The translations under genes and the position numbers were made by a program. Positions 1-64,000 of a DNA stretch of 64,000 nt are shown here, piece by piece. The number at the start of each line of letters is the position of its first letter. The first letter of the stretch is position 1. Location of the stretch: the NCBI GenBank assembly GCA_036271315.1, contig DATBAV010000042.1, positions 47,256 through 111,255 of the forward strand, written 5' to 3'. The DNA is from Solirubrobacterales bacterium. Its GTDB lineage: Bacteria > Actinomycetota > Thermoleophilia > Solirubrobacterales > 70-9. The notes under the pieces are model-generated. The model was not told the origin of the DNA and did no database searches. It was given only the letters and a program-made list of their open reading frames with translations.

Positions 1-561
1 TCCGAGGGCGTCCTGATCGAGGCTACCGGCAGCCCGCCGGGCATGGGCGCGATCTCGGCCCCCGGCTACGGCACCCACCTGTTGGGCCGCCTCGACCGCG
101 CCGCCGACCGGGCGATGATCGGCGCGATGATCGCCGACGAGCCCTCAGGGCGCGTCTTCGGCTCGCGCGCTCCGATCGTCTCCTACCGCTTGGCCAAGAC
201 CGACGAACGCCGCCTCGCCGTCGCGATCGAGGCGATGGCGCGGGTGATGCTGGCGGCCGGCGCCAATGACGTCGAACTGGGCGGCGGCGCCCCACCGGTG
301 CGCTCGGAGACCGAGCTCGAGGCGGCGATGCAGCACCTTGACGTCCGCCGCCTACGCCTCGCCGGCTTCCACCCGAGCGGCACCGCGGCCGCGGGATCGG
401 ACCCAACCCGCCACCCGGTCGACCCCGAAGGGCGCCTGCGCGGCATCGAGGGCGTCTGGGTCGCCGACGGCTCGATCCTCCCCAGCTGCCCCGGCGTGAA
501 CCCCCAGATCTCGATCATGGCGATGGCAGCCGGGGTCGGCGAGGCTGCGGCTAAGGACTAA
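1..561 (+). CDS. GMC-family (choline dehydrogenase-like) oxidoreductase, C-terminal part; 5' end lies upstream of the window
   Basis: Frame 1 is open from nt 1. C-terminal GMC-like region reads ...GFHPSGTAA...GVWVADGSILPSCPGVNPQISIMAMA. GC3 is high. Confidence 0.75.
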   Translation, partial: SEGVLIEATGSPPGMGAISAPGYGTHLLGRLDRAADRAMIGAMIADEPSGRVFGSRAPIVSYRLAKTDERRLAVAIEAMARVMLAAGANDVELGGGAPPVRSETELEAAMQHLDVRRLRLAGFHPSGTAAAGSDPTRHPVDPEGRLRGIEGVWVADGSILPSCPGVNPQISIMAMAAGVGEAAAKD

Positions 562-610
562 AGGACGAACCCTCCATTGACCCCCTAATGGGTAGTGAAC
601 GGGGGTCGCG

Positions 611-1360
611 TCAGCTTCGGTAAGGCAAGCCGGGTCCGGAGCGCTGCCACTCGACCTGGCCTTTGCCCTCGGAGGCCGAGCGGCCGACGACGTCGTCCCA
701 CTCGTGCAGCATCGTCTTCAGCCGCGCCACCGCCTCTGGCGGATGGGCGGCGACCTCACCGGCGAGTGCCAAGGCGGCCTCCTCGGTTGCCGCCGCCGGC
801 GCCACGCGGTTGACCAACCCAAGCCGTAGCGCTTCATCGGCGCCCACCGTGCGCGAGCTGAAGAGCAAGTACTTGGCGGTAGCAAGGCCGCAGAGCGTGA
901 CCAGGCGAGCCGGGCCCACCGGCACGCCGAGGGCCGCGCCGGGGAAGCGCATGCGCAGGTTTGAGCCGCCGACCCGCATGTCGCAGGCGACCGCGATCTC
1001 GGCGCCACCGCCGACCACGTCGCCATGGCAGACCGCGACCGTCGGCTTGGGGAAGGCGACGATCTGGTCGTAGACGTCGGCGAAGAGCTGCATGCGCCGG
1101 ACCTTGCCCTCATCGTCTAGCTCCTCCTTGACGTCGGCGCCAGCCGAGAAGCCCATGTGGTCGGCGGAGCTGAAGACCAGTACCCGCACCGCCTCGTCGC
1201 CGCGCGCCACCGCTAGGTGCTCGAGCAACTCGAGCAGCATCTGGGTGTCGATCGCGTTGCGCGACCTGGGCCGCTGCAGGCGCAGCACCGCCACGCCTCG
1301 CTCGTCGACCTCGTAGCTCGTCACCGCAGTCTCGTCGCTCACCGGCGGCAATCTATTCAT
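611..1360 (-). CDS. enoyl-CoA hydratase/isomerase (crotonase) family protein
   Basis: 249-aa ORF with crotonase hallmarks FSAGADV and GGGAEIAVACD. It overlaps the pth stop by 8 nt. Confidence 0.9.
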   Translation of the reverse strand: MNRLPPVSDETAVTSYEVDERGVAVLRLQRPRSRNAIDTQMLLELLEHLAVARGDEAVRVLVFSSADHMGFSAGADVKEELDDEGKVRRMQLFADVYDQIVAFPKPTVAVCHGDVVGGGAEIAVACDMRVGGSNLRMRFPGAALGVPVGPARLVTLCGLATAKYLLFSSRTVGADEALRLGLVNRVAPAAATEEAALALAGEVAAHPPEAVARLKTMLHEWDDVVGRSASEGKGQVEWQRSGPGLPYRS

Positions 1361-1892
1361 CCAGTTGCGCGATCAGGGTCTCGGCCTCATCGGCGGCTCG
1401 CTCGATTAGCGCCGCCACCTCGTCGCGGGGCTCGCGGAAGCGGCCCAGCACGTAAGCGGCGACGATCTCCGGATCGGTCGAGTCGGGTCTGCCGACCCCG
1501 ACCCGCACGCGCCAGAACTCAGGGTCGCCGAAGCCACGCTTGAGGCTCTTGAGGCCGTTGTGGCCGGCCAGACCGCCCCCGAGCCGCACCCGGACGTCGC
1601 CGAAGGGCAGGTCGATCTCGTCGTGGAGCACGATGACGCGCTCGAGCGGCACCTTGAGCGAGCCGCGCGCCGGGCCGGCCGAGTCGCCGGAAACGTTCAT
1701 CTGAGTCTGCGGCAGCAGAATCGCCACTCGCGGCCCGCCGGGACCGGCGCGCCCTTCGCTCAGCAGGCCGCCGAACTTCGACTTCGCCTTGGGCAGGTCC
1801 CAGCGCCGCGAGAGCTCGGCGGCTACCTCGAAGCCGACGTTATGCCGGGTCGCGGCGAAGCGCTCACCCGGATTGCCGAGGCCGACGATCAA
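1353..1892 (-). CDS. pth: peptidyl-tRNA hydrolase
   Basis: N-terminus MIVGLGNPGERFAATRHNVGF is the classic Pth signature. It is 179 aa and sits next to ctc/rplY. Confidence 0.95.
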   Translation of the reverse strand: MIVGLGNPGERFAATRHNVGFEVAAELSRRWDLPKAKSKFGGLLSEGRAGPGGPRVAILLPQTQMNVSGDSAGPARGSLKVPLERVIVLHDEIDLPFGDVRVRLGGGLAGHNGLKSLKRGFGDPEFWRVRVGVGRPDSTDPEIVAAYVLGRFREPRDEVAALIERAADEAETLIAQLDE

Positions 1893-1957
1893 GATGCGAT
1901 CGCCCTGCTGCTCGCCCTCGCCGCGCTCAGCTCGGCGGCGGCGAAAGATCGACAGGC

Positions 1958-2644
1958 TCAGTCCCCGCCGGAGTCGCCCGAGTCGCCCCCGTCGCCACCA
2001 TCCTCGGCAGCGGCTGCCTCGCCCTCCTCGCCAACCAGCTCGGCCTCCTCCTCGACGGCGGGCTCGGGCTCTTCCTCGACGCGCGGCGGCGAGAGGGTGG
2101 CGATCGTTACCTCCTCGGGGTCATCGGCAACGAGCGTGACGCCCTCGGGCACGACCAGCGCCGAGAGCTGCAAGGTGTCGTTGATCTCCATCGTCGAGAC
2201 GTCGGCGACGATGCGATCGGGAATCTCGGTGGGCAGCGCTTCGACCGTGACTTCACGGGTGACGTGCTCGAGCACGCCGCCGCCCTTGACGCCGGGAGCG
2301 GAATCGGTCCCCTCCAGCTCGATCGTGACCTCGGCCTGGATCGCCTCATCGAGGCGGACCTCTTGCAGGTCGATGTGCTGGAGGCTGCCGCGCACCGGAT
2401 GGTGCTGCTGCTCCTTGACCACGACCGGGACGGATTTGCCGCCCTCGATCTCGAGGTCGAAGAGCGCGGCGCCTTCGCCGAGCACGTTGCGGATCTCGCG
2501 TTCGGGCGCCTGGAAGGCGCGCGACTCGGCGCCACCGCTATAGACGACGCCCGGCACCAGGCCCTCGCGCCGCAGGCGACGGGAGGTGCGGGAGCCGAAA
2601 TCGCTGCGCGGGGCAGCCTTGAGAGTTTCGCGTCCTTTGGCCAT
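1958..2644 (-). CDS. rplY: 50S ribosomal protein L25 / general stress protein Ctc
   Basis: The track ORF 1958-2818 was trimmed to the ATG at 2644 (MAKGRETLKAAPR...). It has an L25-type N-terminal domain (RRLRREGLVPGVVY), an acidic Gly/Asp/Glu tail and conserved pth adjacency. Confidence 0.9.
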   Translation of the reverse strand: MAKGRETLKAAPRSDFGSRTSRRLRREGLVPGVVYSGGAESRAFQAPEREIRNVLGEGAALFDLEIEGGKSVPVVVKEQQHHPVRGSLQHIDLQEVRLDEAIQAEVTIELEGTDSAPGVKGGGVLEHVTREVTVEALPTEIPDRIVADVSTMEINDTLQLSALVVPEGVTLVADDPEEVTIATLSPPRVEEEPEPAVEEEAELVGEEGEAAAAEDGGDGGDSGDSGGD

Positions 2645-2768
2645 TCGGACGGGAGAGGATAGAGAAAGAGGCGAATTCGGAACCTGTGGCAACCTAGGGA
2701 CCGCATGAGTGCGGCAGCGATCGAGCGTCCATATCTGATTTTTCGAGAGGGAGCAAAGCGCGAAATTT

Positions 2769-4202
2769 ATGTCTGAGGGCTCAAAGATCCCCAAGGGACG
2801 GGTTCGTCGTTCGGCCAAGCTGGGCTCGATCGTCGGAGTCCAAGGCGCCCGTTACGCCGGCACGAAGGCGACGAACGTCGGCCGCTCCGAGGAATCGAGC
2901 AAGGAGCGACTCGAGCAGCGCCACCTCGAGACAGCGATGAAGATGGTCGGCGCCCTGGGCCAGATGAAGGGCGCGGCGATGAAGCTCGGCCAGTTCGCCT
3001 CCTTCATCGACACCGAGTTCATCCCCGACGAGTACCGCGAGATCTATCAGGAGCAGTTGGCGAAGCTGCGCACCGATGCGCCGGCGATGCCCTGGGAGAA
3101 GGTCGAGAAGGTGCTCGAGGAGGAGTACGACGGAGAACCGCTCTCCGAGCTCTTCGCCGAGTTCGAGCACGAGGCCTTCGCCGCCGCCTCGATCGGCCAG
3201 GTCCACCGGGCTGAGCTGCTCGACGGGCGCACGGTCGCAGTGAAGATCCAGTACCCCGGGATCGCCGAGGCGCTCGATGCCGACCTGCGCAACGCCGGCA
3301 CGATCGTCCGCCTCGCCCGCGCCCTCGCCCCCGGCCTCGACGCCAAGGCAATCGCCAAAGAGCTGCGCGAACGGGTGATGGAGGAGCTCGACTACGAGTA
3401 CGAGGCGCAGAACCAGCGCACCTTCTCGCGCGCCTACCGTGACCACCCCTTCATCTACGTGCCGGAAGTGATCACCCGACTCTCGCGCCGCCGCGTGCTG
3501 GTCACCGAGCTGGTCGAAGGGCTCGACTTCGAGCAGGTCAAGGCGCTGCCTCACGAGGAGCGCAGCCGCTTCGGCGAGATCGTCTTCCGCGGCAGCTTCG
3601 GCTCGATCTACCACCTGCAGCACTTCAACGCCGACCCCCACCCCGGCAACTACATCCTGCTGGGCGATGGCCGCGTCGCCTTCCTCGACTTCGGCATGAC
3701 CAAGAAGCTCGACCACGAGCAGATCGTGCTCGAGCAGCGCGCCTTCGACGCCGCCTCGCGCGACGATCCGGAGGACTTCCGCAAGGCCCTGCACGACCTC
3801 GGCTTCATCAAGAACCCCTCCAAGCTCGACGCCGAGCGGCTGCTCGAGCACATGCGCGCGGTCGGCGGCTGGTACATCGAAGACCGCGAGATCGAGATCA
3901 GCGCCAAACGGGTGATGAAGATCATCGAGTCGACCAACGACCCGCGCTCGGAGTACTACGACCTGATGCGACGCGAGGCAATGCCGGCCGACGAGCTAAT
4001 GGGACGGCGGATGGAAATCGGCGTCGTCGCCGTGCTCGGCCAGCTCAAAGCCAAGCGCAACTGGCACCGGATCATGCGCGAGTGGATCTACGCCGACGCG
4101 CCGGCGACCCCGCTGGGCGAGGAGGAGTGGGAGTACTTCGAGGGAAGAGGCGTAATGCAGATGCCGATAATCGAGCGGTCCCTGGAAGGAGAGCAGCGAT
4201 GA
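2769..4202 (+). CDS. ABC1/UbiB (AarF) family atypical kinase
   Basis: 477 aa with ABC1 motifs AAASIGQVHRA, VAVKIQYPG and FNADPHPGNY. Confidence 0.9.
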   Translation: MSEGSKIPKGRVRRSAKLGSIVGVQGARYAGTKATNVGRSEESSKERLEQRHLETAMKMVGALGQMKGAAMKLGQFASFIDTEFIPDEYREIYQEQLAKLRTDAPAMPWEKVEKVLEEEYDGEPLSELFAEFEHEAFAAASIGQVHRAELLDGRTVAVKIQYPGIAEALDADLRNAGTIVRLARALAPGLDAKAIAKELRERVMEELDYEYEAQNQRTFSRAYRDHPFIYVPEVITRLSRRRVLVTELVEGLDFEQVKALPHEERSRFGEIVFRGSFGSIYHLQHFNADPHPGNYILLGDGRVAFLDFGMTKKLDHEQIVLEQRAFDAASRDDPEDFRKALHDLGFIKNPSKLDAERLLEHMRAVGGWYIEDREIEISAKRVMKIIESTNDPRSEYYDLMRREAMPADELMGRRMEIGVVAVLGQLKAKRNWHRIMREWIYADAPATPLGEEEWEYFEGRGVMQMPIIERSLEGEQR

Positions 4203-5059
4203 GCCGGATCAAACGCGGTTGGGCGTTGACCAAGAAGAGCTGGGGACTGCTGCGCGAGAACCCCGAGCTGCTGCGCTTCCCGCTCTACGGCGGGGCGGCG
4301 ACGATCGTCGCCGCGATCATCGTCATCGGGCCCGGCCTGCTCCTGATCGAGAACGACCAGACGGTCTTCGGCGGCGCCGTGGCGGTGATCGGCTTCTACC
4401 TGCTCGCCGTGATCGGCACCTACTTCAGCGTTGGCCTCGCCGCCGCCGCGAACATGATCTTCCAGGGCCAGCAGGCAACGGTCGCCGATGGACTGGCCGT
4501 ATCGCGCAGCCGCTTCTCACAGATCGCCGGTTGGGCAGCCGTCTCGACCACGATCGGCCTCGTCCTCAGCGCGCTCGAGAACCAGGGTGTGGTCGGCGAG
4601 ATCGTCGGCCGCCTGCTTGCCATCGGCTGGTCGCTGATCACCTTCCTCGCCGTGCCGGTGATCGCGCTCGAGGGAACCGGCCCGTTGCAGACGCTGAAGC
4701 GCTCCTCGAGCCTCTTCAAGTCGCGCTGGGGCGCCCAGGTGACGGGCAACATCGCGATCGGCGGCGCCGTCTTCCTCTTCGGCATGCTGCCGTCGGCGTT
4801 GCTGATCTTCGCCGGCTTCCTAATCTGGGCATCGGCCAGCTTCGCCGGCGCCTTGCTGTTGGTGATCGGGGTAATCGGCCTGGCGATCTCGGTGCTGATC
4901 TCGAGCGCCCTCAGCAACATCTTCGGCGTCGCCCTCTACCGCTACGCCCTCGACGGCAACGCGGTCGGCGGCTTCACCGCCGATGAGCTCAACTCGGCGG
5001 TCAAGACCAAAGGCGGCGACCGCAACGCCCCACCCACAGCCACTCCCGGCACCGTCTAG
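4199..5059 (+). CDS. multi-pass integral membrane protein of unknown function
   Basis: The start was moved to the ATG at 4199, which overlaps the upstream TGA (ATGA). The protein begins MSRIKRGWALTKKSW and has several long hydrophobic segments and high GC3. Confidence 0.7.
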   Translation: MSRIKRGWALTKKSWGLLRENPELLRFPLYGGAATIVAAIIVIGPGLLLIENDQTVFGGAVAVIGFYLLAVIGTYFSVGLAAAANMIFQGQQATVADGLAVSRSRFSQIAGWAAVSTTIGLVLSALENQGVVGEIVGRLLAIGWSLITFLAVPVIALEGTGPLQTLKRSSSLFKSRWGAQVTGNIAIGGAVFLFGMLPSALLIFAGFLIWASASFAGALLLVIGVIGLAISVLISSALSNIFGVALYRYALDGNAVGGFTADELNSAVKTKGGDRNAPPTATPGTV

Positions 5060-5068
5060 ACGTCGGGC

Positions 5069-5797
5069 CTAGCCGAGCTGAGCGAAGAGGCGGGGGTCGT
5101 TGGAGACCAGGCCGTTGACGCCGGTCGCGACGAGCTTGTTCATCCGCTCCAGGTCGTCGACGGTCCAGGCGATCAGCTCGACCCCGGCGAGCTCGGTGAT
5201 GCGGGCGAGGCGGCGGCTGACCAGCGGGTGGTAGACCCACATCGACTCGACCCCGAACTTGGGCAGCTTCTCGGCGGCAAGGCCGGGCAGGCGCTGGCGC
5301 ATCGCCACCAGGGCGGCCAGCAACGGGCCCTTGGCCCAGCGCTTCGAGGTCCAGTCCTTGGTCACCTTGGGGTAGGTCCAGCCGCGGCGCAGTTTCGGTT
5401 CGAGCTCGAGGATGCGGCCGAGCGAGTAGAGCTCCATCGTCGAGACCATCGCGCGGCCGACCAGGTCGCGCTCGCGCAGCGCCGTCACGATCTCCTCCTC
5501 GCGGCCCGGCAACTTGATGTCGATGTCGATCTCGACCTCGTCCAGCGGCGGCTCGAGGAAGGCGTCGAGCGCCTCGGTCAGTTGCAGCGGCGTGCGGCTC
5601 TGCGCGTCGTCCCAGTCGTGGGCGACGACCAGCGGCGCCCGCTCCTCCGCCGGCAGGTGGGCGTCGCGCAGCCAGAGCACGTCGAGCTCGATCGTGTCGA
5701 CCCCGGCCTCGACGCCGGCGACGAAGCTCTCGAGCGTGTTGCCGGGGGCGATCAGGTCGGCGCCCTTGTGGCCGACCAAGCGCAGGCTCTCGGGCAC
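5069..5797 (-). CDS. glycerophosphodiester phosphodiesterase (GDPD) family protein
   Basis: Only the C-terminal 243 aa of track ORF 5069-6415 look coding; the rest overlaps prs. A GTG at 5797 shares one nt with the prs TAG (CTAGTG). GDPD-like motifs are VGHKGA..PGNTLESF and TIELDV. Confidence 0.85.
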   Translation of the reverse strand: MPESLRLVGHKGADLIAPGNTLESFVAGVEAGVDTIELDVLWLRDAHLPAEERAPLVVAHDWDDAQSRTPLQLTEALDAFLEPPLDEVEIDIDIKLPGREEEIVTALRERDLVGRAMVSTMELYSLGRILELEPKLRRGWTYPKVTKDWTSKRWAKGPLLAALVAMRQRLPGLAAEKLPKFGVESMWVYHPLVSRRLARITELAGVELIAWTVDDLERMNKLVATGVNGLVSNDPRLFAQLG

Positions 5798-6834
5798 TAG
5801 AAGAGCTGGTTCTCGCCGGCGAAGATCTCGGAGACCGAGTCGTCGGTGAAGATGCGGCGGATCGAGTCGGCGAAGGTGCCGGCGGTGGAGAGCACGGTGA
5901 TGTTGTCCGGGGCGCCGGGGCGTAGCGGGATCGTGTCGCTGACGACGATCTGCTCGATGTTGGAGTTCTCGTAGGCAAGCCGCTCGTAGGCCGGGCCGGA
6001 GAAGACACCGTGGGTGGCGCAGGCGATCACCCGCGCGGCGCCCTCGTCGAGCACGGTCTGGGCAGCGGCGCAGAGGGTGCCGGCGGTGTCGATCATGTCG
6101 TCGACCAGGACGGCGGTCTTGCCTTTGACGTCGCCGACCACGTAGCCGATCTCGGCCACCTGCTGTGCCGGGCGCTCCTTCTCCATCACCGCCCAGTGGG
6201 TGCCGATGCGGCGAGCGAAGTTGCGCGCCGTCTTCACCCGGCCGGCGTCGGGCGAGACGATCACCAGGTCCTCGGCCGGGTGCTGGTCGGCGAACCACTG
6301 GGTCAGCATCGGCATCGCCGTCATGTGGTCGACCGGGACGTGGAAGAAGCCCTGCACCTGGCCCGCGTGGAGGTCCATGGTCAGCACGCGATCGACGCCG
6401 ACGCCCTCCAGGCACTTGGCGACGATGCGGGCCGAGATCGGCTCGCGCGGCGCCGACTTCTTGTCCTGGCGGGCATAGCCGTACCAGGGCATCACGGCGA
6501 TGATCCTGTGCGCGGAGGCCCCCTGCGCCGCATCGATCATCGTCAGCAGCTCGATCAGCGAGTCGTTCGGAGTCATCCCGGAGTGCTCGTTGGCGCAGGT
6601 CGACTGAACGATGAAGACGTCGGCGCCGCGGATCGACTCCTCGTAGCGGCAGTAGACCTCGCCGTTGGCGAAGGTCTTCAGCGTCACCTGGCCGAGGTCG
6701 ACATCGAGCTTGCCGGCGACCTTGGCGGCGAGCTCCATCGAGCTGCGGCCGCCGAAGACCATCATCCGCTTCGAGTAGTCGTGGGTGATGGCGCTTGACG
6801 GCACCGACTCGGGTCGCTCCTCGATCGTGCTCAC
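5797..6834 (-). CDS. prs: ribose-phosphate pyrophosphokinase
   Basis: Motifs MDLHAGQVQGFF and the PRPP loop VLVDDMIDTAGT. It is 345 aa and lies downstream of glmU. Confidence 0.95.
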   Translation of the reverse strand: MSTIEERPESVPSSAITHDYSKRMMVFGGRSSMELAAKVAGKLDVDLGQVTLKTFANGEVYCRYEESIRGADVFIVQSTCANEHSGMTPNDSLIELLTMIDAAQGASAHRIIAVMPWYGYARQDKKSAPREPISARIVAKCLEGVGVDRVLTMDLHAGQVQGFFHVPVDHMTAMPMLTQWFADQHPAEDLVIVSPDAGRVKTARNFARRIGTHWAVMEKERPAQQVAEIGYVVGDVKGKTAVLVDDMIDTAGTLCAAAQTVLDEGAARVIACATHGVFSGPAYERLAYENSNIEQIVVSDTIPLRPGAPDNITVLSTAGTFADSIRRIFTDDSVSEIFAGENQLF

Positions 6835-8225
6835 GGGGTTTGCTCCTCCTGCATCTTGGCGGCCTTGCGGGCGGCGTAGCCCTCGATGTTCCGTTGCTCG
6901 TTCTCGCTTACGGCGAGTGTGCCCTCGGGCACGTCGCTCTTGATCACTGCCCCGGCGCCAGTGTAAGCACCGTCGCCGACTTCTACCGGCGCGATCAGCA
7001 TCGTGTCAACGCCGAGGCGCGCATTCTCGCCGATCACAGTCCGGTTCTTGCGGAAACCGTCGTAGTTGGCGGTGATCGTGCCGGCACCGAGGTTGCTGCC
7101 AGCACCCACCTCGGCATCGCCGACGTAGGCGAGATGCGGCACCTTGGCGCCCGCGCCGATGCGCGAGTTCTTGATCTCGACGAAGGTGCCCGCCTTGGCG
7201 CCCTCAGCGAGCTCGGCTCCCGGCCGCAGGTAGGCGAACGGCCCGACGTTGGCGTTGTCGGCGACGACGCAATCGACCAGGTAGGAGTGTGGCACCGAGA
7301 CGTTGGTGCCGAGCTCGGCGTCGATCAGGGTGCTCAGCGGCCCGACAGTGGTGCAGCCGCCGATCTTGGTTTCACCGCGCAGGCTGGTCCCGGGCTCGAT
7401 GCGGGCGTCGGCGGCGATCTCGACCCCAACGTCGACCCAGGTCGACCCCGGATCGACGACGGTGACGCCGGCGAGCATGTGGCGCCGGAGGATGCGGCGG
7501 CGTGCCTCGGCCTCGACCGCGGCGAGGTCGGCGCGGTTGTTGATCCCCATCGTCACGGCCAGGTCGTCGGCGAGATGAGCGCCGACCGCGTGGCCGGCCT
7601 CGCGCAGGGCGGGCAGCACATCGGGTAGGTAGTACTCGCCCTGGGCGTTGTCGTTGGAGAGGCCGGCGAGCGCCGCCGCGAGCGGTCCCGCCTGGAAGAC
7701 ATAGGTGCCGGCATTGATCTCGCGGATCGCCAGCTGCTCAGCTGTCGCGTCTCCGGCCGCCTTGGCCTCGACCACCCGCTCCACCCCGCCCTCGCCGTCG
7801 CGCACGACCCGCCCATAGGACCCGGGGTCGTCGAGCTCGATCGTCAGCATCGTCGCCGCCGCCCCGGAAGACTCGTGCGCCGCGAGCAGCCCGCCGATCG
7901 TCTCGGCCGAGATCAGCGGCACATCGCCGGAGAGCACCAGCACCGTCTCGGCCTCTTCGATCAGCCGTAGCGCAGCACGTACCGCTCCACCGGTTCCATC
8001 GGGCTCGGCTTGGACAACGGTCTCGACTCCGTCAGGCAGCCCAGAAGCTATTTCCTGACCAGGGGAGACAATCGCGGCAACTAGTCCAGCGCCTGCTTTT
8101 TGGGCGGCCATGATCGGCCACGCAACCATCTCCCGCCCACAGACGGGATGGAGCACCTTTGGCAGGCTGGAACGCATCCGCGTCCCTTGTCCTGCCGCCA
8201 TGACCAGGACGAGCGGCGAACTCAC
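6831..8225 (-). CDS. glmU: bifunctional UDP-N-acetylglucosamine pyrophosphorylase / glucosamine-1-phosphate N-acetyltransferase
   Basis: N-terminal MAAGQGTRMRS nucleotidyltransferase motif and C-terminal left-handed beta-helix hexapeptide repeats. It is 464 aa and overlaps prs by 4 nt. Confidence 0.95.
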   Translation of the reverse strand: MSSPLVLVMAAGQGTRMRSSLPKVLHPVCGREMVAWPIMAAQKAGAGLVAAIVSPGQEIASGLPDGVETVVQAEPDGTGGAVRAALRLIEEAETVLVLSGDVPLISAETIGGLLAAHESSGAAATMLTIELDDPGSYGRVVRDGEGGVERVVEAKAAGDATAEQLAIREINAGTYVFQAGPLAAALAGLSNDNAQGEYYLPDVLPALREAGHAVGAHLADDLAVTMGINNRADLAAVEAEARRRILRRHMLAGVTVVDPGSTWVDVGVEIAADARIEPGTSLRGETKIGGCTTVGPLSTLIDAELGTNVSVPHSYLVDCVVADNANVGPFAYLRPGAELAEGAKAGTFVEIKNSRIGAGAKVPHLAYVGDAEVGAGSNLGAGTITANYDGFRKNRTVIGENARLGVDTMLIAPVEVGDGAYTGAGAVIKSDVPEGTLAVSENEQRNIEGYAARKAAKMQEEQTP

Positions 8226-8245
8226 CCCAGGATCGTAGTGGCGAA

Positions 8246-8349
8246 GAGGGGTCGTGTGCCCCTCTCACAGAGGCTTGGCGACCACATCCCAAATCGCCCA
8301 AGACGATCTGCTGCGCAACGGCCTCTGAGAGAGGGGCACACGACCCCTC
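8246..8349. repeat. 104-nt dyad element with 29-nt inverted arms (28/29 complementary); each arm is itself a hairpin
   Basis: GAGGGGTCGTGTGCCCCTCTCACAGAGGC (8246-8274) pairs with GCCTCTGAGAGAGGGGCACACGACCCCTC (8321-8349). Each arm contains GAGGGG-N7-CCCCTC. Confidence 0.8.
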
Positions 8350-8355
8350 CGCACA

Positions 8356-8928
8356 TCACGTTCCTCGGGCGAGATCCCTGCCGACCAGGGCTACCGAAGT
8401 AAGCGTCCAGCCAGCAAAGATCAGGTCGATCCCGACCAGCAGCCCGATCGCCCAGTCGGCGCTGCTGGGGAACTTGGCGAGAACGAGGATGCCGACGAGC
8501 AGACCGGCGACGCCGCTGAGGCCGACCAGGCCGGCCCCTTCCTGGCCGCGAGCGGCGAAGGCGACGGCGATCCGGGTCAGGCCCATGAAGAGGAAGTAGA
8601 TGCCCAGCACCAGGGTCAGCGTGAGCGTGCCGTTGTGCGGTTCGACGATCAGCCAGAGCCCGACGATCACCGTCAGCAGCGCCCAGATCAGGCGCAGGAC
8701 GACGCTGCCGATCGAGTGCGCCATGAAGGCGCCGGCGACCAGAAAGGCACCGGCGATGACGAGGATCCAACCGATGAAGATCGCGGTGCCGACCGAGGCG
8801 ACCTCCGGCACGACGATCGCCACGCAGCCGATGAAGATCGCCACGACCCCGACCGCCATCAGCGCCTTCCAGCTGCGCTTCAGGCCCTCGCGAATCTCCG
8901 GGTCCATCGTGGGAGTCCCCATCTCCAT
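8356..8928 (-). CDS. HdeD/DUF308-like membrane protein
   Basis: 190 aa with about six TM helices and the repeated pattern typical of HdeD-family proteins (GVVAIFIGCVAIVVP..., GIYFLFMGLTRI). Confidence 0.75.
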   Translation of the reverse strand: MEMGTPTMDPEIREGLKRSWKALMAVGVVAIFIGCVAIVVPEVASVGTAIFIGWILVIAGAFLVAGAFMAHSIGSVVLRLIWALLTVIVGLWLIVEPHNGTLTLTLVLGIYFLFMGLTRIAVAFAARGQEGAGLVGLSGVAGLLVGILVLAKFPSSADWAIGLLVGIDLIFAGWTLTSVALVGRDLARGT

Positions 8929-8973
8929 GTGGCAACCCTAAGCCGCTATCCGGACGCTAGGCTCGGAACCCGC

Positions 8974-9046
8974 TCCGGGGTGGTGTAATCGGCCAGCACG
9001 CTTGGTTTTGGTCCAAGAAGAGAGGGTTCGAGTCCTTCCCCCGGAA
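8974..9046 (+). tRNA. tRNA-Gln (anticodon UUG)
   Basis: Hand-folded cloverleaf. Acceptor stem is TCCGGGG/CCCCGGA and D stem is GTGT/GCAC. Anticodon stem is CTTGG/CCAAG with loop TTTTGGT. T arm is GAGGG-TTCGAGT-CCTTC. Total 73 nt with no encoded CCA. Confidence 0.9.
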
Positions 9047-9060
9047 CTTTCGGGACCGTT

Positions 9061-10296
9061 TCAGTCTTCAGACGACCGCGGCACCTTGCCGGCTTCGGAC
9101 CCCGGCTCCATCGCCGGGCCACGGGGCGAGGCGATGCCGAGGACGCGCATCGTTTTGAGTCCGAGGCCGAGCTTCTCGCGGCCCTCGGTGGCGGAGACGT
9201 CGTGGCCGCAGAGCTCTTTGACCCGCTCCAGTCGGTAGCGAATCGTGTGGCGGTGGGTGAAGAGTTGTTTGGCGGTGGCGGCGACGTTGCCGTCGTTGTC
9301 GAGGTAGGCCTCGACCGTGGTTACCAGCTCGGTCTCGTACTGCTCGTCGTAGGCGGCCAGGGGCGCGATCGTCTCGGCGTAGAAGCGCTCCAGCTCGCGC
9401 GGGTCCTCGCTCATCGCCGGCAGCAGCAGGCGGTAGGAGCCGGTGTCCTCGAAGGCGAGCACGGTGCGCCCCTCGGCCTCGCCGACGTTGACCGCGAGCC
9501 GCGCCTCGTTGCCGGCGCGGTAGAGGTCGACCGGGTCGGCGGCGTGGCGGCTGCGGCCGATCGTCAGGTGAAAGCCGGCAAGGCTGTCTTCCAGCTCGCG
9601 GGCGAGTCCGCTGGCGGCACGCTCGACGCGGGTGTCGTCCTCGGCCGGCACGATCACGGCGATCTCGGCCGCCTCCTCCCCATCGGGGCTGGCCAGGGCG
9701 CCGGGGGCGAGCGAGCGCAGCGCCCGCTGGGCCAGGGTCAGCACCCGGGCGCGCCACTCGCCGGTCTGAGCAGCGCGCGGCGCGGCGTGCAAGATCAGCA
9801 CTCCAGCGCCGGCATCGAGGTTGGCGCCGAGCTCGGCGGCACGGGCGAGGATGTCGCCGCGGTCCGTCACCTCGCGCGCCAGCACGGCGGCGACGAAAGC
9901 GCCCGCGACCTCCTCGCTCTCCCACTCCGGCGAGCGCGAGCGCTCAAGCTCCAGGGCCAGCAGCGTCGTCACCATGCGGGCGATCATCGGCTCAGGCGGG
10001 GTCGAGCTGCGATAGCGCAGCTCGCCGACGGCGGAGTCCGCCACCCGCAACTCGACGCGGGTCACTCCCTCCCCTCCGGCAAGCAGCTTCCGCTCCTGGT
10101 CGGGCGAGGCGCCGGCTACCGCGAGCACGGCGCTGGAGCGGTCGATCAGGGCAACGCTGGCGTCCAGCACTTTGGCCGCCGCGCGGGCGACCGCGGGCAG
10201 CCCGGCGCCCGATTCGACCGCCTCGGCGAGCGCGTCCAGAGTTCCTTCTTCCCGCGTGCTTGCAGGCGTTTTTGTCCCTTTGGAGGCGGCCGGCAT
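9061..10296 (-). CDS. PucR/CdaR-family transcriptional regulator
   Basis: The C-terminal PucR-type HTH reads NVAATAKQLFTHRHTIRYRLERVKEL. 411 aa. Confidence 0.85.
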   Translation of the reverse strand: MPAASKGTKTPASTREEGTLDALAEAVESGAGLPAVARAAAKVLDASVALIDRSSAVLAVAGASPDQERKLLAGGEGVTRVELRVADSAVGELRYRSSTPPEPMIARMVTTLLALELERSRSPEWESEEVAGAFVAAVLAREVTDRGDILARAAELGANLDAGAGVLILHAAPRAAQTGEWRARVLTLAQRALRSLAPGALASPDGEEAAEIAVIVPAEDDTRVERAASGLARELEDSLAGFHLTIGRSRHAADPVDLYRAGNEARLAVNVGEAEGRTVLAFEDTGSYRLLLPAMSEDPRELERFYAETIAPLAAYDEQYETELVTTVEAYLDNDGNVAATAKQLFTHRHTIRYRLERVKELCGHDVSATEGREKLGLGLKTMRVLGIASPRGPAMEPGSEAGKVPRSSED

Positions 10297-10392
10297 CGGC
10301 TCATTATCCCTAGAGAACGGCTACGCCCACTCGCGAATTTGCTTACCGCTCAGCAAACGTGAGTCAGTTAGCCGCCGCGAACAGGGCAGTGG

Positions 10393-10659
10393 CTAGTGGC
10401 CGTGAAGGAAATTGACGATGTCGTTGTAGTAGTAGACGATCGCCAGGCCGATCACGACGCCGACCAGGACGAGGGCGGCGAGGACGAAGAGCGAGAGCAC
10501 GCTGGCAGCGGCCTTCTCCCAGACTCGACCGTAGGAACTGAGCGCCGGCACCAGGATCAAGCCGACGAAGGCAACCAGGCTGACCAGCCCGGCAGCGCCG
10601 AACAGGAGGTACTCATTCTCGATCTTCTGCAGCGCTAGTGGCAACAACACCGCGCCCAT
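10393..10659 (-). CDS. small two-TM membrane protein (hypothetical)
   Basis: 88 aa with two hydrophobic helices and strongly G/C-ending codons. The ATG lies 47 nt inside the 3' end of the upstream DedA-PAP2 gene, so the start is uncertain. Confidence 0.55.
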   Translation of the reverse strand: MGAVLLPLALQKIENEYLLFGAAGLVSLVAFVGLILVPALSSYGRVWEKAAASVLSLFVLAALVLVGVVIGLAIVYYYNDIVNFLHGH

Positions 10660-12133
10660 TCTGCCGTACCGTCGTGACGGTCAGCGCCACGGCCGCGCAA
10701 AGCGAGAAGGACGCGGCGCCCAGCGCCCAGCCGGCGCTGACGTCGCTGAGGTAGTGAACACTGAGATAGACCCGCGAGAGACCGACCAGAGCGGTGAGGG
10801 CGATGCCGGCGATCACGACGAGCGCGCCGCGCGCCATGCCGGGCCGCAACCGCATCACGATCGTCACCGCCAGCCAGACGTAGAAGGTCGAGTAGGCGGC
10901 GTGGGCGCTGGGAAAGGAGGAGCCGGAGACGCCGATCAGGCCGTCGCCGGGCCGCGGCCGGTCGACCGCGTCCTTGATCTCGTGCACGCCGACGAAGATC
11001 AGCACAACGCCGCCGAGCAGGACGCCGAGCTCGGCCCAGCGCCGGCGCGCGATCAGCAGCACCGCGGCGACGAAAGCGAGTGAGCCGGTGAGTGCGCTGG
11101 AGCCCAGGTGGGTGAACACCTTGGCGAAGTGGGTCAGCCAGGCCGCCTGCAGCTTTTCGGCGATTTCGATCGCCGTGTTGTCGCCGGGAGTCGGGCCCGG
11201 TTCGCCATTGACGATCACCGTGTAGGCGACGAGGACGAAGAGGGCAACGGCGAAGACCGCCATCAGCGAGGTGAACTCGAGCCCGAAGGTGCCGCCCGGC
11301 GTCACCCGCTCCCAGAGGAACTGCAGCTGCGGGTGGAAGCGACGCGTAAGCACGACCAGCCAGCGAGTCGCCGCGTGCTGCTCCATCCAGGCCACGACCC
11401 GGCGCCTGTTCTCCTCGACCCGCAGGAAGCGGACCGCGGTGACGACGACGACGATCACGACGATCGTCGTCGCCAGCACGAAGGCGCCGCGGCCGGCGTA
11501 CTTGGCGGCGCTCTCGATGCTGCGCGAGAAGAAGTAGCCGACCAGGATGTGGGCGCTGGCCCAGAGCCCGGTGCCGAGGATGCTGTAGGGGACAAAGGCG
11601 CGGTAGCGCATGCCCGAGCTACCGGCGATGAAGGGGGCGAAGGCGCGCACGAGGCTGATGAAGCGGCCGATGAAGATCGTCTTGCCGCCGTGGCGGGAGA
11701 AGTAGTCCTCGACCCTTTCGAAGCGCTCGTGGCCAATGCCGAAGCGGGGGCCGTTTTTGAGCACGAACTCGCGGCCGAGGCGGCGGCCGATGAAGAAGCT
11801 GGTCGTGTCGCCGAGCCAGGCCGAGAACCAGGCAATCGCGATCAGCAGGTAGATGTCGATCGCGCCCTGCCCGGCGACGGCGCCGCCGAGCAGCATCACG
11901 GTCTCGCCGGGGACGATGAGGCCGACGAAGGCGCCGGTCTCGGCGAAGGCGAAGGCGCCGACGATCAGGTAGGTCCAGGCGCCGAGCGCGTTGGAGAGGT
12001 CTTCGAGCAGGCTCTGCAGGTCGAGGTGGCCGAGCTGGCGGCTGATCAGGTAGTAGCCACCGGCGACGACCAAGACCGCGACCGCGATCAGCAGGCGTTT
12101 GCGGTTGCCGCCCCCCTCGCCCGGAAGCTTCAC
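10613..12133 (-). CDS. DedA (SNARE-associated) domain fused to PAP2 phosphatase domain membrane protein
   Basis: The N-terminal half is DedA-like (ETGAFVGLIVPGET..., FIGRFISLVRAFAPFIAG). The C-terminal half has the PAP2 motifs KDAVDRPRP, PSAH and SRVYLSVHYLSD. Confidence 0.9.
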   Translation of the reverse strand: MKLPGEGGGNRKRLLIAVAVLVVAGGYYLISRQLGHLDLQSLLEDLSNALGAWTYLIVGAFAFAETGAFVGLIVPGETVMLLGGAVAGQGAIDIYLLIAIAWFSAWLGDTTSFFIGRRLGREFVLKNGPRFGIGHERFERVEDYFSRHGGKTIFIGRFISLVRAFAPFIAGSSGMRYRAFVPYSILGTGLWASAHILVGYFFSRSIESAAKYAGRGAFVLATTIVVIVVVVTAVRFLRVEENRRRVVAWMEQHAATRWLVVLTRRFHPQLQFLWERVTPGGTFGLEFTSLMAVFAVALFVLVAYTVIVNGEPGPTPGDNTAIEIAEKLQAAWLTHFAKVFTHLGSSALTGSLAFVAAVLLIARRRWAELGVLLGGVVLIFVGVHEIKDAVDRPRPGDGLIGVSGSSFPSAHAAYSTFYVWLAVTIVMRLRPGMARGALVVIAGIALTALVGLSRVYLSVHYLSDVSAGWALGAASFSLCAAVALTVTTVRQNGRGVVATSAAEDRE

Positions 12134-12984
12134 GCCGCGAGCCCCGGTTTCGCGCTCGGCGCCTGACCGGCCTCGCAGACGATCGCATCGTCGCGGGCGA
12201 GTGCCTCCGCCGCCTCCCGGGCCGCCGCCAGGCTCTCGAAGAGCCCGAAAGCGGTGGGGCCGGAGCCGGTGAGCAGCGCGTGCGGTGCGCCGGCATCGCG
12301 CAGGGCGTCGAGGGCGGCCCCGATATCCGGCCGCAGCGAGCGCGCCGCCGGCTCGAGGTCGTTGACGAGCAGCTCCGGGTAGGCGAGCGGCGAGGCGCCC
12401 GCCCCGGCCACAGAGCGCAGGCGCCCCTCCAGCCCCTCCAGCTCCTCGCTACCGCGGCCGAGTCCGAGGCGATCCGCCTCGGCGAAGACGTCAGCGGTGT
12501 CGAGTCCGCCGCCGCCGGGCAGCAGGACCACCGCGTGCGGTTTTGGCTCAGGCAGATGCTCGACGCTCTCCCCCGCCCCCCGCACCAGGGAAAGGGCCGG
12601 CGTCAGCTGCGAGGGCACGTCGGCACCGAGCGCGGCGGCGATCCGCTCCAAGTCGGCGATCTCGCCGGCCGCGAGCCGCAGCACCGCGGCGGCGTCGGCG
12701 CTGCCGCCGCCGAGGCCGGCGGCGACCGGCGTCCTCTTCTCGATCTCGATCCGCAACGGCGGGCTCCCCCAACCGTGCTCGCGCAGCGCCTGCAACGCTT
12801 GCAGCGCCAGGTTCTCGCCCTCGACCCCCGCGCAGATCACCTCGTCCTCGGCTGCCTCGCTCACCTCGATCAGGTCGCCGAGCGCCAGCGGCTCGAACAG
12901 CGAGCAGAGCTCGTGCAGGCCGTCGGCGCGGCGGGCGCCGAGGTAGAGACAGAGGTTGAGCTTGGCCGGAGCAGAGATCCGCAA
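12130..12984 (-). CDS. ispE: 4-diphosphocytidyl-2-C-methyl-D-erythritol kinase
   Basis: GHMP-kinase motif PVAAGLGGGSADAAA and N-terminus RISAPAKLNL. The TTG start at 12984 directly abuts the repeat element. Confidence 0.9.
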   Translation of the reverse strand: MRISAPAKLNLCLYLGARRADGLHELCSLFEPLALGDLIEVSEAAEDEVICAGVEGENLALQALQALREHGWGSPPLRIEIEKRTPVAAGLGGGSADAAAVLRLAAGEIADLERIAAALGADVPSQLTPALSLVRGAGESVEHLPEPKPHAVVLLPGGGGLDTADVFAEADRLGLGRGSEELEGLEGRLRSVAGAGASPLAYPELLVNDLEPAARSLRPDIGAALDALRDAGAPHALLTGSGPTAFGLFESLAAAREAAEALARDDAIVCEAGQAPSAKPGLAA

Positions 12985-13099
12985 GGGGCCTATCCCGGTA
13001 GGGGTTCCACTTAACTTTTTCGGTCGAGTGGAAGTTGTCTACCGTGGGCGGGGTTGGCGAAAAAGTACAAGACGTTCCACCCCTACCGGGATAGGCCCC
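12985..13099. repeat. structured palindromic element, family 1, copy 1 (115 nt)
   Basis: 20-bp perfect outer stem GGGGCCTATCCCGGTAGGGG/CCCCTACCGGGATAGGCCCC around the conserved core TTCCACTTAACTTTTTCG-N35-CGAAAAAGTACAAGACGTTCCA. The same core occurs at 16676-16795 and 54989-55108. Confidence 0.85.
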
Positions 13100-13841
13100 T
13101 GGCCAATGCTCGGAACTCGTTGGGAGAGAGTTGCTCGGCGCGGCTGTCCGCTGGCAGTCCGAGCGCCTCGAGCGCAGATCTGATCGCCTCCATCGAGCCC
13201 GGCCGCACATGCTCGACCGAGCGCGCCAGCGCCTTGCGACGGTGGGCGAAGGCCGCCCGGACCAGCTCGCGCGTCGCCTGGTCGGCGCCCGGGCCGGTGC
13301 GGCGCAGAGCGAGGATCGCCGAGTCCACCCGCGGCCGTGGGCGGAAGACGGCCGGGTCGACCTTGCGCAGCAGGCGCACCTCGCAGGCGAGCTGGGCGAG
13401 CACGCTCGGCGACCCGTAGGTGCGGTTGCCCGGCGCCGCGCGCAGCCGGTCGGCGATCTCGCGCTGCACCATCACGGTCCACGAACGCAGCGAGGGCAGC
13501 TGCTCGATCGTGCGCAGGATCACCGGGGTCGCCACCGAGTAGGGGAGGTTGGAGACGACCACCGTCGGCACCGGCCGCAGGGCGCCGAGGTCGATCCGCA
13601 TCGCATCCGCCCAATGCAGGCTGACGTTGGGTCGGGCGGCCAGGGGCTCGAGCGCCTCGGCCAGGCCCCGATCGAGCTCGACCGAGTGCAGGTGGGCAAC
13701 GACCTCGGCGAGCCGTTCGCTCAGCACCCCTTCCCCCGCACCGACCTCGAGCACCACGTCGTCGGGGCGCAGCTCGGCGTCGCGGACGATCGCGTCGAGC
13801 AGGTTCGGGTCGGAGAGGAAGTTCTGCCCGAGGCGGACCAC
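13083..13841 (-). CDS. rsmA: 16S rRNA (adenine1518/1519-N6)-dimethyltransferase
   Basis: RLGQNFL motif and SAM-binding VLEVGAGEGVLS. The final codons and the TAG lie inside the repeat arm. Confidence 0.95.
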   Translation of the reverse strand: MVRLGQNFLSDPNLLDAIVRDAELRPDDVVLEVGAGEGVLSERLAEVVAHLHSVELDRGLAEALEPLAARPNVSLHWADAMRIDLGALRPVPTVVVSNLPYSVATPVILRTIEQLPSLRSWTVMVQREIADRLRAAPGNRTYGSPSVLAQLACEVRLLRKVDPAVFRPRPRVDSAILALRRTGPGADQATRELVRAAFAHRRKALARSVEHVRPGSMEAIRSALEALGLPADSRAEQLSPNEFRALARGLSR

Positions 13842-13843
13842 CT

Positions 13844-14614
13844 CTACCAGCCGAAGAGCGCCCGAGCGTTCGCCTCGACCGTGCGCTCGAGCTCGGCGTA
13901 AGAGACGCCGCGAACGTCGGCGAGCGCCTCGGCGGTGGAGACCACGTAGGCCGGCTCGTTGGGCTTGCCGCGCATCGGCTGCGGCGCCAGGTAGGGCGCA
14001 TCGGTCTCGACCAGGATGAGCTCGTCAGGCAGCTTGGTGGCCGCTTCGCGCAGCTCCTCGGCGCTGGGAAAGGTGACGATGCCGGAGAAGGAGCAGTACC
14101 AGCCGCGATCGATTGCGTCCTGGACTCGCCAGGGAGCGAGGAAGCAGTGGAGGATCACGGCGACGCCATCGCCGCGCCGGTCGAGGATCTCGAAGACGTC
14201 GTCGACGGCGCCGGTCTCGCCCTCGGGATCGCGGGCGTGGATGACGATCGGCAGGTCGCGCTCGCGGGCGATCTCGATCTGGGCTTCGAAGGCCCGGTGC
14301 TGGTCCGCCTTGCTGGCCGTCTCGCGGTAGTAGTCGATCCCGCTCTCGCCGATCGCCCGCACCTTCTCGTTCTCAGTGGCCAGGCGGGCGATCTCCGCGG
14401 CCCGCGCGTCGTCGAAGCCGGCGGCCTCGGTCGGGTGACAGCCGACCGAGGCGAAGACGCTGTCGTAGCGTTCGCTGGCAGCGACCGCGGTGAGGTTCGT
14501 CTCGGCGTCGAGGCCGACGTTGAGCATCCGTCCCACCCCCGCCTCGACCGCCGACGCGACCACCTCGCTCTCGGGCCGCTCGCAGAGAAAGAGGTGGGTG
14601 TGGGAATCGATCAC
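13844..14614 (-). CDS. TatD-family metal-dependent hydrolase
   Basis: VIDSHTHL start (GTG at 14614; the track ORF extends to 14659). It has TatD His/Asp/Glu pattern and sits between rsmA and metG as in other actinobacteria. Confidence 0.9.
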   Translation of the reverse strand: MIDSHTHLFLCERPESEVVASAVEAGVGRMLNVGLDAETNLTAVAASERYDSVFASVGCHPTEAAGFDDARAAEIARLATENEKVRAIGESGIDYYRETASKADQHRAFEAQIEIARERDLPIVIHARDPEGETGAVDDVFEILDRRGDGVAVILHCFLAPWRVQDAIDRGWYCSFSGIVTFPSAEELREAATKLPDELILVETDAPYLAPQPMRGKPNEPAYVVSTAEALADVRGVSYAELERTVEANARALFGW

Positions 14615-14709
14615 CGAACGCAGTCTAAGAACGGCGACGGCCCGCGCGCCCTGAGGCACGCGGGCCGTTGGTTTTCAGAGAGGGGTTGGGTCCCGTTAGT
14701 TCGTGCTGA

Positions 14710-15375
14710 CTAGGGAGTGCCGCAGCCGAGCGGCGGCAGGTCGGCCGGCAGTGTCGGGATGACGAGCAGGCCAAGCGCTTCCAGGGCGGAGCTGAGGCCG
14801 AGGTTTTCGACCACACCGGAGATCAGGTTGATCTGTTCGGCCAGTTCTTCGTTCTGGGTGCAGAGCGAGCTGACCAGCGGTAGGGCGTCCACCGTTTCGG
14901 TCAGATCGGTGTTGTTCAGCCCTTTGACCGTGTTGACCGCGCCGAGCAGGTCGCCTTTGGTGAGCCCGCCGAGGACTTCTTCGAGGCCGTCGATCTTGAG
15001 GTTGAGCGAGGCGACCTGGGTTTTCAGGGCGACTTCGCCAGGGCTAGGGGTGCCGTCGGTTCCGGCCTGTCCCTGCTGACCACTGCCAGACGAGCCGTTC
15101 TGGCCGGAACTACCGGACTGGCCGTTCTGGCCGGTGGCGCTCCAGACGACCTTGCGCTCGCCGCGCTTGCAGCGCGCCTTGGCCGCGACAACCCGCAGGT
15201 TGCCCTTCGGCTTGCCCTTGACCCGGTAACAGGCGTGGATCGTGCCGTCCTTGCCCACGGGGGACGCAGCGGAGGCGCTTCCGCCAAGAGCCGCCAGCAG
15301 CATTGCTGCCGCCGCCAGCGCTACGAAGATGAATCGTGCTTTCAGTCCTGCCTGAGGTACGGCGTATGAGTTCAT
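14710..15375 (-). CDS. secreted protein of unknown function with Gly/Ser/Gln-rich linker
   Basis: Signal-peptide-like N-terminus (KARFIFVALAAAAMLLAALGGSASA) and low-complexity GQNGQSGSSGQNGSSGSGQQGQAG. 221 aa. Confidence 0.7.
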   Translation of the reverse strand: MNSYAVPQAGLKARFIFVALAAAAMLLAALGGSASAASPVGKDGTIHACYRVKGKPKGNLRVVAAKARCKRGERKVVWSATGQNGQSGSSGQNGSSGSGQQGQAGTDGTPSPGEVALKTQVASLNLKIDGLEEVLGGLTKGDLLGAVNTVKGLNNTDLTETVDALPLVSSLCTQNEELAEQINLISGVVENLGLSSALEALGLLVIPTLPADLPPLGCGTP

Positions 15376-15518
15376 GATCGGAACTTCGGCAAAGTTTTCG
15401 CTGAATACAAGTAATGCAATTGTTTGATCGACAGAAGCAGTACTTAAAATTAAGTAGTTTATAGTGAAATTAATGAGTAATCAATAAACAAATTGTTTCT
15501 CACGTAGGCTTTCCGCCC
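15376..15518. promoter_or_regulatory. AT-rich divergent intergenic (promoter/operator) region
   Basis: Hand count is 16/60 G+C for 15421-15480, against about 44/60 in core genes. It contains the palindrome TACTTAA-AA-TTAAGTA (15441-15456) and repeated AATTGTTT. Confidence 0.5.
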
Positions 15519-16694
15519 GTGGCCGACTTCGCCGACTACTACCGCCAGATCTATGTCCTCGGCCTCGGCGGGGAGACCCCGAGCGTGCCCGTCTCTGTCG
15601 CCGAACTGGAGCGCCTCGCCGCCGAGACGATGGACGAGCGCGCCGCCAACTACGTATTTGCCGGCGCCGGCAGCGAGGGCACGATGGACGCCAACCGCGA
15701 GGCCTTCCGGCGGCGGCAGATCGTGCCGCGGATGCTGCGCGACGTCTCCTCGCGCGATCTCTCAACCTCCCTGCTGGGCACGGCGATGCCGGCACCGCTG
15801 CTGCTGGCGCCGATCGGGGTGCAGAAGGTCGTCCACCCCGACGGCGAGCTTGCAACCGCCCGGGCGGCGGCGGCCCTCGGCCTACCGATGATCGCCAGCA
15901 CCAACTCCCACTTCACGCTCGAGGAGATCGCCGAGGCGGGCGGTGACGCGCCGCGCTGGTTCCAGCTCTACTGGCCCAACGACCGCGCCATCGCCGCCAG
16001 CTTCGTCGGCCGCGCCGAGTCGGCCGGCTACGGGGCGATCGTGCTCACCGTCGACACCTTCGTCCCGGGTTGGAAGCCGCGTGACCTGCAGCAGGCCTGG
16101 CTGCCCTTCCTCAACGGCATGGGGGTCGCCAACTACTTCCAGGACCCGGTCTTCCGCGAAGGCCTCGAGAAGCCGCCGGAGGAGGACGTCGGCGGCGCCA
16201 CCGGCCACTTCCTCGGCGTCCAGGCCAACCCCGCGCTGAGCTGGGACGACCTCGCTTGGCTACGCGAGCAGACCGAGTTGCCGATCGTGATCAAGGGGAT
16301 CCAGCACCCCGACGACGCACGCGAGGCGGCGGCCCGCGGCATCGACGGCGTGATCGTCTCCAACCACGGCGGCCGCCAGGTCGACGGCGCGATCGGCGCG
16401 CTGGACGTACTGCCGGCGATCGCCGAGGCTGCCGACGACGAGCTCGCGGTCCTCTTCGACAGCGGCGTGCGCAGCGGCAGCGACGCGATCAAGGCGCTCG
16501 CCCTCGGCGCCGACGCCGTCTGCCTCGGCCGCCCCTATATCTGGGGCCTCGCCCTGGAGGGTCAACAGGGAGTCGAAACCGTGCTCAAGATGGTGCTGGC
16601 CGAGCTCGACCTGACGCTGGCGCTCTGTGGGTACACCGAGCCCAGCCAACTGGGCCCGGACGCGCTCTCTGAGACCCCGGACCTATCCCGGTAG
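15519..16694 (+). CDS. FMN-dependent alpha-hydroxy-acid oxidase/dehydrogenase (lactate 2-monooxygenase/L-lactate oxidase-like)
   Basis: Motif VSNHGGRQ and TIM-barrel FMN family features. GTG start, 391 aa. The last codons and TAG are encoded by repeat copy 2. Confidence 0.88.
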   Translation: MADFADYYRQIYVLGLGGETPSVPVSVAELERLAAETMDERAANYVFAGAGSEGTMDANREAFRRRQIVPRMLRDVSSRDLSTSLLGTAMPAPLLLAPIGVQKVVHPDGELATARAAAALGLPMIASTNSHFTLEEIAEAGGDAPRWFQLYWPNDRAIAASFVGRAESAGYGAIVLTVDTFVPGWKPRDLQQAWLPFLNGMGVANYFQDPVFREGLEKPPEEDVGGATGHFLGVQANPALSWDDLAWLREQTELPIVIKGIQHPDDAREAAARGIDGVIVSNHGGRQVDGAIGALDVLPAIAEAADDELAVLFDSGVRSGSDAIKALALGADAVCLGRPYIWGLALEGQQGVETVLKMVLAELDLTLALCGYTEPSQLGPDALSETPDLSR

Positions 16695-16795
16695 GGGTTT
16701 CACTTAACTTTTTGGGTGGGGACGGGGTTGCTGGCGCCACTGGGTTGGCGGCCAAAAAGCACAAGACGTTTCACCCCTACCGGGATAGGTCCGGG
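16676..16795. repeat. structured palindromic element, family 1, copy 2 (120 nt)
   Basis: 22-bp perfect outer stem CCCGGACCTATCCCGGTAGGGG/CCCCTACCGGGATAGGTCCGGG. The core is TTTCACTTAACTTTTTGG-N36-CCAAAAAGCACAAGACGTTTCA. Confidence 0.85.
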
Positions 16796-16801
16796 CGGCG
16801 G

Positions 16802-17662
16802 TCAAAGGTCGCGTCGGGAGAAGGCTGCCGCAGCAATTGCGAGCACCCCCGCGGTGTAGATGAAGGCCCAGATGATTAGACCCGGGCTTGCCGCTTCGGA
16901 GCCGCCGAAGGGGCCCAGTTGGAGGACGACGCCGGTAAGGCCGGAGGTGTTGGAGATCAGGGCGTGCAGGCTGGCGGCGTAGAGGCCCTCGAAGGGGAGG
17001 ACCCAACTGGCGGTGTGGCCGATCGAGTGCAGGGTGGCGGAGTTGATCGCGTGGCCGATCTGGGCCAGCAGGCCGGCGGTGAGGCCGGCGCCGTAGACCA
17101 TGAAGACGACGATCCCCTGCGCCGTCACCGATAGGAAAGTCGAGACCAGCAGCGAGAGCGCGGCGACGATCGCCACCGCCAGCGCAAGGGCAAGGGCTGG
17201 GCCGAGCAGGTGGTCGGGCGCCCAGTGCCCGGCCTGCCAGGTGATCGCCAGCGCGGCCCCATAGACGGCGAGCACGTAGGCGGCGGCGAGGCCGGCGGCG
17301 GCGAGGTAGCGCGAGAGCATCAGCGTCGTGCGACCGATCGGCCGCACGACCAGCGGCTGCAGCAGGCCGCTCTCGGCGTCCCCGCGCACGATCCCCAACG
17401 TAAGGAATACGGCGAGCACCGAGCCGAGGAAGAGCGTGGTGAACATCGCCATGCCGAAGATCGTCGCGCCGGTGAAGGCCTTGGGATCGAGGATCTTCGC
17501 TTCGCCTTCCGCGAAGCCGCCGGCATCGCGGAAGGCGAAGTGGGCCCCGACCCCGTAGAGCGCTAGGAAGCCGAGCGAGAGCAGCAACACGGCGAGGAAG
17601 ACGCGGCGGCGCAGGCCCTCGCGGAGGGCGTAGCCGATCACGGTTGAGACCGAACGCAGCAT
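16802..17662 (-). CDS. ABC transporter permease (ABC-2 type)
   Basis: 286 aa with about six TM segments, immediately downstream of an ABC ATPase. Confidence 0.8.
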   Translation of the reverse strand: MLRSVSTVIGYALREGLRRRVFLAVLLLSLGFLALYGVGAHFAFRDAGGFAEGEAKILDPKAFTGATIFGMAMFTTLFLGSVLAVFLTLGIVRGDAESGLLQPLVVRPIGRTTLMLSRYLAAAGLAAAYVLAVYGAALAITWQAGHWAPDHLLGPALALALAVAIVAALSLLVSTFLSVTAQGIVVFMVYGAGLTAGLLAQIGHAINSATLHSIGHTASWVLPFEGLYAASLHALISNTSGLTGVVLQLGPFGGSEAASPGLIIWAFIYTAGVLAIAAAAFSRRDL

Positions 17663-17666
17663 CGGC

Positions 17667-18509
17667 TCAGCCCGTCCGGCCCCGCACGGCCTCGAGGTAG
17701 ACGTCCTCGAGCGTGCTGCTCAGCACCTCGACCCGGTGGATGCGCTCGCCCTCGGCGACAAGCCGCGCAACGATCTCCGGCGCCTGCTCGTGCCCGGCGC
17801 CCTCGAAGAGCCGAACCCCGTTCGCGGTCTCGACCTCGACCCCTCGCGGGCGCTCCAGGTCGACCGGGCGCCCCTCGCGGACCAGCTTTCCGTCGGCGAT
17901 GATCGCCACCCGGTCGCAGACCAGCTCGACCTCGCTCAGCAGGTGCGAGTTGAGCAGCACGGCGACGTCGCGGCGGCGCAGCTCTTCGAGCAGGCCGCGG
18001 ACGATCCGCCTGCCGACCGGATCGAGCGCGCTGGTCGGCTCGTCGAGCAGGAGCAACCGCGGCGATCCGACCAGGGCTTGGGCGATGCCCAGGCGCTGCT
18101 GCATCCCCTTCGACATCGTCTCTACCCGCGTGTCGGCGGCGTGACTCAGCTCGACCAGCGCGAGCAGCTCGGCGCGCTCGCTTGCTCCGCCGGCCGAGCC
18201 GCAGAGCCGCTGGTGCAGTTGCAACAGCTCCTCGGCCGAGCACCAGCCGGGGAAGCGGAAGAGCTCGGCGAGGTAGCCGATCGCGGCCCGCGCCGGGGGC
18301 GAACCGGCTGGCTGACCCAGCACCTCGACGCTGCCGCCGCTGGGCCTTACCAACCCGCAGGCGATCTTGGTCAGGGTCGACTTGCCGGCCCCGTTGGGCC
18401 CGAGTAGGCCGAGCAGCTCGCCCGCACCGACCTCGAGATCGACCCCAACCAGTGCTTCCTTGCCGCGGTAGGACTTGCGTAGGGCGCGGGCGGCGAGGAC
18501 CGCCGCCAC
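17667..18509 (-). CDS. ABC transporter ATP-binding protein
   Basis: Walker A GPNGAGKST, signature MSKGMQQRL and Walker B LLLLDEPT. The GTG start shares one nt with the metG TAG. Confidence 0.92.
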   Translation of the reverse strand: MAAVLAARALRKSYRGKEALVGVDLEVGAGELLGLLGPNGAGKSTLTKIACGLVRPSGGSVEVLGQPAGSPPARAAIGYLAELFRFPGWCSAEELLQLHQRLCGSAGGASERAELLALVELSHAADTRVETMSKGMQQRLGIAQALVGSPRLLLLDEPTSALDPVGRRIVRGLLEELRRRDVAVLLNSHLLSEVELVCDRVAIIADGKLVREGRPVDLERPRGVEVETANGVRLFEGAGHEQAPEIVARLVAEGERIHRVEVLSSTLEDVYLEAVRGRTG

Positions 18510-20026
18510 TAGGCCGGCGTCTCGATCTTGGGGAAGAGCGGCGGCACCCGCTCGACGCTCTGGCCGCCCGGGCGCGAGCCAAGTTCGGCGAGAGCGCTGC
18601 CCTCTTCGGCGAGCGCCGCGAGCAGGGTCTCACTCGTCTGCGGCAGGTATGGAACGAGCAGCAGCGTCGTCACCCGCAGCCCCTCGACCAGGTTGTAGAG
18701 AACCTCGTCGAGGCGCTCGGGATCGGCCTCGTCCTTGGCCAGCACCCAGGGCTGCGTCTCCTCGACGTAGCGGTTGAGCCGCCGCACCAGCGTCCAGGCC
18801 ACCTCCAGCGCTTGGGTCAGCTCAGCCCGGTCGAGCAGCTCGCTGAAGCGGGGCACGACGCCTTCGAAGTCCTCGGCGAGCACGGCGTCGACGGCCGCCA
18901 CCGGCACCGTGCCGGCGCGGTAGCGCTCGACCATCGCCAGCACGCGGCTGGCGAGGTTGCCGTAGTCGTTGGCGAGCTCGGTCTCGTAGCGGGACTCGAA
19001 GCCGGCGGTCGAGATCGAGCCGTCCTGGCCGAAGCTGACCTCGCGGAAGAGGTAGAAGCGCAGCGCGTCGGCGCCGAATCGGTCGATCACCTCGAAGGGG
19101 TCAAGCACGTTGCCAAGCGACTTCGACATCTTCTTCTCGCCCATCAGCAGGTAGCCGTGAATCGTCATCCGCTGCGGCGGCTCGAGGTCGGCGGCGAGGC
19201 ACAGCGCGGGCCAGATCACCGCGTGGAACTTGAGGATGTCCTTGGCCAGCACGTGCAGGGTCGCCGGCCAGTAGCGCTCGCTCAGGTCCTCGCCCTCGCG
19301 GGCGAAGGTCAGCGCCGTGACGTAGTTGAGCAGCGCGTCAAACCAGACGTACATCCGCTGCTCGGGATCCCAGGGCAGCGGCAGCCCCCATTTCAGCGTC
19401 GGCCGCGAGAGCGATACGTCTTCGAGGCCGCCCTTGATGAAGGAGACCGCCTCGTTGCGGCGGAAGTCCGGGACGACGAAGTCGGGCCGCGCCGCATACA
19501 GCTCTTCGAGCTGGGCCTGGAAGGCGGAGAGGCGGAAGAACCAGTTCTCCTCTCGGACCTTCTCCAACGGGATCTCGTGGATCGGGCAGGTGTTGCCGGG
19601 CCCGAGCTCGCGCTCGGTCTTGAAGTCGGCGCAGCGCGGGCAATACCAGCCTTCGTAAGTGCCCTTGCTGACCCAGCCGTTGTCGTAGACCCGCTGGATG
19701 ATCTCCGCCACCTTCGCCTCGTGCCGCGGGTCCGAGGTGCGGATGAAGAAGTCATTGGTGGCACCGATGATCGGCCCCAACGCCTCGAACTTGGCCGCGT
19801 TGCGATCGGCCAGCTCCTGCGGCGAGATCCCCTCCCGCTCCGCCGCCGTCTCGATCGGCTCCCCATGCTCATCGGTGCCGGTGAGGAAGAAGACATCCTC
19901 TCCCCGCTGGCGCATGTGCCGAGCCAGCACGTCGGCAGCCATCGTCGAATACGCGTGCCCGAGATGCGGCTCCGCGTTGACGTAATAGATCGGGGTGGTT
20001 ATGAAGAAGCTTTTGTCTTCAGCCAT
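18509..20026 (-). CDS. metG: methionine--tRNA ligase
   Basis: HIGH-type motif PHLGHAYS and the KMSKS motif. 505 aa. Confidence 0.95.
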   Translation of the reverse strand: MAEDKSFFITTPIYYVNAEPHLGHAYSTMAADVLARHMRQRGEDVFFLTGTDEHGEPIETAAEREGISPQELADRNAAKFEALGPIIGATNDFFIRTSDPRHEAKVAEIIQRVYDNGWVSKGTYEGWYCPRCADFKTERELGPGNTCPIHEIPLEKVREENWFFRLSAFQAQLEELYAARPDFVVPDFRRNEAVSFIKGGLEDVSLSRPTLKWGLPLPWDPEQRMYVWFDALLNYVTALTFAREGEDLSERYWPATLHVLAKDILKFHAVIWPALCLAADLEPPQRMTIHGYLLMGEKKMSKSLGNVLDPFEVIDRFGADALRFYLFREVSFGQDGSISTAGFESRYETELANDYGNLASRVLAMVERYRAGTVPVAAVDAVLAEDFEGVVPRFSELLDRAELTQALEVAWTLVRRLNRYVEETQPWVLAKDEADPERLDEVLYNLVEGLRVTTLLLVPYLPQTSETLLAALAEEGSALAELGSRPGGQSVERVPPLFPKIETPA

Positions 20027-20094
20027 GCGGCTCGCACGCTAGCAACGCGGGCTTCGACTGAAATCCATCCACAAACGAGCGCGATCGCTCAAAC

Positions 20095-20334
20095 TCAACC
20101 ATTTGCTTTGCGTAGCTCGACTTCACAGCTACTCAATGCAGCCGCCCTAACGGACGCATTCTCAGAGATATTGCCTATCAGTGCCTTTGCAACAGCTGGC
20201 ACTGTCGGCTCAGCATCCAGCTCCTTTGCAGCGTGATCAATCTTGATCCCACGACACATCCCGCGAGCCCACTCTTCCATTGCTTTTGCATCTTCGGAGT
20301 CAATGAACCGACCGGAAAGACCACTATGCGTCAC
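20095..20334 (-). CDS. hypothetical 79-aa protein in a lower-GC patch
   Basis: A GTG start is preceded by AAGGAGGAGG at about 11 nt. Hand count for 20101-20160 is 31/60 G+C. No recognisable motif. Confidence 0.4.
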   Translation of the reverse strand: MTHSGLSGRFIDSEDAKAMEEWARGMCRGIKIDHAAKELDAEPTVPAVAKALIGNISENASVRAAALSSCEVELRKANG

Positions 20335-20395
20335 GTTTTCTTTGACCTCCTCCTTGAGCCACTGAACTCCAAGTGTTAACCATCACTCCCAAGCC

Positions 20396-21223
20396 CTAAC
20401 GACGCGGCTCGCGGCCCGTAAGCGCTCGGTAGAGATCGTTCGCACGAGTGCCGGTGAGGGCGGCGACGACGCTGGCGGCGGCACGGGGGCGGGCGCCGGA
20501 CTGGACCAGGTGGCGGAGGGCGTCGACGGCGAAGCCGACGTCGCGGTCGTGCTCCTCGGCGGCGGCGGGGGCGATCACGAGGACGATCTCGCCCTTGACG
20601 TCGCCGCGGAAGCGGCGGGCAAGTTCGGCCAGGGAGCCGCGGGAGACTTCCTCGTGCATCTTGGTCATCTCGCGACAGACAGCGGCGGGACGGTCGGGGG
20701 CGATTGCCGCCAGCGCCGCCAGCGACTCCCCCACCCGGCGCGGCGACTCGAAGGCGATCACGGTCTCGGCCGAGCGCAGCACGCGCTCCATCTCGCCCGA
20801 GCGCTTCGGCAGGAAGCCCTCGAAGCGCCAGCGGTCGGTGGGCAGGCCGGAGGCGACCAGGGCCACCGGCACCACCGAGGGGCCGGGCAGCACGGTGATG
20901 TCGAGGTCGCGTTCGATGCAGCGGCGGATCAGCTTGTAGCCGGGGTCCGAGACTGCGGGCATGCCGGCGTCGGAGACGAGGGCGACGATGTCGCCGCGCT
21001 CGATCCGTTGCGCCAGCTCGGTCGCCCGTGGCCCTTCGTTGCCCTCGTGGTTGGAGATCAGCGGCGGCGCCGGGCGGATGCCGAGCTTGTCGAGCAGGCC
21101 ACCCGTCCTGCGCGTGTCCTCGCAGGCGATCCAGTCAGCGGCGACGAGCGCTTCGCGGACCCGCACCGTGATGTCATCGAGGTTTCCGATCGGGGTCGGG
21201 CAGACGATCAGCTCGCCGGGCAT
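20396..21223 (-). CDS. rsmI: 16S rRNA (cytidine1402-2'-O)-methyltransferase
   Basis: N-terminus LIVCPTPIGNLDDIT typical of RsmI (tetrapyrrole-methylase fold). 275 aa. Confidence 0.92.
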   Translation of the reverse strand: MPGELIVCPTPIGNLDDITVRVREALVAADWIACEDTRRTGGLLDKLGIRPAPPLISNHEGNEGPRATELAQRIERGDIVALVSDAGMPAVSDPGYKLIRRCIERDLDITVLPGPSVVPVALVASGLPTDRWRFEGFLPKRSGEMERVLRSAETVIAFESPRRVGESLAALAAIAPDRPAAVCREMTKMHEEVSRGSLAELARRFRGDVKGEIVLVIAPAAAEEHDRDVGFAVDALRHLVQSGARPRAAASVVAALTGTRANDLYRALTGREPRR

Positions 21224-22185
21224 CAGCCCTGCCCCTGCTCCAGCTCGATCCGCGCCATCGCGGCGGCGCCGATCATGCCGGCGTCCGAGCCGAGCTCGGC
21301 CGCGACCACGGGGATCTTCTTCATCGGCGGCAACGCCCGCTCCGCCAGCACCCGCCGGGCAGGATCGAGCAGCAAGTCGCCGGCGGCGATCACGCCACCG
21401 CCGATGACGAAGACTTCCGGCTCGAAGATGTTGGCGAAGCTGGTCAGGGCGACGCCGAGCCGCGAGCCGATCAGGTCGAAGACGCCGCGCGCGGTCGCGT
21501 CGCCGGAGAGCGCCACCTCAGTGACGACCTTGCCGTCGATCGTCTCGCCGTCAGCGAGCATCGCGCCGAGGGCGGAGTCGGGCTCGCGCTCGGCGGCTGC
21601 CCGGCCCTCGCGGCCCAGCGCCGTCCCGGAGGCCAGCGTCTCGACGCAGCCGCGCCCCGGGCAGTTGCCCTGACAGGGCGGCCCGTTCATGTCGATCACC
21701 GTGTGGCCGAGCTCGGACCCGGCGCCGGTGGAGCCACGGAAGATCTCGCCGTTCAAGATCAAGCCCCCGCCGATCCCGGTGCCGATCGTCAGCATCACCG
21801 CGTTTTCAGCGCCTCGCGCCGCTCCGTAGAGGTGCTCGGCCAGCGCCGCCACGGTGGCGTCGTTGTCGACGAAGATCGGCAGGCCGGTACGCTCGCCGAT
21901 CAGGTCGCGGATCGGCAGGTTCTCCAGCGGCAGGTTGACCGCGGAGACCGCGATCCCCTTGTCGTGGTTGATCGTCGCCGGAATGCCGAGGCCGACCGCC
22001 GCGGCGCCGGGGCACTTCCCCCGCGCCTCTTGGATCTCGCGCACCAGCAGCTCGACCAACTCGTCCCCGGTATGACCCGTGGAGGCCTCGCGGCTCTCCC
22101 AGAGCACCTTCGAATCGGGATCGAGGACGCCGAGCAGCATCTTCGTGCCGCCCAGGTCAACGCCGATGATTTCCCCTGCACTCAT
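21223..22185 (-). CDS. ROK-family glucokinase
   Basis: ATP-binding motif GVDLGGTK and ROK zinc motif CQGNCPGRGCVE. 320 aa. Confidence 0.88.
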   Translation of the reverse strand: MSAGEIIGVDLGGTKMLLGVLDPDSKVLWESREASTGHTGDELVELLVREIQEARGKCPGAAAVGLGIPATINHDKGIAVSAVNLPLENLPIRDLIGERTGLPIFVDNDATVAALAEHLYGAARGAENAVMLTIGTGIGGGLILNGEIFRGSTGAGSELGHTVIDMNGPPCQGNCPGRGCVETLASGTALGREGRAAAEREPDSALGAMLADGETIDGKVVTEVALSGDATARGVFDLIGSRLGVALTSFANIFEPEVFVIGGGVIAAGDLLLDPARRVLAERALPPMKKIPVVAAELGSDAGMIGAAAMARIELEQGQG

Positions 22186-22250
22186 ACGAGCTTCAGGGCA
22201 GGGTAGAGGCGGGCGACCGCGGGCATCGGCATGATTCCCGGCAGTCTTTC

Positions 22251-23483
22251 ATGGCCGACAATGGCGAGCAGCAGCCCTCCGGGCCGCCCGAGTACAAGGT
22301 CTACCGGTCCCGGAAGGGCCGCTTGTCCGGGTTGCGGTCCCCAGATCTCTCAGGACTCAGGGAGCGGACCCCGCGCGCGCCGAAGTGGTGGCGGCGCGAC
22401 AAGGAGCCGAAGCCCGAGCGCACCGGGCCGCCCCGCCGCTGGACCGCCAAGCGAGTGCTCAAGTGGGTCGGGATCGCCGCCCTGGGCTGGATCGTGCTCA
22501 GCTTCCTCGCCTTCGCCGTCTCCGCCCAGCTGCAGTCCTTCAAGCTCTCCAGCGAAGCCAAGGACGCCCTGCACGGCAACCCCTTCCTGCTGCCCAGCGC
22601 CCAGACGATCCTCGTCCTCGGCACCGACGCGCGGCCGCCCGACACCAAGGGAACCGGCGCACCCTCGCAGAAGTGCTTCGAACAGCAGGCCCACGGCGAC
22701 GCGCCGCACGACGGCTGCGAAGACGGGCAGTTCCGCGCCGACACCCTGATGCTGATCCGCGCCGGCGGCGGCGCCTTCCGCAAACTCTCGATCCCGCGCG
22801 ACAGCTACGCAGAAATCCCCGGCCAGAGCCCTCAGAAAATCAACGCCGCCTTCGCCTTCGGCGGCGCCAAGGCCCAGATCGAAGCGGTCGAAAACTTCCT
22901 CAACATCCAGATCGACCACGTGGCGATCGTCGACTTCACCGGCTTCGAAGACCTGATCGACGCCGTCGGCGGGATCGAAGTCGACGTCCCACACAAGCTC
23001 TGCGCCGACATCTCCGGCGGCGCCGGCGGCGGCCAGGGCGGCGTCACCCTGCGCCTGCACAAGGGCGAGAACACGCTCGACGGTGAAAAGGCCCTCGCCT
23101 ACTCGCGGGTGCGCGAGCCGAGCGAATGCCCCGGGCCCGGCAAGAGCGCCTACTCGTTCGGCTACAACGACTTCCAGCGCGCCCAGGCCCAGCAACGCGT
23201 AATCAACGGGATCAAGAGCCGGCTCACCGACCCGCTGCGCCTCCCCTACAACTTCATTCACGGCCCGATCATCGGCTGGGAGGCGCCCAAAGCCTTCGTC
23301 AGCGACATGGGCTTCCTGACCATGCCGCAGCTGATCCTCTCGGCTGCGATCGGCGGCAGCGCCCCGACCGACGTCCTCTGCGCCGGCGCCCACTCGGGCT
23401 GCGAACTCGACGGCCCCGAAGGCAGCGTCGTCGTGCCGGAGGCGACCCGGCGCCGCGCCGTGCACCACCTGCTCAACGGCTAG
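22251..23483 (+). CDS. LytR-CpsA-Psr (LCP) family cell-envelope phosphotransferase
   Basis: N-terminal TM helix followed by LCP motifs ILVLGTDAR, RADTLMLIR and SIPRDSY. Confidence 0.9.
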   Translation: MADNGEQQPSGPPEYKVYRSRKGRLSGLRSPDLSGLRERTPRAPKWWRRDKEPKPERTGPPRRWTAKRVLKWVGIAALGWIVLSFLAFAVSAQLQSFKLSSEAKDALHGNPFLLPSAQTILVLGTDARPPDTKGTGAPSQKCFEQQAHGDAPHDGCEDGQFRADTLMLIRAGGGAFRKLSIPRDSYAEIPGQSPQKINAAFAFGGAKAQIEAVENFLNIQIDHVAIVDFTGFEDLIDAVGGIEVDVPHKLCADISGGAGGGQGGVTLRLHKGENTLDGEKALAYSRVREPSECPGPGKSAYSFGYNDFQRAQAQQRVINGIKSRLTDPLRLPYNFIHGPIIGWEAPKAFVSDMGFLTMPQLILSAAIGGSAPTDVLCAGAHSGCELDGPEGSVVVPEATRRRAVHHLLNG

Positions 23484-23529
23484 CGTCGCCGACTGAACAG
23501 TTGACCCCCCAAAAGCGGGGGCAAATCGT

Positions 23530-23850
23530 TCAGTCGCTGGTCGTCGAGGCCTTGGGCTTCGCGTCGCCCGAAGACTTCGAGTCGCTCGACTTGGACTCGC
23601 TGGAGCCCTCAGACGACCCTTTGGACTCGCCGGAGCCCTCGGAGGAGCCGCCGTTGGCGGCGGCGCCCTTCTTCTTCTTGCCGTAGTCGGTGTTGTAGAA
23701 GCCGGAGCCCTTGAAGTGGACGGCAACGGGGTGCAGGACGCGCACCGCGGGAGCGCCGCACTCCTGGCACTCGGTCAGCGCCTCGTCGCTCATCTTCTGG
23801 ATCACATCGAAGACGTGGCCGTTCTCGCATTTGTACTCGTAGATAGGCAC
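23530..23850 (-). CDS. FmdB-family zinc-ribbon protein with Ser/Gly/Glu/Lys-rich tail
   Basis: The start was moved to GTG 23850 (VPIYEYKCENGH...CQECG), the canonical FmdB N-terminus. The tail is low-complexity. Confidence 0.8.
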   Translation of the reverse strand: MPIYEYKCENGHVFDVIQKMSDEALTECQECGAPAVRVLHPVAVHFKGSGFYNTDYGKKKKGAAANGGSSEGSGESKGSSEGSSESKSSDSKSSGDAKPKASTTSD

Positions 23851-23887
23851 GGGCTGCGGGATTATCGCAGCCGGTACGGTTCTGGCC

Positions 23888-25279
23888 ATGTCGACCGCCG
23901 AGCAGGGAGCGCCGCAGACAGACGTCTCGATGGAGGAGATCGTCGCCCTCTGCAAGCGGCGCGGCTTCGTCTTCCCCTCCTCGGAGATCTACGGCGGGCT
24001 CGGCTCGACCTACGACTACGGCCACTACGGCGTGCTGCTGAAGAACAACGTCAAGGCCGAGTGGTGGCGGGCGATGCTGCAGGAACGCGACGACATCGTC
24101 GCGCTCGACTCGGCGATCCTCCAGCACCCGCGGGTCTGGGAGGCCTCGGGCCACCTCGAGGGCTTCACCGACCCGCTGGTCCAGTGCCTGGGCAAGTGCA
24201 AGCGGCGCTGGCGCGAGGATCACCTGCGCGAGGCGGTCGAAGCCGAAGGCGGCGACCCCAACGCCGAGCTGCGCTGTCCCGAGTGCGGCGGCGAGCTCTC
24301 CGAGCCGCGCCAGTTCAACCTGATGTTCGAGACCCACATCGGCCCGGTCGCCGGCGAGGGCTCGGAGGTCTACCTGCGCCCGGAGACCGCCCAGGGCATC
24401 TTCATCAACTTCAAGAACGTGCTCAGCTTCGCCCGCAAGAAGCCCCCCTTCGGCATCGCCCAGATCGGCAAGTCCTTCCGCAACGAGATCACCCCGGGCA
24501 ACTTCATCTTCCGCACCCGCGAGTTCGAGCAGATGGAGATGGAGTTCTTCGTGCCGCCGGCCGAAGCCGAGCGCTGGTACCGCGAGTGGATCGAGCTGCG
24601 CGAGCGCTGGTACACCGACCTCGGCATCCGCCCCGACTTCCTCCGCGTCCGCTCCCACGACGCCGACGAGCTCTCCCACTACTCCTCGGGCACCAGCGAC
24701 GTCGAGTACCTCTTCCCGATCGGCTGGTCGGAGCTGGAGGGAATCGCCAACCGCGGCGACTTCGACCTCACCCAGCACGCCAAGTTCAGCGGCGAGAAGC
24801 TCGAGTACTTCGACCAGCAGACCAAAGAGCGCTATGTCCCCCACGTGATCGAGCCCGCCGCCGGCGCCGACCGCGCCACGCTCGCCTTCCTCGTCGACGC
24901 CTACGAGGTCGAGGAGGTCGAGGGCCGCCAGCGCACCGTGCTGCGCCTCCACCCCCGCCTCGCCCCCAACAAGGCGGCCGTCCTCCCCCTCGTCTCCAAG
25001 GACGGCCTGCCCGAGAAGGCCCGGCCGATCTTCGAAGAGCTGCGCACGCGGATGCCGACCGAGTTCGACGAGGGCGGCTCGATTGGCAAGCGCTACCGCC
25101 GCCAGGACGAGATCGGTACCCCCTGGGGCATCACCGTCGACCACCAGACGATGGAAGACGACACCGTCACCCTGCGCGACCGCGACTCACTGGAGCAAAC
25201 CCGAGTCCCAATCGCCGGCCTCGCCGACGACCTCGTCGCCCGCCTGGCCCAGCCCTGGCGCAGCCCGAAGCTCGGCTGA
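23888..25279 (+). CDS. glyQS: glycine--tRNA ligase (dimeric class II type)
   Basis: Class II motif region FRNEITPGNFIFRTREFEQMEMEFF. 463 aa. Confidence 0.95.
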   Translation: MSTAEQGAPQTDVSMEEIVALCKRRGFVFPSSEIYGGLGSTYDYGHYGVLLKNNVKAEWWRAMLQERDDIVALDSAILQHPRVWEASGHLEGFTDPLVQCLGKCKRRWREDHLREAVEAEGGDPNAELRCPECGGELSEPRQFNLMFETHIGPVAGEGSEVYLRPETAQGIFINFKNVLSFARKKPPFGIAQIGKSFRNEITPGNFIFRTREFEQMEMEFFVPPAEAERWYREWIELRERWYTDLGIRPDFLRVRSHDADELSHYSSGTSDVEYLFPIGWSELEGIANRGDFDLTQHAKFSGEKLEYFDQQTKERYVPHVIEPAAGADRATLAFLVDAYEVEEVEGRQRTVLRLHPRLAPNKAAVLPLVSKDGLPEKARPIFEELRTRMPTEFDEGGSIGKRYRRQDEIGTPWGITVDHQTMEDDTVTLRDRDSLEQTRVPIAGLADDLVARLAQPWRSPKLG

Positions 25280-25286
25280 TCGGGCC

Positions 25287-26318
25287 TCAGTCGTTTGGGG
25301 AAGGGCGATCCGGCATCCAGACCCGGCGCAGAGGAATCGCCTGCTTGGCTTCGTCGGGCAGCTGCGGGTAGTGAGCGAGGATGAGCTCGATCAGATCGTC
25401 AGGTCCAATCAGCCTCATATTGGGCATGCCTCGCGCCGCCTGCTCGGCCTGCGGGGTATAGCCGCTGACGGCGATGAAGACGCCAAGCTCAGATCCAGCA
25501 AGAGTGCCGTTCAGGGCCTGGACTTCGCTGGGCCCCGATTTGCCAGTTCCCGACTTGCATTGGACCTTGAGGAGTGGCGGCTTGATGCCGAGCGGGTCTT
25601 CGGTCGCCAGGATGTCGATGCCGCCATCGGCACCCGGCGAACTGACGCGAACCGAGTATCCGAGTGCCTCGAACAACCACCCGCAGAAGCGCGCGAACCC
25701 ATGCCCCTTCAATGTCGAGTTGAAAGTCTTGAGGAGGAAATCGCCAGTGAGAGCGCCGATCCGTTCGACATCCGGCTCATCCTCGGAAACCGGTTCTATG
25801 TCTCCCGCATCCGCCACGGTAGGCGCTGTGTCCCCGCCTGCCCTGGATTCCCCATCGAGTCGTGAGAGCAGCTCTTCGCGGTGCTCCTTGATCGTGAAGA
25901 CCGACAGGGCCGAGCCAACCTCATAAAGACACCCGGTAGAGAATTCGTCACGTGGAAGTTCGGTCTTCAACCATTCGACCGGCCGGCGATTCGGATACCG
26001 CCCCGAGGTTCCCGGTGCATAGTCATAGTCACCCACTATGCGCCCGATATTGATCGTGCGATCCGACTTTCGCGAGTAGACGACGAGCTCGCCGACCTGC
26101 ATTACATAGCGGAAGCGGAGTAGCTGGCCGGCTGCATTTGCTACCCACGCCTCGCTCCGGTCTGGAAAGCTCTCGCGCAACCTTGCCTTGAATCGGTCGC
26201 GGTCCTCTGGGAGATCCGTGAGATCGCCAGCGTCAGGCCAACCGATGGCAATCATTCGCTCGCCCAGAAAATCGTGGGGACCCCGGTGATGAATTCCCCA
26301 GAGCGTGTCCTGATTCAT
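25287..26318 (-). CDS. Mrr-type (type IV-like) restriction endonuclease with an N-terminal uncharacterised beta-rich domain
   Basis: The C-terminal Mrr_cat-like core reads GADGGIDILA...LLKVQCKSG (D...QxK). The N-terminal ~150 aa read IAIGW...GELVVYSRKSDRTINIGRIVGDYDY. The gene is lower-GC (29/60 for 25921-25980). Confidence 0.8.
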   Translation of the reverse strand: MNQDTLWGIHHRGPHDFLGERMIAIGWPDAGDLTDLPEDRDRFKARLRESFPDRSEAWVANAAGQLLRFRYVMQVGELVVYSRKSDRTINIGRIVGDYDYAPGTSGRYPNRRPVEWLKTELPRDEFSTGCLYEVGSALSVFTIKEHREELLSRLDGESRAGGDTAPTVADAGDIEPVSEDEPDVERIGALTGDFLLKTFNSTLKGHGFARFCGWLFEALGYSVRVSSPGADGGIDILATEDPLGIKPPLLKVQCKSGTGKSGPSEVQALNGTLAGSELGVFIAVSGYTPQAEQAARGMPNMRLIGPDDLIELILAHYPQLPDEAKQAIPLRRVWMPDRPSPND

Positions 26319-26375
26319 GCCCCGATCCTATGGGGTACGGCAGGTTTTCCCCGCCATTGGCCGCAATCCGTGTGC

Positions 26376-26747
26376 TTACGCTCCGCCCTCAATCAAACCG
26401 ATCACGTTGCCCTCCGGATCTTTGAACTGGCCGAGGACCATGCGGCCCATGATCGTCTCGGGGCCCATCACGCGGGTGCCGCCCAGGGACTCGGCCTTGC
26501 TCAGGGCTTGCTCGACGCTGGGAACTTCGACGTAGAAGGTGACGTGGCCCTCATAGCCGTCGGGGCCCTGGCCGATGCCGCCACCGAGGCCGATGCCTTC
26601 GGCGTTGCTGTTGGCTTCGCGGTCGACGAGGCCGTACTTCATCTCGTTCTCGGCGTTGACGTCCCAATCGAATAGATCGGCGTAGTAGCTCTGCAGCTTC
26701 TCGCCGTCCTTGCCGACGATCTCGAAGTGGACCACTGGCTGTCCCAT
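26376..26747 (-). CDS. VOC (glyoxalase/bleomycin-resistance/dioxygenase) family protein
   Basis: The start was moved to ATG 26747, preceded by GGAGGAG. Sequence MGQPVVHFEIVGKD... and FKDPEGNVIGL are typical of VOC proteins. Confidence 0.85.
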   Translation of the reverse strand: MGQPVVHFEIVGKDGEKLQSYYADLFDWDVNAENEMKYGLVDREANSNAEGIGLGGGIGQGPDGYEGHVTFYVEVPSVEQALSKAESLGGTRVMGPETIMGRMVLGQFKDPEGNVIGLIEGGA

Positions 26748-26769
26748 CTCAATCTCCTCCTGTTGGTTC

Positions 26770-27804
26770 CTAGGCGCTTGCCATGAACCGTTCCACATCC
26801 GCCGCGTCGGCCGCGAGCGCGGCGGTGACCTGCTTGCCGATCCGGCCCAGTGGCTCGATCGTGACCTTGCCGCGGTTGAGCTTCCAGGTGCCGACGGCGC
26901 GGCCCTTGACCATCGCGAAGGGCCGGAAGATGCCGTTCAGCGTCACCAGGTGGGTGTGGGGACCCAGGATCAGCTCGCGCGAGGCCCAGCCGAGCAGCAA
27001 CGGGTCGAAGGCGCCGAGCAGGCGCGGTCCCGGCACCTCCGCCACCGGCGGAGAGGTGGCGAGGTGAACGAGGCCGTCGTCGCGCTCGACCAACTCCGAG
27101 GCGATCGCGGCGAGCCCGGCGCGGGCATCGCGCAGCGGCAGCCCGGCCCAGCGCGCCAGGTCCCGGTCGTCCGCCGGCGCGTGGCCGACCAGGTAGCGAC
27201 GAGCCAGCTCGGCGAGTGCAGTGTCGCGATCGACCTTCGGTTGCCGCCCCAGCCAGTCAACGACAAGGACGTAGGCGTGGTCCTTGCCGACCATTGGCCC
27301 GCGCACCGCAACGCCCCGCACCGCGGCAAGAAAGAGCAGGTGGACCAGCGCCTGCCCCGCGGTGGGAATACCGGCCGAGTCGAGACGCTCGCGCAGCTGG
27401 TGCCGGGTGAGCGGCCCCTCCTTGGCCAAGCTCCGCTCGATCGTCTTCACCGCCTTCTCCCCTTGCTGCGTGGTGACTCCCTCCTGGCGGAGGCGGCGGC
27501 TGCACGACGTCAAGAGCGGCGGAGTCGTCAGCATTTGCAGCCACGGGTAGTCCTCGCTGCGAACCAGATGGAGGGTCCCACGGTTAAGCCAGGTGATCAG
27601 CAGCGAGCGCTCCTCGCTCAGGGCTCGGTCAACGTCGGCCGCCGTCAGGCCCTCGCTGCGGGCCCTGATCGCCAGCCGCGCGCCTCGTGGATCCTGACCC
27701 TGCGCGGCAAGCAACCGGCCGACCACGCCCACGGCGTCGTGCTCAGTCGGCCCGGCAAGACCCTGGGCGACGAACCGTTCGGCAAAGATCGATGCAGTCG
27801 GCAC
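26770..27804 (-). CDS. winged-helix DNA-binding domain protein of the YcaQ/AlkZ (HTH_42, DUF1006) DNA glycosylase family
   Basis: 344 aa. N-terminal LAAQGQD and NRGTLHLVR motifs resemble the family signature. Confidence 0.75.
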   Translation of the reverse strand: MPTASIFAERFVAQGLAGPTEHDAVGVVGRLLAAQGQDPRGARLAIRARSEGLTAADVDRALSEERSLLITWLNRGTLHLVRSEDYPWLQMLTTPPLLTSCSRRLRQEGVTTQQGEKAVKTIERSLAKEGPLTRHQLRERLDSAGIPTAGQALVHLLFLAAVRGVAVRGPMVGKDHAYVLVVDWLGRQPKVDRDTALAELARRYLVGHAPADDRDLARWAGLPLRDARAGLAAIASELVERDDGLVHLATSPPVAEVPGPRLLGAFDPLLLGWASRELILGPHTHLVTLNGIFRPFAMVKGRAVGTWKLNRGKVTIEPLGRIGKQVTAALAADAADVERFMASA

Positions 27805-27850
27805 GGCGAGATGATCGCGCCTGCCAGAGCGCCGTGCCAGCCCCTCGTGC

Positions 27851-28393
27851 CTATTTGACGGCGAGTAGGTCGATCACGAAGATCAACGTTTCATTCGGCC
27901 CGATCACCGGTGGTGAGCCCTGTGCGCCATAGGCAAGGTTCGGGGGGATGATCAGCTCGCGCCGGCCGCCGACCTTCATCCCTTCGATGCCCTTTTCCCA
28001 GCCCGGGATCACTCCGCCGGCACCGAGGGTGAGAGGGAAGGGTTCGTTGCGGCTCCAGGAGGAGTCGAATTCTTCTTCGCTTTCGTAACCCACGCCGACG
28101 TACTGGACCAGCACTTCGTCCCCAGCTTTCGCAGCCTTGCCGCTGCCCTTTTCGATTTCCTTGATTTCGAGCTGCTTCGGCGGCGGCCCGCTTGGAACCG
28201 TCACCTTGGGCTTGGTCTTTTCGCCGCCGGAGCTCTGCTTTTCGGCACTTTCACCGGATTCGGCAGGGCTCTTTTCGCTCGATTCAGTGCTCGTCGCGGT
28301 CGATTCGCTCGAGCTCGAGGAGTCGTCGCTGCTGCCGCAACCGGCAACGATGAGAGCAAGACACGCAACAAGGAGGAGGGCCAAACGCTTCAC
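27851..28393 (-). CDS. FKBP-type peptidyl-prolyl isomerase lipoprotein
   Basis: Lipobox LIVAGC, Ser/Glu-rich linker and FKBP core FDSS...GVIPGWEKGIEGMKVGGRRELIIPP. Confidence 0.9.
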   Translation of the reverse strand: MKRLALLLVACLALIVAGCGSSDDSSSSSESTATSTESSEKSPAESGESAEKQSSGGEKTKPKVTVPSGPPPKQLEIKEIEKGSGKAAKAGDEVLVQYVGVGYESEEEFDSSWSRNEPFPLTLGAGGVIPGWEKGIEGMKVGGRRELIIPPNLAYGAQGSPPVIGPNETLIFVIDLLAVK

Positions 28394-28436
28394 GGCGGAA
28401 GATCCTACGCAACGCCGCGGCAGCTGGCGCTCACCT

Positions 28437-28871
28437 TCAGCGCTTCCCCGTCATCGAGTTCCAGGCGCGCCGGAAAAAACCCGGGCGTCCGGCGACGAGA
28501 TCGGCCGGGTCGACCGCGAGCGATCCCGGGTTGGCGTCGGGCGCCGCCAGCTTCGCCGCCTCGGCCGCGTCGATCTTCAGCACAACCCCGCGCTCGTAGA
28601 TCTGCCCCACCTCCGGAGCGTCGACGAAACGGTGGCCGCCGGGCCCGGCGGTGGTGTCGAAGACGATCCCGTCGAACATGTCGAGGTTGGGCGCCGAGAG
28701 CACTCGCACCACGCGGCCGAGGTTCTCGCCATCGCTTGAGTAGACCGGCACGCCTTTCGCAACCGCGAGGTATGAGGTGGGCTCGCCGAGATCCTCCATC
28801 GCGACGAGCATATCCATACCCAATGCCGCCCCGGCGATCCCAAGGCGGGCTATGCTCGCTCGGAAGGCCAA
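28437..28871 (-). CDS. PRC-barrel-like domain protein (start uncertain; internal ATG at 28799 also plausible)
   Basis: VPVYSSDGENLGRVVRV...FDGIVFD resembles PRC-barrel proteins. GC3 is high. Confidence 0.55.
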   Translation of the reverse strand: MAFRASIARLGIAGAALGMDMLVAMEDLGEPTSYLAVAKGVPVYSSDGENLGRVVRVLSAPNLDMFDGIVFDTTAGPGGHRFVDAPEVGQIYERGVVLKIDAAEAAKLAAPDANPGSLAVDPADLVAGRPGFFRRAWNSMTGKR

Positions 28872-28892
28872 CGGACGAACTAGGAGGAGACG

Positions 28893-29180
28893 ATGGCGAT
28901 CGGGCTGCGCATGAAGATCGACGGTGGCACGCAGGAGATGTACGACGCGATCGACGCAAAGATCGGCGTCCAGACGGACCCGCCCGAAGGCCTAATCCTC
29001 CACTCGGCCGGGCCGATCGAGGGCGGCTGGGGGATCATCGACTTCTGGGAGTCCCGCGATCACTTCGACCGTTTCGCCGAGAGCCGACTCGGACCGACGA
29101 TCGCGAGCCTCGGCGACGAAGGTCCCGGTGGCCCACCGGACATCAAGGAGTTCCCCGTTCACAACATCATCAAGCCGTAG
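28893..29180 (+). CDS. small hypothetical protein (95 aa)
   Basis: A strong SD (AGGAGGAG) lies upstream of the ATG and codon bias is good. No confident family assignment. Confidence 0.6.
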   Translation: MAIGLRMKIDGGTQEMYDAIDAKIGVQTDPPEGLILHSAGPIEGGWGIIDFWESRDHFDRFAESRLGPTIASLGDEGPGGPPDIKEFPVHNIIKP

Positions 29181-29192
29181 GCGTCCACGAAG

Positions 29193-30704
29193 GTGGGACT
29201 CAACCTCGCATCGCTGCTGACCGAGAGTGCTTCGCGGACTCCGGACCTGCCGGCGATCCGGCTCGGTGAGGTCGAGCTGAGCTACGGCGAGCTGGACGAG
29301 CGCAGCGCCCGCCTGGCGGCTCTGTTGGGCGAGAAGGGCATCGGCCCCGGCGACCGCGTCGGCGTGATGCTGCCCAACGTCCCCGAGTTCCCGATCGCCT
29401 ACTACGGCGTGCTGCGCGCCGGCGCCGTCGTCGTGCCGATGAACGTGCTTTTGAAGCGCCGCGAGATCGCCTTCTACCTAGAGGACTCGGGCTCGAAGCT
29501 GCTGCTCGCCTGGCACGGCTTCTGCGCCGAGGCGCGCGAGGGCGCTGCCGACGCCGAGGCCGAGCTGATCGAGGTCGAGCCGGCGGGCTTCGCCGAGTTG
29601 CTGGCTACGCACGAGCCGGTCGCGGGACTGCACGAGACCGACGAGGAGGACACCGCGGTGATCCTCTACACCTCGGGCACGACCGGTAAGCCCAAGGGAG
29701 CCGAGCTGACCCACCTCAACCTCTTCCGCAACGCCGACGTCTCCAGCCGCACCACCTCGGAGATCTCCGAGGGCGACGTCGTCCTCGGCGCCCTCCCCCT
29801 CTTCCATTCCTTCGGGCAGACGGTGAGCATGAACGCGTCGCTGATGACAGGCGCCTGCCTCACCCTGGTCCCCAGGTTCGACCCCGGCGAGGCGCTGGCG
29901 ACGATGCAGCGCGACGGCGTCACCCACTTCTACGGCGTGCCGACGATGTACGGGGCGCTGCTGCACCACCCCGAGCGCGGGAGTTTCGACACCTCCTCGC
30001 TGCGCATCTGCATCACCGGCGGCGCCTCGATGCCGGTCGAGGTGCTGCGCGGCTTCGAAGAGGCCTTCGGGGCAAAGGTGATGGAGGGCTACGGCCTCTC
30101 GGAGACCTCGCCGGTCGCCTGCTCCAACCACCCGGACAAAGAGCGCAAGGCGGGCTCGATCGGCACCCCGATCGAGGGGGTCGAGATGCGGGTCGTCGAC
30201 GAGAACGACGAGCCGGTCGCCCAGGGCGAGGTCGGCGAGATCGTGATTCGCGGCCACAACATCATGAAGGGCTACTGGCAGCGCCCCGACGCGACCGAGG
30301 AGGCGATGCGCGGCGGCTGGTTCCACAGCGGCGACATGGCCCGCACCGACGAGGACGGCTACTTCTACATCGTCGACCGCAAGAAGGACCTGATCATCCG
30401 CGGCGGCTACAACGTCTACCCGCGCGAGGTCGAGGAGGTGCTCTTCGAGCACCCGAAGATCCGCGAAGCGGCGGTGGTCGGCGTCCCCCACGACGAGTGG
30501 GGCGAGGAGATCGGCGCCGCGGTCGTCTGCCGCGAGGGCGAGGAGCTGGCGCCCGAGGAGGTCAGCGCCTACGTCAAGGAGCGCATCGCCGCCTACAAGT
30601 ACCCGCGCTTGGTCTGGTTCCTCGACGACCTGCCCAAGGGGCCCACCGGCAAGATCCTCAAGCGAGAGATCGAGACGCCGGCTTCTGTGACGAACTCACC
30701 CTGA
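29193..30704 (+). CDS. long-chain-fatty-acid--CoA ligase (AMP-binding family)
   Basis: AMP-binding motif YTSGTTGKPKG and the C-terminal GKILKRE lysine motif. 503 aa. Confidence 0.92.
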   Translation: MGLNLASLLTESASRTPDLPAIRLGEVELSYGELDERSARLAALLGEKGIGPGDRVGVMLPNVPEFPIAYYGVLRAGAVVVPMNVLLKRREIAFYLEDSGSKLLLAWHGFCAEAREGAADAEAELIEVEPAGFAELLATHEPVAGLHETDEEDTAVILYTSGTTGKPKGAELTHLNLFRNADVSSRTTSEISEGDVVLGALPLFHSFGQTVSMNASLMTGACLTLVPRFDPGEALATMQRDGVTHFYGVPTMYGALLHHPERGSFDTSSLRICITGGASMPVEVLRGFEEAFGAKVMEGYGLSETSPVACSNHPDKERKAGSIGTPIEGVEMRVVDENDEPVAQGEVGEIVIRGHNIMKGYWQRPDATEEAMRGGWFHSGDMARTDEDGYFYIVDRKKDLIIRGGYNVYPREVEEVLFEHPKIREAAVVGVPHDEWGEEIGAAVVCREGEELAPEEVSAYVKERIAAYKYPRLVWFLDDLPKGPTGKILKREIETPASVTNSP

Positions 30705-30775
30705 CTGTCCTGGCTGACCAGCCAGTTTGACGGTAACCTCAGCGGCAGCCGCCTGCTGACCAGCAAAGGAGAGAG

Positions 30776-32059
30776 ATGAGCGTCGCATCGCAGAGCCTGA
30801 TGGACAACGTCACCTACGAGGATCTCTACAAGCGCTGGGAGCACGGCAACTGGAGCGCCTACGACATCGACCTCTCCGCCGACAAGGCCGGCTGGCAGAA
30901 CCTCAGTGACATCCAGCGACGCTCGGCGATGTGGATCTACTCGATGTTCTTCTATGGCGAGGATCGCGTCGCCGACACCCTCGCCCCCTACATCACCGCC
31001 GCCCCGACCGAGGAGCAGTCCTACTTCCTCGCCACCCAGCAGGTCGACGAGGTGCGCCACTCGATCTTCTTCCATCGCTTCTTCAAGGAGGTGATCGGCG
31101 TCGGCGGCGATTCGATCGAGCAGACCCTCTCCGCCACCCTGCCGCAGCTCAATTGGGGCTACCGCGGCATCTTCGACCGCCTCGACGTGATGGCCGAGGA
31201 ACTGCGCAAGGACCGCTCGCTGCCCAAGTACGCGCAGGCGATCACGCTCTACCACCTGATCGTCGAGGGCTCGCTGGCCCAGCCTGGCCAGCACTTCATC
31301 GAGGACTTCTTCGCCTCCGAAGACACGATGCCCGGCTTCAGCTCCGGCATGGCCAACGTCTCGCGCGACGAGCAGCGCCACATCGGCTTCGGCGTCAAGG
31401 TCCTCTCCGAGCTGCTGGGCGAAGGCACGCCCGGCTGGGAGGAGAACCGCGCCGCCGTGGTCGAGCTGCTGCGCGAAGTCCTGCCCTACGGCCCGGCGGT
31501 CTTCTACCCGCCCAACTTCGACCGCGAGTACACCGAGTGCTACGGCTTCTCGCTCGAGGACATCTTCGGCTTCGGCCTCAAACTGATCCGCCAACGCTGG
31601 CGCACGATCGGCTACCCAACCGAGGAGATGCCGCCCGGCGTCTTCCCCTTCGACCCCGAGGCCTCGGCCGAGGACGTCGCCAAGAACCAGGTCAAGCTGA
31701 TGGAAGCCGGCATCCTCGGCCCGCCCGAGGCGGTTCCGCAGGCCGATCCCGAGATGCAGCGCCTCTACTTCGACGTGGTCAAGCGCGCCGCCAACCCCAA
31801 GGCTGCCAACGGCTCCCCTCTCGTCTATCAGTGGCGCTTCACCGACGCCGACCCCTGGCACGTAGTGATCGACAACGGCTCGACCCGGGCGGAACCTGGC
31901 GAGGCGCCGAATCCGACGCTGACGCTGGAGGCCAAATGGGCGGACTTCGTCGGCATGAGCAAGCCTGACGCCAACCCGCTGAAGATGGTCCTCACCCGTC
32001 GCATCCGTCCCCGCGGCTCGATCCGCGAGATCGCTCGCATGCGCAAGGTCTTCGGCTAG
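30776..32059 (+). CDS. ferritin-like di-metal carboxylate protein (RNR-R2 / R2-like ligand-binding oxidase type) fused to a C-terminal SCP2-like domain
   Basis: Two E...ExxH pairs (GEDR...DEVRH and VEGS...DEQRH). The C-terminal ~110 aa resemble SCP2 sterol/lipid carrier domains. Confidence 0.75.
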   Translation: MSVASQSLMDNVTYEDLYKRWEHGNWSAYDIDLSADKAGWQNLSDIQRRSAMWIYSMFFYGEDRVADTLAPYITAAPTEEQSYFLATQQVDEVRHSIFFHRFFKEVIGVGGDSIEQTLSATLPQLNWGYRGIFDRLDVMAEELRKDRSLPKYAQAITLYHLIVEGSLAQPGQHFIEDFFASEDTMPGFSSGMANVSRDEQRHIGFGVKVLSELLGEGTPGWEENRAAVVELLREVLPYGPAVFYPPNFDREYTECYGFSLEDIFGFGLKLIRQRWRTIGYPTEEMPPGVFPFDPEASAEDVAKNQVKLMEAGILGPPEAVPQADPEMQRLYFDVVKRAANPKAANGSPLVYQWRFTDADPWHVVIDNGSTRAEPGEAPNPTLTLEAKWADFVGMSKPDANPLKMVLTRRIRPRGSIREIARMRKVFG

Positions 32060-33462
32060 GAGACCGGCGGGCGGGCTTCGTCCCAGGGGCGCTCGGCCTC
32101 GAGCTGGCCGGCGAGGGAGAGCAGGGTTGCCTCCTCGCCGGGGCGGCCGATGACCTGGACGGCTAGCGGCATGCCGTCGGCGGCGAAGCCGGCCGGGACC
32201 GACATCGCCGGGTTGCCGAGATGGTTCCAGGGCACGCAGTAGGGATAGAAGCGGCTCATGCCGAGCACGGTGCGCAGGGCGCCCTGGCCCTCCCAGCGGC
32301 GGATCGGCAGCGCCGTGCCGCCCATCACCGGCGTGATCAGGAGGTCGAAGGAGTCGAAGAGCGCGTTGACGCGGGCGACGTCGGCCTCGCGGCCGCGCAG
32401 GGCGCGCTCGTAGATCCCGTCGGGGATCGCGCGACCCAGCCGGCCGAAGCCGCGGGTGCGCCGTTCCAGCCGCTCGGGATGCGGCACTTCGGCGACGGTG
32501 TCGGCGACCCCGCGCAGGAAGCGCGGCGTGATGTTGTTGCCGATCCCAGCCCAGGCGGGATCCTGCTGGGCGACCTCGTGGCCGAGCGAGCGCATCAGCT
32601 CGGCCGCGTCGAAGACGGCCTGCTTGACGTCGTCCGAGACGATCGGCGGCGCGGCGGCGCGCGGCGCCAGGGTCGAGTAGGCGACCCGCAGCTTGCCGGG
32701 CGGCGTCTTCGCCGACTCGACGAAGGGCCGCTCGGGCGGCGGCGGCGCGCCGGGCTCCGAGGAACCGCCCGAGGTGATGTCGAGCCAGAGCGCCGTGTCG
32801 AGCACGTTGCGGCTGAGGCAGCCGAGCACGGCGAGCCCGTGCCAGCCGTCCTCGAGCGGCGCCAGGGAGATCCGGCCGCGTGAAGGCTTCAGCCCGAAGA
32901 GGCCACAGGAGGCGGCCGGCAGGCGGATCGAGCCGCCACCGTCGCCGGCGGAGGCGATCGGCACCAGTCCGGCGGCCACGGCCGCGCCAGACCCGCCACT
33001 CGACCCGGCCGGGCTGCGCTGCAGGTTCCAGGGGTTGCGGGTGACGCCGTAGGTGGCCGACTCGGTGAAGCCACAGATCGCCAGCTCGGGCAGCTGCGTC
33101 AGGCCGACGACGATCGCGCCCGCCTCGCGCAGCCGGCGAACCATCTCGCAGTCGGCGCTCGCCGGCTCGGTGAAGGCGTCGGTGCCGTGCATGTTGACCT
33201 CGCCGACCACGTCGACTTCGTCCTTGATCGCGATCGGCACCCCGAGCAGCGGCCGCTCATCCCCGCCCTTCAGCCGCGCTTCGGCCTGCTCGGCCTCGAG
33301 CAGCGCCCGCTCGTCGAGCACCTTGCGGAACGAGTTCAGCTGCGGGTCGAGGCGAGCGATCCGGTCGAGGCAGAGCTGAACGAGCTCTTTCGGCGAGGCC
33401 TCGCCGGCCCGCACCATCTCCGCCTGCTTCGCCGCGCCCACAAAAGCGAGATCGTCACTCAT
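32056..33462 (-). CDS. amidase (amidase-signature family)
   Basis: AS signature GSSGGSGAAVA. The start was moved to ATG 33462 (MSDDLAFVGAA...). Confidence 0.9.
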   Translation of the reverse strand: MSDDLAFVGAAKQAEMVRAGEASPKELVQLCLDRIARLDPQLNSFRKVLDERALLEAEQAEARLKGGDERPLLGVPIAIKDEVDVVGEVNMHGTDAFTEPASADCEMVRRLREAGAIVVGLTQLPELAICGFTESATYGVTRNPWNLQRSPAGSSGGSGAAVAAGLVPIASAGDGGGSIRLPAASCGLFGLKPSRGRISLAPLEDGWHGLAVLGCLSRNVLDTALWLDITSGGSSEPGAPPPPERPFVESAKTPPGKLRVAYSTLAPRAAAPPIVSDDVKQAVFDAAELMRSLGHEVAQQDPAWAGIGNNITPRFLRGVADTVAEVPHPERLERRTRGFGRLGRAIPDGIYERALRGREADVARVNALFDSFDLLITPVMGGTALPIRRWEGQGALRTVLGMSRFYPYCVPWNHLGNPAMSVPAGFAADGMPLAVQVIGRPGEEATLLSLAGQLEAERPWDEARPPVS

Positions 33463-33516
33463 ACCGCCAGCGTATTGCCCAGCCCGTCGCAGTTGTCTGC
33501 ACATAGCATTCGTCTC

Positions 33517-34527
33517 GTGTCCGACAAGGCCAATACCGCCTACAGACTCGCCGGCATTTCACCTGAGGCCTATCGTCATCCGCTCGACCGGGCAGCCACC
33601 GCCGCGTTGCAGCGCATTCCACATTTCGACAGCGTCATGCGGCGGCTTCTCGGGCTTGGCGTCGATCGGATTGCCCGGGCCAGCCTCATGGCCGGAGCGG
33701 TGCGACTCGGCGAGAACCAGCTTCCCCATGTCTGGCGACTACACGAGGCCGTTTTCGAAGCCCTCGATGTGGATGACGTACCCGAGCTCTATCTGCAGCA
33801 GGATCCGACGGTAAATGCAATGGCTGGTGGCACTCTGCGGCCGAAGATCGTGGTCAATTCCCGCTTGATCGATGTCCTGGATGAAACGAGCCTGAAGGCC
33901 ATCCTCGGTCACGAGGCCGCCCACGTCCACTGCAATCACGTCCTTTATGGAACCGTGTTGGGTTACCTGGGCAGATTCGCCGCCGCGACGATGCCCGCCG
34001 CACTTGCCGGCCTGCCGGTATTGGCGATCTCTCATGCTCTGCTCGGCTGGTCGAGGGCAGCCGAGTTCAGCTCCGACCGCGGCGCCGCCCTCGCCACCAG
34101 AGACCCCGACTCGGTTTGCCAGGCGCTGATGACGATAACGGCGGGAACCGCAGCCCAACACCTCAATCTCGATGCGTTCGTCGACCAAGGTTTGGAATAC
34201 GAAGCCGACGGCTCCAGCACGATCCGCCGCCTGGCAGATATTCAGTCCACGCATCCCTTGACCATCCGTCGAGTTCAAGCCCTCCTGGACTGGGTCGGCT
34301 CCGGCGAATACGAGCGCCTAATCGCAGGCGACTACATCAAGCGCGGCGAAGAGGGCGTCTTCCGCGACGAGGTCGACCAGGCGGCCCAGCGCTACGCCGA
34401 ACAACTCGATCGCCTTGCGCTCGACAGCGACGAATCGCTCGACGAAATGGACGATGAAATGGGCGCTTGGCTCGAGAGGACAGACGCCCAAGACCTCGGC
34501 GACGACCCTAGCAACGCCCTTGACTGA
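33517..34527 (+). CDS. M48-family zinc metallopeptidase (soluble, acidic C-terminal tail)
   Basis: HEAAH (HExxH) motif in the context ILGHEAAHVHCNH. GTG start at 33517; the upstream part of track ORF 33187-34527 is antisense to the amidase. Confidence 0.8.
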   Translation: MSDKANTAYRLAGISPEAYRHPLDRAATAALQRIPHFDSVMRRLLGLGVDRIARASLMAGAVRLGENQLPHVWRLHEAVFEALDVDDVPELYLQQDPTVNAMAGGTLRPKIVVNSRLIDVLDETSLKAILGHEAAHVHCNHVLYGTVLGYLGRFAAATMPAALAGLPVLAISHALLGWSRAAEFSSDRGAALATRDPDSVCQALMTITAGTAAQHLNLDAFVDQGLEYEADGSSTIRRLADIQSTHPLTIRRVQALLDWVGSGEYERLIAGDYIKRGEEGVFRDEVDQAAQRYAEQLDRLALDSDESLDEMDDEMGAWLERTDAQDLGDDPSNALD

Positions 34528-34579
34528 TCAACGACACAAGGCTTGGGAGTCTTGCACCGAGCTCCGCCCGTCGTGGTTA

Positions 34580-35416
34580 CTACGTCGAAGTCCGAGATGA
34601 CACCAGCGCGGTAGCGGCGCTGACGAAGAGTAGAACCGCGCTCAGAAAGCAGATCAGTGCTGCGATCCCGATGCCCGCGATCACGAGGATCACTCCGATG
34701 ATCAGTGCGCCCACGGCAAATACCCCGCGCAGAAATGCTTTCCTCGCGCGGCGGCCACCCTCCGCGACGATGCGTGTGGTGAACTCGGCGGTCTGCTTCG
34801 TCACGTTTGAAGCCGTTTTCACTGCGGCGGTCTGGGCCGGACTTGACAGGCCTCGAAACGCAGCGTTGATCTCGCTGCGCGTCCGCGCGACCAATATCTG
34901 TGCCTCCGCGGTTTTGTACTCCCCGCCGGTGATCCGACCTTCGTCGGATGCCTTCTTGAGAAGATCGACCGCTTCATCGCGGTCTTGCCGCGAGATGCGG
35001 CGCTCGGTCGACGGCGCGCTGACTGCAAGAGCAGGGAGATCAACAAAGACCTTGGTGATGTCATTCAGCGTCTTGGACGCTTCCACGAGACCGACGCGCG
35101 CCAATTCCTCGTCTGCACTCAGATTGCCCAGCGAACAGTGCATTTTGAGGCGGCGAATGGCGTCGTCGCGGTCGGCCGCAGAGGCACGAAGATCTCCATC
35201 ACTGAGTTGACGGTTGCCAGAGTCCAGTCCTACCAGCGAGGCCTCTAGTTGTTGCCGATTTATCGCCAGGCGAATCTTCCGCAGTCGAAGCTGGAGCTCA
35301 TCGTCGCCCCTGATGAAACCTTCCGCGGCAAGTTGCTTGGCGCGGGCCGTGGCGCGCTCGCGATCAAGGTCGGAGACGCGAGCATCGCCGGGTGGCTTCC
35401 GAAATCGATCAAGCAT
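34580..35416 (-). CDS. membrane protein with three tandem DUF1707 (SHOCT-like) repeats and a C-terminal double TM anchor
   Basis: Repeats are RVSDLDRERA..., RASAADRDDA... and RISRQDRDEA..., each about 50 aa. The start is set to ATG 35416; the track start 35494 would leave only 9 nt to the divergent gene. Confidence 0.7.
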   Translation of the reverse strand: MLDRFRKPPGDARVSDLDRERATARAKQLAAEGFIRGDDELQLRLRKIRLAINRQQLEASLVGLDSGNRQLSDGDLRASAADRDDAIRRLKMHCSLGNLSADEELARVGLVEASKTLNDITKVFVDLPALAVSAPSTERRISRQDRDEAVDLLKKASDEGRITGGEYKTAEAQILVARTRSEINAAFRGLSSPAQTAAVKTASNVTKQTAEFTTRIVAEGGRRARKAFLRGVFAVGALIIGVILVIAGIGIAALICFLSAVLLFVSAATALVSSRTST

Positions 35417-35503
35417 GCCGCGGCACCTTACCGTGTTGGTATCTGTTTGTTCCTCAAGCCAATCGAACACACTGTTCGTCCCCCCCCGTGACATACTTTC
35501 CGC

Positions 35504-36832
35504 GTGGAGGCGTCAGGCGAGTCCCTTGAGGGAGTTGAGCTTTTTGAGGTCTCCCGAGATCCTCGGACCGCCGCTCCAGACGCCGGTTTCGAGAGCGCCA
35601 ATGTCTGCCGAGTCGCCGCGTTGTCCTCACTTCTAGGCGGCGACCAACGCGCTATCGAGGGACTGAGTGCTGAACTCGAACAACTCGGTTTTCCGCCTGG
35701 GCTGAGCACGGGCGAGCAGAACTGGCGCGATGTGGATCCTGTCGATCTTGTCTTTGGCCGTGGCTTTCAGGACTTCGCCACCGAGGGCGCCGAACGCGTG
35801 AGGCAATGGCACCGGATCACGGAAAACGACGATCCCCGAGCGGGCTTTGGATTCCTGGTCGAAGTCCTGGGAAGCCAACTCGAGCGTGAGTCGGCCGCAG
35901 CCAGCGCCGCGATATGGCGACTCCTGTCTCACTACCCGGGATCGACGAGGACGCTCCCTTCGAGGATGCGGTGGGCACGATGGGCCGAGCTGCTCATCGA
36001 CACAGGCCCGGCGTGGCCCCTTGAGTTTCCCATTGGTCCGAGGGAAGGCTCCGAGGGACCTCGTTTCGTTGGCTGGGATGGTGAGAGCTGGGGTGCGGTC
36101 TTCAACCAAAACATGAGGGATATAGGCGACTCGACCGAAGAGGCGATCACCCTGCTCCTCCTGACTCGAATGCGGCTCGATCTTGCCCTGCGCTCTCCAG
36201 ACCAAGTAACAAGGTCACTCGCGCACGCGGCTCTGGCGCCGGCGCCAGTCGATCATGCGCCCCCACCGGGCGAGCCTGTCGGTGAATCGGCCAGGGCCGA
36301 AGAGGTCTCAACGATGATCCACGGCACCTGGGGCTGGAAGGGAAGTTGGTGGCGGCCCGGCGGAGACTTCCACGAATTCATTCTCAAAGAGCACCGGCCC
36401 AATCTCTACAGCCGAGGCGGTCGATTCAGCTGGAGTGGCGCATACAGTGAGAATCAGCGCGAACGTGCGGCACGCGACTTCTTGGAATGGACCGAAGACC
36501 TCGCCCCGGGTGGCCTGCAGAGCGTCTTCGCGCATAGCTACGGCGGTGAGATCGCAGCGCGGGCACGGCTGGAGGGGACGCCGATTAAGGAGTTGGTTCT
36601 TCTCAGCGTCCCGGTCGGCGATCGCGTTGAAGCGGCGGCCGGCTTGCTTCCTCGCGTCGTCGACATCAGACTCGACTTCGATCCGGTCTTGGCCCTAGCC
36701 CGGAGTGGTCAGCGGCTGCCGTCCGCACCGAATACCACGGTGATTTTCCTCGGCTGGCGCCTGGGCCACAGCGCCTCTCACAGTGCGGCTGTGTGGAGTC
36801 AAGAGGATGTGGCGCGCCAAGCTGGGATCTAG
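35504..36832 (+). CDS. unknown N-terminal domain fused to a putative alpha/beta-hydrolase (esterase/lipase-like) domain; start uncertain
   Basis: The C-terminal ~170 aa carry IHGTWG (oxyanion-type) and AHSYGG (GxSxG-like nucleophile elbow). The N-terminal ~270 aa have no motif I recognise. Confidence 0.6.
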   Translation: MEASGESLEGVELFEVSRDPRTAAPDAGFESANVCRVAALSSLLGGDQRAIEGLSAELEQLGFPPGLSTGEQNWRDVDPVDLVFGRGFQDFATEGAERVRQWHRITENDDPRAGFGFLVEVLGSQLERESAAASAAIWRLLSHYPGSTRTLPSRMRWARWAELLIDTGPAWPLEFPIGPREGSEGPRFVGWDGESWGAVFNQNMRDIGDSTEEAITLLLLTRMRLDLALRSPDQVTRSLAHAALAPAPVDHAPPPGEPVGESARAEEVSTMIHGTWGWKGSWWRPGGDFHEFILKEHRPNLYSRGGRFSWSGAYSENQRERAARDFLEWTEDLAPGGLQSVFAHSYGGEIAARARLEGTPIKELVLLSVPVGDRVEAAAGLLPRVVDIRLDFDPVLALARSGQRLPSAPNTTVIFLGWRLGHSASHSAAVWSQEDVARQAGI

Positions 36833-36837
36833 TAAAG

Positions 36838-39036
36838 CTAAGGGGAGGAGGGCTCTGGCTCCGCGGCCCCGCTCTCGAAGCTGAGGTCGGGCAGCGCCCG
36901 ATCGAGCCAGGAGGGCATCCACCAGTTCCAGCCGCCGAGCAGCTTCATCGCCGCCGGCACCAGGATCAGGCGGACCAGGGTCGCGTCGAGGGCGATCGCC
37001 ACCGCGCAACCGAGGCCGAGCTCCTTGATCGAGGGCACACCGGTGAGGACGAAGACGGCGAAGACGCAGGTCATGATTAGCGCCGCCGAGGAGATCGTGC
37101 GGGCGCTGGTCGAGAGCCCTTCGGCGACGGCCCGTTCGTTGTCGCCGTGCTCGAGGTAGTGCTCGCGGATCCGCGACATCAGGAAGACCTCGTAGTCCAT
37201 CGAGAGGCCGAAGACGATGGCGAAGATCAGCGGCACGTTGATCGTGTCCAGCGCGCCCTGGTTCTCGAAGCCGAGCAAGCTGTCGAACCAGCCCCACTGG
37301 AAGATCGCGACGAGGACGCCGAAGGCCGCCCCGATCGACAGCAGGTTCATCAGCACCGCCTTCAGCGGCAACAGCAGCGAGCGCAGCATCACCATCAGCA
37401 CCAGGTAGCTGAGCGCGAGGACGAAGAGAACGATCTTCCACATCGAGCCGCTGATCTGAGCGCGGGCGTCCTGGCTGCGCGCGGTTTCGCCACCGACGTC
37501 GACGGGTGCGACACGGGCGAGCGCCGTAGCCGGGACGACGTTGTCGCGCAGCCGTTCGACCAGGGCGATGGTCGCGTCGGACTCGCTGGGAGCGCTCGGC
37601 GTGGCCTGGAACAGGACGCTGGAGCCGGAGAAGGCGGGCGGCGCCACGGCGCTGACGCCGGGAGTCGAATCGATCGTGCGGGCGAAGCCAGCGATCGCCG
37701 CGCGGTCCTTGCGCGCCTGGCCGGCGCTGTCGAAGGAAGCGACCATCAGCACCGGATCGGTGCCGCCGCCGAGCTGCTTGGAAGCGAGTTCGTTGCCGAT
37801 CCGCACGTCGCTGTCCTTGGGGAACTGGGTCAGCGCCTGGGTCCCGGTTTCGATCGAGAGCAGCGGGATCGCCAGGGTCAGCAGCACGGCCGAGACCCCG
37901 ATGACGGCGCGCCACGGATGCGCCATCACTCGCGCGGTCCAGCGCACCCAGAAGGCCTCGCGATCGGGCCGCTCGCCGCGCCGGCGGAAGAAGCCGAGCG
38001 CCTTGGCGACGATCCCGCCCGGCAGCACGCGGTCGCCGAGCATCGCGATCAGCGCCGGCAGCAGCGTCGTCGCGGTCAGGATCGAGACCGCGACCACGGT
38101 CATCGCCCCCAGCGCCATCGAGCGCAGCGCCTGGTTATCGACCATCCAGAGGCCGGCCAGCGAGACGATCACGGCGAGGCCGGAGAAGGCCACCGCCAGG
38201 CCCGAGGTGGAAAGAGCCTCGGCCCGTGCCGCCTCCGGATCGCGGCCGCGGGCGCGCTCCTCGCGGTAGCGGGCGAGGATGAAGAGCGAGTAGTCGATCG
38301 CCACCCCGATCCCGATCATCGAGGCCATGTTGGTGACGAAGACCGAGGTCTCGACCTGCAGCGAGATGAAGTAGATCAGCGCCCCGGTGACCATCACGCT
38401 GACGAAGCCGAGCACCAGTGGCAGCGCCGCGGCGGCGAGCGAGCCGAAGATGACGAGCAGGATGATCGCGACGATCGGGAAGCCACCGGCCTCCGCTTTG
38501 GAGAGGTCCTTCTTCGAGAGCTCCTGCATTCCGGCCCAGATCGTCGGCTGCCCGGCCATGTAGGTGGTGACGCCGTTGACGGCGGTGCCGGGGTCGAGGT
38601 CTTCGCGCAATTCGGCGGCCGAGTCGATCTGGCGGTCGGAGGACTGTTCGCTGTGCAGGGGCAGCATCGCCGTCCCGGTCCGCTGCAGCGCGACCTCGGC
38701 CCGGCTGGCCGTGGCCGGCGGCAGGGTCACCTTGTCGAGGCCGGCGACGGCGCGACGCACCCGGTCGATTGCGCTGGCGCGGGCGGCGGCACTTGCGCCC
38801 TCTTCGGCCTGCAGCAACACCGCGATGCCGCCAGTCTTGGCGCTGAAGTCGTCCTTGAGCGAGTCGCTGACCGCCTTCGACTGAGTGCCGGGAACGTCGA
38901 AGCCGCCTCCGGTCAGGTGATCGGTCTGATGCGAGGCGATCGGCAGCGCAACGGCAACGACCGCGATCCAAGCCGCCAGGACCCAGCGGCGCCGGCGCCC
39001 CAGGAATCCCGCGAGTCTGACCATGAAGTCACGCAT
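36838..39036 (-). CDS. MMPL-family (RND superfamily) membrane transporter
   Basis: 732 aa with duplicated MMPL halves and about 12 TM segments. It lies downstream of a TetR regulator. Confidence 0.92.
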   Translation of the reverse strand: MRDFMVRLAGFLGRRRRWVLAAWIAVVAVALPIASHQTDHLTGGGFDVPGTQSKAVSDSLKDDFSAKTGGIAVLLQAEEGASAAARASAIDRVRRAVAGLDKVTLPPATASRAEVALQRTGTAMLPLHSEQSSDRQIDSAAELREDLDPGTAVNGVTTYMAGQPTIWAGMQELSKKDLSKAEAGGFPIVAIILLVIFGSLAAAALPLVLGFVSVMVTGALIYFISLQVETSVFVTNMASMIGIGVAIDYSLFILARYREERARGRDPEAARAEALSTSGLAVAFSGLAVIVSLAGLWMVDNQALRSMALGAMTVVAVSILTATTLLPALIAMLGDRVLPGGIVAKALGFFRRRGERPDREAFWVRWTARVMAHPWRAVIGVSAVLLTLAIPLLSIETGTQALTQFPKDSDVRIGNELASKQLGGGTDPVLMVASFDSAGQARKDRAAIAGFARTIDSTPGVSAVAPPAFSGSSVLFQATPSAPSESDATIALVERLRDNVVPATALARVAPVDVGGETARSQDARAQISGSMWKIVLFVLALSYLVLMVMLRSLLLPLKAVLMNLLSIGAAFGVLVAIFQWGWFDSLLGFENQGALDTINVPLIFAIVFGLSMDYEVFLMSRIREHYLEHGDNERAVAEGLSTSARTISSAALIMTCVFAVFVLTGVPSIKELGLGCAVAIALDATLVRLILVPAAMKLLGGWNWWMPSWLDRALPDLSFESGAAEPEPSSP

Positions 39037-39158
39037 TGGCTGGACAGCCAGCTTTTCGAATCGACGTCTGCCCGTCTGTGAGTGCGATCACTCCAAACGG
39101 TTCCCGCCGTGCGTTTGCCGTCCTACTCGTGGAGAAGGAGCAGTGCAGCCGGCGTGGG

Positions 39159-39767
39159 CTACTCGGAGATCAGCAGGTAACGGCCCGAGGCGGCGGCAAC
39201 GGCCAGACCGCCGCTGATGTTGCGCTCGGTGTCGGAGAGTGCCTGCAGGGCGAAGCCGTCGGCGATCGCGAAGAGGAAGGAGACGATCTCCTCGGCGTCG
39301 TGGCGGAGCTTGAGTACGCCCTCCTGTTCCTTAGCGCGCAAGACGTCGGCGACGTGCGAGCGGGTGCGCTCGAAGAGCTGGCCGACCTCACGCTGGATCT
39401 CCGGGTTGCGGCGGCCGGCGCTGAAGAGCTCGTAGAGAAGCAGGAAGAAGGTTGGCTCGTTCTCGATCAGGTCGGTGAGGCTGGCGAGCAGGACGTCGAT
39501 TACGTCGTCGACCGTCTCCGCCTTGGCCAGCGGTTCGTCGAGCCGCGCCACGCGGATCTCGGCGTCGCGGCGCACGACCTCGACCAACAAGCGCTCCTTG
39601 GTCCCGAAGTAGTAGTGGAGCAGGCCGCGGCTTACGCCCGCCTCGCGGGCAACGTGCTCGAAGGTCGAGCCGGCCGCACCGCGCTTGGCGACGCTGACCC
39701 GCATCGCATCAATGATGCGCTGCGCCTTCTCGCCACTGAGCTCACGTTCCTTAGTCGCCGCCTCCAT
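39159..39767 (-). CDS. TetR-family transcriptional regulator
   Basis: N-terminal TetR HTH (GAAGSTFEHVAREAGVSRGLLHYYFGTKE). 202 aa. Confidence 0.9.
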   Translation of the reverse strand: MEAATKERELSGEKAQRIIDAMRVSVAKRGAAGSTFEHVAREAGVSRGLLHYYFGTKERLLVEVVRRDAEIRVARLDEPLAKAETVDDVIDVLLASLTDLIENEPTFFLLLYELFSAGRRNPEIQREVGQLFERTRSHVADVLRAKEQEGVLKLRHDAEEIVSFLFAIADGFALQALSDTERNISGGLAVAAASGRYLLISE

Positions 39768-39809
39768 TAAGTCAGTTTACGTCGCCCAGGCGGATAGATG
39801 ACCAACGCT

Positions 39810-39943
39810 GCCTGGCATGCTCGAGGGGGCGCGCCCGGCCAAGCTGGGCGCCACACGCCGACTAGCGAATAGCAGCGCTATCCGCGAGAAGGCGGGCGGT
39901 GGTCCAGCGCCGCGCCGGCGCGTCATCCGCGGGTATGCCAGGC
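39810..39943. repeat. dyad region with the central 16-mer CGAATAGCAGCGCTAT (family 2, weaker copy)
   Basis: GCCTGGCAT (39810-39818) pairs with ATGCCAGGC (39935-39943). The 16-mer at 39866-39881 is identical to 44528-44543 and sits near the dyad centre. Confidence 0.45.
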
Positions 39944-39954
39944 GAGGCGGTCGT

Positions 39955-40380
39955 CTAGCTGCCGTTGATACTCGTGGTAGACGTGTACTCGAACTCCTCC
40001 TCGGCGCCGAAGAGGGCATCGAGCACCGTTTTGCGCGCATCCTCGCTGAGGATCAGGGCGACGGCGGCACCGACCAGGCCGAGCAGGACGATGCGACCGA
40101 GGCGGCTCTTCTTGCGCTTCTTCGGCGCCCGGAACGCCTCGGAGGCGTCACGCAGGTTCTCCGCCGCGACCTTGAGATCGCGCTGCACCTTCTTGTCGCT
40201 GGTGACTGCCTTGACCGTGCCGCCGTTGCTGGTCGCGCGGCCGTAGGCACCCTTCGCCGCTTCGAACGCCTTCTTCAGGCTGTCGCGCAGTTCTTCGTCC
40301 TCGATCAGTCGCCCCACGTAGGGGTTCTCGCGTGCGGTCGCATAAAGGTCGGCGGCCTGGGTCGCCTTCGTCTTGCTCAT
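39955..40380 (-). CDS. hypothetical protein with a single TM segment
   Basis: 141 aa with SD GAGGAGAAGG upstream of the ATG. A basic stretch KKRKKSR precedes the TM helix IVLLGLVGAAVALIL. Confidence 0.65.
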   Translation of the reverse strand: MSKTKATQAADLYATARENPYVGRLIEDEELRDSLKKAFEAAKGAYGRATSNGGTVKAVTSDKKVQRDLKVAAENLRDASEAFRAPKKRKKSRLGRIVLLGLVGAAVALILSEDARKTVLDALFGAEEEFEYTSTTSINGS

Positions 40381-40440
40381 GCCTTCTCCTCGCTGGATTC
40401 TCCTGGGGTACCCAGAATAACTCGCATCGATCGGGGGGCG

Positions 40441-41991
40441 TCAGCCCGGGCCGATGCCGTCCAGCAATACCCCGTTGGTGCGGAAGCCAAGCTTGGCGTT
40501 GCGAACCGTGCGCAGCCTCAACGGCCTCAACTCCGAACCCGGCGTGGCGAAGCGCCGCACGTAGAGCCGGCCGACGCGCTCGTAGCCGACTTCGCGGAAG
40601 CCGGAACCGAAAAGGCGGGCCGGGGGCGGGGGCGCCTTGCCGTCGGAGATGAAATCGATTTCGCCCACCCACCAGCGGAAGCCATCGGAAGGCTGGACCT
40701 GGATCGATCCGGTCGAGAGGTAGTAGCGCAGCGAGGCCTCGCCGAGCTTCCAGGTGACCATCGCCCGCGGCACCGTCGGTTCGCCGATCGCGCTGGCGAC
40801 GGAGTCCCAGTCGGGCCGCTGCAAGGCCGGCGAGACGCTCGCCCAGATCGAGAAGCCGAGCGAGTAAGCGACCAGCAGCCCGGCGAGCACGGCGCCGCTG
40901 CGGCGGGCGCCGCGCAGGGTGAAGCCGACCGCCAGCGCGACCAGCAGCGGAACCAGCGCGGGCAGCAGGTTGCGGGCGAGGACGTAGTCCTTGCTCGGAT
41001 CTAGCAAGCCGATCGCCAGCGGGGCGACGACGGTGACTGCGGCCAGCGCCAGCGGGATGCCGGCGGCGCGGCGCTCGGCGCGCTCGCCTCGGGCGAAGAC
41101 CAGCCAAACCCCCGCGATCGCGATCAGGGCGGGCACGACCGCCAGCAATGGGTGCTCTGGCTGGGCGATGATGTCGCCGGTCTCTCCCAGGGCAAAGGTG
41201 AGGCCGGTCTCCCAGAGCCGGTGCCAGAGGCTGAAGTTGCTGATCCATTCGGCGTGGGCGAAGGACGATTGGTGGAGCAGCAGCGGCGTCAGCAGCAGGC
41301 CGGCGACGGCGACGATCCAGATGCCTGGGAAAGCCCCCCCTGCTTCCCTGCCGCGGCGGCGCAGCAGCCAGAGCGCCTCAGCGGCGATCGGGAAGGCGGC
41401 GAAGTAGTGCGTGCCGAGGGCGAGGGCCGAGGCGATCCCCCAAGCGAGTGAGTCGCGGCGGCGGCCACGATCGAGCGCCCGCACGAAATAAAGCAGCGAG
41501 ATCGCGGTCAGCAGGACGAAGAGCGCGTAGGCACGGGCCTCCTGCGAGTACCAGAGCAGCATCGGGTTGACCGCGACCAGGGCGGCGGCGACGATTCCGG
41601 CACGGCGGTTGCTCAGCTCGGCGCCGAGCAGGTAAGCGACCGGCACCGTGGCGACCCCGGCAACGGCCGAGACCGAGCGCAGGCCGAATTCGCCGGTCCC
41701 CGTGACCTGCGTCCAGAGCCAGGCGACCGCGTAATAGAGCGGCGGCGCCGACTCGCTGAAGCCGACCGCGTCCATCGCGTGCCAGAAGCCGTCGCGCAGG
41801 ATGCGGCTGGCGGTGACGATCTCGTCGTGGTGGTAGCTCTGCACCCCGAGCGTGGCGAAGCGCAGAGCTCCAGCAAGAACGGTGAGGCCGACAACGATCC
41901 AGAAAGTGCGGGAGCGAGCGCGCACCGCGTTGCTGATCGATTCCAGATAGGTCGAAAAGCTGCTCCTGCGCAGCGCCCCGGCGGCCTCCAT
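40441..41991 (-). CDS. GT39/ArnT-PMT-like membrane glycosyltransferase
   Basis: 516 aa with more than 10 TM helices in the N-terminal two-thirds and a soluble C-terminal domain. The conserved DE-type loop reads YHHDEIV. Confidence 0.8.
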   Translation of the reverse strand: MEAAGALRRSSFSTYLESISNAVRARSRTFWIVVGLTVLAGALRFATLGVQSYHHDEIVTASRILRDGFWHAMDAVGFSESAPPLYYAVAWLWTQVTGTGEFGLRSVSAVAGVATVPVAYLLGAELSNRRAGIVAAALVAVNPMLLWYSQEARAYALFVLLTAISLLYFVRALDRGRRRDSLAWGIASALALGTHYFAAFPIAAEALWLLRRRGREAGGAFPGIWIVAVAGLLLTPLLLHQSSFAHAEWISNFSLWHRLWETGLTFALGETGDIIAQPEHPLLAVVPALIAIAGVWLVFARGERAERRAAGIPLALAAVTVVAPLAIGLLDPSKDYVLARNLLPALVPLLVALAVGFTLRGARRSGAVLAGLLVAYSLGFSIWASVSPALQRPDWDSVASAIGEPTVPRAMVTWKLGEASLRYYLSTGSIQVQPSDGFRWWVGEIDFISDGKAPPPPARLFGSGFREVGYERVGRLYVRRFATPGSELRPLRLRTVRNAKLGFRTNGVLLDGIGPG

Positions 41992-42045
41992 CAGACGGCT
42001 GGCTCCTGGGCAGCGTGTGTGCGGGGTGCGGGGGTCAACCGTCTA

Positions 42046-44427
<2,382 letters not shown>

Positions 44428-44453
44428 CAGTGCCGCCTCTCGTGGGTGGGCAC

Positions 44454-44620
44454 TAGGAGTGGCTGGGGGAACCCGCGTGCGTGGGTCGGCGAGCGCCGGA
44501 CCAAGCGGGACAAGGACGCAGGGAGGCCGAATAGCAGCGCTATTCGGCCGACTGAGGACGCCGTACCGCGCAGCGTCCGCCGCCGCCGGACGCGTGCGGG
44601 GGTTCCCCCAGCCACTCCTA
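44454..44620. repeat. 167-nt dyad element filling the hsp20-lon spacer (family 2, strong copy)
   Basis: 21-bp perfect arms are TAGGAGTGGCTGGGGGAACCC (44454-44474) and GGGTTCCCCCAGCCACTCCTA (44600-44620). The central hairpin is GGCCGAATAG-cagcg-CTATTCGGCC (44525-44549). Confidence 0.8.
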
Positions 44621-45013
44621 TTCCCTCCCGATCGGGATCCGGCGGGTGGTCTCGGACGGATCGCGCAGCGGCAGCTCGATCCGCAGCACCCCGTCTTCAT
44701 AGGTCGCCGTGGCCCGCTCGGCGTCGACGTCGACCTGCAGCTCGACCACGCGGCGGAAGGGGCCCGAGGGAATCTCCACCTGCTGGTAGACCCGTCCCTC
44801 GGTCTCCTGCACCTGACGCTCGCCGACTATCGCCAGCTGCCGAGTCCCCACCTCGATCCCGACCTCGTCGAGCTCGACGCCCGCAAGATCGACCTTCACA
44901 ACGGCTCGCTGTGGATCACCGCAGTAATAGACATCCACGTTGGGAGTAAATCCCCTGCTCCTGCGGCTGACGTAGGTAGTCCGCGCCCAGGCATATAGGT
45001 CCCGCTCCGGCAT
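44618..45013 (-). CDS. Hsp20/alpha-crystallin family small heat-shock protein
   Basis: Alpha-crystallin domain (VDVYYCGDP...VVKVDLAGV...DGVLRIELP). 131 aa. The TAG stop forms the end of the dyad arm. Confidence 0.9.
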   Translation of the reverse strand: MPERDLYAWARTTYVSRRSRGFTPNVDVYYCGDPQRAVVKVDLAGVELDEVGIEVGTRQLAIVGERQVQETEGRVYQQVEIPSGPFRRVVELQVDVDAERATATYEDGVLRIELPLRDPSETTRRIPIGRE

Positions 45014-45042
45014 CTGCGGAACATTAGCCGCGCTGCGCGCGG

Positions 45043-45231
45043 TCAGGCTGTTTGAGGCTGGGAGGCCCAGCGGGGGGGACGCATCAGCAAAACGGGCTGC
45101 CGAGGCGGCACCAGGCCCTCGGGCCGGTTCGGCCTGAAGGTCGTGCAGGGCTCATCGAGCTCGAGTGCGCAAAGCAAGTTCTTGCGGAAGTAACAGTCCT
45201 CGCAGGTCGGCGGTTTGGGCTTGCGCGGCAC
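45043..45231 (-). CDS. hypothetical 62-aa four-cysteine protein
   Basis: C-x2-C-x7-C-x7-C (TCEDCYFRKNLLCALELDEPC). It lies 29 nt upstream of hsp20 on the same strand, and no other ORF competes for this interval. Confidence 0.4.
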   Translation of the reverse strand: MPRKPKPPTCEDCYFRKNLLCALELDEPCTTFRPNRPEGLVPPRQPVLLMRPPRWASQPQTA

Positions 45232-45368
45232 GACGGCGATATTGCCATCGCCATGACTCTTCCGTGCGGCTCAATTCCGCAAAGCGCAACGTTCTTGACA
45301 CAGTCTCGTCACAGGTTCCCCGCGTCTTGCGGGAGCCGGCGCCGCCCGCCGCTACCATTCGGCCACGG

Positions 45369-45995
45369 ATGGAGTCTTCCAGCAGGACCGACAAGCTCGC
45401 CGCCTCGCCGCAGCTGTTCGAGAGCGACTTCCTCAACTTCTTCTCGCGGGTACACCCCTCGGTGCCGGCGATCGTCTTCGTGCCCGTGGTGATCGCCGGC
45501 GAGTGGCTCGGCGCCAGCCATGGCTACGCCGTCTGGCAGTTGCTCTTGCTCAGCCTCGCCGGGGTCGGCATCTGGACGCTGACCGAGTACTGGCTGCACC
45601 GGCTCGTCTTCCACTGGCAGCCGGACAACGCCTTCGGCCGCCGCATGCACTTCATTATCCACGGCATCCACCACGACCACCCCAACGACAAGCTGCGGTT
45701 GGTCATGCCCCCCGCCGTGGCGATCCCGCTGGCGGCGCTCTTCTTCTTCGCCTTCACGCTGATCTTCGGCACGCCGGCCACCTATCCGCTCTTCGCCGGC
45801 TTCATCCTCGGCTACCTCTTTTACGACTACACGCACTACTACGTGCACCACTTCGTCCCCAAGTCCGATTTCGGCAAGCGCCTGCGCGAGCAGCACATGC
45901 GCCACCACTTCCAGGACCACCGCTACGGCTACGGCGTCTCCTCGCCGATCTGGGACGTGGTCTTCCGGACCCTGCCCCGCAAGAGCAACCGCTAG
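45369..45995 (+). CDS. fatty acid hydroxylase / sterol desaturase family membrane protein
   Basis: Histidine boxes HRLVFH, HGIHHDHP, HYYVHH and HMRHHF. The start was moved to ATG 45369 (MESSSRTDK...). Confidence 0.85.
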   Translation: MESSSRTDKLAASPQLFESDFLNFFSRVHPSVPAIVFVPVVIAGEWLGASHGYAVWQLLLLSLAGVGIWTLTEYWLHRLVFHWQPDNAFGRRMHFIIHGIHHDHPNDKLRLVMPPAVAIPLAALFFFAFTLIFGTPATYPLFAGFILGYLFYDYTHYYVHHFVPKSDFGKRLREQHMRHHFQDHRYGYGVSSPIWDVVFRTLPRKSNR

Positions 45996-47176
45996 CCCCA
46001 ACCGGCGGTCGCGCGCAGAGCGATCTCGAGCTCAAAGCGGGCATCGGGATCGTCCAACTGGTCGCCGAGGAGCTCGCGTAGTCGGGCAACCCGGTAGCGG
46101 GCGGTCTGCGGATGGACGTGCAGCTCCGCCGCCATCTCGACCGAGTTGCCGCGCCGGCGCACGAAGGCAAGCGCAGTCTCCCGCATGCGCTCGCGAGCAT
46201 TCGGCGTCAGCGAGTCGAAGGGTGAGAGACGGCCAGCGGCGATCCTCTCGGTAACGGTGCTGCCTTCGAGCAGCAAGAGCACGGCGAGATGGTCCTCGGT
46301 CCGAAGCAGGCCGTCGGCCGAGACCGCGCCCGCCTCCAACGCGCGCAGGCCTGCCTTCGCCAGTTGCCAGGACTCGCGTGCTTGGCCCAGTTCACACGTT
46401 GGGCCAAGTGCCGCTGTCTTCTTTGCGGTGGCACGAGCAATCTCCTTGGCACGGCCCGGCCCAGCCGGATCGACAATCAGGGCGCAGCCAAGCTCCTCGA
46501 AGCTCGCGATCAATACGTCGGCGGGAAGCCGACGGGCGATCGTCGCCAGGTCGTCCTCCGCGCAACAAAGCGTCGCCAACCGGCGCGGGACCTTCCAGCC
46601 CGCAGCCCGGGCGACCGCGCGAACATCGCCGAGATCGGCCGCGGGCTCGCGCATCAGCAAGGAGACCAGCTCCCCGCGACGCCGGCGGCGAACGTCCTCG
46701 CTCTCGGACTGGGCCGCCGCATAACCGTCGACCGAGTCGGCAGAGAGCTCGTCGATGTAGGCGAAGATCGCCTCGGCCAGGAGGCTGAGGACCTCTGGCT
46801 CGAGCTCGGCCTCGCGGCAGGCGCGGGCGAGGCGGCGCCAGGCGACGCGGGCGCCAACGCGGTAGGCGGCCTGCAGCGAGTCCAGCGTCCGACCCTGGCG
46901 CAACTCGCCGCGCCCGAGGGCTACGTAGACATCGCGTCCCAACCCCCGGCCGGTCTCGGGATCGCGAATCAGGGCGACGAACTGCTTGAGTGCCTCGCCG
47001 ACGCCGGTGCGAATCCCGCGGCCGAAACGACCCTCCAGCGGGCGCGCGTACTCGGGTACCTCGCTGGCGATCGTCGCGAGGATCTCCGCGGTCACCGCCT
47101 CGAGCTCGGGCTCGATCAGGTCGGCGACCGAGCCAGGAAGGCCGCGCCAGGGCTCAGATTCCATAGATTTTGTCAT
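45992..47176 (-). CDS. PucR-family transcriptional regulator
   Basis: The C-terminal HTH reads NSVEMAAELHVHPQTARYRVARLRELLG. 394 aa. Confidence 0.85.
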   Translation of the reverse strand: MTKSMESEPWRGLPGSVADLIEPELEAVTAEILATIASEVPEYARPLEGRFGRGIRTGVGEALKQFVALIRDPETGRGLGRDVYVALGRGELRQGRTLDSLQAAYRVGARVAWRRLARACREAELEPEVLSLLAEAIFAYIDELSADSVDGYAAAQSESEDVRRRRRGELVSLLMREPAADLGDVRAVARAAGWKVPRRLATLCCAEDDLATIARRLPADVLIASFEELGCALIVDPAGPGRAKEIARATAKKTAALGPTCELGQARESWQLAKAGLRALEAGAVSADGLLRTEDHLAVLLLLEGSTVTERIAAGRLSPFDSLTPNARERMRETALAFVRRRGNSVEMAAELHVHPQTARYRVARLRELLGDQLDDPDARFELEIALRATAGWG

Positions 47177-47197
47177 TTAGCTAACAAGAAATTGGCG

Positions 47198-47224
47198 AAG
47201 AAATGTACATAGAGCCTATTTCTT
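47198..47224. promoter_or_regulatory. inverted repeat AAGAAAT-N13-ATTTCTT in the AT-rich PucR/desaturase divergent region (candidate operator)
   Basis: 7-bp arms at 47198-47204 and 47218-47224 lie between the two divergent starts. Confidence 0.3.
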
Positions 47225-47253
47225 ATCGCTTTGAGCGGCGTAAGTTGCGCCAT

Positions 47254-48144
47254 ATGCACAAAATGAGCAGAACCGAGAAAGTCGCCAACCTCGGCGCCGT
47301 AGCGATCCCCTTCCTGGCCACGCTGGCCGCCGTAGTCCTCCTCTGGAACAGGTTCGTCAGCGTCACCGACCTGGCGATCGCCGCGGTCATGTACCTGGCG
47401 ACAGCGATCGGCATTACGGTCGGCTTCCACCGCCTGCTCACCCACCGCTCCTTCCAAACTTCGAAATCACTCGAGTACACCTTCGCCGTGCTCGGCTCGA
47501 TGGCCGTGCAGGGACCGGTCATCTCCTGGGTCGCCGACCACCGTAAGCATCATGCGCACACGGACAGTGAGGGTGACCCCCACAGCCCGCACGTGGGTCA
47601 GCACGACGGCCTGCGCGGAGTTGCGGCCGGCCTCTGGCACGCCCACGCCGGCTGGCTGATGTCAACCCAGGGGCGGGCGGACTGGAAGCGCTATGCGGCG
47701 GATCTCAACGAGGACCGAGGCATGCGCTTGATCGCCCGCCAGTTCGTTCCCCTCGTACTGCTCACCCTCCTGCTGCCGGCCCTCGCCGGCTATCTCGCCA
47801 GCGGCACATTGTTCGGCGCGGCCACCGGTTTGCTCTGGGGAGGACTGGTCCGCATTTTCTTTGTGCATCACGTGACTTGGAGCGTCAATTCGGTGTGCCA
47901 CTATTTTGGTACGCGTCGGTTTGCAACCGAGGACCGGTCGACCAATGTCTTCTGGCTGGCCCTTCCCTCACTGGGGGAGTCCTGGCATCACAATCACCAC
48001 GCCTTCCCCCGCTCCGCTGTTCATGGACTGCGGCGCTGGGAGATTGACCCATCTGCACTGATAATTGCGGGCCTGGAGCGAGTGGGACTGGCCTGGAACG
48101 TGGTGCGCATCTCACCTGAGCGTCAGGCACAGCGCACTGCTTGA
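47254..48144 (+). CDS. acyl-CoA (stearoyl-CoA-type) fatty acid desaturase
   Basis: Histidine boxes HRLLTH, HRKHH and HHNHH. The start is set to ATG 47254 (47263 is also possible); the track start 47203 lies inside the operator-like repeat. Confidence 0.9.
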   Translation: MHKMSRTEKVANLGAVAIPFLATLAAVVLLWNRFVSVTDLAIAAVMYLATAIGITVGFHRLLTHRSFQTSKSLEYTFAVLGSMAVQGPVISWVADHRKHHAHTDSEGDPHSPHVGQHDGLRGVAAGLWHAHAGWLMSTQGRADWKRYAADLNEDRGMRLIARQFVPLVLLTLLLPALAGYLASGTLFGAATGLLWGGLVRIFFVHHVTWSVNSVCHYFGTRRFATEDRSTNVFWLALPSLGESWHHNHHAFPRSAVHGLRRWEIDPSALIIAGLERVGLAWNVVRISPERQAQRTA

Positions 48145-48296
48145 AATCCAAGCACTCTGGGTAGCTTCATCCAAATGGCCAGAGTGTCAGATGCGAATTT
48201 GACTATACGAATAGTCACTGTCACTGTGACTCTGCCACACTCCGCAGCAGCTGACGACCCGCTCGGCCATAGCGCTTGCGGGATGAAAGGAAGGAA

Positions 48297-48716
48297 ATGC
48301 CCAGCACCAGCAACGTACTCGACGAGGCTCTAGACCTGGTCAAGAAAAGGCTCGCGGAGCTCGACGAGGAGCGTAAGCGCCTCGAGCGTGCGCTCGCCGA
48401 GCTTGGTGGCACGGTCACACGTCGTCCCGGTCGCCCTCCCGGCTCCGGACGCGGCCCCGGTCGCCCTCGTAAAAACGCCGCCGCGGCCCCGGCCGCAGCC
48501 ACGACTACTGCCCCGGGTAAACGCCGTCGCCGTCGCCGTGGTGGCACTCGCGCCGACCAGGCAGTCGCCCTAGTCGAGCAGAACCCCGGCATCTCCGCCT
48601 CGGAGATCGCCAAAACGATGAAAATCAAACCGAATTACCTGTACCGGGTTCTCGGCGAAATGGAGAAAGAGGGTCGCGTCACCAAGAAGGGACGCGAGTA
48701 CCACCCAGGCAAATAG
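48297..48716 (+). CDS. small DNA-binding protein with coiled-coil N-terminus, AT-hook-like basic linker and C-terminal winged helix
   Basis: ATG 48297 is preceded by GAAAGGAAGGAA. The linker reads GRPPGSGRGPGRPRKN...KRRRRRRGG and the C-terminal wHTH-like region reads ISASEIAKTMKIKPNYLYRVLGEMEKEGRV. Confidence 0.7.
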   Translation: MPSTSNVLDEALDLVKKRLAELDEERKRLERALAELGGTVTRRPGRPPGSGRGPGRPRKNAAAAPAAATTTAPGKRRRRRRGGTRADQAVALVEQNPGISASEIAKTMKIKPNYLYRVLGEMEKEGRVTKKGREYHPGK

Positions 48717-48743
48717 CGCCTGAGACTTCGCGCTTTGCTGAAC

Positions 48744-48780
48744 AAAGCCGGCCCCCGAATCGGGGGCCGGCTTTTTCTTT
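48744..48780. terminator. bidirectional rho-independent terminator between the wHTH gene and mdh
   Basis: AAAGCCGGCCCCC-GAATC-GGGGGCCGGCTTTTTCTTT has a 10-bp GC stem with an A-tract upstream and a T-tract downstream. Confidence 0.85.
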
Positions 48781-48805
48781 GGGTGACTACTTAGCGCAGG
48801 CCGAG

Positions 48806-51044
<2,239 letters not shown>

Positions 51045-51057
51045 GCGGCGGGCGATG

Positions 51058-51660
51058 CTACCGACGCAGGCCTTCCAGCAGGTCGACGACGATCGCTTCG
51101 GAACGCTCTCGCGCCGCCCGGCGGTCGGGAGCGACGGCAATCAACGTCGCCGCCTCGATCATCGCCCCGAGCAGGATGATCGCGGTCATCTCGGGATCGT
51201 GCGGCACCAATTCGCCCGCCTCGATCGCCGCCGAGACCGCCGCCAGCGCCACCCCGATCCCCAGCTCGGTCGCGGCCGCCCGCCAGCCCTCCCAACCAAG
51301 CACGACGCGGCTCTGGAGAAGGCCGATGCGACGCAGCTCCTCGTCGGTCTCGCACAGTTGCAGGTAAGCCCTAGTGCTCTCGAGCAGCGCGGCAAAGGGT
51401 GAGCCCGCTGCCATGGCGCGCTCGATGACGAGTCCGAGGATTCGCCGCTCACCGGTTTCGAAGACGACTTTGAAGAGGTCTCGCTTGGAAGCGAAGTGGT
51501 GATAGAGAGCGCCGCGGCTGACGCCGGAGCGTTCGAGGATCTCCCCGGTCGAGACATCGCCGTAGTCGCGTTCCATGAAGAGTTCGCGCGACGCCTCGAC
51601 CAGAGCCTCCCGGGCGCCCTCGCTGGGTCGCCCCCGGGCTCTCTTGCTTGCTATCGCCAC
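51058..51660 (-). CDS. TetR-family transcriptional regulator
   Basis: The N-terminal HTH reads [31 protein letters not shown]. 200 aa. Confidence 0.9.
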
Positions 51661-51673
51661 CGCCTCTCATTAT

Positions 51674-51696
51674 ATTACCGACCATTCGTCGGTAAT
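51674..51696. promoter_or_regulatory. perfect palindrome ATTACCGAC-N5-GTCGGTAAT, candidate TetR operator
   Basis: 9-bp arms lie 14 nt upstream of the TetR start codon, in the 83-nt divergent spacer. Confidence 0.55.
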
Positions 51697-51743
51697 TGGT
51701 CGGATCGGGCTTCGCTGCCCTCCGCCCCGAATGAGGAGGAAGC

Positions 51744-52046
51744 GTGAAGACGTACGTGATCCGGCGGGAACAAGCCTGGAAATCAGCCGAGGAGCTGGAG
51801 GCCACCGCGGCGCGATCGAAACAGGTCGCGGAAAGCGAGTTCCCCGAGGACATCTCCTGGATCCGCAGCTACGTGATCAGCGAGCCGGCCGGGACCCTGG
51901 GAACCGTCTGCATCTACCAGGCGACCGATGTGGATTCGGTGAGGCGACATGCCGAGCGCGTCGACATGCCCGCGGACGAGATCCTCGAGGTCGCCGACAC
52001 CGTCGTGATCAGGCCAGATCCCCAGCCGGAGGGCGCCGGCGCCTGA
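51744..52046 (+). CDS. DUF4242-like small protein
   Basis: 100 aa. The pattern MKTYVIRRE...WIRSYV...VCIYQA resembles DUF4242 proteins. GTG start. Confidence 0.65.
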   Translation: MKTYVIRREQAWKSAEELEATAARSKQVAESEFPEDISWIRSYVISEPAGTLGTVCIYQATDVDSVRRHAERVDMPADEILEVADTVVIRPDPQPEGAGA

Positions 52047-52077
52047 CGGGAATCCGGTCTCCTGCCAGAATGGGCGC

Positions 52078-53751
52078 GTGGCAACTGTCGAGCACTCAGC
52101 CTCACAAGTGACCCACGAGGTCTTCAACCAGGCCTCGCCGCTGGAGGACTACAACCCCTTTGACGCCGATCGACCGCTGCGCGAGGCGCTGGTCCGCGAG
52201 GGCGCTGGCTGGGCCGAGGACCGGGCCCGCGAGCTCGGCGCGATCTGTGGTTCGGCCCAGACGATCCGCTGGGGCTTCGAGGCCAATGAGAAGAAGCCGC
52301 AGCTGAAGACCCACGACCGCTTCGGTCACCGCATCGACGAGGTCGAGTTCGACAGCTCCTGGCACGAGCTGATGCGGATCGGCTCCAGCCACGGCCTGCA
52401 CGCAATGCCCTGGCGCGAGCCGGGCGTCGGTGCCCACGTCGCCCGCGCGGCGATGTTCATGTTGCTGATGCAGGCGGAGAGCGGCGTCGGTTGCCCACTC
52501 TCGATGACCTACTCGGCGATCCCGGCGCTGCGCAAGCAGCCCGAGCTGGCAGCCGAGTGGGAGGAGCGCTTCCTCTCGCTCGACTACGACGAGCGCTCGC
52601 TGCCCGCCGATCGCAAGAGCGGCGCCCTCTGCGGGATGGCGATGACCGAGAAGCAGGGCGGTTCCGACGTGCGCGCCAACACCACCGTGGCGACGCCGCT
52701 CAACGGCGGCGGGCCCGGGGCCGAGTACGAGCTGGTCGGCCACAAGTGGTTCTGCTCGGCGCCGATGTGCGATGCCTTCCTCGTCCTTGCTCAGACCGAC
52801 TCCGGCGTCTCCTGCTTCCTGATGCCGCGCTGGACCCCCGATGGCGAGCGCAACGCCTTCCAGATCCAGCGCCTCAAGGACAAGCTCGGCAACCGCTCCA
52901 ACGCCTCCTCGGAGCTCGAGTTCCGCGGCGCTTGGGCGCGCATGGTCGGCGAGGAGGGACGCGGCGTGCCGACGATCATCGAGATGGTCAACCACACCCG
53001 CCTCGACTGCGTGATCGGTGCCGCCACCGGCTACCGGGCCGGGCTCGTGCAGGCACTCAACCACACCGAACACCGGGCGGCCTTCGGCAAGGAGCTGATC
53101 GACCAGCCGCTGATGCAGAACGTGCTCGCCGACCTCGCGGTCGAGTCCGAAGCCGCCACGGTCGCCGCGATGCGCCTCGCCCGCGCCTACGACGAGGCCG
53201 CCGCTGGCGAGGAGGACGCCGCCAATTTCCGCCGCCTCGCCAACGCCGTCCTCAAGTACTGGATGTGCAAGCGCGCCCCCTCCCATGCGGTCGAGTGCCT
53301 CGAGTGCCTGGGCGGCAATGGCTACGTCGAGGAGTCGGGCATGCCCCGCCTCTACCGCGAGGCCCCGCTCGCCTCGATCTGGGAGGGCTCCGGCAACGTC
53401 CAGTGCCTCGACGCCCTGCGGGCGATGGTCAAGAGCCCGGCCTCGGTCGAGGCATTCTTCGCCGAGGTCGAAGCCGGCTCCGGCGCCGAACCGAAGCTCG
53501 ACAACTACATCGCCGCCCTGAAGGACGAAATCCCCGGCGACGTCGCGACGATCGAGTCCCGCGCCCGCCGCATCGTCGAGGGCATGGCCGTCGCCCTTCA
53601 AGCTTCCCTACTTGTTCGTTACGGCGATCCGGCGGTCGCCGACGCCTTCTGCGCCTCGCGCCTCTCTGGCGACTGGGGCAACGCCTTCGGAACCCTTCCA
53701 GCGGGCACGAACTTCAGCTCAATAATCGAGCGCCACCGGCCCCGGGCCTGA
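52078..53751 (+). CDS. acyl-CoA dehydrogenase (AidB-like long form)
   Basis: 557 aa with ACAD middle and C-terminal domains (MTEKQGGSDV, YREAPLASIWEGSGNV). Confidence 0.9.
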   Translation: MATVEHSASQVTHEVFNQASPLEDYNPFDADRPLREALVREGAGWAEDRARELGAICGSAQTIRWGFEANEKKPQLKTHDRFGHRIDEVEFDSSWHELMRIGSSHGLHAMPWREPGVGAHVARAAMFMLLMQAESGVGCPLSMTYSAIPALRKQPELAAEWEERFLSLDYDERSLPADRKSGALCGMAMTEKQGGSDVRANTTVATPLNGGGPGAEYELVGHKWFCSAPMCDAFLVLAQTDSGVSCFLMPRWTPDGERNAFQIQRLKDKLGNRSNASSELEFRGAWARMVGEEGRGVPTIIEMVNHTRLDCVIGAATGYRAGLVQALNHTEHRAAFGKELIDQPLMQNVLADLAVESEAATVAAMRLARAYDEAAAGEEDAANFRRLANAVLKYWMCKRAPSHAVECLECLGGNGYVEESGMPRLYREAPLASIWEGSGNVQCLDALRAMVKSPASVEAFFAEVEAGSGAEPKLDNYIAALKDEIPGDVATIESRARRIVEGMAVALQASLLVRYGDPAVADAFCASRLSGDWGNAFGTLPAGTNFSSIIERHRPRA

Positions 53752-53813
53752 GCCGCCGGGAGTTCCCTGTCAGGAACTCCCGCGAAGCGGCCTGACAAGG
53801 AACCCCCGGCGGC
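53752..53813. terminator. nested hairpins between convergent genes (probable bidirectional, I-shaped terminator)
   Basis: CGGGAGTTCC-ctgtca-GGAACTCCCG (53757-53782) is a 10-bp perfect stem. An outer pair GCCGCCGGG/CCCGGCGGC is also present. There is no clear U-tract. Confidence 0.5.
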
Positions 53814-54974
53814 TCACGTCGACTGGTCGCGTAGCGCTCGTCCTACCTGCTCGGCGGTGATCACGCCCGAAAGGCGACCGTCGGCGTCGACCGCCATCAA
53901 GGCACCGAAGCGCCTCAGCGCCCCGCTAGTGAGCAGCGAATCGAGTGGAGCGTCGTCGCGCACCTGGAAGGTGCCGTCGTTGTGCTCGAGCAGATCGGAG
54001 ACGTGCCAGCTCGTGCGCGAGGTCTCGGGAACCTCATCCGCTTTGTCGCGGACGACGAGTCCGAGGAAGTGGTGGGCGGCATCGACCACCGGGAACCAGG
54101 GCCAGCGATAGCGGAGGAAGTATTCGTCCAGCGCCTGCTCGACGCTCAACTCATCGAGGATCGTCACCGGCTGGCGGTCCATCACGTCGGAGACCTGGAG
54201 GCTGCTGATCTTGCCGGTGATCCGCGTCTGCACTGAAGCGGCCTTGGCGGAGCCGTTGATCACGAAGCCGATCAGGGCAAGCCATACCCCGCTGAAGGCG
54301 TCGCCGACGCCGATCAGCACCAGCCCGCCGCCGATGAAGATGTAGCCGAAGACGCGGCCGAGGTTGGCGGCGAAGCGGGTTGCCGAGTTGCGGTCGCCGG
54401 TGCGCCACCAGGCGATCGCGCGGACGATCCGGCCACCGTCCATCGGGAAGGCCGGCAGGAGGTTGAAGATGAGCACGGCCGCGTTGATCCAAGCCAGCCA
54501 GCCGACCACCGCCATCGCTCCCGAGACGCCGGAGCCGGATTCGATCTCCACGGCGCGCTTGAACTCCTCCGGCCCGACCGCGGCCAGGCCCACTGCCGTA
54601 AGCACGATGACGATGGCAAGCGTCACCAGCGGGCCCGCGACCGCCACCTTGAACTCGGCCGCGGGGCTGGGGGACTCGCGATCCATCCGCGCCATGCCGC
54701 CGAAGATCCAGAGCTGGATGCTGGAGATGCCGATGCCGTTGCGCTGGGCGGCAAAGGCGTGGCCGAGCTCGTGCAGGACGATCGAGCCGAAGAAGGCGAG
54801 AGCGCTGATCACCGCCAGCACGAAGGCCGTCGAGCTGGAGCTGCTCTCGCCGAGCACGTCGCCGTAGAAGCTCGACAGCCAGAGGATCACCAGGAAGAGG
54901 ATCAGGAACCACGACCAGTCGACTGTGATGCGGATGCCGCGGACGTGGAACAGGGTTATCGGTTTGCCGCCCAT
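53814..54974 (-). CDS. site-2 protease (M50) family metalloprotease with C-terminal CBS pair
   Basis: HELGH motif (VLHELGHAFAA) and multiple TM helices. The start was moved to ATG 54974 (MGGKPITLFHV...); the track start 55016 lies inside repeat copy 3. Confidence 0.9.
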   Translation of the reverse strand: MGGKPITLFHVRGIRITVDWSWFLILFLVILWLSSFYGDVLGESSSSSTAFVLAVISALAFFGSIVLHELGHAFAAQRNGIGISSIQLWIFGGMARMDRESPSPAAEFKVAVAGPLVTLAIVIVLTAVGLAAVGPEEFKRAVEIESGSGVSGAMAVVGWLAWINAAVLIFNLLPAFPMDGGRIVRAIAWWRTGDRNSATRFAANLGRVFGYIFIGGGLVLIGVGDAFSGVWLALIGFVINGSAKAASVQTRITGKISSLQVSDVMDRQPVTILDELSVEQALDEYFLRYRWPWFPVVDAAHHFLGLVVRDKADEVPETSRTSWHVSDLLEHNDGTFQVRDDAPLDSLLTSGALRRFGALMAVDADGRLSGVITAEQVGRALRDQST

Positions 54975-54988
54975 CACAGGTCCAATCG

Positions 54989-55108
54989 TACGTGGCCGTC
55001 CAGGCGGGGGTTCCACTTAACTTTTTCGGTGGGGCGTGGTTGGGCTGGCGCCTAAAGCTCCCGACGAAAAAGTGCAAGACGTTCCACCCCCGCCTGGACG
55101 GCCACGTA
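54989..55108. repeat. structured palindromic element, family 1, copy 3 (120 nt)
   Basis: 22-bp perfect outer stem TACGTGGCCGTCCAGGCGGGGG/CCCCCGCCTGGACGGCCACGTA. The core is TTCCACTTAACTTTTTCG-N36-CGAAAAAGTGCAAGACGTTCCA. Confidence 0.85.
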
Positions 55109-55121
55109 TAAGTTCGCGGCG

Positions 55122-56297
55122 ATGGCGGCAAACCAAGACCAGCTTCGAGAGTGGCTCGAGCAGCTCGAGCAGATCCATAGGCCTTCGGCCTCCGATGGCG
55201 AGCGGCGTGCTGCGGAGTGGATCGTCGAGCGCTTCAGGGAGCTTGGAGCGGAGGCGCGGATTGAGGCTGAGATCGCGCACGGCACTTATTGGTGGCCGCT
55301 GGGCCTTGGCGCGGCGCTGGGGGTACTGGGCGGCTGGCTCGGGTTGCGGGGGCGCAGGTTGGTCGGAGCTCTCCTGGGACTCGGCGGAGCCGCGGGGATC
55401 GCTGCCGACTTTCCACCCGGCAAGCGTCCGCTGCGCCGGCTGTTGCCCAAGCGCACCACCTACAACGTCGTCTGCGAGCTCGGACCGACCGAGGCTGAGC
55501 GCACCGTCGTCCTCATCGCCCACCACGACGCCGCCCACTCCGGCCTGATCTTCCACCCGCGGATCCCCAGGATCGCCGACCGCCTCGGCCTGATCGAGGG
55601 CAAAGACACGAGCCCGATGCTGATGGCGCCGGTGGTGGGCGGCCCGCTACTCGCCGGCCTGGGTGCCCTGATGGGACGACGCTGGCTGGCCAGGCTCGGT
55701 GCCCTCTGCGGCCTCGGCACGGTCGCGGCGATGGCCGACATCGGCCGGCGCGAGACCGTGCCCGGTGCCAACGACAACGGCACCGGCGTCGTCGCCCTGC
55801 TGGCGCTGGCGAAGCGACTGGTCGAGGAGCCGACCGCGGACGTCCGCGTCATCCTCCTCTCGGTCGGATCCGAGGAGTCCTTCAGCGAGGGGATCAAGGC
55901 CTTCGGCGAGCGCCACTTCGCTGAGCTGCCGCGCGAGAGCACCTTCTTCCTCTGCCTCGAGTCGCTCGGCTCGCCCCACCTCTTGGTGCTGCGCGGCGAG
56001 GGCTTCCTCGAGATGCACGAGTACCCGCAGCGCTCCCTGGCGTTGATGGACGAGCTGGCCGAGGAGCTGGGGATCTGGCTCTATCCCAACCTGCGCCTGC
56101 ACAACGGCACCGACGGCCTCGAGCCGCTGGCGGCGGGCTATGAGACCGCCGCGCTCTGCGCCTGCAACGAGCTCAAGCAGCCGGCCTTCTACCACTGGCC
56201 CAACGACGTCGCCGCCAACGTCGAGTTCGGCACCGTCGCCGACGGCATCCGCCTCAGCGAGGCCGCGATCCGTCGCCTCGACCAGCGCTGGCTGTAG
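55122..56297 (+). CDS. M28-family membrane-associated metallopeptidase
   Basis: Motifs [12 protein letters not shown] and [16 protein letters not shown] are typical of M28 peptidases, with TM segments in the N-terminal part. Confidence 0.85.
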
Positions 56298-56350
56298 CTC
56301 GCCGAATTCCGACTGCGGCCTCGGATTTCGGCTCTATAGAGTCCGCGCTC

Positions 56351-58039
56351 GTGCCCACGCATGACGTACTGGTGATCGGTGCCGGCCTGGCCGGACAAAG
56401 AGCAGCACTGGCAGCCGCCGAGGAGGGCGTCTCGGTCGGCATCGTCAGCAAGGTCCACCCGGTCCGCTCCCACTCCAACGCGGCCCAGGGCGGGATCAAC
56501 GCCGCGCTCAACCCCGGCGACTCCTGGGAGTCGCACGCTTTTGACACGATCAAGGGCTCCGACTACCTGAGCGACCAGGACGCGGTCGAGATCATGTGCC
56601 GCGAGGCGCCGGAGGAGATCCTCCACCTCGAGCACCTCGGCGTCACCTTCCACCGCAACGAGGAAGGCAAGCTCGGCACCCGCGCCTTCGGCGGCGCCTC
56701 GGCCGCCCGCACCTACTACGTCGCCGACATCACCGGCCAGGCGATCATGCACGTGCTCTACGAGCAGCTGATGAAGCACTCCGAGCGGGTCGCCCGCTAC
56801 GAGGAGTGGTTCTGCACAGCGCTGGCGCTCGACGAGCAGGGCGAGTGCTGCGGCGTCGTCACCCGCAACATCGCCGACGGCTCGATGCAGCTCTTCCAGG
56901 CGAAGTCGGTGATCCTCGCCAACGGCGGCAACGGCCAGGTCTGGAAGCCGACCACCAACGCCTTGATCTGCACCGGCGACGGCATCGCGCAGGCCTACCG
57001 GGCCGGGGCAAAGCTGATGGACATGGAGATGATCCAGTACCACCCGACGACGCTGGCGGGCAAGGGCTTCCTGATCACCGAGGGCGCCCGCGGCGAGGGC
57101 GCCCACCTGCTCAACAAGAATGGCGAACGCTTCATGGAGCGCTACGCGCCGAACAAGATGGAGCTGGCCTCGCGCGACGTCGTCTCCCGCGCCGAGCAGA
57201 CCGAGATCAACGAGGGCCGCGGCTTCGACGACGGCACCGTCGCCCTCGACATCACCGTGGTGCCGAAGAAGCGGGTGCACGAGGCGCTGCGCGAGATCGT
57301 CCTCGTCGGCAAGGACTTCGCCGGGGTCGACATCACCAAGGAACCGATCCACATCAAGCCCGGCAACCACTACACGATGGGCGGGGTCAAGACCGACGTC
57401 GACGGCCGCACCGACATCCCCGGCCTCTACGCCGCCGGCGAGGTCGCCTGCGTCTCGGTCCACGGCGGCAACCGCCTCGGCGCCAACTCGCTGCTCGACA
57501 CGCTGATCTTCGGCCGCCGCTCCGGCGCCGACGCGGCAGCACGCGCCAAGCGCACCGAGGGCTCGCGGCCCTCGAAAGCGGTGCTCGAGGCCGAGCAGGC
57601 GACGATCGACGCAATCTCCGCCCGCGAGAAGGGCTCCGGTCGCCGCGTCTCGGAGATCAAGTTCGACCTCGGCACGGTGATGGACGCCAAGGTGGCGGTC
57701 TTCCGCGACGAGGCCGGCATCACCGAAGCGCTGGAGACCGTGCGCCGGCTCAAGGAGGAGGCCAAGACCGCCTACATCGACGACAAGGGCTCGGTCTTCA
57801 ACCAGGACCTGCTCGGCGCGATCGAGCTCGGCTACATGCTCGACAACGCCGAGTGCACCTGCGTCGCCGCGCTGGAGCGCAAGGAGAGCCGTGGCGCCCA
57901 ATACAGGACGGACTTCCCGGAGCGCAATGATGAGGAGTGGCTCAAGCACATCGACTTGCAGCTCAACGACGACGGGCCCGAGATCTCCTACTCCGAGGTG
58001 ACGATCACCCAGTGGGAACCGCAAGAGAGGACTTACTAA
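56351..58039 (+). CDS. sdhA: succinate dehydrogenase/fumarate reductase flavoprotein subunit
   Basis: FAD-binding [10 protein letters not shown] and covalent-FAD histidine region [15 protein letters not shown]. 562 aa, GTG start. Confidence 0.95.
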
Positions 58040-59220
58040 TGGCCGAGTACACGCTCAAGGTCCGCCGGTATCAGCCCGAGTCGGGCGAGGGCGCCTACTG
58101 GGAGGAGTTCAAGGTCGAGCTCGATCCCTCGCTCTCCGTCCTCGACGGTCTGCTGCAGGTCAAAGACCGCGACGACGGCTCGCTCTCGGTGCGCTGCTCC
58201 TGCCGCGCCGCGATCTGCGGCTCCTGCGGGATGAAGGTCAACGGCCAGTCCACCCTTGGCTGCAAGACCCAGGTCGGCGAGGCGCTGGAGATGGCCGAAC
58301 GGAAAGCCAGCGTCAGCCCCAGCGCCGACGGCGGCACGCCGCCGATCGTGATCGAGCCGATGGGAAACATGCCCGTGATCAAGGACCTGATCACCGACAT
58401 GGAGTCGACCCACTGGACCAAGATCCGCCGCGTCACCCCCTGGCTCCTCCCCCACGGCGAGGCGCCCGAGCGCGAGTACGTAGTCGAGCCCGAGTCGATG
58501 ATCGACATCACCCAGTCGATGGCCTGCATCCAGTGCGGCGCCTGCGTCTCCTCCTGCCTCTCGATGGAAGCCGACCCCGAGTTCATCGGCCCGGCCGCGC
58601 TGGCCAAGGCCTATCGCTTCGTCGGCGATCCGCGCGACGCCGAGACCAAGGAGCGCCTCCACGACCTCGCCCACGACCCGCACGGGATCTACGATTGCAC
58701 CCACTGCTTCAGCTGCATCGACGCCTGCCCCAAGGGCGTGGCGCCGATGGACCAGATCATGCGCCTGCGCCGCAAAGCCGGCGAAGAGGGTATTGACGAC
58801 GACCCCAACAACGGCCACAGCCACGAGGAGGCCTTCGTCAAGATCATCGAGAAGAAGGGCACGCTCGACGAGGCACTGCTGGTGCAGGAGTCCTACGCGC
58901 CCGGCGTCAAAGGCAAGCTCAAACCCTCGATGGGCGCGATCAAGGGCCTGATCGAGTCGCTGCCGACGGTGCTGCGGGCGATCAAGACCGGCAAGGCGCG
59001 CTCGGCCCACAAGGTAATCCCCGGCCTCCACCCCAAGCTGCCCGGCGGCGCCCAGGACGAGGTCAAGGCGATCTACAAGCACGCCGAGGAGCACCGTGAG
59101 GAATTCAACATCTACATCGCCGGAGAAGACGAGGACTTCGTCGAACCGGAGCCCGATGAGCCGACCGATGAGACCTTGACAGCGGAGGCGGCCGCGGCCG
59201 CGGAAAGCGAGGAGTCGTGA
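58039..59220 (+). CDS. sdhB: succinate dehydrogenase/fumarate reductase iron-sulfur subunit with ~140-aa C-terminal extension
   Basis: ATG 58039 overlaps the sdhA TAA. Cluster motifs are [22 protein letters not shown] and [12 protein letters not shown]. The tail has an amphipathic segment followed by an acidic segment. Confidence 0.9.
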
Positions 59221-60125
59221 GCGAGCAGATCAAGGTCGCCTACTGGCCCGGCTGCGTCTCGCGCGGCTTCACCACCGAGCTGCACGGCTCGATGGCGATC
59301 GCCGCCCAGAAGCTCGACATCGAGTTGGTCGAACTCGACCGCGCCAACTGCTGCGGCGCCGGCGTCATCGCCGAGCACAACCAGGAGCTGGCCGACACGC
59401 TCAACGCCCGCACCTTCGCCCTCGCTCAGCAGACCGGCCTCTCGATGATGAACATCTGCTCGACCTGCCAGGGCGCGCAGTCGGAGTGCCAGCAACGACT
59501 CGACGCCGACTCCTCCTACCGCGCCCACATCAACGAGGTGCTGAGCGGCCAGGGCCTCTCCTACGAGAAGGGCAAGGACGGCTTCACCAACAAGAACTTC
59601 CTCTGGTTGCTGGTCGAGGACTACGGCCTCGACCGCCTCGCCGAGAAGGTGACGCGCCCGCTCAGCGGCCTGCGCGTAGGCCCCTTCTACGGCTGCTATG
59701 TGGTCCGCCCCAAGGAGCGGCTCGGCTACGACGAGTTCCCCGAACGCGATCTCTACCTGGAGAAGGTGATCGAGGCGCTCGGCGGCGAGGTCGTCGAGTA
59801 CGACGGCGCCCGCAAGTGCTGCGGCTTTCCCGTGATCACGATGAACCGCGACACCTCGCTGCGCCAGGCCGGCACCCACGTCGGCGACGCGCTCGACGCC
59901 GGCGCCGACTGCCTCGTCACCCCCTGCCCCCTCTGTCACCTCAACCTCGACATGCAGCAGCCCGAGGCGGCCAAGGTGGTCAATAGGGACTTGGGCCTCG
60001 CGGTCCTGCATCTCCCCCAGCTCGTCTCGCTCGCCCTCGGCGCCTCGCCGAAGGAACTGGGGATGAGCAAGCACATCGCTTCGACCAAGTGGGTTGAAGA
60101 GCGGCTTGCTGCGGTTCCTGCCTGA
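59217..60125 (+). CDS. HdrB-like CCG-domain protein (SdhE-type subunit of non-classical succinate:quinone oxidoreductase)
   Basis: Two Cys-rich CCG-type motifs (WPGCVSR...ANCCGAG and FYGCY...RKCCGFP). It overlaps sdhB by 4 nt. 302 aa. Confidence 0.85.
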
Positions 60126-60145
60126 TTCGCTGACCTGAACGGGGT

Positions 60146-60213
60146 GAGCGCGTGCGCAGGGGTCTGCGGACGCGCTTCGCGCTGAGTGTCCGCAGACCCC
60201 TGCGCACGCGCTC
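60146..60213. repeat. 26-bp perfect inverted repeat (hairpin, 16-nt loop) just downstream of the sdh operon; possible terminator or REP-like element
   Basis: GAGCGCGTGCGCAGGGGTCTGCGGAC (60146-60171) pairs with GTCCGCAGACCCCTGCGCACGCGCTC (60188-60213). Confidence 0.75.
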
Positions 60214-60336
60214 TTCTCGATTCGGAGAGCAGATCAAGCAGGATCAGCTCCAAGAAGTCCATCCACTCTGTCTCGAAAGCTCAAGGCTCTGGGACTTCGG
60301 CGAGCTCGGCACCTTGGAGCGAACCTCAGTCGGAGG

Positions 60337-60516
60337 TCAGTGGGTGGCGCGGATGATGCTTAGGACGATCGAGGCGATGCTTACGGCGACCATGGTTGCG
60401 GTGAGGCCGTGCATGATCAGGCGGAAGGTGAAGTCTCGGCGCTCTCGTTCCTTGATCTCGAGACGGTCGATGCGGTCCTCGAGGCGGTTGATTCTGGCTT
60501 CCTCCCAAGTCTCCAT
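60337..60516 (-). CDS. possible 59-aa tail-anchored membrane protein (below the ORF-track size cut-off)
   Basis: My own translation is METWEEARINRLEDRIDRLEIKERERRDFTFRLIMHGLTATMVAVSIASIVLSIIRATH*. It has a charged coiled-coil-like N-terminus, one TM helix and G/C-ending codons. Confidence 0.35.
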   Translation of the reverse strand: METWEEARINRLEDRIDRLEIKERERRDFTFRLIMHGLTATMVAVSIASIVLSIIRATH

Positions 60517-60571
60517 GGGCGCTTAGTTTAGCAGACAAAAAGTTGCACACCGGAGGCGGGTGCGTGTTTGT

Positions 60572-61771
60572 TCAGCCAGCTCTGTCGAGGCCGACGCGGC
60601 GGGCCAGCCATTTGGCGCCGACAGTGTCGGTGAGGCCGTGGGCGACGATCGAGCAGACGATCGCTATCGCGGCGATGTCGAAGATCAGGTTGCTGTCGGC
60701 GACGTCGGACTTGAGCACGAAGAGGGCGAAGAGCATCGAGGCGACGCCCTTGGGGCCGAACCAGGCCATGAAGAGCTTCTGCGGGCGCGGGATGCCGGTT
60801 TTGATGAAGGAGATCATCACCGCCAGCGGCCTGGCGACGATCAGGGCGAAGACGACGAAGAGGATCAGCGGCGGGATGCTGTGGTGGAAGCCGGTGGCGA
60901 CGATCAGGGCGCCGAAGACGAAGAAGGTCAGCACCTGCAGGATCGCGCTGGCGTTCTCGGCGAACTCGACGAAGCCCTCAGGCACGTCGCGCTCGGTTGC
61001 CGCCATCGCGATGCCGCAGACGAAGGCGGCGATCAGGCCGTTGCCGATCGTCACTTCGGCGAGGCCGAAGGCGAAGAGGGCGATGCCGACCGCGTAGATC
61101 CCCTCGTAGCGGGCGGTCATCCCGCCACCCGGCAGGTGGTGATGGAGGCGGCCGCCGAGGGTGCCGAGGCCGACGCCCACGGCGGCGCCAAAGAGAGCCT
61201 CGCCGACCAGCTTCGCCGCTTCGCCGCCCGGATCGCCGCCGGGGCCGGCGAGGACGAGGAAGAAGAGGACGAAGGGCAGGGCCAGCCCGTCGTTGAGGCC
61301 GGACTCGAGGTTGAGCGTGTGGCGAACCGAGGCCGGCACGATCCGCGAGGTGACGACGGCCGAGGTGACGACCGGATCGGTCGGCGAGAGCACCGCCGCC
61401 AGCAGCAGCGCCTCGGCCCAGCTCAGGTCAGGAAAAAGGCCCTTCGCGGCAAGCCCCAGCAGCGCCATCGTGATCGGCATCGCGATCACCAGCGCCCGCG
61501 CCACCGGGCTCCAGTGCTTACGCAACAGCTCTCGCTCGACGAACATGCCGTCGGAGAACAGCGTCAGGATCAGCGCCAGCTCGACCAGCTGGACGATCGA
61601 CTCGGATTTTGGGTCGATGTCGATGACGCCGACGGCGGCGAGCAGCACCCCCAGCGCCACCGAGAGCACCGAAGCCGAGAGCACAGTGCCCTTCATCACC
61701 CCCGAGAGCGCCGCGACGGCCGTCAGCAGCCCGCCGAAGATCAGCACTCCGTCGCCGAAACCGATGCCCAT
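60572..61771 (-). CDS. cation:proton antiporter (Na+/H+ exchanger, CPA1-like)
   Basis: 399 aa with about 11 TM helices and exchanger-family patterns (LSPTDPVV, LESGLNDGLALP). Confidence 0.9.
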   Translation of the reverse strand: MGIGFGDGVLIFGGLLTAVAALSGVMKGTVLSASVLSVALGVLLAAVGVIDIDPKSESIVQLVELALILTLFSDGMFVERELLRKHWSPVARALVIAMPITMALLGLAAKGLFPDLSWAEALLLAAVLSPTDPVVTSAVVTSRIVPASVRHTLNLESGLNDGLALPFVLFFLVLAGPGGDPGGEAAKLVGEALFGAAVGVGLGTLGGRLHHHLPGGGMTARYEGIYAVGIALFAFGLAEVTIGNGLIAAFVCGIAMAATERDVPEGFVEFAENASAILQVLTFFVFGALIVATGFHHSIPPLILFVVFALIVARPLAVMISFIKTGIPRPQKLFMAWFGPKGVASMLFALFVLKSDVADSNLIFDIAAIAIVCSIVAHGLTDTVGAKWLARRVGLDRAG

Positions 61772-61777
61772 TGGGGA

Positions 61778-62808
61778 TTATTCGCCGCTGTTGAGCAGGT
61801 TCCGCTCGATCAGCAGCTCGGCAACCTGCACCGCGTTGGTGGCGGCGCCCTTGCGCAGGTTGTCGCCGGCGACCCAGAGATTGAGGGTGCGCTCCTGGTC
61901 GAGGTCGCGGCGGATGCGGCCGACGAGGACGTCGTCTTTCCCGGCCGCGTCGAGCGCCATCGGGTACTTGCCGCTGGCGGGGTCGTCGACGACGATCACG
62001 CCGGGGGCCTCGGCGAGCAGGGCGCGGCAATCGTTGGGCGAGAGGTCCTCGCGGGTACGGACGTTGATCGACTCCGAGTGGCCGCTGATCACCGGCACGC
62101 GGGCGCAGGTGGCGGAGATCGCCACCTCGTCGCCGAAACCGAGGATCTTGCGGGTCTCGGCCATCACCTTGCGCTCCTCGGTCGTGTAATCGTCGCCGTC
62201 CTTGAAGACCTCGACCTGGGGCAGCACGTTGAAGGCGATCTGGTGCGGGTAGATCTGGGCCGGGGGCACGGCTTCGCCCGCCAGCGAGGCCCGCGACTGG
62301 GCGAGCAGCTCCTCGATCGCCCGCTGGCCGGTACCGGAGACGGCCTGGTAGCTGGAGACGACGAGGCGCTCCAAGCCGACCGCGCGGTGGATCGGCGCCA
62401 GCGCCATCATCATCACCATCGTCGTGCAGTTGGGATTCGCGACGATCCCCTTGTGATCGGCCGCCGCGTCGGGGTTGACTCCCGCGACCACGAGCGGCAC
62501 CTCCTCGTACATGCGCCAGTAGCTGGTGTTGTCGACGACGACGGCGCCGGCCTCGACCAGCTGCGGCGCCCACTCGGCGCTGACCGAGCCGCCCGCGGAA
62601 GACAGCACGACATCCAACCCCTGGATCGTCTCCGAGCTGAGCGGCCGGCATTCCAAGGTCGAGCCGTTCCAAGCGATCTCGCGCCCGGCCGAGCGCTCGG
62701 AGGCAAACGGAATGACCTCAGCCGCTGGGAAGTCGCGTTCGGCGAGGATCTCGAGGATCGTCGAGCCGACAGCGCCGGTGGCGCCGAGTACGCCGACGCG
62801 GTACCCGC

Positions 62809-62812
<4 letters not shown>
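61778..62812 (-). CDS. asd: aspartate-semialdehyde dehydrogenase
   Basis: NAD(P) motif [11 protein letters not shown] and active-site ANPNCTT. It overlaps ask by 4 nt. Confidence 0.95.

Positions 62813-64000
<1,188 letters not shown>

Follow-up and report, generated by a model that had tools for sequence, protein, structure and literature searches.

Small palindromic dispersed repeats form a known broad class of sequences, and several described systems come close to the element reported here. REP sequences and REPINs are kept long-term within a lineage, and their proximity to stop codons affects translation and mRNA stability. Correia (CREE) hairpins are processed by RNase III and affect gene expression. 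A stem, an internal loop and a bulge make up the architecture of attC sites and of IS200/IS605-type hairpins; attC sites also possess R''/R' core sites (RYYYAAC...GTTRRRY), lie in cassette arrays of one orientation and have intI nearby. The traits of ERIC/IRU-type repeats are in part established knowledge. According to PMC3184786 and PMC2759123, ERIC/IRU, RU-1/2/3 and YPAL are imperfect palindromes of about 100-170 nt, present in many copies and in either orientation in transcribed intergenic DNA, which form long RNA hairpins, overlap or extend ORFs, have no transposase of their own and are polymorphic in presence or absence between strains. The IS1031 group (IS5 family) is described in PMC1676026 and PMC2516522 as using a TNA target with a 3-bp duplication.

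The element described here, Family-1, was found in a 64,000-nt stretch of Solirubrobacterales DNA (the window, at its full length), and it is like the ERIC/IRU-type repeats in all the traits just listed. It differs from them in sequence, to which theirs bears no similarity, and in its host phylum, the high-GC Actinomycetota; its middle is asymmetric, AT-rich and strictly conserved, its inner stem is of the T5/A5 kind, stop codons are built into its edges, and its distal arms vary yet stay perfectly complementary. With the MITEs of the IS1031 group it has in common a small size, many copies, inverted ends of a "GAG"-like type, a frequent TNA just beyond either end and the existence of empty sites. 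On the other hand, its TNAs are not matching duplications, a parent IS was not found in about 1 Mb of loci, and its arms are not a fixed sequence to which a transposase would bind but covary from copy to copy. Its ends (consensus RRRSC, also given as G-R-R-C-C, with GRRCCNATCCCGGYAGGGG as the Family-1-type end sequence) and TNA flank were compared by description with the literature signature of TNA, 3-bp duplication and GAG ends, and they would by analogy resemble the target and ends of the IS1031 group.

REP and REPIN units, too, are dispersed, form hairpins, measure about 100 nt, lie at gene ends and carry GTAG/CTAC in their inverted arms, but the arms of Family-1 are not conserved REP hairpins, there is no GTAG-tagged palindrome unit of 20-40 nt, and it is the middle, not the arms, that is conserved. 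Correia elements are similar in length (about 100-150 nt), in their inverted ends, in being co-transcribed and hairpin-forming and in altering gene ends, yet neither their fixed 26-bp terminal inverted repeats, nor the TA duplication, nor the promoter and IHF sites were seen in Family-1. As for integron attC sites, ACTTAAC is present in the element but its partner GTTAAGT is absent, and the copies are dispersed in both orientations. No T-run follows either arm, while the intrinsic terminator at 48742-48776 of the window has one.

Family-1 looks like a previously undescribed member of this class. We consider it reasonably probable that it is a new, Solirubrobacterales-restricted family of small non-autonomous palindromic dispersed repeats of MITE/ERIC-like character, of which the copy at the rsmA-ispE junction is a member. 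The likeness to ERIC, Correia, REPIN and MITE elements is drawn because its copies are short, non-coding and numerous, lie at gene ends in both orientations, are polymorphic, and decay and are replaced. On the best reading, the element is not a unique regulatory RNA and behaves as a small non-autonomous mobile element.

The element at the rsmA-ispE junction and its relatives

Copy 1 (12985-13099, plus strand; 120.6 bits with the covariance model) reads GGGGCCTATCCCGGTAGGGG / TTCCACTTAA / CTTTTTCG / 35 nt / CGAAAAAG / TACAAGACGTTCCA / CCCCTACCGGGATAGGCCCC, that is 20 + 10 + 8 + 35 + 8 + 14 + 20 nt. This is precisely the anatomy given in a preliminary description of the locus, which had claimed an inner stem and perfectly complementary 20-nt ends. 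The left outer arm (12985-13004, +) pairs throughout with the right one (13080-13099, +), and A12984/T13100 adds further pairing. Between the arms lie the left AT-rich conserved core TTCCACTTAA with the 5' half of the inner stem, CTTTTTCG (13005-13022, +), then the variable apical part of 35 nt (13023-13057, +), of a type common to the orthologous copies in loci L023, L029 and L122, and finally the 3' half of the inner stem, CGAAAAAG, which pairs with CTTTTTCG, followed by the right conserved core TACAAGACGTTCCA (13058-13079, +).

The orientation of Family-1 was set by the left core GGGGTTCCACTTAAC; by this convention copy 1 is antisense to both neighbouring genes, so the mRNA carries the reverse complement of the element. 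The upstream gene is rsmA (ksgA; 13083-13841, minus strand; TIGR00755, 229 bits against a curated cutoff of 171). Its protein ends in ...ARGLSR*, and the final four codons and the stop come from copy 1: read on the minus strand, the right arm supplies the codons G-L-S-R and the TAG (13085-13083). The downstream gene, ispE (12130-12984, minus strand), begins with a TTG (12984-12982) which touches the left arm, i.e. the 3' arm in the mRNA, and which is aligned with the ATG of ispE in relatives. The ORF coordinates bear out the earlier statement that the element overlaps the rsmA stop, abuts the ispE start and fills the spacer.

Two further copies had been claimed in the window, and both were found where they had been placed, each with perfect 22-bp arms and a score of 112-121 bits with the covariance model. 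Copy 2 (16676-16795, +) lies between convergent genes; an FMN-dependent dehydrogenase gene (15519-16694, +) has its TAG (16692-16694) in the left arm, and the protein ends in ...PDLSR*. Copy 3 (54989-55108, +) lies between divergent genes whose ATG starts, at 54974 (-) and 55122 (+), are 14 and 13 nt from the arms, and its arm sequence is unlike that of copies 1 and 2, yet fully complementary. All three window copies share one orientation. When up to three mismatches are allowed, each core has three occurrences in the window, where 0.03 would be expected for the left one and 0.00 for the right. Scanned with the covariance model and no filters, the window gave these three as its only real copies (112-121 bits); the weaker hits are unrelated hairpins. 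Folding z-scores against shuffles range from -6.2 to -9.6 on either strand. The AT-rich core had been called a compositional outlier, and direct counting agrees: both conserved cores have about 40% GC and the elements 57-62%, against 67.8% for the window.

Other palindromes are present in the window. A near-perfect inverted repeat at 8246-8349, unrelated to Family-1, has 29-nt arms (97% complementary) and a 46-nt spacer, with a tRNA gene (8974-9046, +) nearby. An imperfect palindrome at 60105-60254 has 67-nt arms (78% complementary) and a perfect G+C-rich centre, GCGCGTGCGCAGGGGTCTGCGGAC...GTCCGCAGACCCCTGCGCACGCGC. A structured palindrome, GCCGCCGGGAGTTCCCTGTCAGGAACTCCCGCG...GGAACCCCCGGCGGC, occupies 53754-53811, just downstream of the gene at 53814-54974 (-).

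The wider family was sought with an exact 19-mer of the left core in one genome per prokaryotic species. Among the matches listed there are at least 121 copies in at least 119 loci, from about 90 species-level genomes of Solirubrobacterales/Thermoleophilia, and nearly all listed loci belong to metagenome-assembled genomes of these groups. In the 121 listed copies the total length is 115-125 nt (about 118) and the middle is 71-80 nt long (mode 75); the outer stems mostly have 19-22 bp, with an overall range of 17-26 bp, and are perfect in 80 of the 121. About 13 more copies, not seeded by the 19-mer, were recovered with the covariance model in approximately 750 kb of flanking sequence. As the window holds three copies per 64 kb and the flanks hold these unseeded ones, we infer that a copy occurs every 20-60 kb, which for a genome of 2.5-3 Mb makes roughly 50-150. 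Two contigs bearing Family-1 copies, L029 and L075 (JBLMYD01), are labelled Chloroflexota; they are probably mis-binned Solirubrobacterales DNA, since L029 is syntenic with the rsmA-ispE locus of the window.

The element had not been recognised as belonging to any known family, and this assessment holds. At the Rfam gathering threshold no family matches at the element, and only a tRNA passes in the window; at E<=10 the element itself draws at best miRNA-type hairpins, with 14-27 bits against thresholds of 65-100. As all Rfam hits at the element are generic hairpins below threshold, a known RNA family was rejected. A phage or plasmid origin was likewise rejected, with no phage match for a degenerate core pattern in IMG/VR and no plasmid match in PLSDB. 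In the literature searched, whether for the organisms, for the concept or for the core sequences written out letter by letter, no relevant published description came up, and an exact-protein lookup of the window RsmA gave no match.

Base pairing and covariation

The structure was obtained with RNAalifold and explicit pair counting. The outer stem is G+C-rich and 20-22 bp long in the family; it was resolved as 21 bp, every pair of which covaries. The middle is conserved, asymmetric and AT-rich, and consists in order of a U-A pair, a 3x3 loop in which pyrimidine faces pyrimidine, an A:U and then a C:G pair, a 3-nt GAC bulge, UU:AA and a small loop. There follow the inner stem C-U5-NNN / NNN-A5-G, whose NNN covaries, and a variable tip of 25-30 nt, often with a GGC-UGNC-GCC mini-hairpin. 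Paired cells amount to 97.5% against 85% in shuffles, double changes occur at 24 of 34 pairs, and the covariation score is 0.346 against 0.10 in shuffles and at most 0.058 in controls with slid partners. The distal 8-10 bp of the arms vary between copies, which stay complementary all the same. These distal arms have a consensus of their own, AGRGCCNATCCCGG, and the idea that the variable arms come from insertion into pre-existing palindromes is unsupported for that reason. The preliminary description had made its case depend on compensatory changes and positional bias in further copies; both are present, the former in the outer stem and in the extension of the inner stem.

It had also pointed to a heptamer, GTTCCAC, repeated directly on both sides of the internal loop. 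The repeat is real in the window, but the family as a whole does not preserve it, there being variants with TTCCGC as their left and GCTCCAC as their right side. The Y positions are nearly independent, and a left A->G goes with a right T->C: the A:U pair within the "loop" is G:C in seven copies, and single-sided changes are absent. The heptamer is a by-product of this base pair together with the pyrimidine-pyrimidine internal loop, and we rejected it as a selected direct repeat or target duplication.

Covariation of this kind, including a pair inside the "loop", counts in favour of a host-selected cis-acting RNA module that is bound by a protein or an RNase and merely copied around the genome, acting as a 3'-UTR or intercistronic terminator, a stabiliser, an RNase III site or a translational-coupling device. 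The near-invariance of the unpaired core in 109 copies, for whose ascertainment the left core alone was used, would also fit. Nevertheless, we hold such a module to be improbable. There is no enrichment of G-U pairs and no U-tract after the hairpin; in close relatives the cores mutate at the rate of the flanks, and stems lose pairs with no compensating change, one arm of copy 1 in L122 being an example. The unseeded copies include degraded cores, so the apparent invariance in the seeded set is partly a matter of ascertainment. With the left-core ascertainment, the degraded unseeded copies and the flank-like divergence, the notion of strong purifying selection on every old copy is weakened.

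Pairing is almost strictly Watson-Crick; except at the end of the stem, G-U pairs do not outnumber A-C mismatches. The chief mismatch is a C.A at stem position 6, seen in about 17 copies of all apical subtypes and with either strand transcribed; on the opposite strand it is a G.T wobble. The inner stem has the opposite wobble bias (six U.G and no C.A). We attempted to read an RNA strand from these biases, but the outcome is contradictory, the outer stem pointing to the minus strand and the inner stem and tip to the plus strand, and the spectrum of mismatches is not linked to which strand is transcribed. Because the wobble biases oppose each other and G-U is not in excess, covariation does not identify an RNA strand. 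Strict Watson-Crick compensatory changes alone do not prove RNA function; covariation of this sort would be expected of a sequence in which both strands count, and equally of arms that are homogenised by a process acting on the DNA. Templated quasi-palindrome correction by strand switching in replication would be one such homogenising process.

The main rival reading takes the same features for those of a DNA hairpin on which an enzyme of its own, specific for single strands, would act, as a RAYT (Y1 HUH) acts on a REPIN or an integrase on an attC site, with conserved asymmetric loops and a bulge marking the active strand and arms that need complementarity only. This seems to us unlikely, although it has several points in its favour: the strictly Watson-Crick pairing without G-U excess, the independence of the C.A at position 6 (17 copies) from the transcribed strand, the succession of stem, internal loop, short bulged stem and variable tip that resembles attC and IS200/IS605-type hairpins, and the GTAG/CTAC present in the arms. 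Against these stand the opposite wobble bias of the inner stem, arms which are not themselves REP-like hairpins, and the scattering of copies among housekeeping genes with no cassette arrays; nor did a Y1 transposase or an integrase come to notice. Orientation, moreover, does not track local GC skew (65 versus 55 copies), and a tie to replication was unconvincing on the same count.

A conserved scaffold around a hypervariable tip might, finally, suggest a family of independent small RNA genes with a guide-like apical segment of about 30 nt, and the tip does fold slightly better on the plus strand in 78 of 117 copies. We regard this as very improbable: a promoter or terminator signature is absent, copies overlap coding sequence, the mini-hairpin common to many tips means that they are not free sequence, and no associated effector gene was seen.

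Gene ends, empty sites and turnover

Copies of Family-1 lodge in minimal spacers at gene ends, and their built-in stops (the edge TNA, the arm TAG and the core TAA) end the genes that read into them. Gene contexts were called by a GC3/ORF heuristic, not from annotation, for the 101 copies whose flanks were long enough. The neighbours are convergent at 37 of these and divergent at nine; the 35 copies in co-directional settings divide into 24 of one orientation and 11 of the other. Of 162 assignable neighbouring genes, 125 (77%) end at the element, and the search for the core in related genomes, which the preliminary description had called for, yielded at least 121 copies with a strong gene-end bias. 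Stops cluster at -2 to 0 relative to the stem (TNA), at +14 (TAG, in either arm) and at +27 (TAA in CACTTAAC); these positions hold 49 of 73 left-hand and 31 of 52 right-hand stops, about 60% of abutting genes. The core TAA acts on one strand. At a junction found in ten species, whose genes we take from a reading of the sequence to be hemA (upstream) and hemC (downstream), the upstream gene reads through the arm as far as this TAA. In co-directional cases the downstream start lies no more than 21 nt beyond the 3' arm in 30 of 45, and the element is typically the whole spacer.

The strong preference for the 3' ends of genes, and the fact that stops and starts are overlapped, would suit the RNA module discussed above, as would canonical terminators at the same orthologous sites; the two orientations relative to transcription (24 versus 11) and the nine copies between divergent genes would not. 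Such terminators are found at 48742-48776 of the window (compared with L043) and at 2232-2276 of L003. The one in the window, AAAGCCGGCCCCCGAATCGGGGGCCGGCTTTTT, lies between convergent genes, and the orthologous site in L043 has Family-1. A different perfect palindrome, GGGGACGTGCCGCAACTTAGAGGACC...GGTCCCTAAGTTGCGGCACGTCCCC, with arms of about 29 bp, was seen at L061:3473-3534, and L008 has Family-1 at that site.

The edge TNA often coincides with the outermost stem pairs. It is found at arm positions 20-22 in about 30% of ends, and it is present irrespective of whether a gene ends there, which makes it a part of the element or of its target. A clean target duplication is not supported, as the middle bases of the flanking TNAs rarely match (13 of 109, about 12%) and no longer direct repeats were seen; this counts against transposition. 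Judged as a MITE, Family-1 has the small size (115-125 nt, below the limit of 300 bp), the lack of coding capacity and the multiple copies (at least 121) of that class, it is polymorphic for insertion, with empty orthologous sites, and it has terminal inverted repeats in the form of its 17-26-bp arms, but the distal 8-10 bp of these differ between copies, which is atypical. An autonomous parent with the same ends and a transposase was not found in about 1 Mb of loci, nor was a transposase-bearing long version of the element. In the search for an autonomous long version only aberrant copies turned up. One is a truncated copy at L002:1220-1340, with left arm, core and tip intact, which diverges after CGAAAAAGT; there an alcohol-dehydrogenase-like ORF runs through the arm to the core TAA (...HPGRGST*), and small helix-turn-helix-like ORFs lie downstream. 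The other, at L065:3058-3134, is a mini Family-1 that lacks the inner stem and apical part, with GGGGGTTCCGCTTAACTTTTTCGGTACAAGACGCTCCACCCCC between complementary arms.

The element is present or absent between close relatives, is turned over at the same sites and is able to spread as alleles through homologous recombination in the flanks. Comparison of flanks gave 19 orthologous groups, and empty orthologous sites were seen at L092, L120, L058, L014, L019 and window 32045. In 86 of 89 orthologous pairs the two copies point the same way, which fits vertical descent or conversion better than repeated re-insertion. Apical identity is 66% between orthologues, 61% between random pairs and 66% between paralogues of the same genome, and one site may hold different apical subtypes in different lineages. 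As the apical parts of orthologues are scarcely more alike than random ones and subtypes differ at a given site, turnover or conversion between copies is suggested.

The history of copy 1 was traced in a set of 120 relatives of RsmA (78-94% identity) plus the window protein. The "filled" class (46 members) has 252 aa and ends in ...ALA[RK]GLSR*, and the "empty" class (75 members) has 254 aa and ends in ...ALSAKLRxSx*. The small filled clade of the window is nested among empty relatives. L120, with an RsmA 91% identical to that of the window, is without copies 1 and 2 and has an rsmA-ispE spacer of 14 nt, while L122 (93% identical) has both copies. Residues 1-215 of the window RsmA are nearer to the empty class and the last ~35 residues nearer to the filled class, a mosaic that places the end of rsmA (13083-13190) with the filled genes, and the apical sequence of copy 1 matches copies in L023 and L029. 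Judging from this nesting, the mosaic rsmA and the apical match, copy 1 reached its lineage by homologous (allelic) recombination of the locus and not by a fresh insertion. It is the sole traceable acquisition, and its arrival by recombination counts against transposition. The elements of the window and of L122 have diverged to about the same degree as their flanks, and copy 1 of L122 has three uncompensated changes in one arm.

At the copy 2 site L120 has a shorter related palindrome, GGTGCAACGTTTTG...CAAAACGTTGCACC. We also noted a second, shorter palindrome family, GGTGCAACG(T/C)(T/G)TTGTCC...GGACAAAACGTTGCACC, of about 50-60 nt with 17-20-bp arms, at L120:3962-4030, at L121, at positions 748, 820 and 6598 of L042, at L065:5627, at L068:2600 and near 7306 of L036 (reverse strand). 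It shares GGTG.AACG.YTTGT with the minus-strand core of Family-1, and in L120 it sits exactly at the site of the window's copy 2.

A possible mechanism and its meaning

For a mobile repeat family of this kind, the original spread would have been by transposition through a putative enzyme. A further process is needed, because ordinary terminal inverted repeats do not covary; the complementarity of the arms may be kept by templated quasi-palindrome correction, by selection for the hairpin, or by both. Wherever the element is co-transcribed, it would form a hairpin of about 40 bp which could mark or protect mRNA 3' ends, and at operon junctions such as rsmA-ispE this hairpin would sequester the region of the downstream start. 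In the rsmA-ispE mRNA the rsmA UAG lies 14 nt into the 5' arm and the ispE UUG directly after the 3' arm, and the only purine-rich, Shine-Dalgarno-like stretch, GGGAUAGG, is inside the 3' arm. The stem would hold stop and start side by side; a ribosome ending at the stop in the 5' arm would have to open the outer stem, and melting it would expose the ispE start. On this model translation of ispE is predicted to be coupled to that of rsmA. Both 3'-end protection and translational coupling are functions that we infer from the modelled structure.

It is conceivable, if quite doubtful, that the element is instead a domesticated module whose invariant core is read by a dedicated protein, by analogy either with a REPIN/RAYT-like ssDNA system or with an RNA hairpin that joins stop and start. 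The former would be a REPIN/RAYT-like system not previously described in Actinomycetota. In the latter, ribosomes terminating in the 5' arm would unmask the next gene, or re-initiate on it, across an insert of about 118 nt, which would amount to a family-wide coupling device.

For the repeat family that we favour, the meaning lies first in its hosts. The Solirubrobacterales, Actinomycetota of the soil, are abundant and for the most part uncultured, and their genomes are compact. By altering the C-terminal codons of housekeeping genes, taking up the junctions within operons and standing in for terminators, the repeat affects gene calling (of C-termini and start codons), binning and assembly. 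The family is also a clean test provided by nature, and it calls for caution in RNA discovery based on covariation, since a palindromic DNA repeat can have perfect 21-bp "compensatory" covariation without an excess of G-U. The covariance model and the anchor sites are resources for tracing a putative mobilising enzyme. The repeat probably shapes gene expression in these bacteria as well.

Follow-up and report, generated by a model that had tools for sequence, protein, structure and literature searches.

The sequence at positions 16676–16795 of the 64,000-nt stretch of Solirubrobacterales DNA analysed here (the window) is one member of a dispersed, non-coding family of palindromic elements, limited as sampled to Solirubrobacterales/Thermoleophilia, in which evolution keeps the shape of a long hairpin rather than the sequence of its arms. 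The window carries three copies of this element of about 120 nt, spaced by 3.7 and 38 kb, among which 16676–16795 is copy 2. The family has been undescribed until now and resembles known palindromic repeats in kind. The reading that we favour, with a probability of about 0.6, is that of a dispersed palindromic element with a conserved hairpin, whose folded single strand would be read by a putative protein and which would be selected as a gene-end hairpin.

Including the three window copies, 129 copies were assembled, the 126 others having been recovered by database search; the 120 loci concerned belong without exception to Solirubrobacterales/Thermoleophilia MAGs. As the set was gathered with an exact 24-base core pattern, the conservation of those 24 positions is partly due to construction; an nhmmer search over 984 kb brought about 7 more complete copies with altered cores and no others. 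The copies are non-coding, about 120 nt long, multi-copy and polymorphic for presence/absence, at a density estimated at about 30–50 per Mb. No copy was found in viral contigs. Within the window, only a tRNA passes the gathering threshold of Rfam 15; with the limit relaxed to E = 10, no local score at the element exceeds 13 bits (E ≥2), which amounts to no match; the element is described neither in Rfam nor in the literature searched. Copies from a single genome diverge strongly in arms and tip (copy 3 versus copies 1 and 2; L026, L032 and L056, located on one chromosome). The arms have a family consensus, TCCCGGTAGGGG, and are therefore part of the element. In four cases, a left half-element lies beside a full copy and is broken off at TTAAC(T)n, and one copy shows a precise deletion of the inner hairpin.

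Table 1. Parts of copy 2, neighbouring genes and other copies in the window
Feature	Position	Strand	Remarks
Copy 1	12981–13103	+	Between rsmA (stop in right arm) and ispE (TTG start abuts left arm)
FMN-dependent alpha-hydroxy-acid oxidase / lactate 2-monooxygenase-like gene	15519–16694	+	Last 6 codons and stop inside copy 2
Copy 2, outer helix, 5' arm	16676–16698	+	CCCGGACCTATCCCGGTAGGGGT; complementary 23/23 to 16773–16795; holds oxidase codons ..P D L S R and TAG stop (16692–16694); final two bases are left heptamer positions 1–2
Copy 2, left heptamer GTTTCAC	16697–16703	+	Positions 3–5 (16699–16701, TTC) form one strand of the 3x3 internal loop; positions 1–2 pair with right 7–6, positions 6–7 with right 2–1
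Copy 2, TTAA	16704–16707	+	Short side of asymmetric internal loop
Copy 2, inner helix, 5' strand	16708–16715	+	CTTTTTGG; swapped base G16714; pairs with 16752–16759
Copy 2, variable apical region	16716–16751	+	36 nt; sub-family motifs such as GC-TGGCGCC
Copy 2, inner helix, 3' strand	16752–16759	+	CCAAAAAG; compensating base C16753
Copy 2, CA-CAAGAC	16760–16767	+	Long side of asymmetric internal loop (YR-CAAGAC)
Copy 2, right heptamer GTTTCAC	16768–16774	+	16770–16772 form the other strand of the 3x3 loop; T16771 opposite T16700
Copy 2, outer helix, 3' arm	16773–16795	+	Complementary 23/23 to 5' arm
Convergent ABC-2 permease gene	16802–17662	−	Stop codon 6 nt past copy 2; Pfam labels taken from syntenic loci
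Copy 3	54989–55108	+	Between divergent genes; arms 23/23 complementary

Either strand of every copy is able to form a single long hairpin. Its base is an outer helix of 21–23 bp, variable in sequence and 93% paired across the family. Next come an internal loop of 3x3 nt, which is conserved (TYC on both strands), and a helix of 2 bp (G-C in 69 copies, A-T in 58). Above these lie an asymmetric AT-rich loop, conserved as well, with TTAA facing YR-CAAGAC, a 9-bp helix built on a T5 run before the apical part and an A5 run after it, and a variable tip of about 35 nt. Paired cells reach 95.4% in the alignment versus 75.0% in shuffles, a value that none of 500 shuffles attained, and both the number of cells with double changes (800 versus 208) and the covariation score (0.522 versus 0.139) exceed those of the shuffled alignments. 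Double changes were found at all 21 counted pairs of the outer helix, slid registers pair at 54% at most, and RNAalifold independently recovers the same helices. Compared with shuffled sequence, the element also folds markedly better (z = −7 to −9.6). Perfect 20-bp helices are present in 68 of the 129 copies, and the outermost 8–10 bp of the arms display 2–4 pair types per column. The tip measures 30–38 nt among copies and is conserved between orthologous copies. In the asymmetric loop, YR is represented by TA (104 copies), TG (22) and CA (3); A16707 faces C16760 in copy 2, where 126 of the 129 copies have an A-T pair.

The outer stem of copy 2, predicted from the sequence to be complementary, pairs over 23/23 positions and shares CCTATCCCGGTAGGGG with the outer arms of copy 1; this 16-mer occurs four times in the window versus 0.48 expected. 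The arms of copy 3 are unlike those of copies 1 and 2. The inner stem of copy 2 is CTTTTTGG / CCAAAAAG, versus CTTTTTCG and CGAAAAAG in copies 1 and 3, a difference that had been interpreted as a compensatory C-G to G-C swap. The larger set bears this out: at the corresponding position (alignment columns 40–85), 101 copies carry C-G, 14 G-C and 12 T-A, with only 2 non-pairs. The G-C pair of copy 2 is one of three states allowed at that position of the inner helix.

The second peculiarity of copy 2, GTTTCAC in both heptamers instead of the GTTCCAC found on both sides in copies 1 and 3, is equally real. Contrary to the original prediction, however, the heptamers do pair with each other: they lie opposite and antiparallel in the hairpin, with their ends joined (L1-R7, G-C in 99 copies and C-G in 17; L2-R6, T-A in 104 and C-G in 21; L6-R2, G-C in 69 and A-T in 58; L7-R1, C-G in 127), including 33 copies in which a left GTTCCGC accompanies a right GCTCCAC. 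The unpaired bases L3, L5, R3 and R5 are 97–99% conserved in the 129 copies, with about 98% for L3 and L5. The substituted position 4 faces position 4 of its partner in the middle of the 3x3 loop. These two positions are coupled: left/right states are CC in 75 copies, TT in 25, CT in 17 and TC in 8 (odds ratio 13.8, Fisher p = 6e-9). This coupling is present in both sub-families, with 20% of copies discordant. The two peculiarities of copy 2 had been described as linked; the inner swap and the T/T state are not, since among copies whose inner pair is G-C the heptamer centres show the usual proportions of C and T. The T/T heptamers of copy 2 are one state of the two opposed bases in the middle of the loop. 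Instead of two independent, equivalent sites, the heptamers are the two strands of one pseudo-symmetric internal loop, and gene conversion between two 7-nt direct repeats within the element is an unnecessary assumption. Recognition by a putative dimeric factor, also proposed, is possible.

The copies are mainly located at the 3' ends of genes, where they often occupy the entire spacer between convergent genes and supply stop codons (49 convergent, 48 tandem and 9 divergent contexts). These stop codons cluster at three places, the base of the stem, the TAG of the arm and the TAA of the core; the TAA within the core TTAA ends 8 upstream genes in other copies. As anticipated, copy 2 lies between convergent genes, with the minus-strand stop codon of the permease starting at 16802, and its left arm provides the oxidase (ORF 15519–16694) with its C-terminus, ...ETPDLSR-TAG; the right arm of copy 1 likewise contains the end of rsmA (ORF 13083–13841, minus strand), ...ARGLSR-TAG. 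The tail is element-derived: orthologous oxidases from loci without the element end in ...QLGPDAL[A/S] plus 0–5 unrelated residues, and the C-terminus xTPxLSR was found only in element-carrying forms. Only 6 of about 80 orthologous loci carry the element at the 3' end of the oxidase gene, in both orientations.

Copies have been gained and lost between related genomes. Empty orthologous sites are known for copy 2 (L121, L122), and copy 1 is absent from syntenic sites in L121 and L123–L129. Divergence between filled and empty alleles is too great for the exact insertion boundaries to be fixed; no consistent direct repeat was found in these comparisons, the most being a 1-nt repeat (L151 versus L143). 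The genes that flank the copies are unrelated housekeeping genes, with no recurrent neighbour that could mobilise the element among 223 flanking ORFs in about 1 Mb (the largest cluster contains 6 members, all of them ordinary genes). Likewise, about 1.5 Mb of DNA contained no long element with the same ends, and neither a partner protein nor an autonomous parent element was found. A reading as terminator or promoter was rejected, since copies 1 and 2 show no terminator-like site, no U tract and no promoter.

Resident copies are better conserved than their surroundings. Orthologous copies of copy 1 are 88–96% identical, versus 72–84% for the flanking coding DNA, and the apical region, outside the arms, also exceeds the level of flanking coding DNA between orthologues. 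In orthologous copies, the arms change only in a compensated fashion, as exemplified by the changes between copy 2 and L124/L129. Furthermore, an in-frame copy of about 39 codons resides in the gene of a membrane protein and is cleanly absent from one orthologue, according to both protein alignment and DNA comparison. Its arms are complementary in six orthologues although the arm sequences differ among them, and they remain so even where amino acid changes are thereby forced. Such in-frame copies are the exception (a few of 129), most copies being at gene ends; a strict automatic screen found only 2 and missed the alignment-validated case, and therefore does not provide a usable count. A profile of the element-encoded peptides, built to count in-frame insertions, had no match at E ≤0.1 in a set of 5.8 billion proteins, a search in which a profile of 44 residues lacks power.

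The function of the element and its way of spreading are inferred. In the reading that we favour, the folded single strand would be the working form, and a trans-acting protein would read the conserved loops and the AT-rich core, while complementarity is all that would be required of the arms. The tendency of like bases to face each other in the middle of the loop may reflect a two-fold symmetry of that site, through either a symmetric non-canonical pair or a dimer contact. The element would have spread by transposition into AT-rich stop-codon junctions and would persist through selection on the intact hairpin, its most likely role being that of a gene-end or intercistronic hairpin functional from both directions. 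A role confined to gene ends does not easily explain why intact copies persist in a coding region. A stronger version, which we consider tentative, is a structured module retained by the host in roughly a hundred copies per genome throughout an order of soil Actinomycetota, of which a dedicated protein would read both the purine/pyrimidine 3x3 loop and the AT-rich asymmetric loop, possibly as a dimer bound to the two-fold-symmetric loop, and whose hairpin would be selected at each locus, even within coding sequence.

The most serious competitor, which is possible and clearly less probable than the favoured reading, is a purely cis-acting structured RNA, i.e. a 3'-UTR or intercistronic hairpin in transcripts of the flanking genes, where proteins could bind it or process it, as RNase III does with Correia/NEMIS repeats. 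The 3'-end and operon locations and the strong covariation agree with such a role, for which there are precedents (reviewed in PMC10969869). In copy 1, the rsmA stop lies in the 5' arm and the ispE start after the 3' arm, both genes being on the minus strand. On the minus strand, the 3x3 loop reads GRA opposite GRA, so that a purine-purine pair flanked by tandem G.A pairs could form there, the fold extends the inner helix through G.U pairs, and the three A.C cells of columns 33–92, together with 15 C:A cells at one arm position, would become G.U. However, there is no overall tolerance of G.U: among the mismatches, 44 are of the G:T type, 55 of the A:C type and 85 of other types, G:T and A:C being equally rare. 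The transcribed strand shows no excess of wobbles (10 versus 21), and tandem contexts hold both orientations without bias (29 versus 19). These three observations argue against a simple one-strand RNA role, and the intact copies inside the coding region and the lack of U-tract terminators at copies 1 and 2 count against it as well.

Somewhat less probable still is a folded single-stranded DNA or a cruciform, of which a structure-specific DNA enzyme (an HUH/Y1 transposase as in REP/REPIN-RAYT or IS200/IS605, or a recombinase) would recognise the loops in order to move or invert the element, so that arm pairing would be needed. G:T mismatches tolerated no better than A:C or others, an orientation independent of transcription with both orientations at one site, the half-elements and the precise inner-hairpin deletion, and the gain and loss among relatives all suit this mechanism. 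Against it, no transposase or RAYT-like gene recurs beside the copies in about 1 Mb, and the arms and tips found within one genome are very different, unlike those of young REPIN or MITE populations. Moreover, orientation shows no link with local GC skew, a weak proxy for the direction of replication (68 versus 58, p = 0.42), which leaves a mechanism based on lagging-strand single-stranded DNA without support, and selection acting at the level of the element would leave the conservation of resident orthologous copies unexplained.

We regard as improbable a selfish, functionless palindrome in which template switching at the quasi-palindrome copies changes from arm to arm and thus produces compensation without selection. 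The numerous perfect 20-bp helices, the equal rarity of all mismatch classes and the complementarity maintained at the cost of amino acid changes favour it, but template switching should erase the 3x3 and asymmetric loops, whose unpaired bases L3, L5, R3 and R5 are nearly invariant, and the apical region is conserved beyond flanking coding DNA although it lies outside the arms. Finally, the heptamers might be a 7-bp target-site duplication around a smaller mobile core inserted into the loops of pre-existing hairpins, so that matching changes on the two sides would only mirror the target, as suggested by direct repeats that are identical in 3/3 window copies and correlated at position 4; this is excluded, since what governs positions 2 and 6 is pairing and not identity (in 69 copies, left 6 is G versus A at right 6, and right 2 is C versus T at left 2), and the window has no empty GGGG-GTTCCAC-CCCC hairpin while the arms, with their family consensus, belong to the element.

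By analogy, the closest known repeats are RPE, ERIC, Correia and REPIN. The Rickettsia palindromic elements (RPE) are interspersed palindromic repeats of 100–150 nt, found between genes and in frame within ORFs, to which they add a peptide, and their mobilisation is unknown (PMC10969869). The element described here is likewise palindromic and inserted both between genes and in frame within an ORF. However, its host is a 68% G+C Actinomycetota, unrelated in phylum and base composition, its in-frame copies are rare, and its arms show extensive compensated divergence; the likeness is one of analogy. ERIC (or IRU) of enterobacteria are imperfect palindromes of about 120 nt with a conserved central part, which occur in either orientation in transcribed intergenic regions and can alter the fate of mRNAs (PMC10969869). 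Size, conserved centre and use of either orientation are common to both, whereas there is no sequence relation and a long near-perfect outer helix with specific conserved internal loops characterises the element studied here. Correia elements (NEMIS) of Neisseria, 100–150 nt long with inverted-repeat ends, are co-transcribed, form a hairpin that is a substrate of RNase III and can invert in place (PMC10969869). The two orientations seen at the 3' end of the oxidase gene recall this behaviour. Correia elements, however, are bounded by 26-bp terminal repeats of conserved sequence and come with a TA duplication, promoters and an IHF site, whereas the present element has variable ends and a conserved centre, with neither duplication nor promoter seen.

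REP/REPIN sequences are reportedly, from the work of Bertels and Rainey, long-lived extragenic hairpin repeats enriched between convergent genes, in which hairpin integrity matters; extragenic hairpin-forming repeats between convergent genes are also what is observed here. REPINs consist of two inverted copies of a short conserved REP, are near-identical within a genome and flank a RAYT gene, whereas the arms of the present element differ greatly within one genome and no RAYT-like neighbour was detected among the 223 flanking ORFs. The attC sites of integrons are recognised as a folded single strand, with a conserved structure and a non-conserved sequence, a GTT-containing 7-mer and a terminal structure of variable length. 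Their core sites are inverted (RYYYAAC ... GTTRRRY), at the outer ends, in same-orientation cassette arrays beside intI, whereas the 7-mers of the present element are direct repeats inside the arms of copies dispersed in both orientations; an attC reading was rejected, the 7-mers being of the wrong polarity and position and no array being present. Like classical MITEs, the element is small, non-coding, multi-copy (129 copies and about 7 variants) and missing from empty syntenic sites, but its terminal inverted repeats vary in sequence, and about 1.5 Mb of DNA yielded no autonomous IS with the same ends. Copies 1 and 2 also differ from intrinsic (Rho-independent) terminators, having no G+C-rich hairpin with a U tract.

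The Solirubrobacterales are abundant soil bacteria that are genetically almost unstudied. The element would occupy about 0.5% of their genomes, where it marks gene ends, rewrites C-termini through donated stop codons and adds segments of roughly 39 residues within a protein. For annotation, this means that ..LSR tails and peptides of the type VPLNFF..EKVQD or ASCTFS..KKLSGTP are element-derived. The family also offers a clean natural case of pairing kept over long periods, even in a coding region where the hairpin dictates amino acids, and thereby a test case for selection on nucleic-acid structure versus templated correction of palindromes, as well as a handle for finding the putative protein that reads the hairpin. 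If the element is indeed a module retained by its host, it would not be a transposon in decay but the first of a new class of elements that mark gene ends or serve a structural purpose throughout the genome.

The palindromic element of about 120 nt present in three copies in the window (table) is a member of a large family. The pattern TTAACTTTTTNG-N25-50-CNAAAAAGNNCAAGAC, which puts no constraint on heptamers, swapped pair or arms, was scanned against one genome of each species and gave at least 120 matches, all those listed being in MAGs of Solirubrobacterales/Thermoleophilia (or unclassified Actinomycetota), and the scan of viral contigs gave no copy. Copies with full flanks, including those of the window, number 129. 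An nhmmer profile run over the same 984 kb added only about 7 complete copies, whose core changes are single or compensated (for example CTTTTCGG/CCGAAAAG and CTTTTTCTG/CAGAAAAAG). The density in the window (3 copies in 64 kb) and the presence of a copy in 17 of 83 oxidase-centred loci that were not chosen for the element suggest a density of about 30-50 per Mb, which would give roughly 100 copies in a genome.

Facing positions were tabulated over the 129 copies, then counted on their alignment with an author-specified structure. The outer helix comprises 21 pairs, with 93% of cells paired, changes on both sides at every pair and 2-4 Watson-Crick types per column. The two heptamers, which the original prediction assumed not to pair with each other, lie opposite and are paired at their ends, left (L) position 1 with right (R) position 7 (G-C 99, C-G 17, T-A 4, A-T 1), L2 with R6 (T-A 104, C-G 21), L6 with R2 (G-C 69, A-T 58, 2 exceptions) and L7 with R1 (C-G 127). 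The facing non-pairs L3.R5 (T.C) and L5.R3 (C.T) are 97-99% conserved. This makes the heptamers two helix ends that enclose a 3x3 internal loop, with position 4 opposite position 4. Further in, the inner helix reads A-T, C-G, five T-A, a variable pair (C-G 101, G-C 14, T-A 12, non-pairs 2) and G-C. Over the whole structure, 95.4% of cells are paired versus 75.0 +/- 0.4% in shuffles (0 of 500 reach 95.4%), double-change cells number 800 versus 208 and the covariation score is 0.522 versus 0.139. Sliding the 3' partner by 1-3 columns lowers pairing to 39-54%, and RNAalifold independently predicts the same helices. Heptamers, swapped pair, arms and tip were free to vary; the invariance of 24 core positions is uninformative because the search pattern fixed them.

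Seen against the family, the peculiarities of copy 2 are real and more than chance. Re-reading of the window confirmed every sequence statement made about this copy, and its C-G to G-C swap in the inner stem is indeed compensatory, being a genuine state of the covarying pair. The heptamer centres are coupled (L4/R4: C/C 75, T/T 25, C/T 17, T/C 8; odds ratio 13.8, Fisher p = 6e-9, with copies counted without correction for relatedness), and this coupling is present separately in the A-T and G-C sub-families; it is real but not obligatory, 20% of copies being discordant. The proposed linkage of the two changes was not borne out: copies with a G-C inner pair have C 10/T 4 at L4 and C 9/T 6 at R4. 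The swap is thus ordinary family covariation, the heptamers are partners across the internal loop and the two features are independent. In two relatives (L124 and L129), the copies found at the same site have the G-C inner pair of copy 2 and resemble it in the tip; they differ from it in their C/C heptamer centres, in TG after the inner helix where copy 2 has CA, and by two or more compensated changes in the arms (G-C to A-T and T-A to C-G). They appear to be the same insertion. An origin of the heptamers as a target-site duplication was rejected, positions 2 and 6 following pairing and not identity; 33 copies combine left GTTCCGC with right GCTCCAC.

Arms in the window are complementary over 23/23 (copies 2 and 3) and 24/25 positions (copy 1), and CCTATCCCGGTAGGGG, common to copies 1 and 2, occurs 4 times versus 0.48 expected. 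On both strands, all three copies fold much more stably than shuffled sequence does (z = -6.5 to -9.6). No Rfam match and no promoter-like or U-tract terminator-like site was found at the element in the window, where the only Rfam match is a tRNA gene. In copy 1, one arm directly adjoins the TTG start of ispE and has GGGATAGG about 8 nt before that start; the other arm holds the rsmA stop codon. A ribosome ending rsmA would open the helix, and translational coupling of rsmA and ispE via the hairpin is conceivable.

Main features of the window and of relatives (L-numbered loci)
Feature	Location	Strand	Remarks
Copy 1	12981-13103		core oriented as in copy 2; CTTTTTCG/CGAAAAAG; GTTCCAC on both sides
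Copy 2	16676-16795		CCCGGACCTATCCCGGTAGGG-GTTTCAC-TTAA-CTTTTTGG-(36 nt)-CCAAAAAG-CACAAGAC-GTTTCAC-CCCTACCGGGATAGGTCCGGG
Copy 3	54989-55108		as copy 1
Oxidase ORF	15519-16694		ends ...ETPDLSR-TAG inside left arm of copy 2
rsmA ORF	13083-13841	minus	ends ...ARGLSR-TAG in right arm of copy 1
tRNA gene	8974-9046		RF00005, 59 bits
Other long inverted repeats	8246-8349; 44449-44625; 53749-53816; 60105-60254		arms 26-67 nt, 78-97% complementary; third overlaps 3' end of protease-like gene adjoining copy 3
Membrane-protein gene	L083:2737-4818	minus	two in-frame copies; also in L013, L023, L205-L208
Copies at oxidase 3' end	L138:2002-2123; L145:4354-4469		orientation opposite to window
Left half-elements	L016 ~7300-7345; L023 ~7160-7205; L038 and L101, left of the full copy		arm + heptamer + TTAAC + 0-3 T
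Deleted inner hairpin	L051 ~1290-1340		GTTCCGC-TT|CAAGAC-GCTTCAC
Second palindrome family	L123:3662-3712		GGTGCAACGTTTTGTGG...CCACAAAACGTTGCACC

With coding strands in the flanks assigned from GC3, 49 copies are in convergent, 48 in tandem (29 in one orientation, 19 in the other), 9 in divergent and 23 in undetermined contexts. Genes that read into the element tend to stop at three places, namely the foot of the outer helix (about 45 stops on the left and about 35 on the right), the TAG of GGTAGGGG (8 and 12) and the TAA of TTAACT (8). The element makes up the complete spacer of many convergent pairs, in which both genes stop at the helix base (for example L014, L033, L053, L058, L067, L086, L087, L107 and L108). 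As predicted, copy 2 ends the oxidase gene, copy 1 ends rsmA, and the permease stop lies 6 nt beyond copy 2.

The proposed comparison of orthologous C-termini was carried out for both proteins. A set of 120 close oxidase homologues share ...QLGPDAL[A/S], where the 384-aa forms stop; the 391-aa forms add xTPxLSR, which is the element arm read through to its TAG, and the 389-aa forms add ..EGQSQ. Syntenic contigs provide empty sites, both between oxidase and permease (junction TGA-C-TCA in L121, 6-nt spacer in L122) and between rsmA and ispE (L121 and L123-L129, spacer of about 15 nt). RsmA ends in ..FAALSAKLRSSD at the latter, as in more distant empty loci, versus ..FRALARGLSR at loci with the element. 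The LSR tails therefore derive from the element.

Of about 80 orthologous oxidase loci taken from metagenomes, only six have the element at the 3' end of the gene: the window, L124, L129 and L151 share one orientation, and L138 and L145 have the opposite one. The downstream gene differs among them, and the remaining loci carry other palindromes at that spot, or none. The two orientations and differing downstream genes imply repeated gain or inversion between arms. L138 and L145 have consensus-like arms (GCCCATCCCGGYAGGGG) similar to those of the four other loci; their orientation points either to near-master copies having inserted independently or to the asymmetric core having been inverted through arm recombination. 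At six empty sites followed by a '..IEAP' gene (L131, L134, L142, L143, L146, L161), the convergent genes overlap by their stops (CTAA/CTAG), the locally AT-richest spot and the element's place in L138, L145 and L151.

Partial copies also occur. Each left half-element precedes a complete, equally oriented copy by 7-12 nt and has no matching right half, and the break always falls within the T run, which suggests a preferred point of breakage, insertion or template switching. In L051, the inner hairpin is precisely deleted with arms and heptamers kept, a loss that looks like palindrome-mediated deletion. The second, shorter palindrome family occupies relatives' oxidase 3' junction (also L125, L126, L127, L133 with two in tandem, L141, L152, L154 and L156); its arm resembles the minus strand of the right core of the element (GGTGGAACGTCTTGTAC) and matches copy 2 with 3 mismatches (0.05 hits expected by chance). 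Further loci (L147, L148, L158, L160, L168, L172, L176, L178 and others) carry a third type (GGTGCGCCTTTT..AAAAGGCGCACC). The four other inverted repeats of the window, which lack the core, probably represent further families.

Some copies are intragenic. A membrane-protein gene without Pfam match reads through two of them in L083, L013 and L023, and each of the two is found in some orthologues but not in others. The first comes after the N-terminal anchor (..VPLNFF..EKVQDAPP..). The second, central, encodes about 39 residues (GGASCTFS...KKLSGTPxPH) in most of the orthologues (overall identity 65-75%); P0235 has a decayed and P0211 a half-deleted form of it, and P0186 lacks it cleanly, the empty allele having exactly 39 codons fewer. 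In six orthologues, the arms of the central copy are complementary over 13-20 bp yet differ in sequence (GCGTGCGGGCGAGGG, ACGTTCGGGTGGGGG, AGGTCCGGGGGAGGG, AGGTGCTGGCGGGGG, GAGGTGTCGGTGGGGG), heptamer pairs swap from T-A, G-C to C-G, A-T, and arm covariation is seen in the codons (VRARGG/TPRPH, VLAGGG/APRQH, VRVGGE/APHPN). Pairing is thus kept at the cost of amino-acid changes.

Mismatches in the outer helix (G:T-type 44, A:C-type 55, other 85) occur in about the proportions that mutation alone would give. The data fit a constraint penalising any mismatch; candidates are a DNA hairpin or cruciform, an element used on both strands and arms that undergo templated correction. Templated correction by itself leaves the strictly conserved unpaired loop bases and the conserved tip unexplained. 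Wobble-compatible mismatches show no excess on the transcribed strand in tandem contexts (10 vs 21), and orientation is tied neither to transcription (29 vs 19) nor to local GC skew (68 vs 58); these results support neither an RNA role of one strand nor a DNA mechanism on the lagging strand.

Resident copies are also conserved. Between rsmA and ispE, the orthologous copies of five loci (window, L071, L144, L147, L136) are 88-96% identical over 121 nt, the coding flanks (600 nt on each side) being only 72-84% identical, and their sole arm difference is compensated (cctatccc/gggatagg vs cctgtccc/gggacagg). Such conservation would not be expected of a decaying transposon copy; it speaks for purifying selection acting on the hairpin as a whole, tip included, or else for a process of homogenisation.

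No paper on Solirubrobacterales repeats was found in a literature search. REPINs persist for long periods and are enriched between convergent genes, and they are the closest known system in these two respects. For in-frame insertions, the element is closest to the Rickettsia palindromic elements, for a conserved centre within a transcribed palindrome to ERIC, and for RNase III hairpin cleavage and in-place inversion to Correia/NEMIS (reviewed in PMC10969869). The element lacks the conserved ends of a classical MITE and the conserved REP and near-identical copies of a REPIN; no partner IS turned up in about 1.5 Mb of DNA, and no recurrent RAYT-like gene among 223 flanking ORFs. Nor does it have the defining features of attC sites or of intrinsic terminators. 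It is therefore classed with the interspersed palindromic repeats in general, as a new family. That family is the larger result: a conserved loop-and-core module set in a covarying hairpin, located at gene ends and occasionally inside genes, and apparently under purifying selection across an order of soil bacteria.

Follow-up and report, generated by a model that had tools for sequence, protein, structure and literature searches.

The 167-nt palindromic element between hsp20 and lon is, judging from sequence comparisons, probably a MITE-like, non-autonomous and non-coding mobile repeat that duplicates TA, is dispersed in Solirubrobacterales and was inserted in the hsp20 stop codon. It represents a new family of a known kind of repeat, in an under-studied order, with some atypical properties. 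The DNA analysed here, called the window throughout, is the whole 64,000-nt stretch of a Solirubrobacterales contig. A sequence-only reading of this DNA had described two 21-bp complementary arms 125 nt apart, and these are present without a single mismatch as TAGGAGTGGCTGGGGGAACCC at 44454-44474 and GGGTTCCCCCAGCCACTCCTA at 44600-44620. Beyond the perfect arms, the inverted repeat reaches 29 nt at 90%. The local hairpin that had been placed at the exact centre was also recovered, with arms of 11 nt. Without both flanking TA dinucleotides, the element measures 163 nt, and its perfect terminal inverted repeat (TIR) is 19 bp, or 21 bp counting the TA. When up to 3 mismatches were allowed, the 19-mer of the arm occurred at two sites only in the window, and two or more matches were obtained in none of 100 shuffled sequences.

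Folding predicts one hairpin that spans the whole element. The minus strand, which is the mRNA sense, folds to -124.3 kcal/mol (z = -7.0), in agreement with the earlier proposal of a single large structure in a transcript spanning hsp20 and lon. The plus strand folds to -137.2 kcal/mol (z = -8.1). A covariance model built from eight copies (R1) scored 193.5 bits on the plus strand of the element versus 67 bits on the minus strand, and the family-sense strand is the plus strand of the window, antisense to hsp20 and lon. The element has no coding capacity of its own; it is only read through, in frames and on strands that differ among the host ORFs. A search against Rfam 15 returned zero matches at E <= 1 in 44000-45200, and at gathering thresholds the whole window yielded tRNA-Gln alone, with nothing at the element. 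The coordinates of the features are collected in Table 1.

Table 1. Positions of the hsp20-lon element, its parts, its host genes and related elements. Positions without a prefix refer to the window; those with a prefix refer to other loci, under our own locus labels.
Feature	Position	Strand	Basis or remark
Complete palindromic element including flanking TA dinucleotides	44454-44620	+	Inverted-repeat analysis, folding, covariance model R1
Left TIR, GGAGTGGCTGGGGGAACCC	44456-44474	+	Family consensus GGAGGGATTGGCGAAACCC
Right TIR, GGGTTCCCCCAGCCACTCC	44600-44618	+	
Apical hairpin, GGCCGAATAGC-AGC-GCTATTCGGCC	44525-44549	+	11-nt arms at 44525-44535 and 44539-44549
Conserved core	44491-44584	+	Two AGGACGC direct repeats, in internal loops
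TA copy, lon side (putative target-site duplication)	44454-44455		L003 reads CA here
TA copy, hsp20 side (putative target-site duplication)	44619-44620		Together with 44618 forms the hsp20 TAG (minus strand)
hsp20, 131 aa, PF00011 family	44618-45013	-	Stop codon rebuilt by insertion
lon, 793 aa plus stop codon	42046-44427	-	True start MEGSPVLEVV, ATG 44425-44427
Ancestral 25/26-nt hsp20-lon spacer, now downstream of the element	44428-44453	-	Matches the L024 and L008 spacer TGCCGACTCGCGAGAGGCGGCACTG
TGATG-overlap junction	L013, L019-23, L027-30		
3-5 nt spacer junction	L009-12		
25-nt spacer junction	L008, L024-26		Empty form of the window's site
Close copies	L032:10536-10702 and L032:4878-5041		Both within 19 kb, common TIR
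Close copy	L033:5186-5352		
Close copy	L034:10005-10171		
Close copy	L036:5831-5996		
Close copy, in birA	L031:10351-10517		
Copy, core only	L035:10603-10695		
Diverged superfamily member	39795-39957	+	Covariance model; terminal CTA 39955-39957
Further related elements	L031:13624-13801, L031:4219-4393, L019:14821-14930, L024:14364-14474		Covariance model

The hsp20-lon loci of Hsp20 homologues, 87-99% identical, were compared with the window. Apart from L003 (see below), the element is absent from all relatives' junctions examined (0-25 nt), including those of strains with a 99% identical Hsp20. Eleven independent relatives' loci show either a TGATG overlap, a spacer of 3-5 nt or a spacer of 25 nt. 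The empty site of the 25-nt type reads GGGAC TAG TGCCGAC...CACTG ATG (for L024 in full, GGGAC TAG TGCCGACTCGCGAGAGGCGGCACTG ATG), and the filled site of the window reads GGGAA TA[GGAGTGG...CCACTCC]TA GTGCCCAC...CACTG ATG or, in a longer reading, GGGAA TA[GGAGTGGCTGG...CCAGCCACTCC]TA GTGCCCACCCACGAGAGGCGGCACTG ATG. TA(G) is present once in the empty site and twice in the filled one, with the perfect 19-bp TIR directly inside, and the first G of the element restores the TAG stop of hsp20. On this comparison of filled and empty sites, the 167 nt at hsp20-lon are an insertion. The geometry given by the sequence-only reading holds at this junction: one arm has the hsp20 TAG as its last triplet (CTA on the plus strand, 44618-44620), and the other arm ends 26 nt from the lon ATG in a spacer of 190 nt. 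Its dismissal of an 884-aa Lon ORF as an artefact was likewise correct, as Lon of the relatives starts at the homologous MEGSP/MESSP methionine and comprises 793-800 aa. The 25-nt and overlap forms of the junction differ by an indel with ...AC repeats at its flanks.

An exact-arm scan of 185,579 representative genomes identified both arms in just one other genome, at the hsp20-lon junction of the Solirubrobacterales MAG L003 (CAVPFX010000002.1). Elsewhere in these genomes, the exact 19-mer gave single chance matches within unrelated coding sequence; in a metagenome collection, it gave no copy of the element and chance matches in unrelated coding sequence; and in the L003 MAG, no second copy of the exact arm was found beyond hsp20-lon. 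In the 185,579 genomes scanned, the arm in its exact form is confined to hsp20-lon, and this TIR variant is therefore single-copy, a point against the mobile-repeat explanation. The nearest relative of the window is L019, which is empty, in the lon tree, and L003, which is filled, in the hsp20 tree. Since the two trees disagree, loss, recombination or, less likely, a second insertion must have occurred. The low divergence between the window and L003 could also arise if the element had entered the same TA twice, once in each lineage. We judged this unlikely, given that the L003 MAG holds no second exact copy of the TIR variant and that the two elements agree in orientation and site. Directly upstream of hsp20, a 62-aa ORF (45043-45231, minus strand) is kept in relatives (L008:3785-3973; L013:3772-3960). 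No Pfam hit is recorded for this ORF, whose product could be a regulator or a small co-transcribed protein.

A large stable structure that sits exactly between two heat-shock cistrons, and that the window and L003 share with little change, might have been a dedicated cis-regulatory RNA of hsp20-lon, whether thermometer, attenuator or processing signal, that had arisen at this site. We regard this explanation as essentially refuted and as the least probable of those considered. The sequence-only reading had treated the dyad as an element of the hsp20-lon operon and had named the spacers of relatives as a comparison that would bear on this; these turned out to be short junctions and empty sites, even beside the nearly identical Hsp20. 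Moreover, the same sequence was recovered at unrelated loci, with the other copies lying outside heat-shock operons, which speaks against a role specific to hsp20-lon. The suggestion of a temperature-responsive structure fared no better, as folding in silico from 25 to 85 °C leaves the arms predicted to be 0.92-0.99 paired. A thermometer is excluded in silico, since no melting of the arms is predicted up to 85 °C and since both the ATG of lon and its SD-like GAGAGG (44436-44441, within the ancestral spacer) lie outside the hairpin. No terminator-like site with a U-tract was detected on either strand in 44200-45300, where the stem is followed by GUGCCCACCCACG, and a consensus scan of the same interval revealed no sigma-70-like promoter. 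Furthermore, the best-folding strand is antisense to the operon. 6S-like RNA, retron ncRNA, bridge RNA and omega RNA were also considered for their long-hairpin shape. They were rejected because the element is multi-copy, of mixed orientation, has an in-frame copy in birA and gives no Rfam hit, and because no RT, recombinase or TnpB gene is present in the loci seen.

The arms proved variable among copies; exact DNA scans therefore failed, and six-frame translation was used instead. Stop-free six-frame translations of the element served as protein queries, and three such searches returned 11, 41, and 20 database proteins. About 55 proteins carry the element as read-through. The translated core is placed N-terminally, C-terminally or internally in host proteins that are unrelated to one another (Amt, ABC-3 permease, TrkA, cytochrome c, BirA, MFS, and many short hypothetical proteins), and those named all come from Solirubrobacterales MAGs. 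Seven further DNA copies were recovered from six fetched loci, in unrelated contexts that include positions after amt, after an ABC-3 gene, after ccmC, and inside birA. Homologous TIRs are present in 7 other copies, and most copies have TA, or its transition variant CA, at their flanks. One flanking TA has become CA in L033 and in L003; the mutation in L033 lets an ORF read through into the element. Several MAGs together hold 8 or more close copies and 4 or more diverged relatives. The highest local density of close copies is 2 in one 19-kb locus (L032), and the window holds 2 members of the superfamily. A 23-mer of the core had 0 matches in viral contigs, and the whole element, searched in distant mode, had no match among PLSDB plasmids. 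These results document a MITE-like family in a poorly studied, abundant order of soil actinobacteria. They explain the spurious 884-aa Lon ORF together with many read-through "hypothetical proteins" in Solirubrobacterales MAGs, and they show that dispersed DNA repeats are accessible through protein databases when a translated repeat is the query.

Two further filled and empty pairs were obtained. One is downstream of ccmC, where the element is present in L034 and missing from L031. The other is in birA, where L031 has 168 extra nt in frame, equivalent to 56 aa, and L034 (14207-14974) is empty. Both pairs show a clean insertion of ~165-168 nt at which the TA duplication is not resolvable. The birA insert lies between ...LIEAR and PQDGWAVIGVGLN... 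and is common to two BirA proteins (P0126 and P0129) that are 76% identical overall. The arms of this copy have strongly diverged from the family consensus, with 14 bp still perfectly complementary. Four upstream genes have the terminal TAG of an element as their stop codon, namely hsp20 and a 141-aa ORF in the window, amt (L032:10530-10540), and ccmB (L031:4219-4225). The overlap seen at hsp20 is thus a family trait and is consistent with (C)TAG targeting. In a GC-rich genome, such sites come largely from stop codons, and the TAG/CTAG of stop codons looks like the preferred landing site of the family. The family combines repeated occupation of TAG stop codons with tolerance of an in-frame copy in the essential gene birA.

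The element is small (<~600 bp), non-coding and bounded by TIRs, with a target-site duplication by comparison of filled and empty sites, as MITEs are. TA duplication is also produced by some IS5/IS427 elements, such as IS1301, in AYTAG. IS630-family elements insert at TA with a preference for CTAG and duplicate the TA (PMC2170065, citing Tenzen & Ohtsubo 1991), and the element has the same TA target, with CTAG preferred and the TA duplicated on insertion. The likeliest mobiliser would be an IS630/Tc1-mariner-type transposase acting in trans, and it is the duplicated TA alone that points to this family. The 430 kb of sequence examined contained neither a solo TIR nor an IS end. A full-length IS or a transposase of the IS630 type with matching ends was likewise not found, which counts against the MITE-like explanation. 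In the proposed course of events, the element entered the TA of the (C)TAG stop of hsp20, at the head of the 25-nt spacer, in an ancestor of the window genome and L003. The TA would have been duplicated on insertion and the TAG stop re-made by the first G of the element.

In behaviour, the element is closest to the Correia, ERIC and Rickettsia palindromic elements. Like the Correia elements of Neisseria (CREE/NEMIS), it is within ~100-200 bp, non-coding, equipped with TIRs, associated with TA duplication, and placed between cistrons as a long co-transcribed hairpin. RNase III is known to cut Correia elements at the TIRs, and promoters and an IHF site can be part of them (PMC2649163, PMC10969869). 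In contrast, the present element shares no sequence similarity with them, belongs to another phylum, and contains no promoter-like sequence that we could find. Among Correia copies it is the TIRs that are conserved; here it is the core, and the arms vary and covary. Furthermore, Correia elements exceed 100 copies per genome, whereas the number here looks low, no more than 2 close copies having been seen within 19 kb. The ERIC and RU-1/RU-2 elements (YPAL, 168 bp) of enterobacteria and yersiniae are alike in their length of 127-168 bp, stable stem-loop, and TA ends with duplication (PMC2759123). ERIC are intergenic in operons, with occasional intragenic read-through, and have orientation-dependent effects on mRNA decay (PMC2759123, PMC10969869). 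Their sequence and hosts are unrelated to ours, and their palindromes are imperfect, without the perfect 19-21 bp arms seen here. Rickettsia palindromic elements (RPE) insert in frame into protein genes and are retained (as cited in PMC2759123). The birA copy, which adds 56 aa and is kept in two lineages, resembles them in this respect, but most copies of our family are intergenic or at stop codons, and the sequences are unrelated. IS630/Tc1-mariner elements and the associated MITEs (Stowaway-like, RUP) share the TA/CTAG target and the duplicated TA, and the empty sites here read C-TAG. The points of interest in the family are stop-codon targeting, the retained in-frame copy in birA, and a reversed conservation pattern combined with strand asymmetry.

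The mean pairwise identity among copies is 93% in the core (the central 94 nt) versus 68% in the outer arms. This pattern is the reverse of that of a textbook MITE and, together with the strand-specific pairing described below, may reflect either exaptation or an unusual way of mobilisation. The arms are nevertheless complementary within each copy, with 94.8% of cells paired over 65 pairs. Both sides have changed in 12 of these 65 pairs, compared with a mean of 6.8 in shuffled data; none of 500 shuffles reached the observed value, and controls with slid partners collapsed to 34-43% paired. The same strand folds better, by 2.5-21 kcal/mol, in all eight close copies and five diverged relatives (13 of 13), and intact copies contain 3-5 G.U pairs and zero A.C mismatches. 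The motif TAGCAGCGCTA of the apical hairpin is kept even in diverged subfamilies and, together with CCAAGC(G/T)GG, persists where the stems of the subfamilies wholly differ.

These observations would be expected if a single-stranded fold, rather than the TIR sequence, were recognised, with the apical core as the recognition module and an outer stem that need only pair. The element would then be an HUH-type ssDNA element (IS200/IS605, RAYT, REPIN-like), which in its ssDNA version could alternatively be read in single-stranded form like a single-strand origin, or else a spreading structured RNA gene. REPINs and REP-RAYT systems are comparable, as dispersed hairpins whose pairing is upheld by compensatory change and whose active form is thought to be the single strand (PMC3116915). 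However, REPINs consist of two conserved REPs around a variable spacer and lack target duplication, and the element is the opposite on both counts. An identity with REP/REPIN was rejected on these grounds, the TA being duplicated and the core being more conserved than the ends. We consider recognition of the fold, the main rival, improbable as an explanation of the family. TA(G) is duplicated at the sole cleanly resolved filled/empty site, and IS200/IS605 as well as REP/REPIN elements have neither a duplication nor full-length TIRs. In addition, no Rfam match and no promoter or terminator consensus was found, no associated gene was seen in the loci examined, orientation relative to neighbouring genes is mixed, and one copy lies in frame within birA. 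Many of the G.U positions are inherited and hence do not represent independent events. Templated correction of quasi-palindromes could keep the arms perfect without selection, and could in this way mimic covariation.

Such correction does not explain a low overall substitution rate or conserved loops, and both are seen in the hsp20-lon copy. Between the window and L003, 4 of 167 positions of the element differ: two are G.U/G.C switches, and these two, which are the stem substitutions, are such switches on the better-folding strand; one lies in a loop and one in the TA. Elsewhere, the two genomes differ at 95 of 387 fourfold-degenerate sites (24.5%) and, in the spacer next to the element, at 3 of 26 nt. 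The copy is thus ~10 times more conserved than synonymous sites, which suggests that it is probably retained by selection and not merely tolerated. Conservation extends to unpaired positions of the core, with only 1 of the 4 window/L003 differences at an unpaired position, and 8 of 9 copies have the apical palindrome unchanged. It is conceivable that the repeat disperses a putative protein-binding site, an operator or nucleoid-protein site formed by the 25-bp palindrome GGCCGAATAGC-AGC-GCTATTCGGCC and/or the AGGACGC repeats, and that the hsp20-lon copy is kept for bringing the operon under that protein. This proposal concerns the cargo and is compatible with a MITE. To our knowledge, no known operator matches, as the motifs of CIRCE, HAIR, CtsR and ClgR-like heat-shock operators do not fit the element. 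Strand asymmetry would also be left unexplained. A precedent is provided by the IHF sites within Correia elements (PMC10969869), and we still rate a protein-binding cargo as highly improbable.

A broader interpretation joins several of these features: the repeats would form an undescribed Solirubrobacterales family of mobile hairpins that homes to the TA of TAG stops, with selection on the fold and the apical core, and the hsp20-lon copy would have been exapted. We put this forward tentatively, and it is rather unlikely to hold in full. If true, selection on fold and core would point to recognition at the level of ssDNA or RNA, unlike that by classical TIR-binding transposases; the TAG stop would serve as a safe harbour in which the stop codon is rebuilt on insertion; and the hsp20-lon copy would be a functional structure in, or antisense to, the operon, nearly invariant over ~25% synonymous divergence.

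Under the MITE-like explanation, which we prefer, the consequences for the operon can be outlined by analogy. The hsp20-lon mRNA would bear a hairpin of ~80 bp between its cistrons, and stop-start coupling would be gone. RNase III cuts Correia TIRs, and ERIC changes mRNA decay (PMC10969869, PMC2649163). By comparison with these elements, the hairpin would most plausibly be an RNase III-type processing site or a stability barrier, together with a partial block to transcription, and the levels of hsp20 and lon would be uncoupled as a result. An effect on mRNA processing or stability of the Correia and ERIC kind is possible and would fit the conservation of the copy in its two carriers. However, the better-folding strand is antisense to hsp20-lon, which does not favour selection on mRNA structure. 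Natural pairs of strains with and without a hairpin between two co-transcribed heat-shock genes provide material for tests of operon expression.

A profile search of the window with nhmmer revealed no further close copy. The covariance model matched a second region at 39791-39961 (43 bits, E ~3e-7), which was trimmed to 39795-39957. The terminal CTA of this diverged member is the TAG stop of the 141-aa ORF (39955-40380, minus strand), and the element occupies the spacer before a TetR-like gene (39159-39767, minus strand), where L024 and L027 have only ~50 nt. Four further elements detected in other loci with the same model have CCAAGC(G/T)GG, the apical TAGCAGCGCTA, and GAGGACG motifs in common, and their stems are quite different. 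Two of them, in L019 and L024, are shorter and have only internal-loop modules (CAAGGACGCAGGGAG ... CGACCGAGGACGCC) in common, with a different apical stem, which suggests a mosaic or modular build of these repeats. Two more regions, L031:984-1131 and L024:19459-19533, were picked up by the model but lack the common motifs; they look like unrelated GC-rich hairpins and were set aside.

The window also contains a separate palindromic family of ~120 nt, with copies at 12981-13103, 16676-16795, and 54989-55108. Its core is kept (TTCCACTTAACTTTTT...AAAAAGYRCAAGACGTTYCAC), and its outer arms, which differ among copies, are perfect (23 nt) or 96% complementary (25 nt). This family repeats the pattern of a conserved core with variable self-complementary arms; it has no Rfam match, and the copy at 54989 is flanked by TA. 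Other long GC-rich hairpins are found at 53749-53816 (26-nt arms, 92%), at 60105-60254 (67-nt arms, 78%), and at 8246-8349 (29-nt arms, 97%), the last lying ~600 nt upstream of the tRNA-Gln gene (8974-9047).

Follow-up and report, generated by a model that had tools for sequence, protein, structure and literature searches.

The spacer between the divergent M50 protease and M28 peptidase genes of a Solirubrobacterales genome carries an element of 120 nt, here called copy 3, which is probably an anciently inserted and vertically inherited member of a family of ~120-nt hairpin repeats; the family would have a lifestyle like that of REP/BIME elements with the opposite layout of conservation, and its functional form would be a fold-back structure. 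The comparisons set out below show that the structure is maintained, that the core is strongly constrained and that copy 3 is old and inherited. This hairpin-repeat family of uncultured soil Solirubrobacterales is previously undescribed: no description of it was found in the literature on Solirubrobacterales and Thermoleophilia repeats and RNA motifs, there was no match to the element in the plasmid collection, and in the window (the whole stretch of 64,000 nt that was analysed) the only feature to pass the Rfam 15 threshold is a tRNA elsewhere. At the copy 3 locus Rfam 15 returned only generic hairpin matches to miRNA models, at 33 bits against a threshold of 97. One match on a viral contig was a chance match in AT-rich DNA that came without arms, and carriage by phage was rejected.

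Copy 3 lies at positions 54989-55108 of the window and, as an earlier note on this DNA had it, takes up 120 of the 147 nt between the divergent starts of the two genes, ATG 54974 for the M50 protease with a CBS domain (- strand) and ATG 55122 for the M28 peptidase (+ strand), both of which are confirmed by Pfam. The outer arms, previously described as perfectly paired, are indeed 23/23 complementary and enclose a 74-nt interior. A GTG at 55016, within the element, had been annotated as the M50 start and suspected of being an artefact, and this it proves to be, as the orthologues align from MGGKP at 54974 and spacers that lack the element have no such extension. The parts of copy 3, the two promoter-like hexamers that border it and the other two copies of the family in the window are as follows.

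54985..54990, - strand: -10-like hexamer TACGAT (TANNNT), a putative promoter element of M50, adjoining the left stem foot with a 2-nt overlap
54989..55011, + strand: left outer arm TACGTGGCCGTCCAGGCGGGGGT, 23/23 complementary to 55086-55108, with 7 compensated differences from copy 1
55012..55019, + strand: left side of the internal loop, TCCACTTA, (nearly) invariant in 124 copies
55020..55028, + strand: left strand of the inner helix, ACTTTTTCG, A/T-rich, with its partner at 55065-55073
55029..55064, + strand: variable apical module with the short motif GGCTGGCGCC, for which the family has two sequence types and no consensus fold
55065..55073, + strand: right strand of the inner helix, CGAAAAAGT, which pairs with ACTTTTTCG
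55074..55085, + strand: right side of the internal loop, GCAAGACGTTCC, with CAAGACGTT free of variation among the pattern-selected copies and >90% conservation at the positions on either side of it
55086..55108, + strand: right outer arm ACCCCCGCCTGGACGGCCACGTA, the complement of the left arm
55109..55114, + strand: -10-like hexamer TAAGTT (TANNNT), a putative promoter element of M28, immediately past the right stem foot, with 7 nt separating it from ATG 55122
12981..13103, + strand: family copy 1, between two - strand genes, with the stop codon of the upstream gene (13083-13085) inside the right arm
16676..16795, + strand: family copy 2, between convergent genes for an FMN-dependent dehydrogenase (+) and an ABC-2 permease (-), with a stop codon (16692-16694) inside the left arm

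Each strand of copy 3 is predicted to form a rod, and the two rods are equal in stability (-79.8 and -78.1 kcal/mol, z = -8.5 and -9.3). Within the internal loop the CTT of the left side (55012..55019) is predicted to pair with the AAG at 55076-55078, a pairing that RNAalifold gives as CUU/AAG, and the A of the CAC on the left side covaries with a T on the right side; the apical module of copy 3 folds locally. The core blocks TTCCACTTAACTTTTTCGG and CGAAAAAGTRCAAGACGTTCCA recur at 12981-13103 and 16676-16795, the number of such matches expected in shuffles being zero, and a covariance model run over the whole window finds exactly three copies, these two and 54989-55108. The core is therefore shared with copies 1 and 2, as had been claimed, and outside the apical module it differs from that of copy 1 at a single position (GTGCAAG versus GTACAAG, the G at 55074). 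The arm sequence of copy 3 has no second occurrence within the window and was taken in the earlier note to be unrelated to that of copy 1, a description that does not survive alignment of the two: GTGGCCGTCCAGGCGGGGGT versus GGGCCTATCCCGGTAGGGGT are identical at 13 of 20 positions (65%), and for each of the 7 that differ the right arm has the mirrored change, which compensates it. This degree of identity, with every difference mirrored, makes the arm of copy 3 a diverged homologue of the family arm. Two other loci, L042 and L051, appear from their flanks to be orthologous to copy 1.

A species-level scan (one genome per species) with the pattern CACTTAACTTTTT-N33-63-CAAGACGTT matched at least 119 loci, nearly all of them in MAGs of uncultured Solirubrobacterales/Thermoleophilia with chromosomes of 2.5-3 Mb, and a profile search of 1.36 Mb of Solirubrobacterales DNA recovered 174 distinct copies; once ascertainment is allowed for, copies occur about once every 20-70 kb. 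Complete chromosomes in which the family is present include OY969700.1, OY970392.1 and OY970376.1. The outer stem, measured in 124 copies, has a median length of 21 bp and is 95.6% Watson-Crick, with double changes at 20/20 pairs and 593 compensated cells against 136 +/- 9 in shuffles, and none of 500 shuffles reached the observed values. Of the outer-stem cells 96.9% are paired, as opposed to 42-55% when the partners are slid by 1-3 columns. Variation is distributed unevenly along the hairpin: at the outer 7-8 bp of the arms every one of the four pair types occurs and variation is essentially free, the inner ~13 bp of the outer stem show partial conservation (..ATCCCGGTAGGGGT), and there is next to no variation in the asymmetric internal loop (UCCACUUA / RCAAGACGUUCC) and the 9-bp A/T inner helix. 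The two uppermost pairs of this helix covary (CG 93/UA 17/GC 9 and GC 87/UA 17/CG 16), the variants being TTTTTCCG/CGGAAAAA, TTTTTTTG/CAAAAAAA and TTTTTGGG/CCCAAAAA. Inside the internal loop CAC/GTT is found in ~150 copies, CGC/GCT in 17 and a G.T intermediate in 1; the replacement of CAC/GTT by CGC/GCT fits a base pair at this place, and the 17 copies may be one sub-family by descent, in other words a single event that was spread by copying. In the apical module, where alignments are poor, no conserved structure was found beyond a GGC/GCC mini-stem.

The mismatches in these 124 copies comprise 19 G.T versus 55 A.C, wobbles thus being rare and not favoured, and position 6, which is C.A in 21 copies, is the source of much of the A.C excess on the CACTTAAC strand, to which position 1 adds 8 more; by class, 74 mismatches are transition-type and 40 transversion-type. 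As a guide to the active strand this A.C excess is ambiguous, since it is gone in the orthologues described next (7 versus 6) and clashes with the sense bias at co-directional sites. A second repeat family, with a conserved loop CCGCTTCGCGGGAGTT and covarying stems, is present in the same genomes.

The history of copy 3 can be followed at its own locus. The element is present between M50 and M28 orthologues 74-85% identical to those of the window at L088, L106 and L114, and a metagenome scan with the M50 alignment added 80 further loci of 73-96% identity, among which 22 of the 76 with upstream DNA have the element in the M50-M28 spacer. Its orientation is identical in all 22 and in L088, L106 and L114, and all spacer copies except that of L180 carry the locus signature GTACGGGG..GGGTGGGGG. 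Across the 26 orthologous spacer copies 499/520 stem cells (96%) are Watson-Crick, the pair type is switched (at least two types) at 15/20 stem positions, and the mismatches, 6 G.T, 7 A.C and 8 other, show no preference for wobbles. As it is a single orthologous locus that is followed, these changes represent compensatory evolution free of the confounding effect of transposition, and with the 593 compensated cells of the wider family they bear out the earlier proposal that pairing itself is maintained. The arms are specific to their locus; a second sub-family copied with identical arms to many loci, which the earlier note had put forward as the finding that would overturn its reading, was not what we saw. 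Arm and core variants are common to related lineages, for example L126/L128/L131 and L106/L182, and appear to follow the host tree. L180, which has consensus-type arms at a slightly different position and 38 extra nt, may be a second insertion or a conversion.

At 26 further loci M28 is adjacent and the spacer is without the element, so that about half of the related spacers are empty. The earlier note had suggested that such empty sites be searched for a bare palindrome into which the core might have been inserted, and the bare 22-bp palindrome occurs in 0/26 of them. In distant empty spacers the two TANNNT boxes stand nearly back to back (e.g. ATGGTA-N6-9-TAGGGT) with no palindrome, and in L176 and L188 they overlap. 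What close relatives have instead are deletion remnants, asymmetric arm fragments being left in the empty spacers of L120, L195, L140, L121 and L157. The spacer of L120, whose M50 is 96% identical, reads CGTACGGGGCGGTCCG·ACCCGTAT, the first 15 nt being those of the left arm of L122, and as 15 nt of one arm only are kept, inner-arm sequence included, L120 is a deletion product. L195, a sister to the element-bearing L106/L182, has only the outer 7 bp left, and L140 retains GTACGTGGCC, the start of the arm found in the window; analogous losses by deletion are seen at the M50 3' end in L176, L114, L136 and L166. Filled and empty spacers are intermixed throughout the M50 tree, for which the simplest reading is one old insertion followed by vertical descent and many independent internal deletions. 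The tree behind this reading is a single NJ tree of one protein, and several site-specific insertions instead of one gain and many losses are the alternative to it.

Genes around the copies were called from codon-position G+C, which gave 36 convergent, 37 co-directional and 6 divergent sites among those fully classified, copy 3 being a member of the rare divergent class. Copies concentrate at gene 3' ends, where the commonest arrangement has the stop codon reaching 1-3 nt into the stem foot. At co-directional sites the CACTTAAC strand is sense in 27 and antisense in 10, a bias (approximately p = 0.008 by the normal approximation to the binomial, for copies that are not independent of one another) that may be a sign of a role specific to one strand, perhaps as RNA, and that an argument from the symmetry of the stem leaves unexplained. 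There is no T run after the stem on either strand, and the terminator scan gave only an internal chance site.

Traces of mobility were sought in several ways. Direct repeats in the flanks are at chance level (8 versus 6.9 for k=2, 1 versus 1.5 for k=3), and no target-site duplication was detected by this count. A 5-nt direct repeat around the core (TTCCA..TTCCA, or TTTCA..TTTCA in copy 2) was entertained as a duplication and rejected, because its T/A belongs to the stem and covaries to C/G; the positions of the repeat vary independently in 124 copies. Two candidates for a carrier were also discarded. A DDE (IS1380-type) transposase lies between two inverted copies in L073, and as its own inverted repeats are 40-60 nt away from the hairpins it is unrelated to them; the gene between inverted copies in L099 is a rhomboid protease. 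The bare hairpin GGGGTTYCACCCC is absent from the window.

Directly 3' of the M50 stop codon a copy of the present family is found in 17/80 loci, with 13 in one orientation and 4 in the other, the two orientations being found in different lineages, and both core sub-families (CAC/GTT and CGC/GCT) occur there. These copies have family-type arms and not the stems of the second-family hairpin that is resident at this position in the window and in many relatives. The sister lineages L143 and L154 have the same arms with the core flipped, which implies that arms recombine; the loop of the second family is likewise inverted in L127/L192. Deletion derivatives are found here too, with arms only in L176, the tip lost in L114, the left half lost in L136 and one arm in L166 and L174. 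The copies at the M50 3' end thus indicate that the family was mobile in the past, that it brings its own arms, and that it flips and decays by internal deletion.

The surroundings of copy 3 look like those of two promoters. From TACGAT it is 7 nt to GTG 54977 and 10 nt to ATG 54974, and a TANNNT is present 3-13 nt upstream of the M50 start in 46/46 orthologous spacers, filled and empty alike (background 0.7%), and upstream of the M28 ATG in 38/46, at 6-10 nt before the ATG. A spacing of 7 nt between box and start is the geometry of leaderless actinobacterial mRNAs, which suggests that the M28 mRNA may be leaderless, and apparently both promoters would be, although this is read from the TANNNT boxes and the spacer might still be transcribed. 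A scan of the spacer for E. coli-type sigma-70 promoters found nothing, the scan needing a TTGACA-like -35 hexamer, which is generally missing from actinobacterial promoters. Because the element sits exactly between both -10-like boxes it replaces the upstream promoter regions and should be outside both mRNAs. The earlier contention that copy 3 is not only a terminator and overlaps the promoters is therefore supported, for the upstream promoter regions rather than for 5' UTRs. A CGAAAAAGT tract is found ~50 nt upstream of the M28 start codon, and by symmetry a matching tract would be placed at a similar distance upstream of M50. Furthermore spacer copies have a higher profile score than 3'-end copies (median 87 versus 69 bits), which argues that the spacer copies are not decaying.

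We infer that the working form of the family is a fold-back structure of single-stranded nucleic acid, in which the conserved loop and the A/T helix would form a putative site at which a clade-specific protein docks. Where it usually sits, in either orientation within the ~120 nt that follow a stop codon, the element may provide a transcript-end hairpin of -80 kcal/mol that could block read-through or 3' decay for one or both of two convergent genes. At the M50-M28 locus the element would lie between the -10 boxes of leaderless divergent promoters and outside both mRNAs, and the form acting there may be one of DNA, a single-stranded DNA hairpin or a cruciform recognised by the partner protein of the family. 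That conservation is equally good between promoters suggests that the element is needed as DNA or on both strands, more than in a role confined to 3'-UTR RNA, and the rarity of G·U pairs, the flips of orientation and the conservation at an apparently untranscribed site point to the same both-strand or DNA-level role, as in REP/RAYT. The 27:10 sense bias keeps an RNA component alive.

Three other explanations have to be weighed against an old, inherited repeat that works as a fold-back. It would seem unlikely that the family is a cis-acting RNA and nothing else, a 3'-UTR (or 5'-UTR) module whose loop binds an RNA-binding protein or RNase, with copy 3 in a long leader of M28 or M50. The strong covariation of outer and inner helices, the placement at 3' ends with stop codons in the stem foot and the sense bias at co-directional sites are all what such a module would predict, as is the sole intermediate of the internal pair, a G.U on the CACUUAAC strand; however, G.U is as rare as A.C or rarer (19 versus 55, and 6 versus 7 in the orthologues), unlike in typical RNA helices, both orientations persist at one convergent site and the core flips in sister lineages, no Rfam family matches, and the -10-like boxes are outside the element, face away from it and do not differ in empty spacers. 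We regard as highly improbable the proposal of the earlier note that a ~76-nt core inserts into pre-existing palindromes, here widened to a core that may include the inner arms and that moves by transposition into loops of palindromes or terminators, the outer stems being host sequence. The freedom of the outer ~7 bp beside a semi-conserved inner 13 bp would suit it, copies do recur where related lineages carry other hairpins, and some empty spacers have short palindromic feet (TACGGGG-CCT-CCCCGTA in L195, TACGC-G-GCGTA in L121), but the sisters around L195 in the tree carry the element and have matching arms, L120 with 15 nt of one arm is a deletion product, and distant empty spacers have no palindrome. 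Moreover the copies at the M50 3' end ignore the resident second-family stems and bring their own arms, the arms of copy 3 are homologous to those of copy 1 (65% identical across the full 20 bp), a target-site duplication is undetectable and the TTYCA direct repeat does not covary.

A selfish or neutral palindrome, in which template switching or conversion from arm to arm maintains the pairing and the core is homogenised from ~50-100 other copies with no function for the host, is in our view decidedly unlikely. Inversion of the core between identical arms (L143/L154, and L127/L192 in the second family) is arm recombination of the kind that this requires, the mismatches with their 74 transition-type and 40 transversion-type cases resemble unselected transients, and loss is frequent, half of the orthologous spacers being empty. 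Against this the core is near-invariant where the flanking proteins are only ~75% identical and arms 1-20 nt away change freely, and conversion tracts confined to a 75-nt core between heterologous flanks would need to occur at very high frequency; in addition, copies strongly favour 3' ends where the stop codon falls in the foot, and spacer copies are not decaying. The reading of copy 3 as an ancient, inherited member of a fold-back repeat family is thus the one that we prefer. A bolder extension of it, that both families (loop CCGCTTCGCGGGAGTT included) are the nucleic-acid half of an undescribed clade-specific system, whose dedicated protein would read the asymmetric loop on an ssDNA fold-back or on either RNA strand, is a tentative idea and on balance a somewhat doubtful one. 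If true, it would make the family a replicator like REPIN/RAYT with inverted architecture or, alternatively, a DNA-level structural element at convergent ends and at divergent leaderless promoters, such as a supercoil-driven cruciform or a protein-bound insulator.

Solirubrobacterales are abundant and mostly uncultured soil Actinomycetota whose non-coding DNA is almost uncharted, and in them the family lets compensatory changes be followed cleanly through 26 lineages at one locus, in a repeat with a conserved internal loop rather than conserved ends. The same module at gene 3' ends and, apparently untranscribed, between leaderless promoters is a natural experiment in which RNA-level and DNA-level roles could be separated, a distinction at issue for REP, ERIC and similar repeats as well. 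The covariance model can be used to annotate MAGs and to correct gene starts and ends that run into elements, such as 55016, and the filled/empty polymorphism of the spacer is a possible lineage marker.

Several known classes of element share features with the family. A canonical intrinsic terminator has the stable hairpin in common with it and has the U tract that it lacks. Actinobacterial hairpin-only ("I-shaped") intrinsic terminators lack a U tract; they are stable, G+C-rich hairpins that mark gene 3' ends, in many cases where two genes converge. In M. tuberculosis the TRIT motif is a repeat of terminator-like form whose sequence is conserved. The family resembles the former as a stable hairpin without a U tract at gene 3' ends and differs from both in its long conserved asymmetric loop with an A/T helix and in being well conserved also between divergent promoters, where termination is not needed. 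The attC sites of integrons are conserved in structure and variable in sequence, form ssDNA hairpins at gene 3' ends, and have R''/R' boxes (RYYYAAC / GTTRRRY) in a cassette array near intI. ACTTAAC of the family fits RYYYAAC, however there is no GTTRRRY partner, the right side being GTRCAAGACGTT, the conserved sequence is internal rather than terminal, and the flanking genes are housekeeping genes (M50, M28 and similar) found with both orientations and no integrase context. ERIC/IRU, Correia (NEMIS) and similar MITE-like elements measure 100-170 bp, are imperfectly palindromic and lie between genes in DNA that is transcribed; some copies have come to lie in promoter regions and affect mRNA processing or supply promoter elements. 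These families have conserved terminal inverted repeats, with a TA duplication in Correia, whereas the termini of the present family are variable and a duplication is undetectable. Nor does the family look like an IS-derived MITE, which is marked by conserved terminal inverted repeats and a target-site duplication; its own termini are variable, direct repeats in its flanks are at chance level, and the sole nearby IS has unrelated ends.

The family also resembles REP/BIME elements with tnpAREP (RAYT), as in E. coli, which are likewise high-copy, extragenic and palindromic and lie mostly after genes or between convergent genes (PMC8266576). Further points in common are the folding into hairpins in single-stranded DNA or RNA, the lack of target-site duplications, a GTAG/CTAC tetranucleotide (GGTAGGGG / CCCCTACC in the family) and an unrelated IS between two copies, as in L073. 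A crude motif test for a RAYT found no HUH...YxxNP ORF in 1.36 Mb, which covers ~1% of each genome. A REP/BIME unit measures 20-50 nt, is itself palindromic and has a conserved GTAG in front of it (PMC8266576), whereas the unit of the present family is one 120-nt hairpin whose halves are not self-complementary, its GTAG is inside the 20-bp stem and present in ~56-73% of arms (position 6 being T-A in 69/124 and C.A in 21), and conservation is highest in the "linker" between its arms, the part that varies most in REP/BIME elements. Pseudomonas REPINs are also hairpins of ~100 nt, with inverted arms around a ~70-nt spacer and common compensatory changes (PMC3116915), and like them the family shows mostly vertical persistence and asymmetric products of excision or deletion. 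REPINs consist of two invariant terminal 16-mers with a less conserved spacer (PMC3116915); in the family described here it is the ends that are variable and the middle that is invariant.

Among the 124 aligned copies of family 1, the ~120-nt hairpin repeats with a conserved core and variable paired arms, a C·A mismatch recurs in 21 copies at position 6 of the stem, counted from its inner end (for example GGCAGGGG / CCCCTACC), and the reciprocal T·G is found in none of the 124. This one-sided pattern suggests that the right-arm A at position 6 (GTAG on the opposite strand) is subject to a sequence constraint beyond pairing.

The spacer between the divergent M50 protease and M28 peptidase genes, which holds a family-1 copy in the window, was compared with related loci (L numbers). 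In L166 the M50-M28 spacer holds a different hairpin upstream of M50, with a 16-bp stem (GGACGTGCCGGTGCTG…CAGCACCGGCACGTCC), and therefore unrelated hairpins recur between these divergent promoters. The spacer upstream of M50 in L180 does carry a family-1 copy, its arms being of the consensus type (GGGGCTATCCCGGTAGGGGT) and not locus-specific, together with 38 additional nt ahead of the putative -10 box of M28; this copy could be an independent insertion or a replacement by another copy. An inverted repeat outside the element spans the initial codons of each of the two genes, M50 and M28:

54961-54971 and 55124-55134, 11-nt perfect inverted repeat, GGTTTGCCGCC / GGCGGCAAACC

The M28 side of this repeat is not conserved in the orthologues, which argues that it is probably due to chance or lineage-specific.

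At the 3' end of M50 lies a member of a second hairpin family, which has a conserved loop, CAGG-CCGCTTCGCGGGAGTT-CCTG, and stems of variable sequence in which changes are compensated:

53749-53816, second-family hairpin, loop as reverse complement

Both convergent genes have their stop codons (TGA 53749, TCA 53816) in the feet of its stem. A second-family hairpin is also present at the M50 3' end in L121, L124-L126, L129, L130, L133, L137-L139, L144, L152, L191 and L194; L127 and L192 carry the loop in inverted orientation, and derivatives lacking the loop are present in L122 and L140.

In L073 two inverted family-1 copies flank a short spacer, which holds an insertion sequence:

L073 4097-5754, IS1380-type insertion sequence, DDE_Tnp_1_4 transposase, own 18-nt inverted repeats

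Its position may be a coincidence or may reflect a preference for hairpin-rich intergenic DNA.

In the window as a whole, the one Rfam match that reaches the gathering threshold is a tRNA gene. There are also three other long hairpins:

8974-9046, tRNA gene
8246-8349, long hairpin, arms 29 nt, 97% complementarity
44449-44625, long hairpin, arms 29 nt, 90% complementarity, 119 nt between arms
60105-60254, long hairpin, arms 67 nt, 78% complementarity

These hairpins differ in sequence and may represent further repeat families of this genome.
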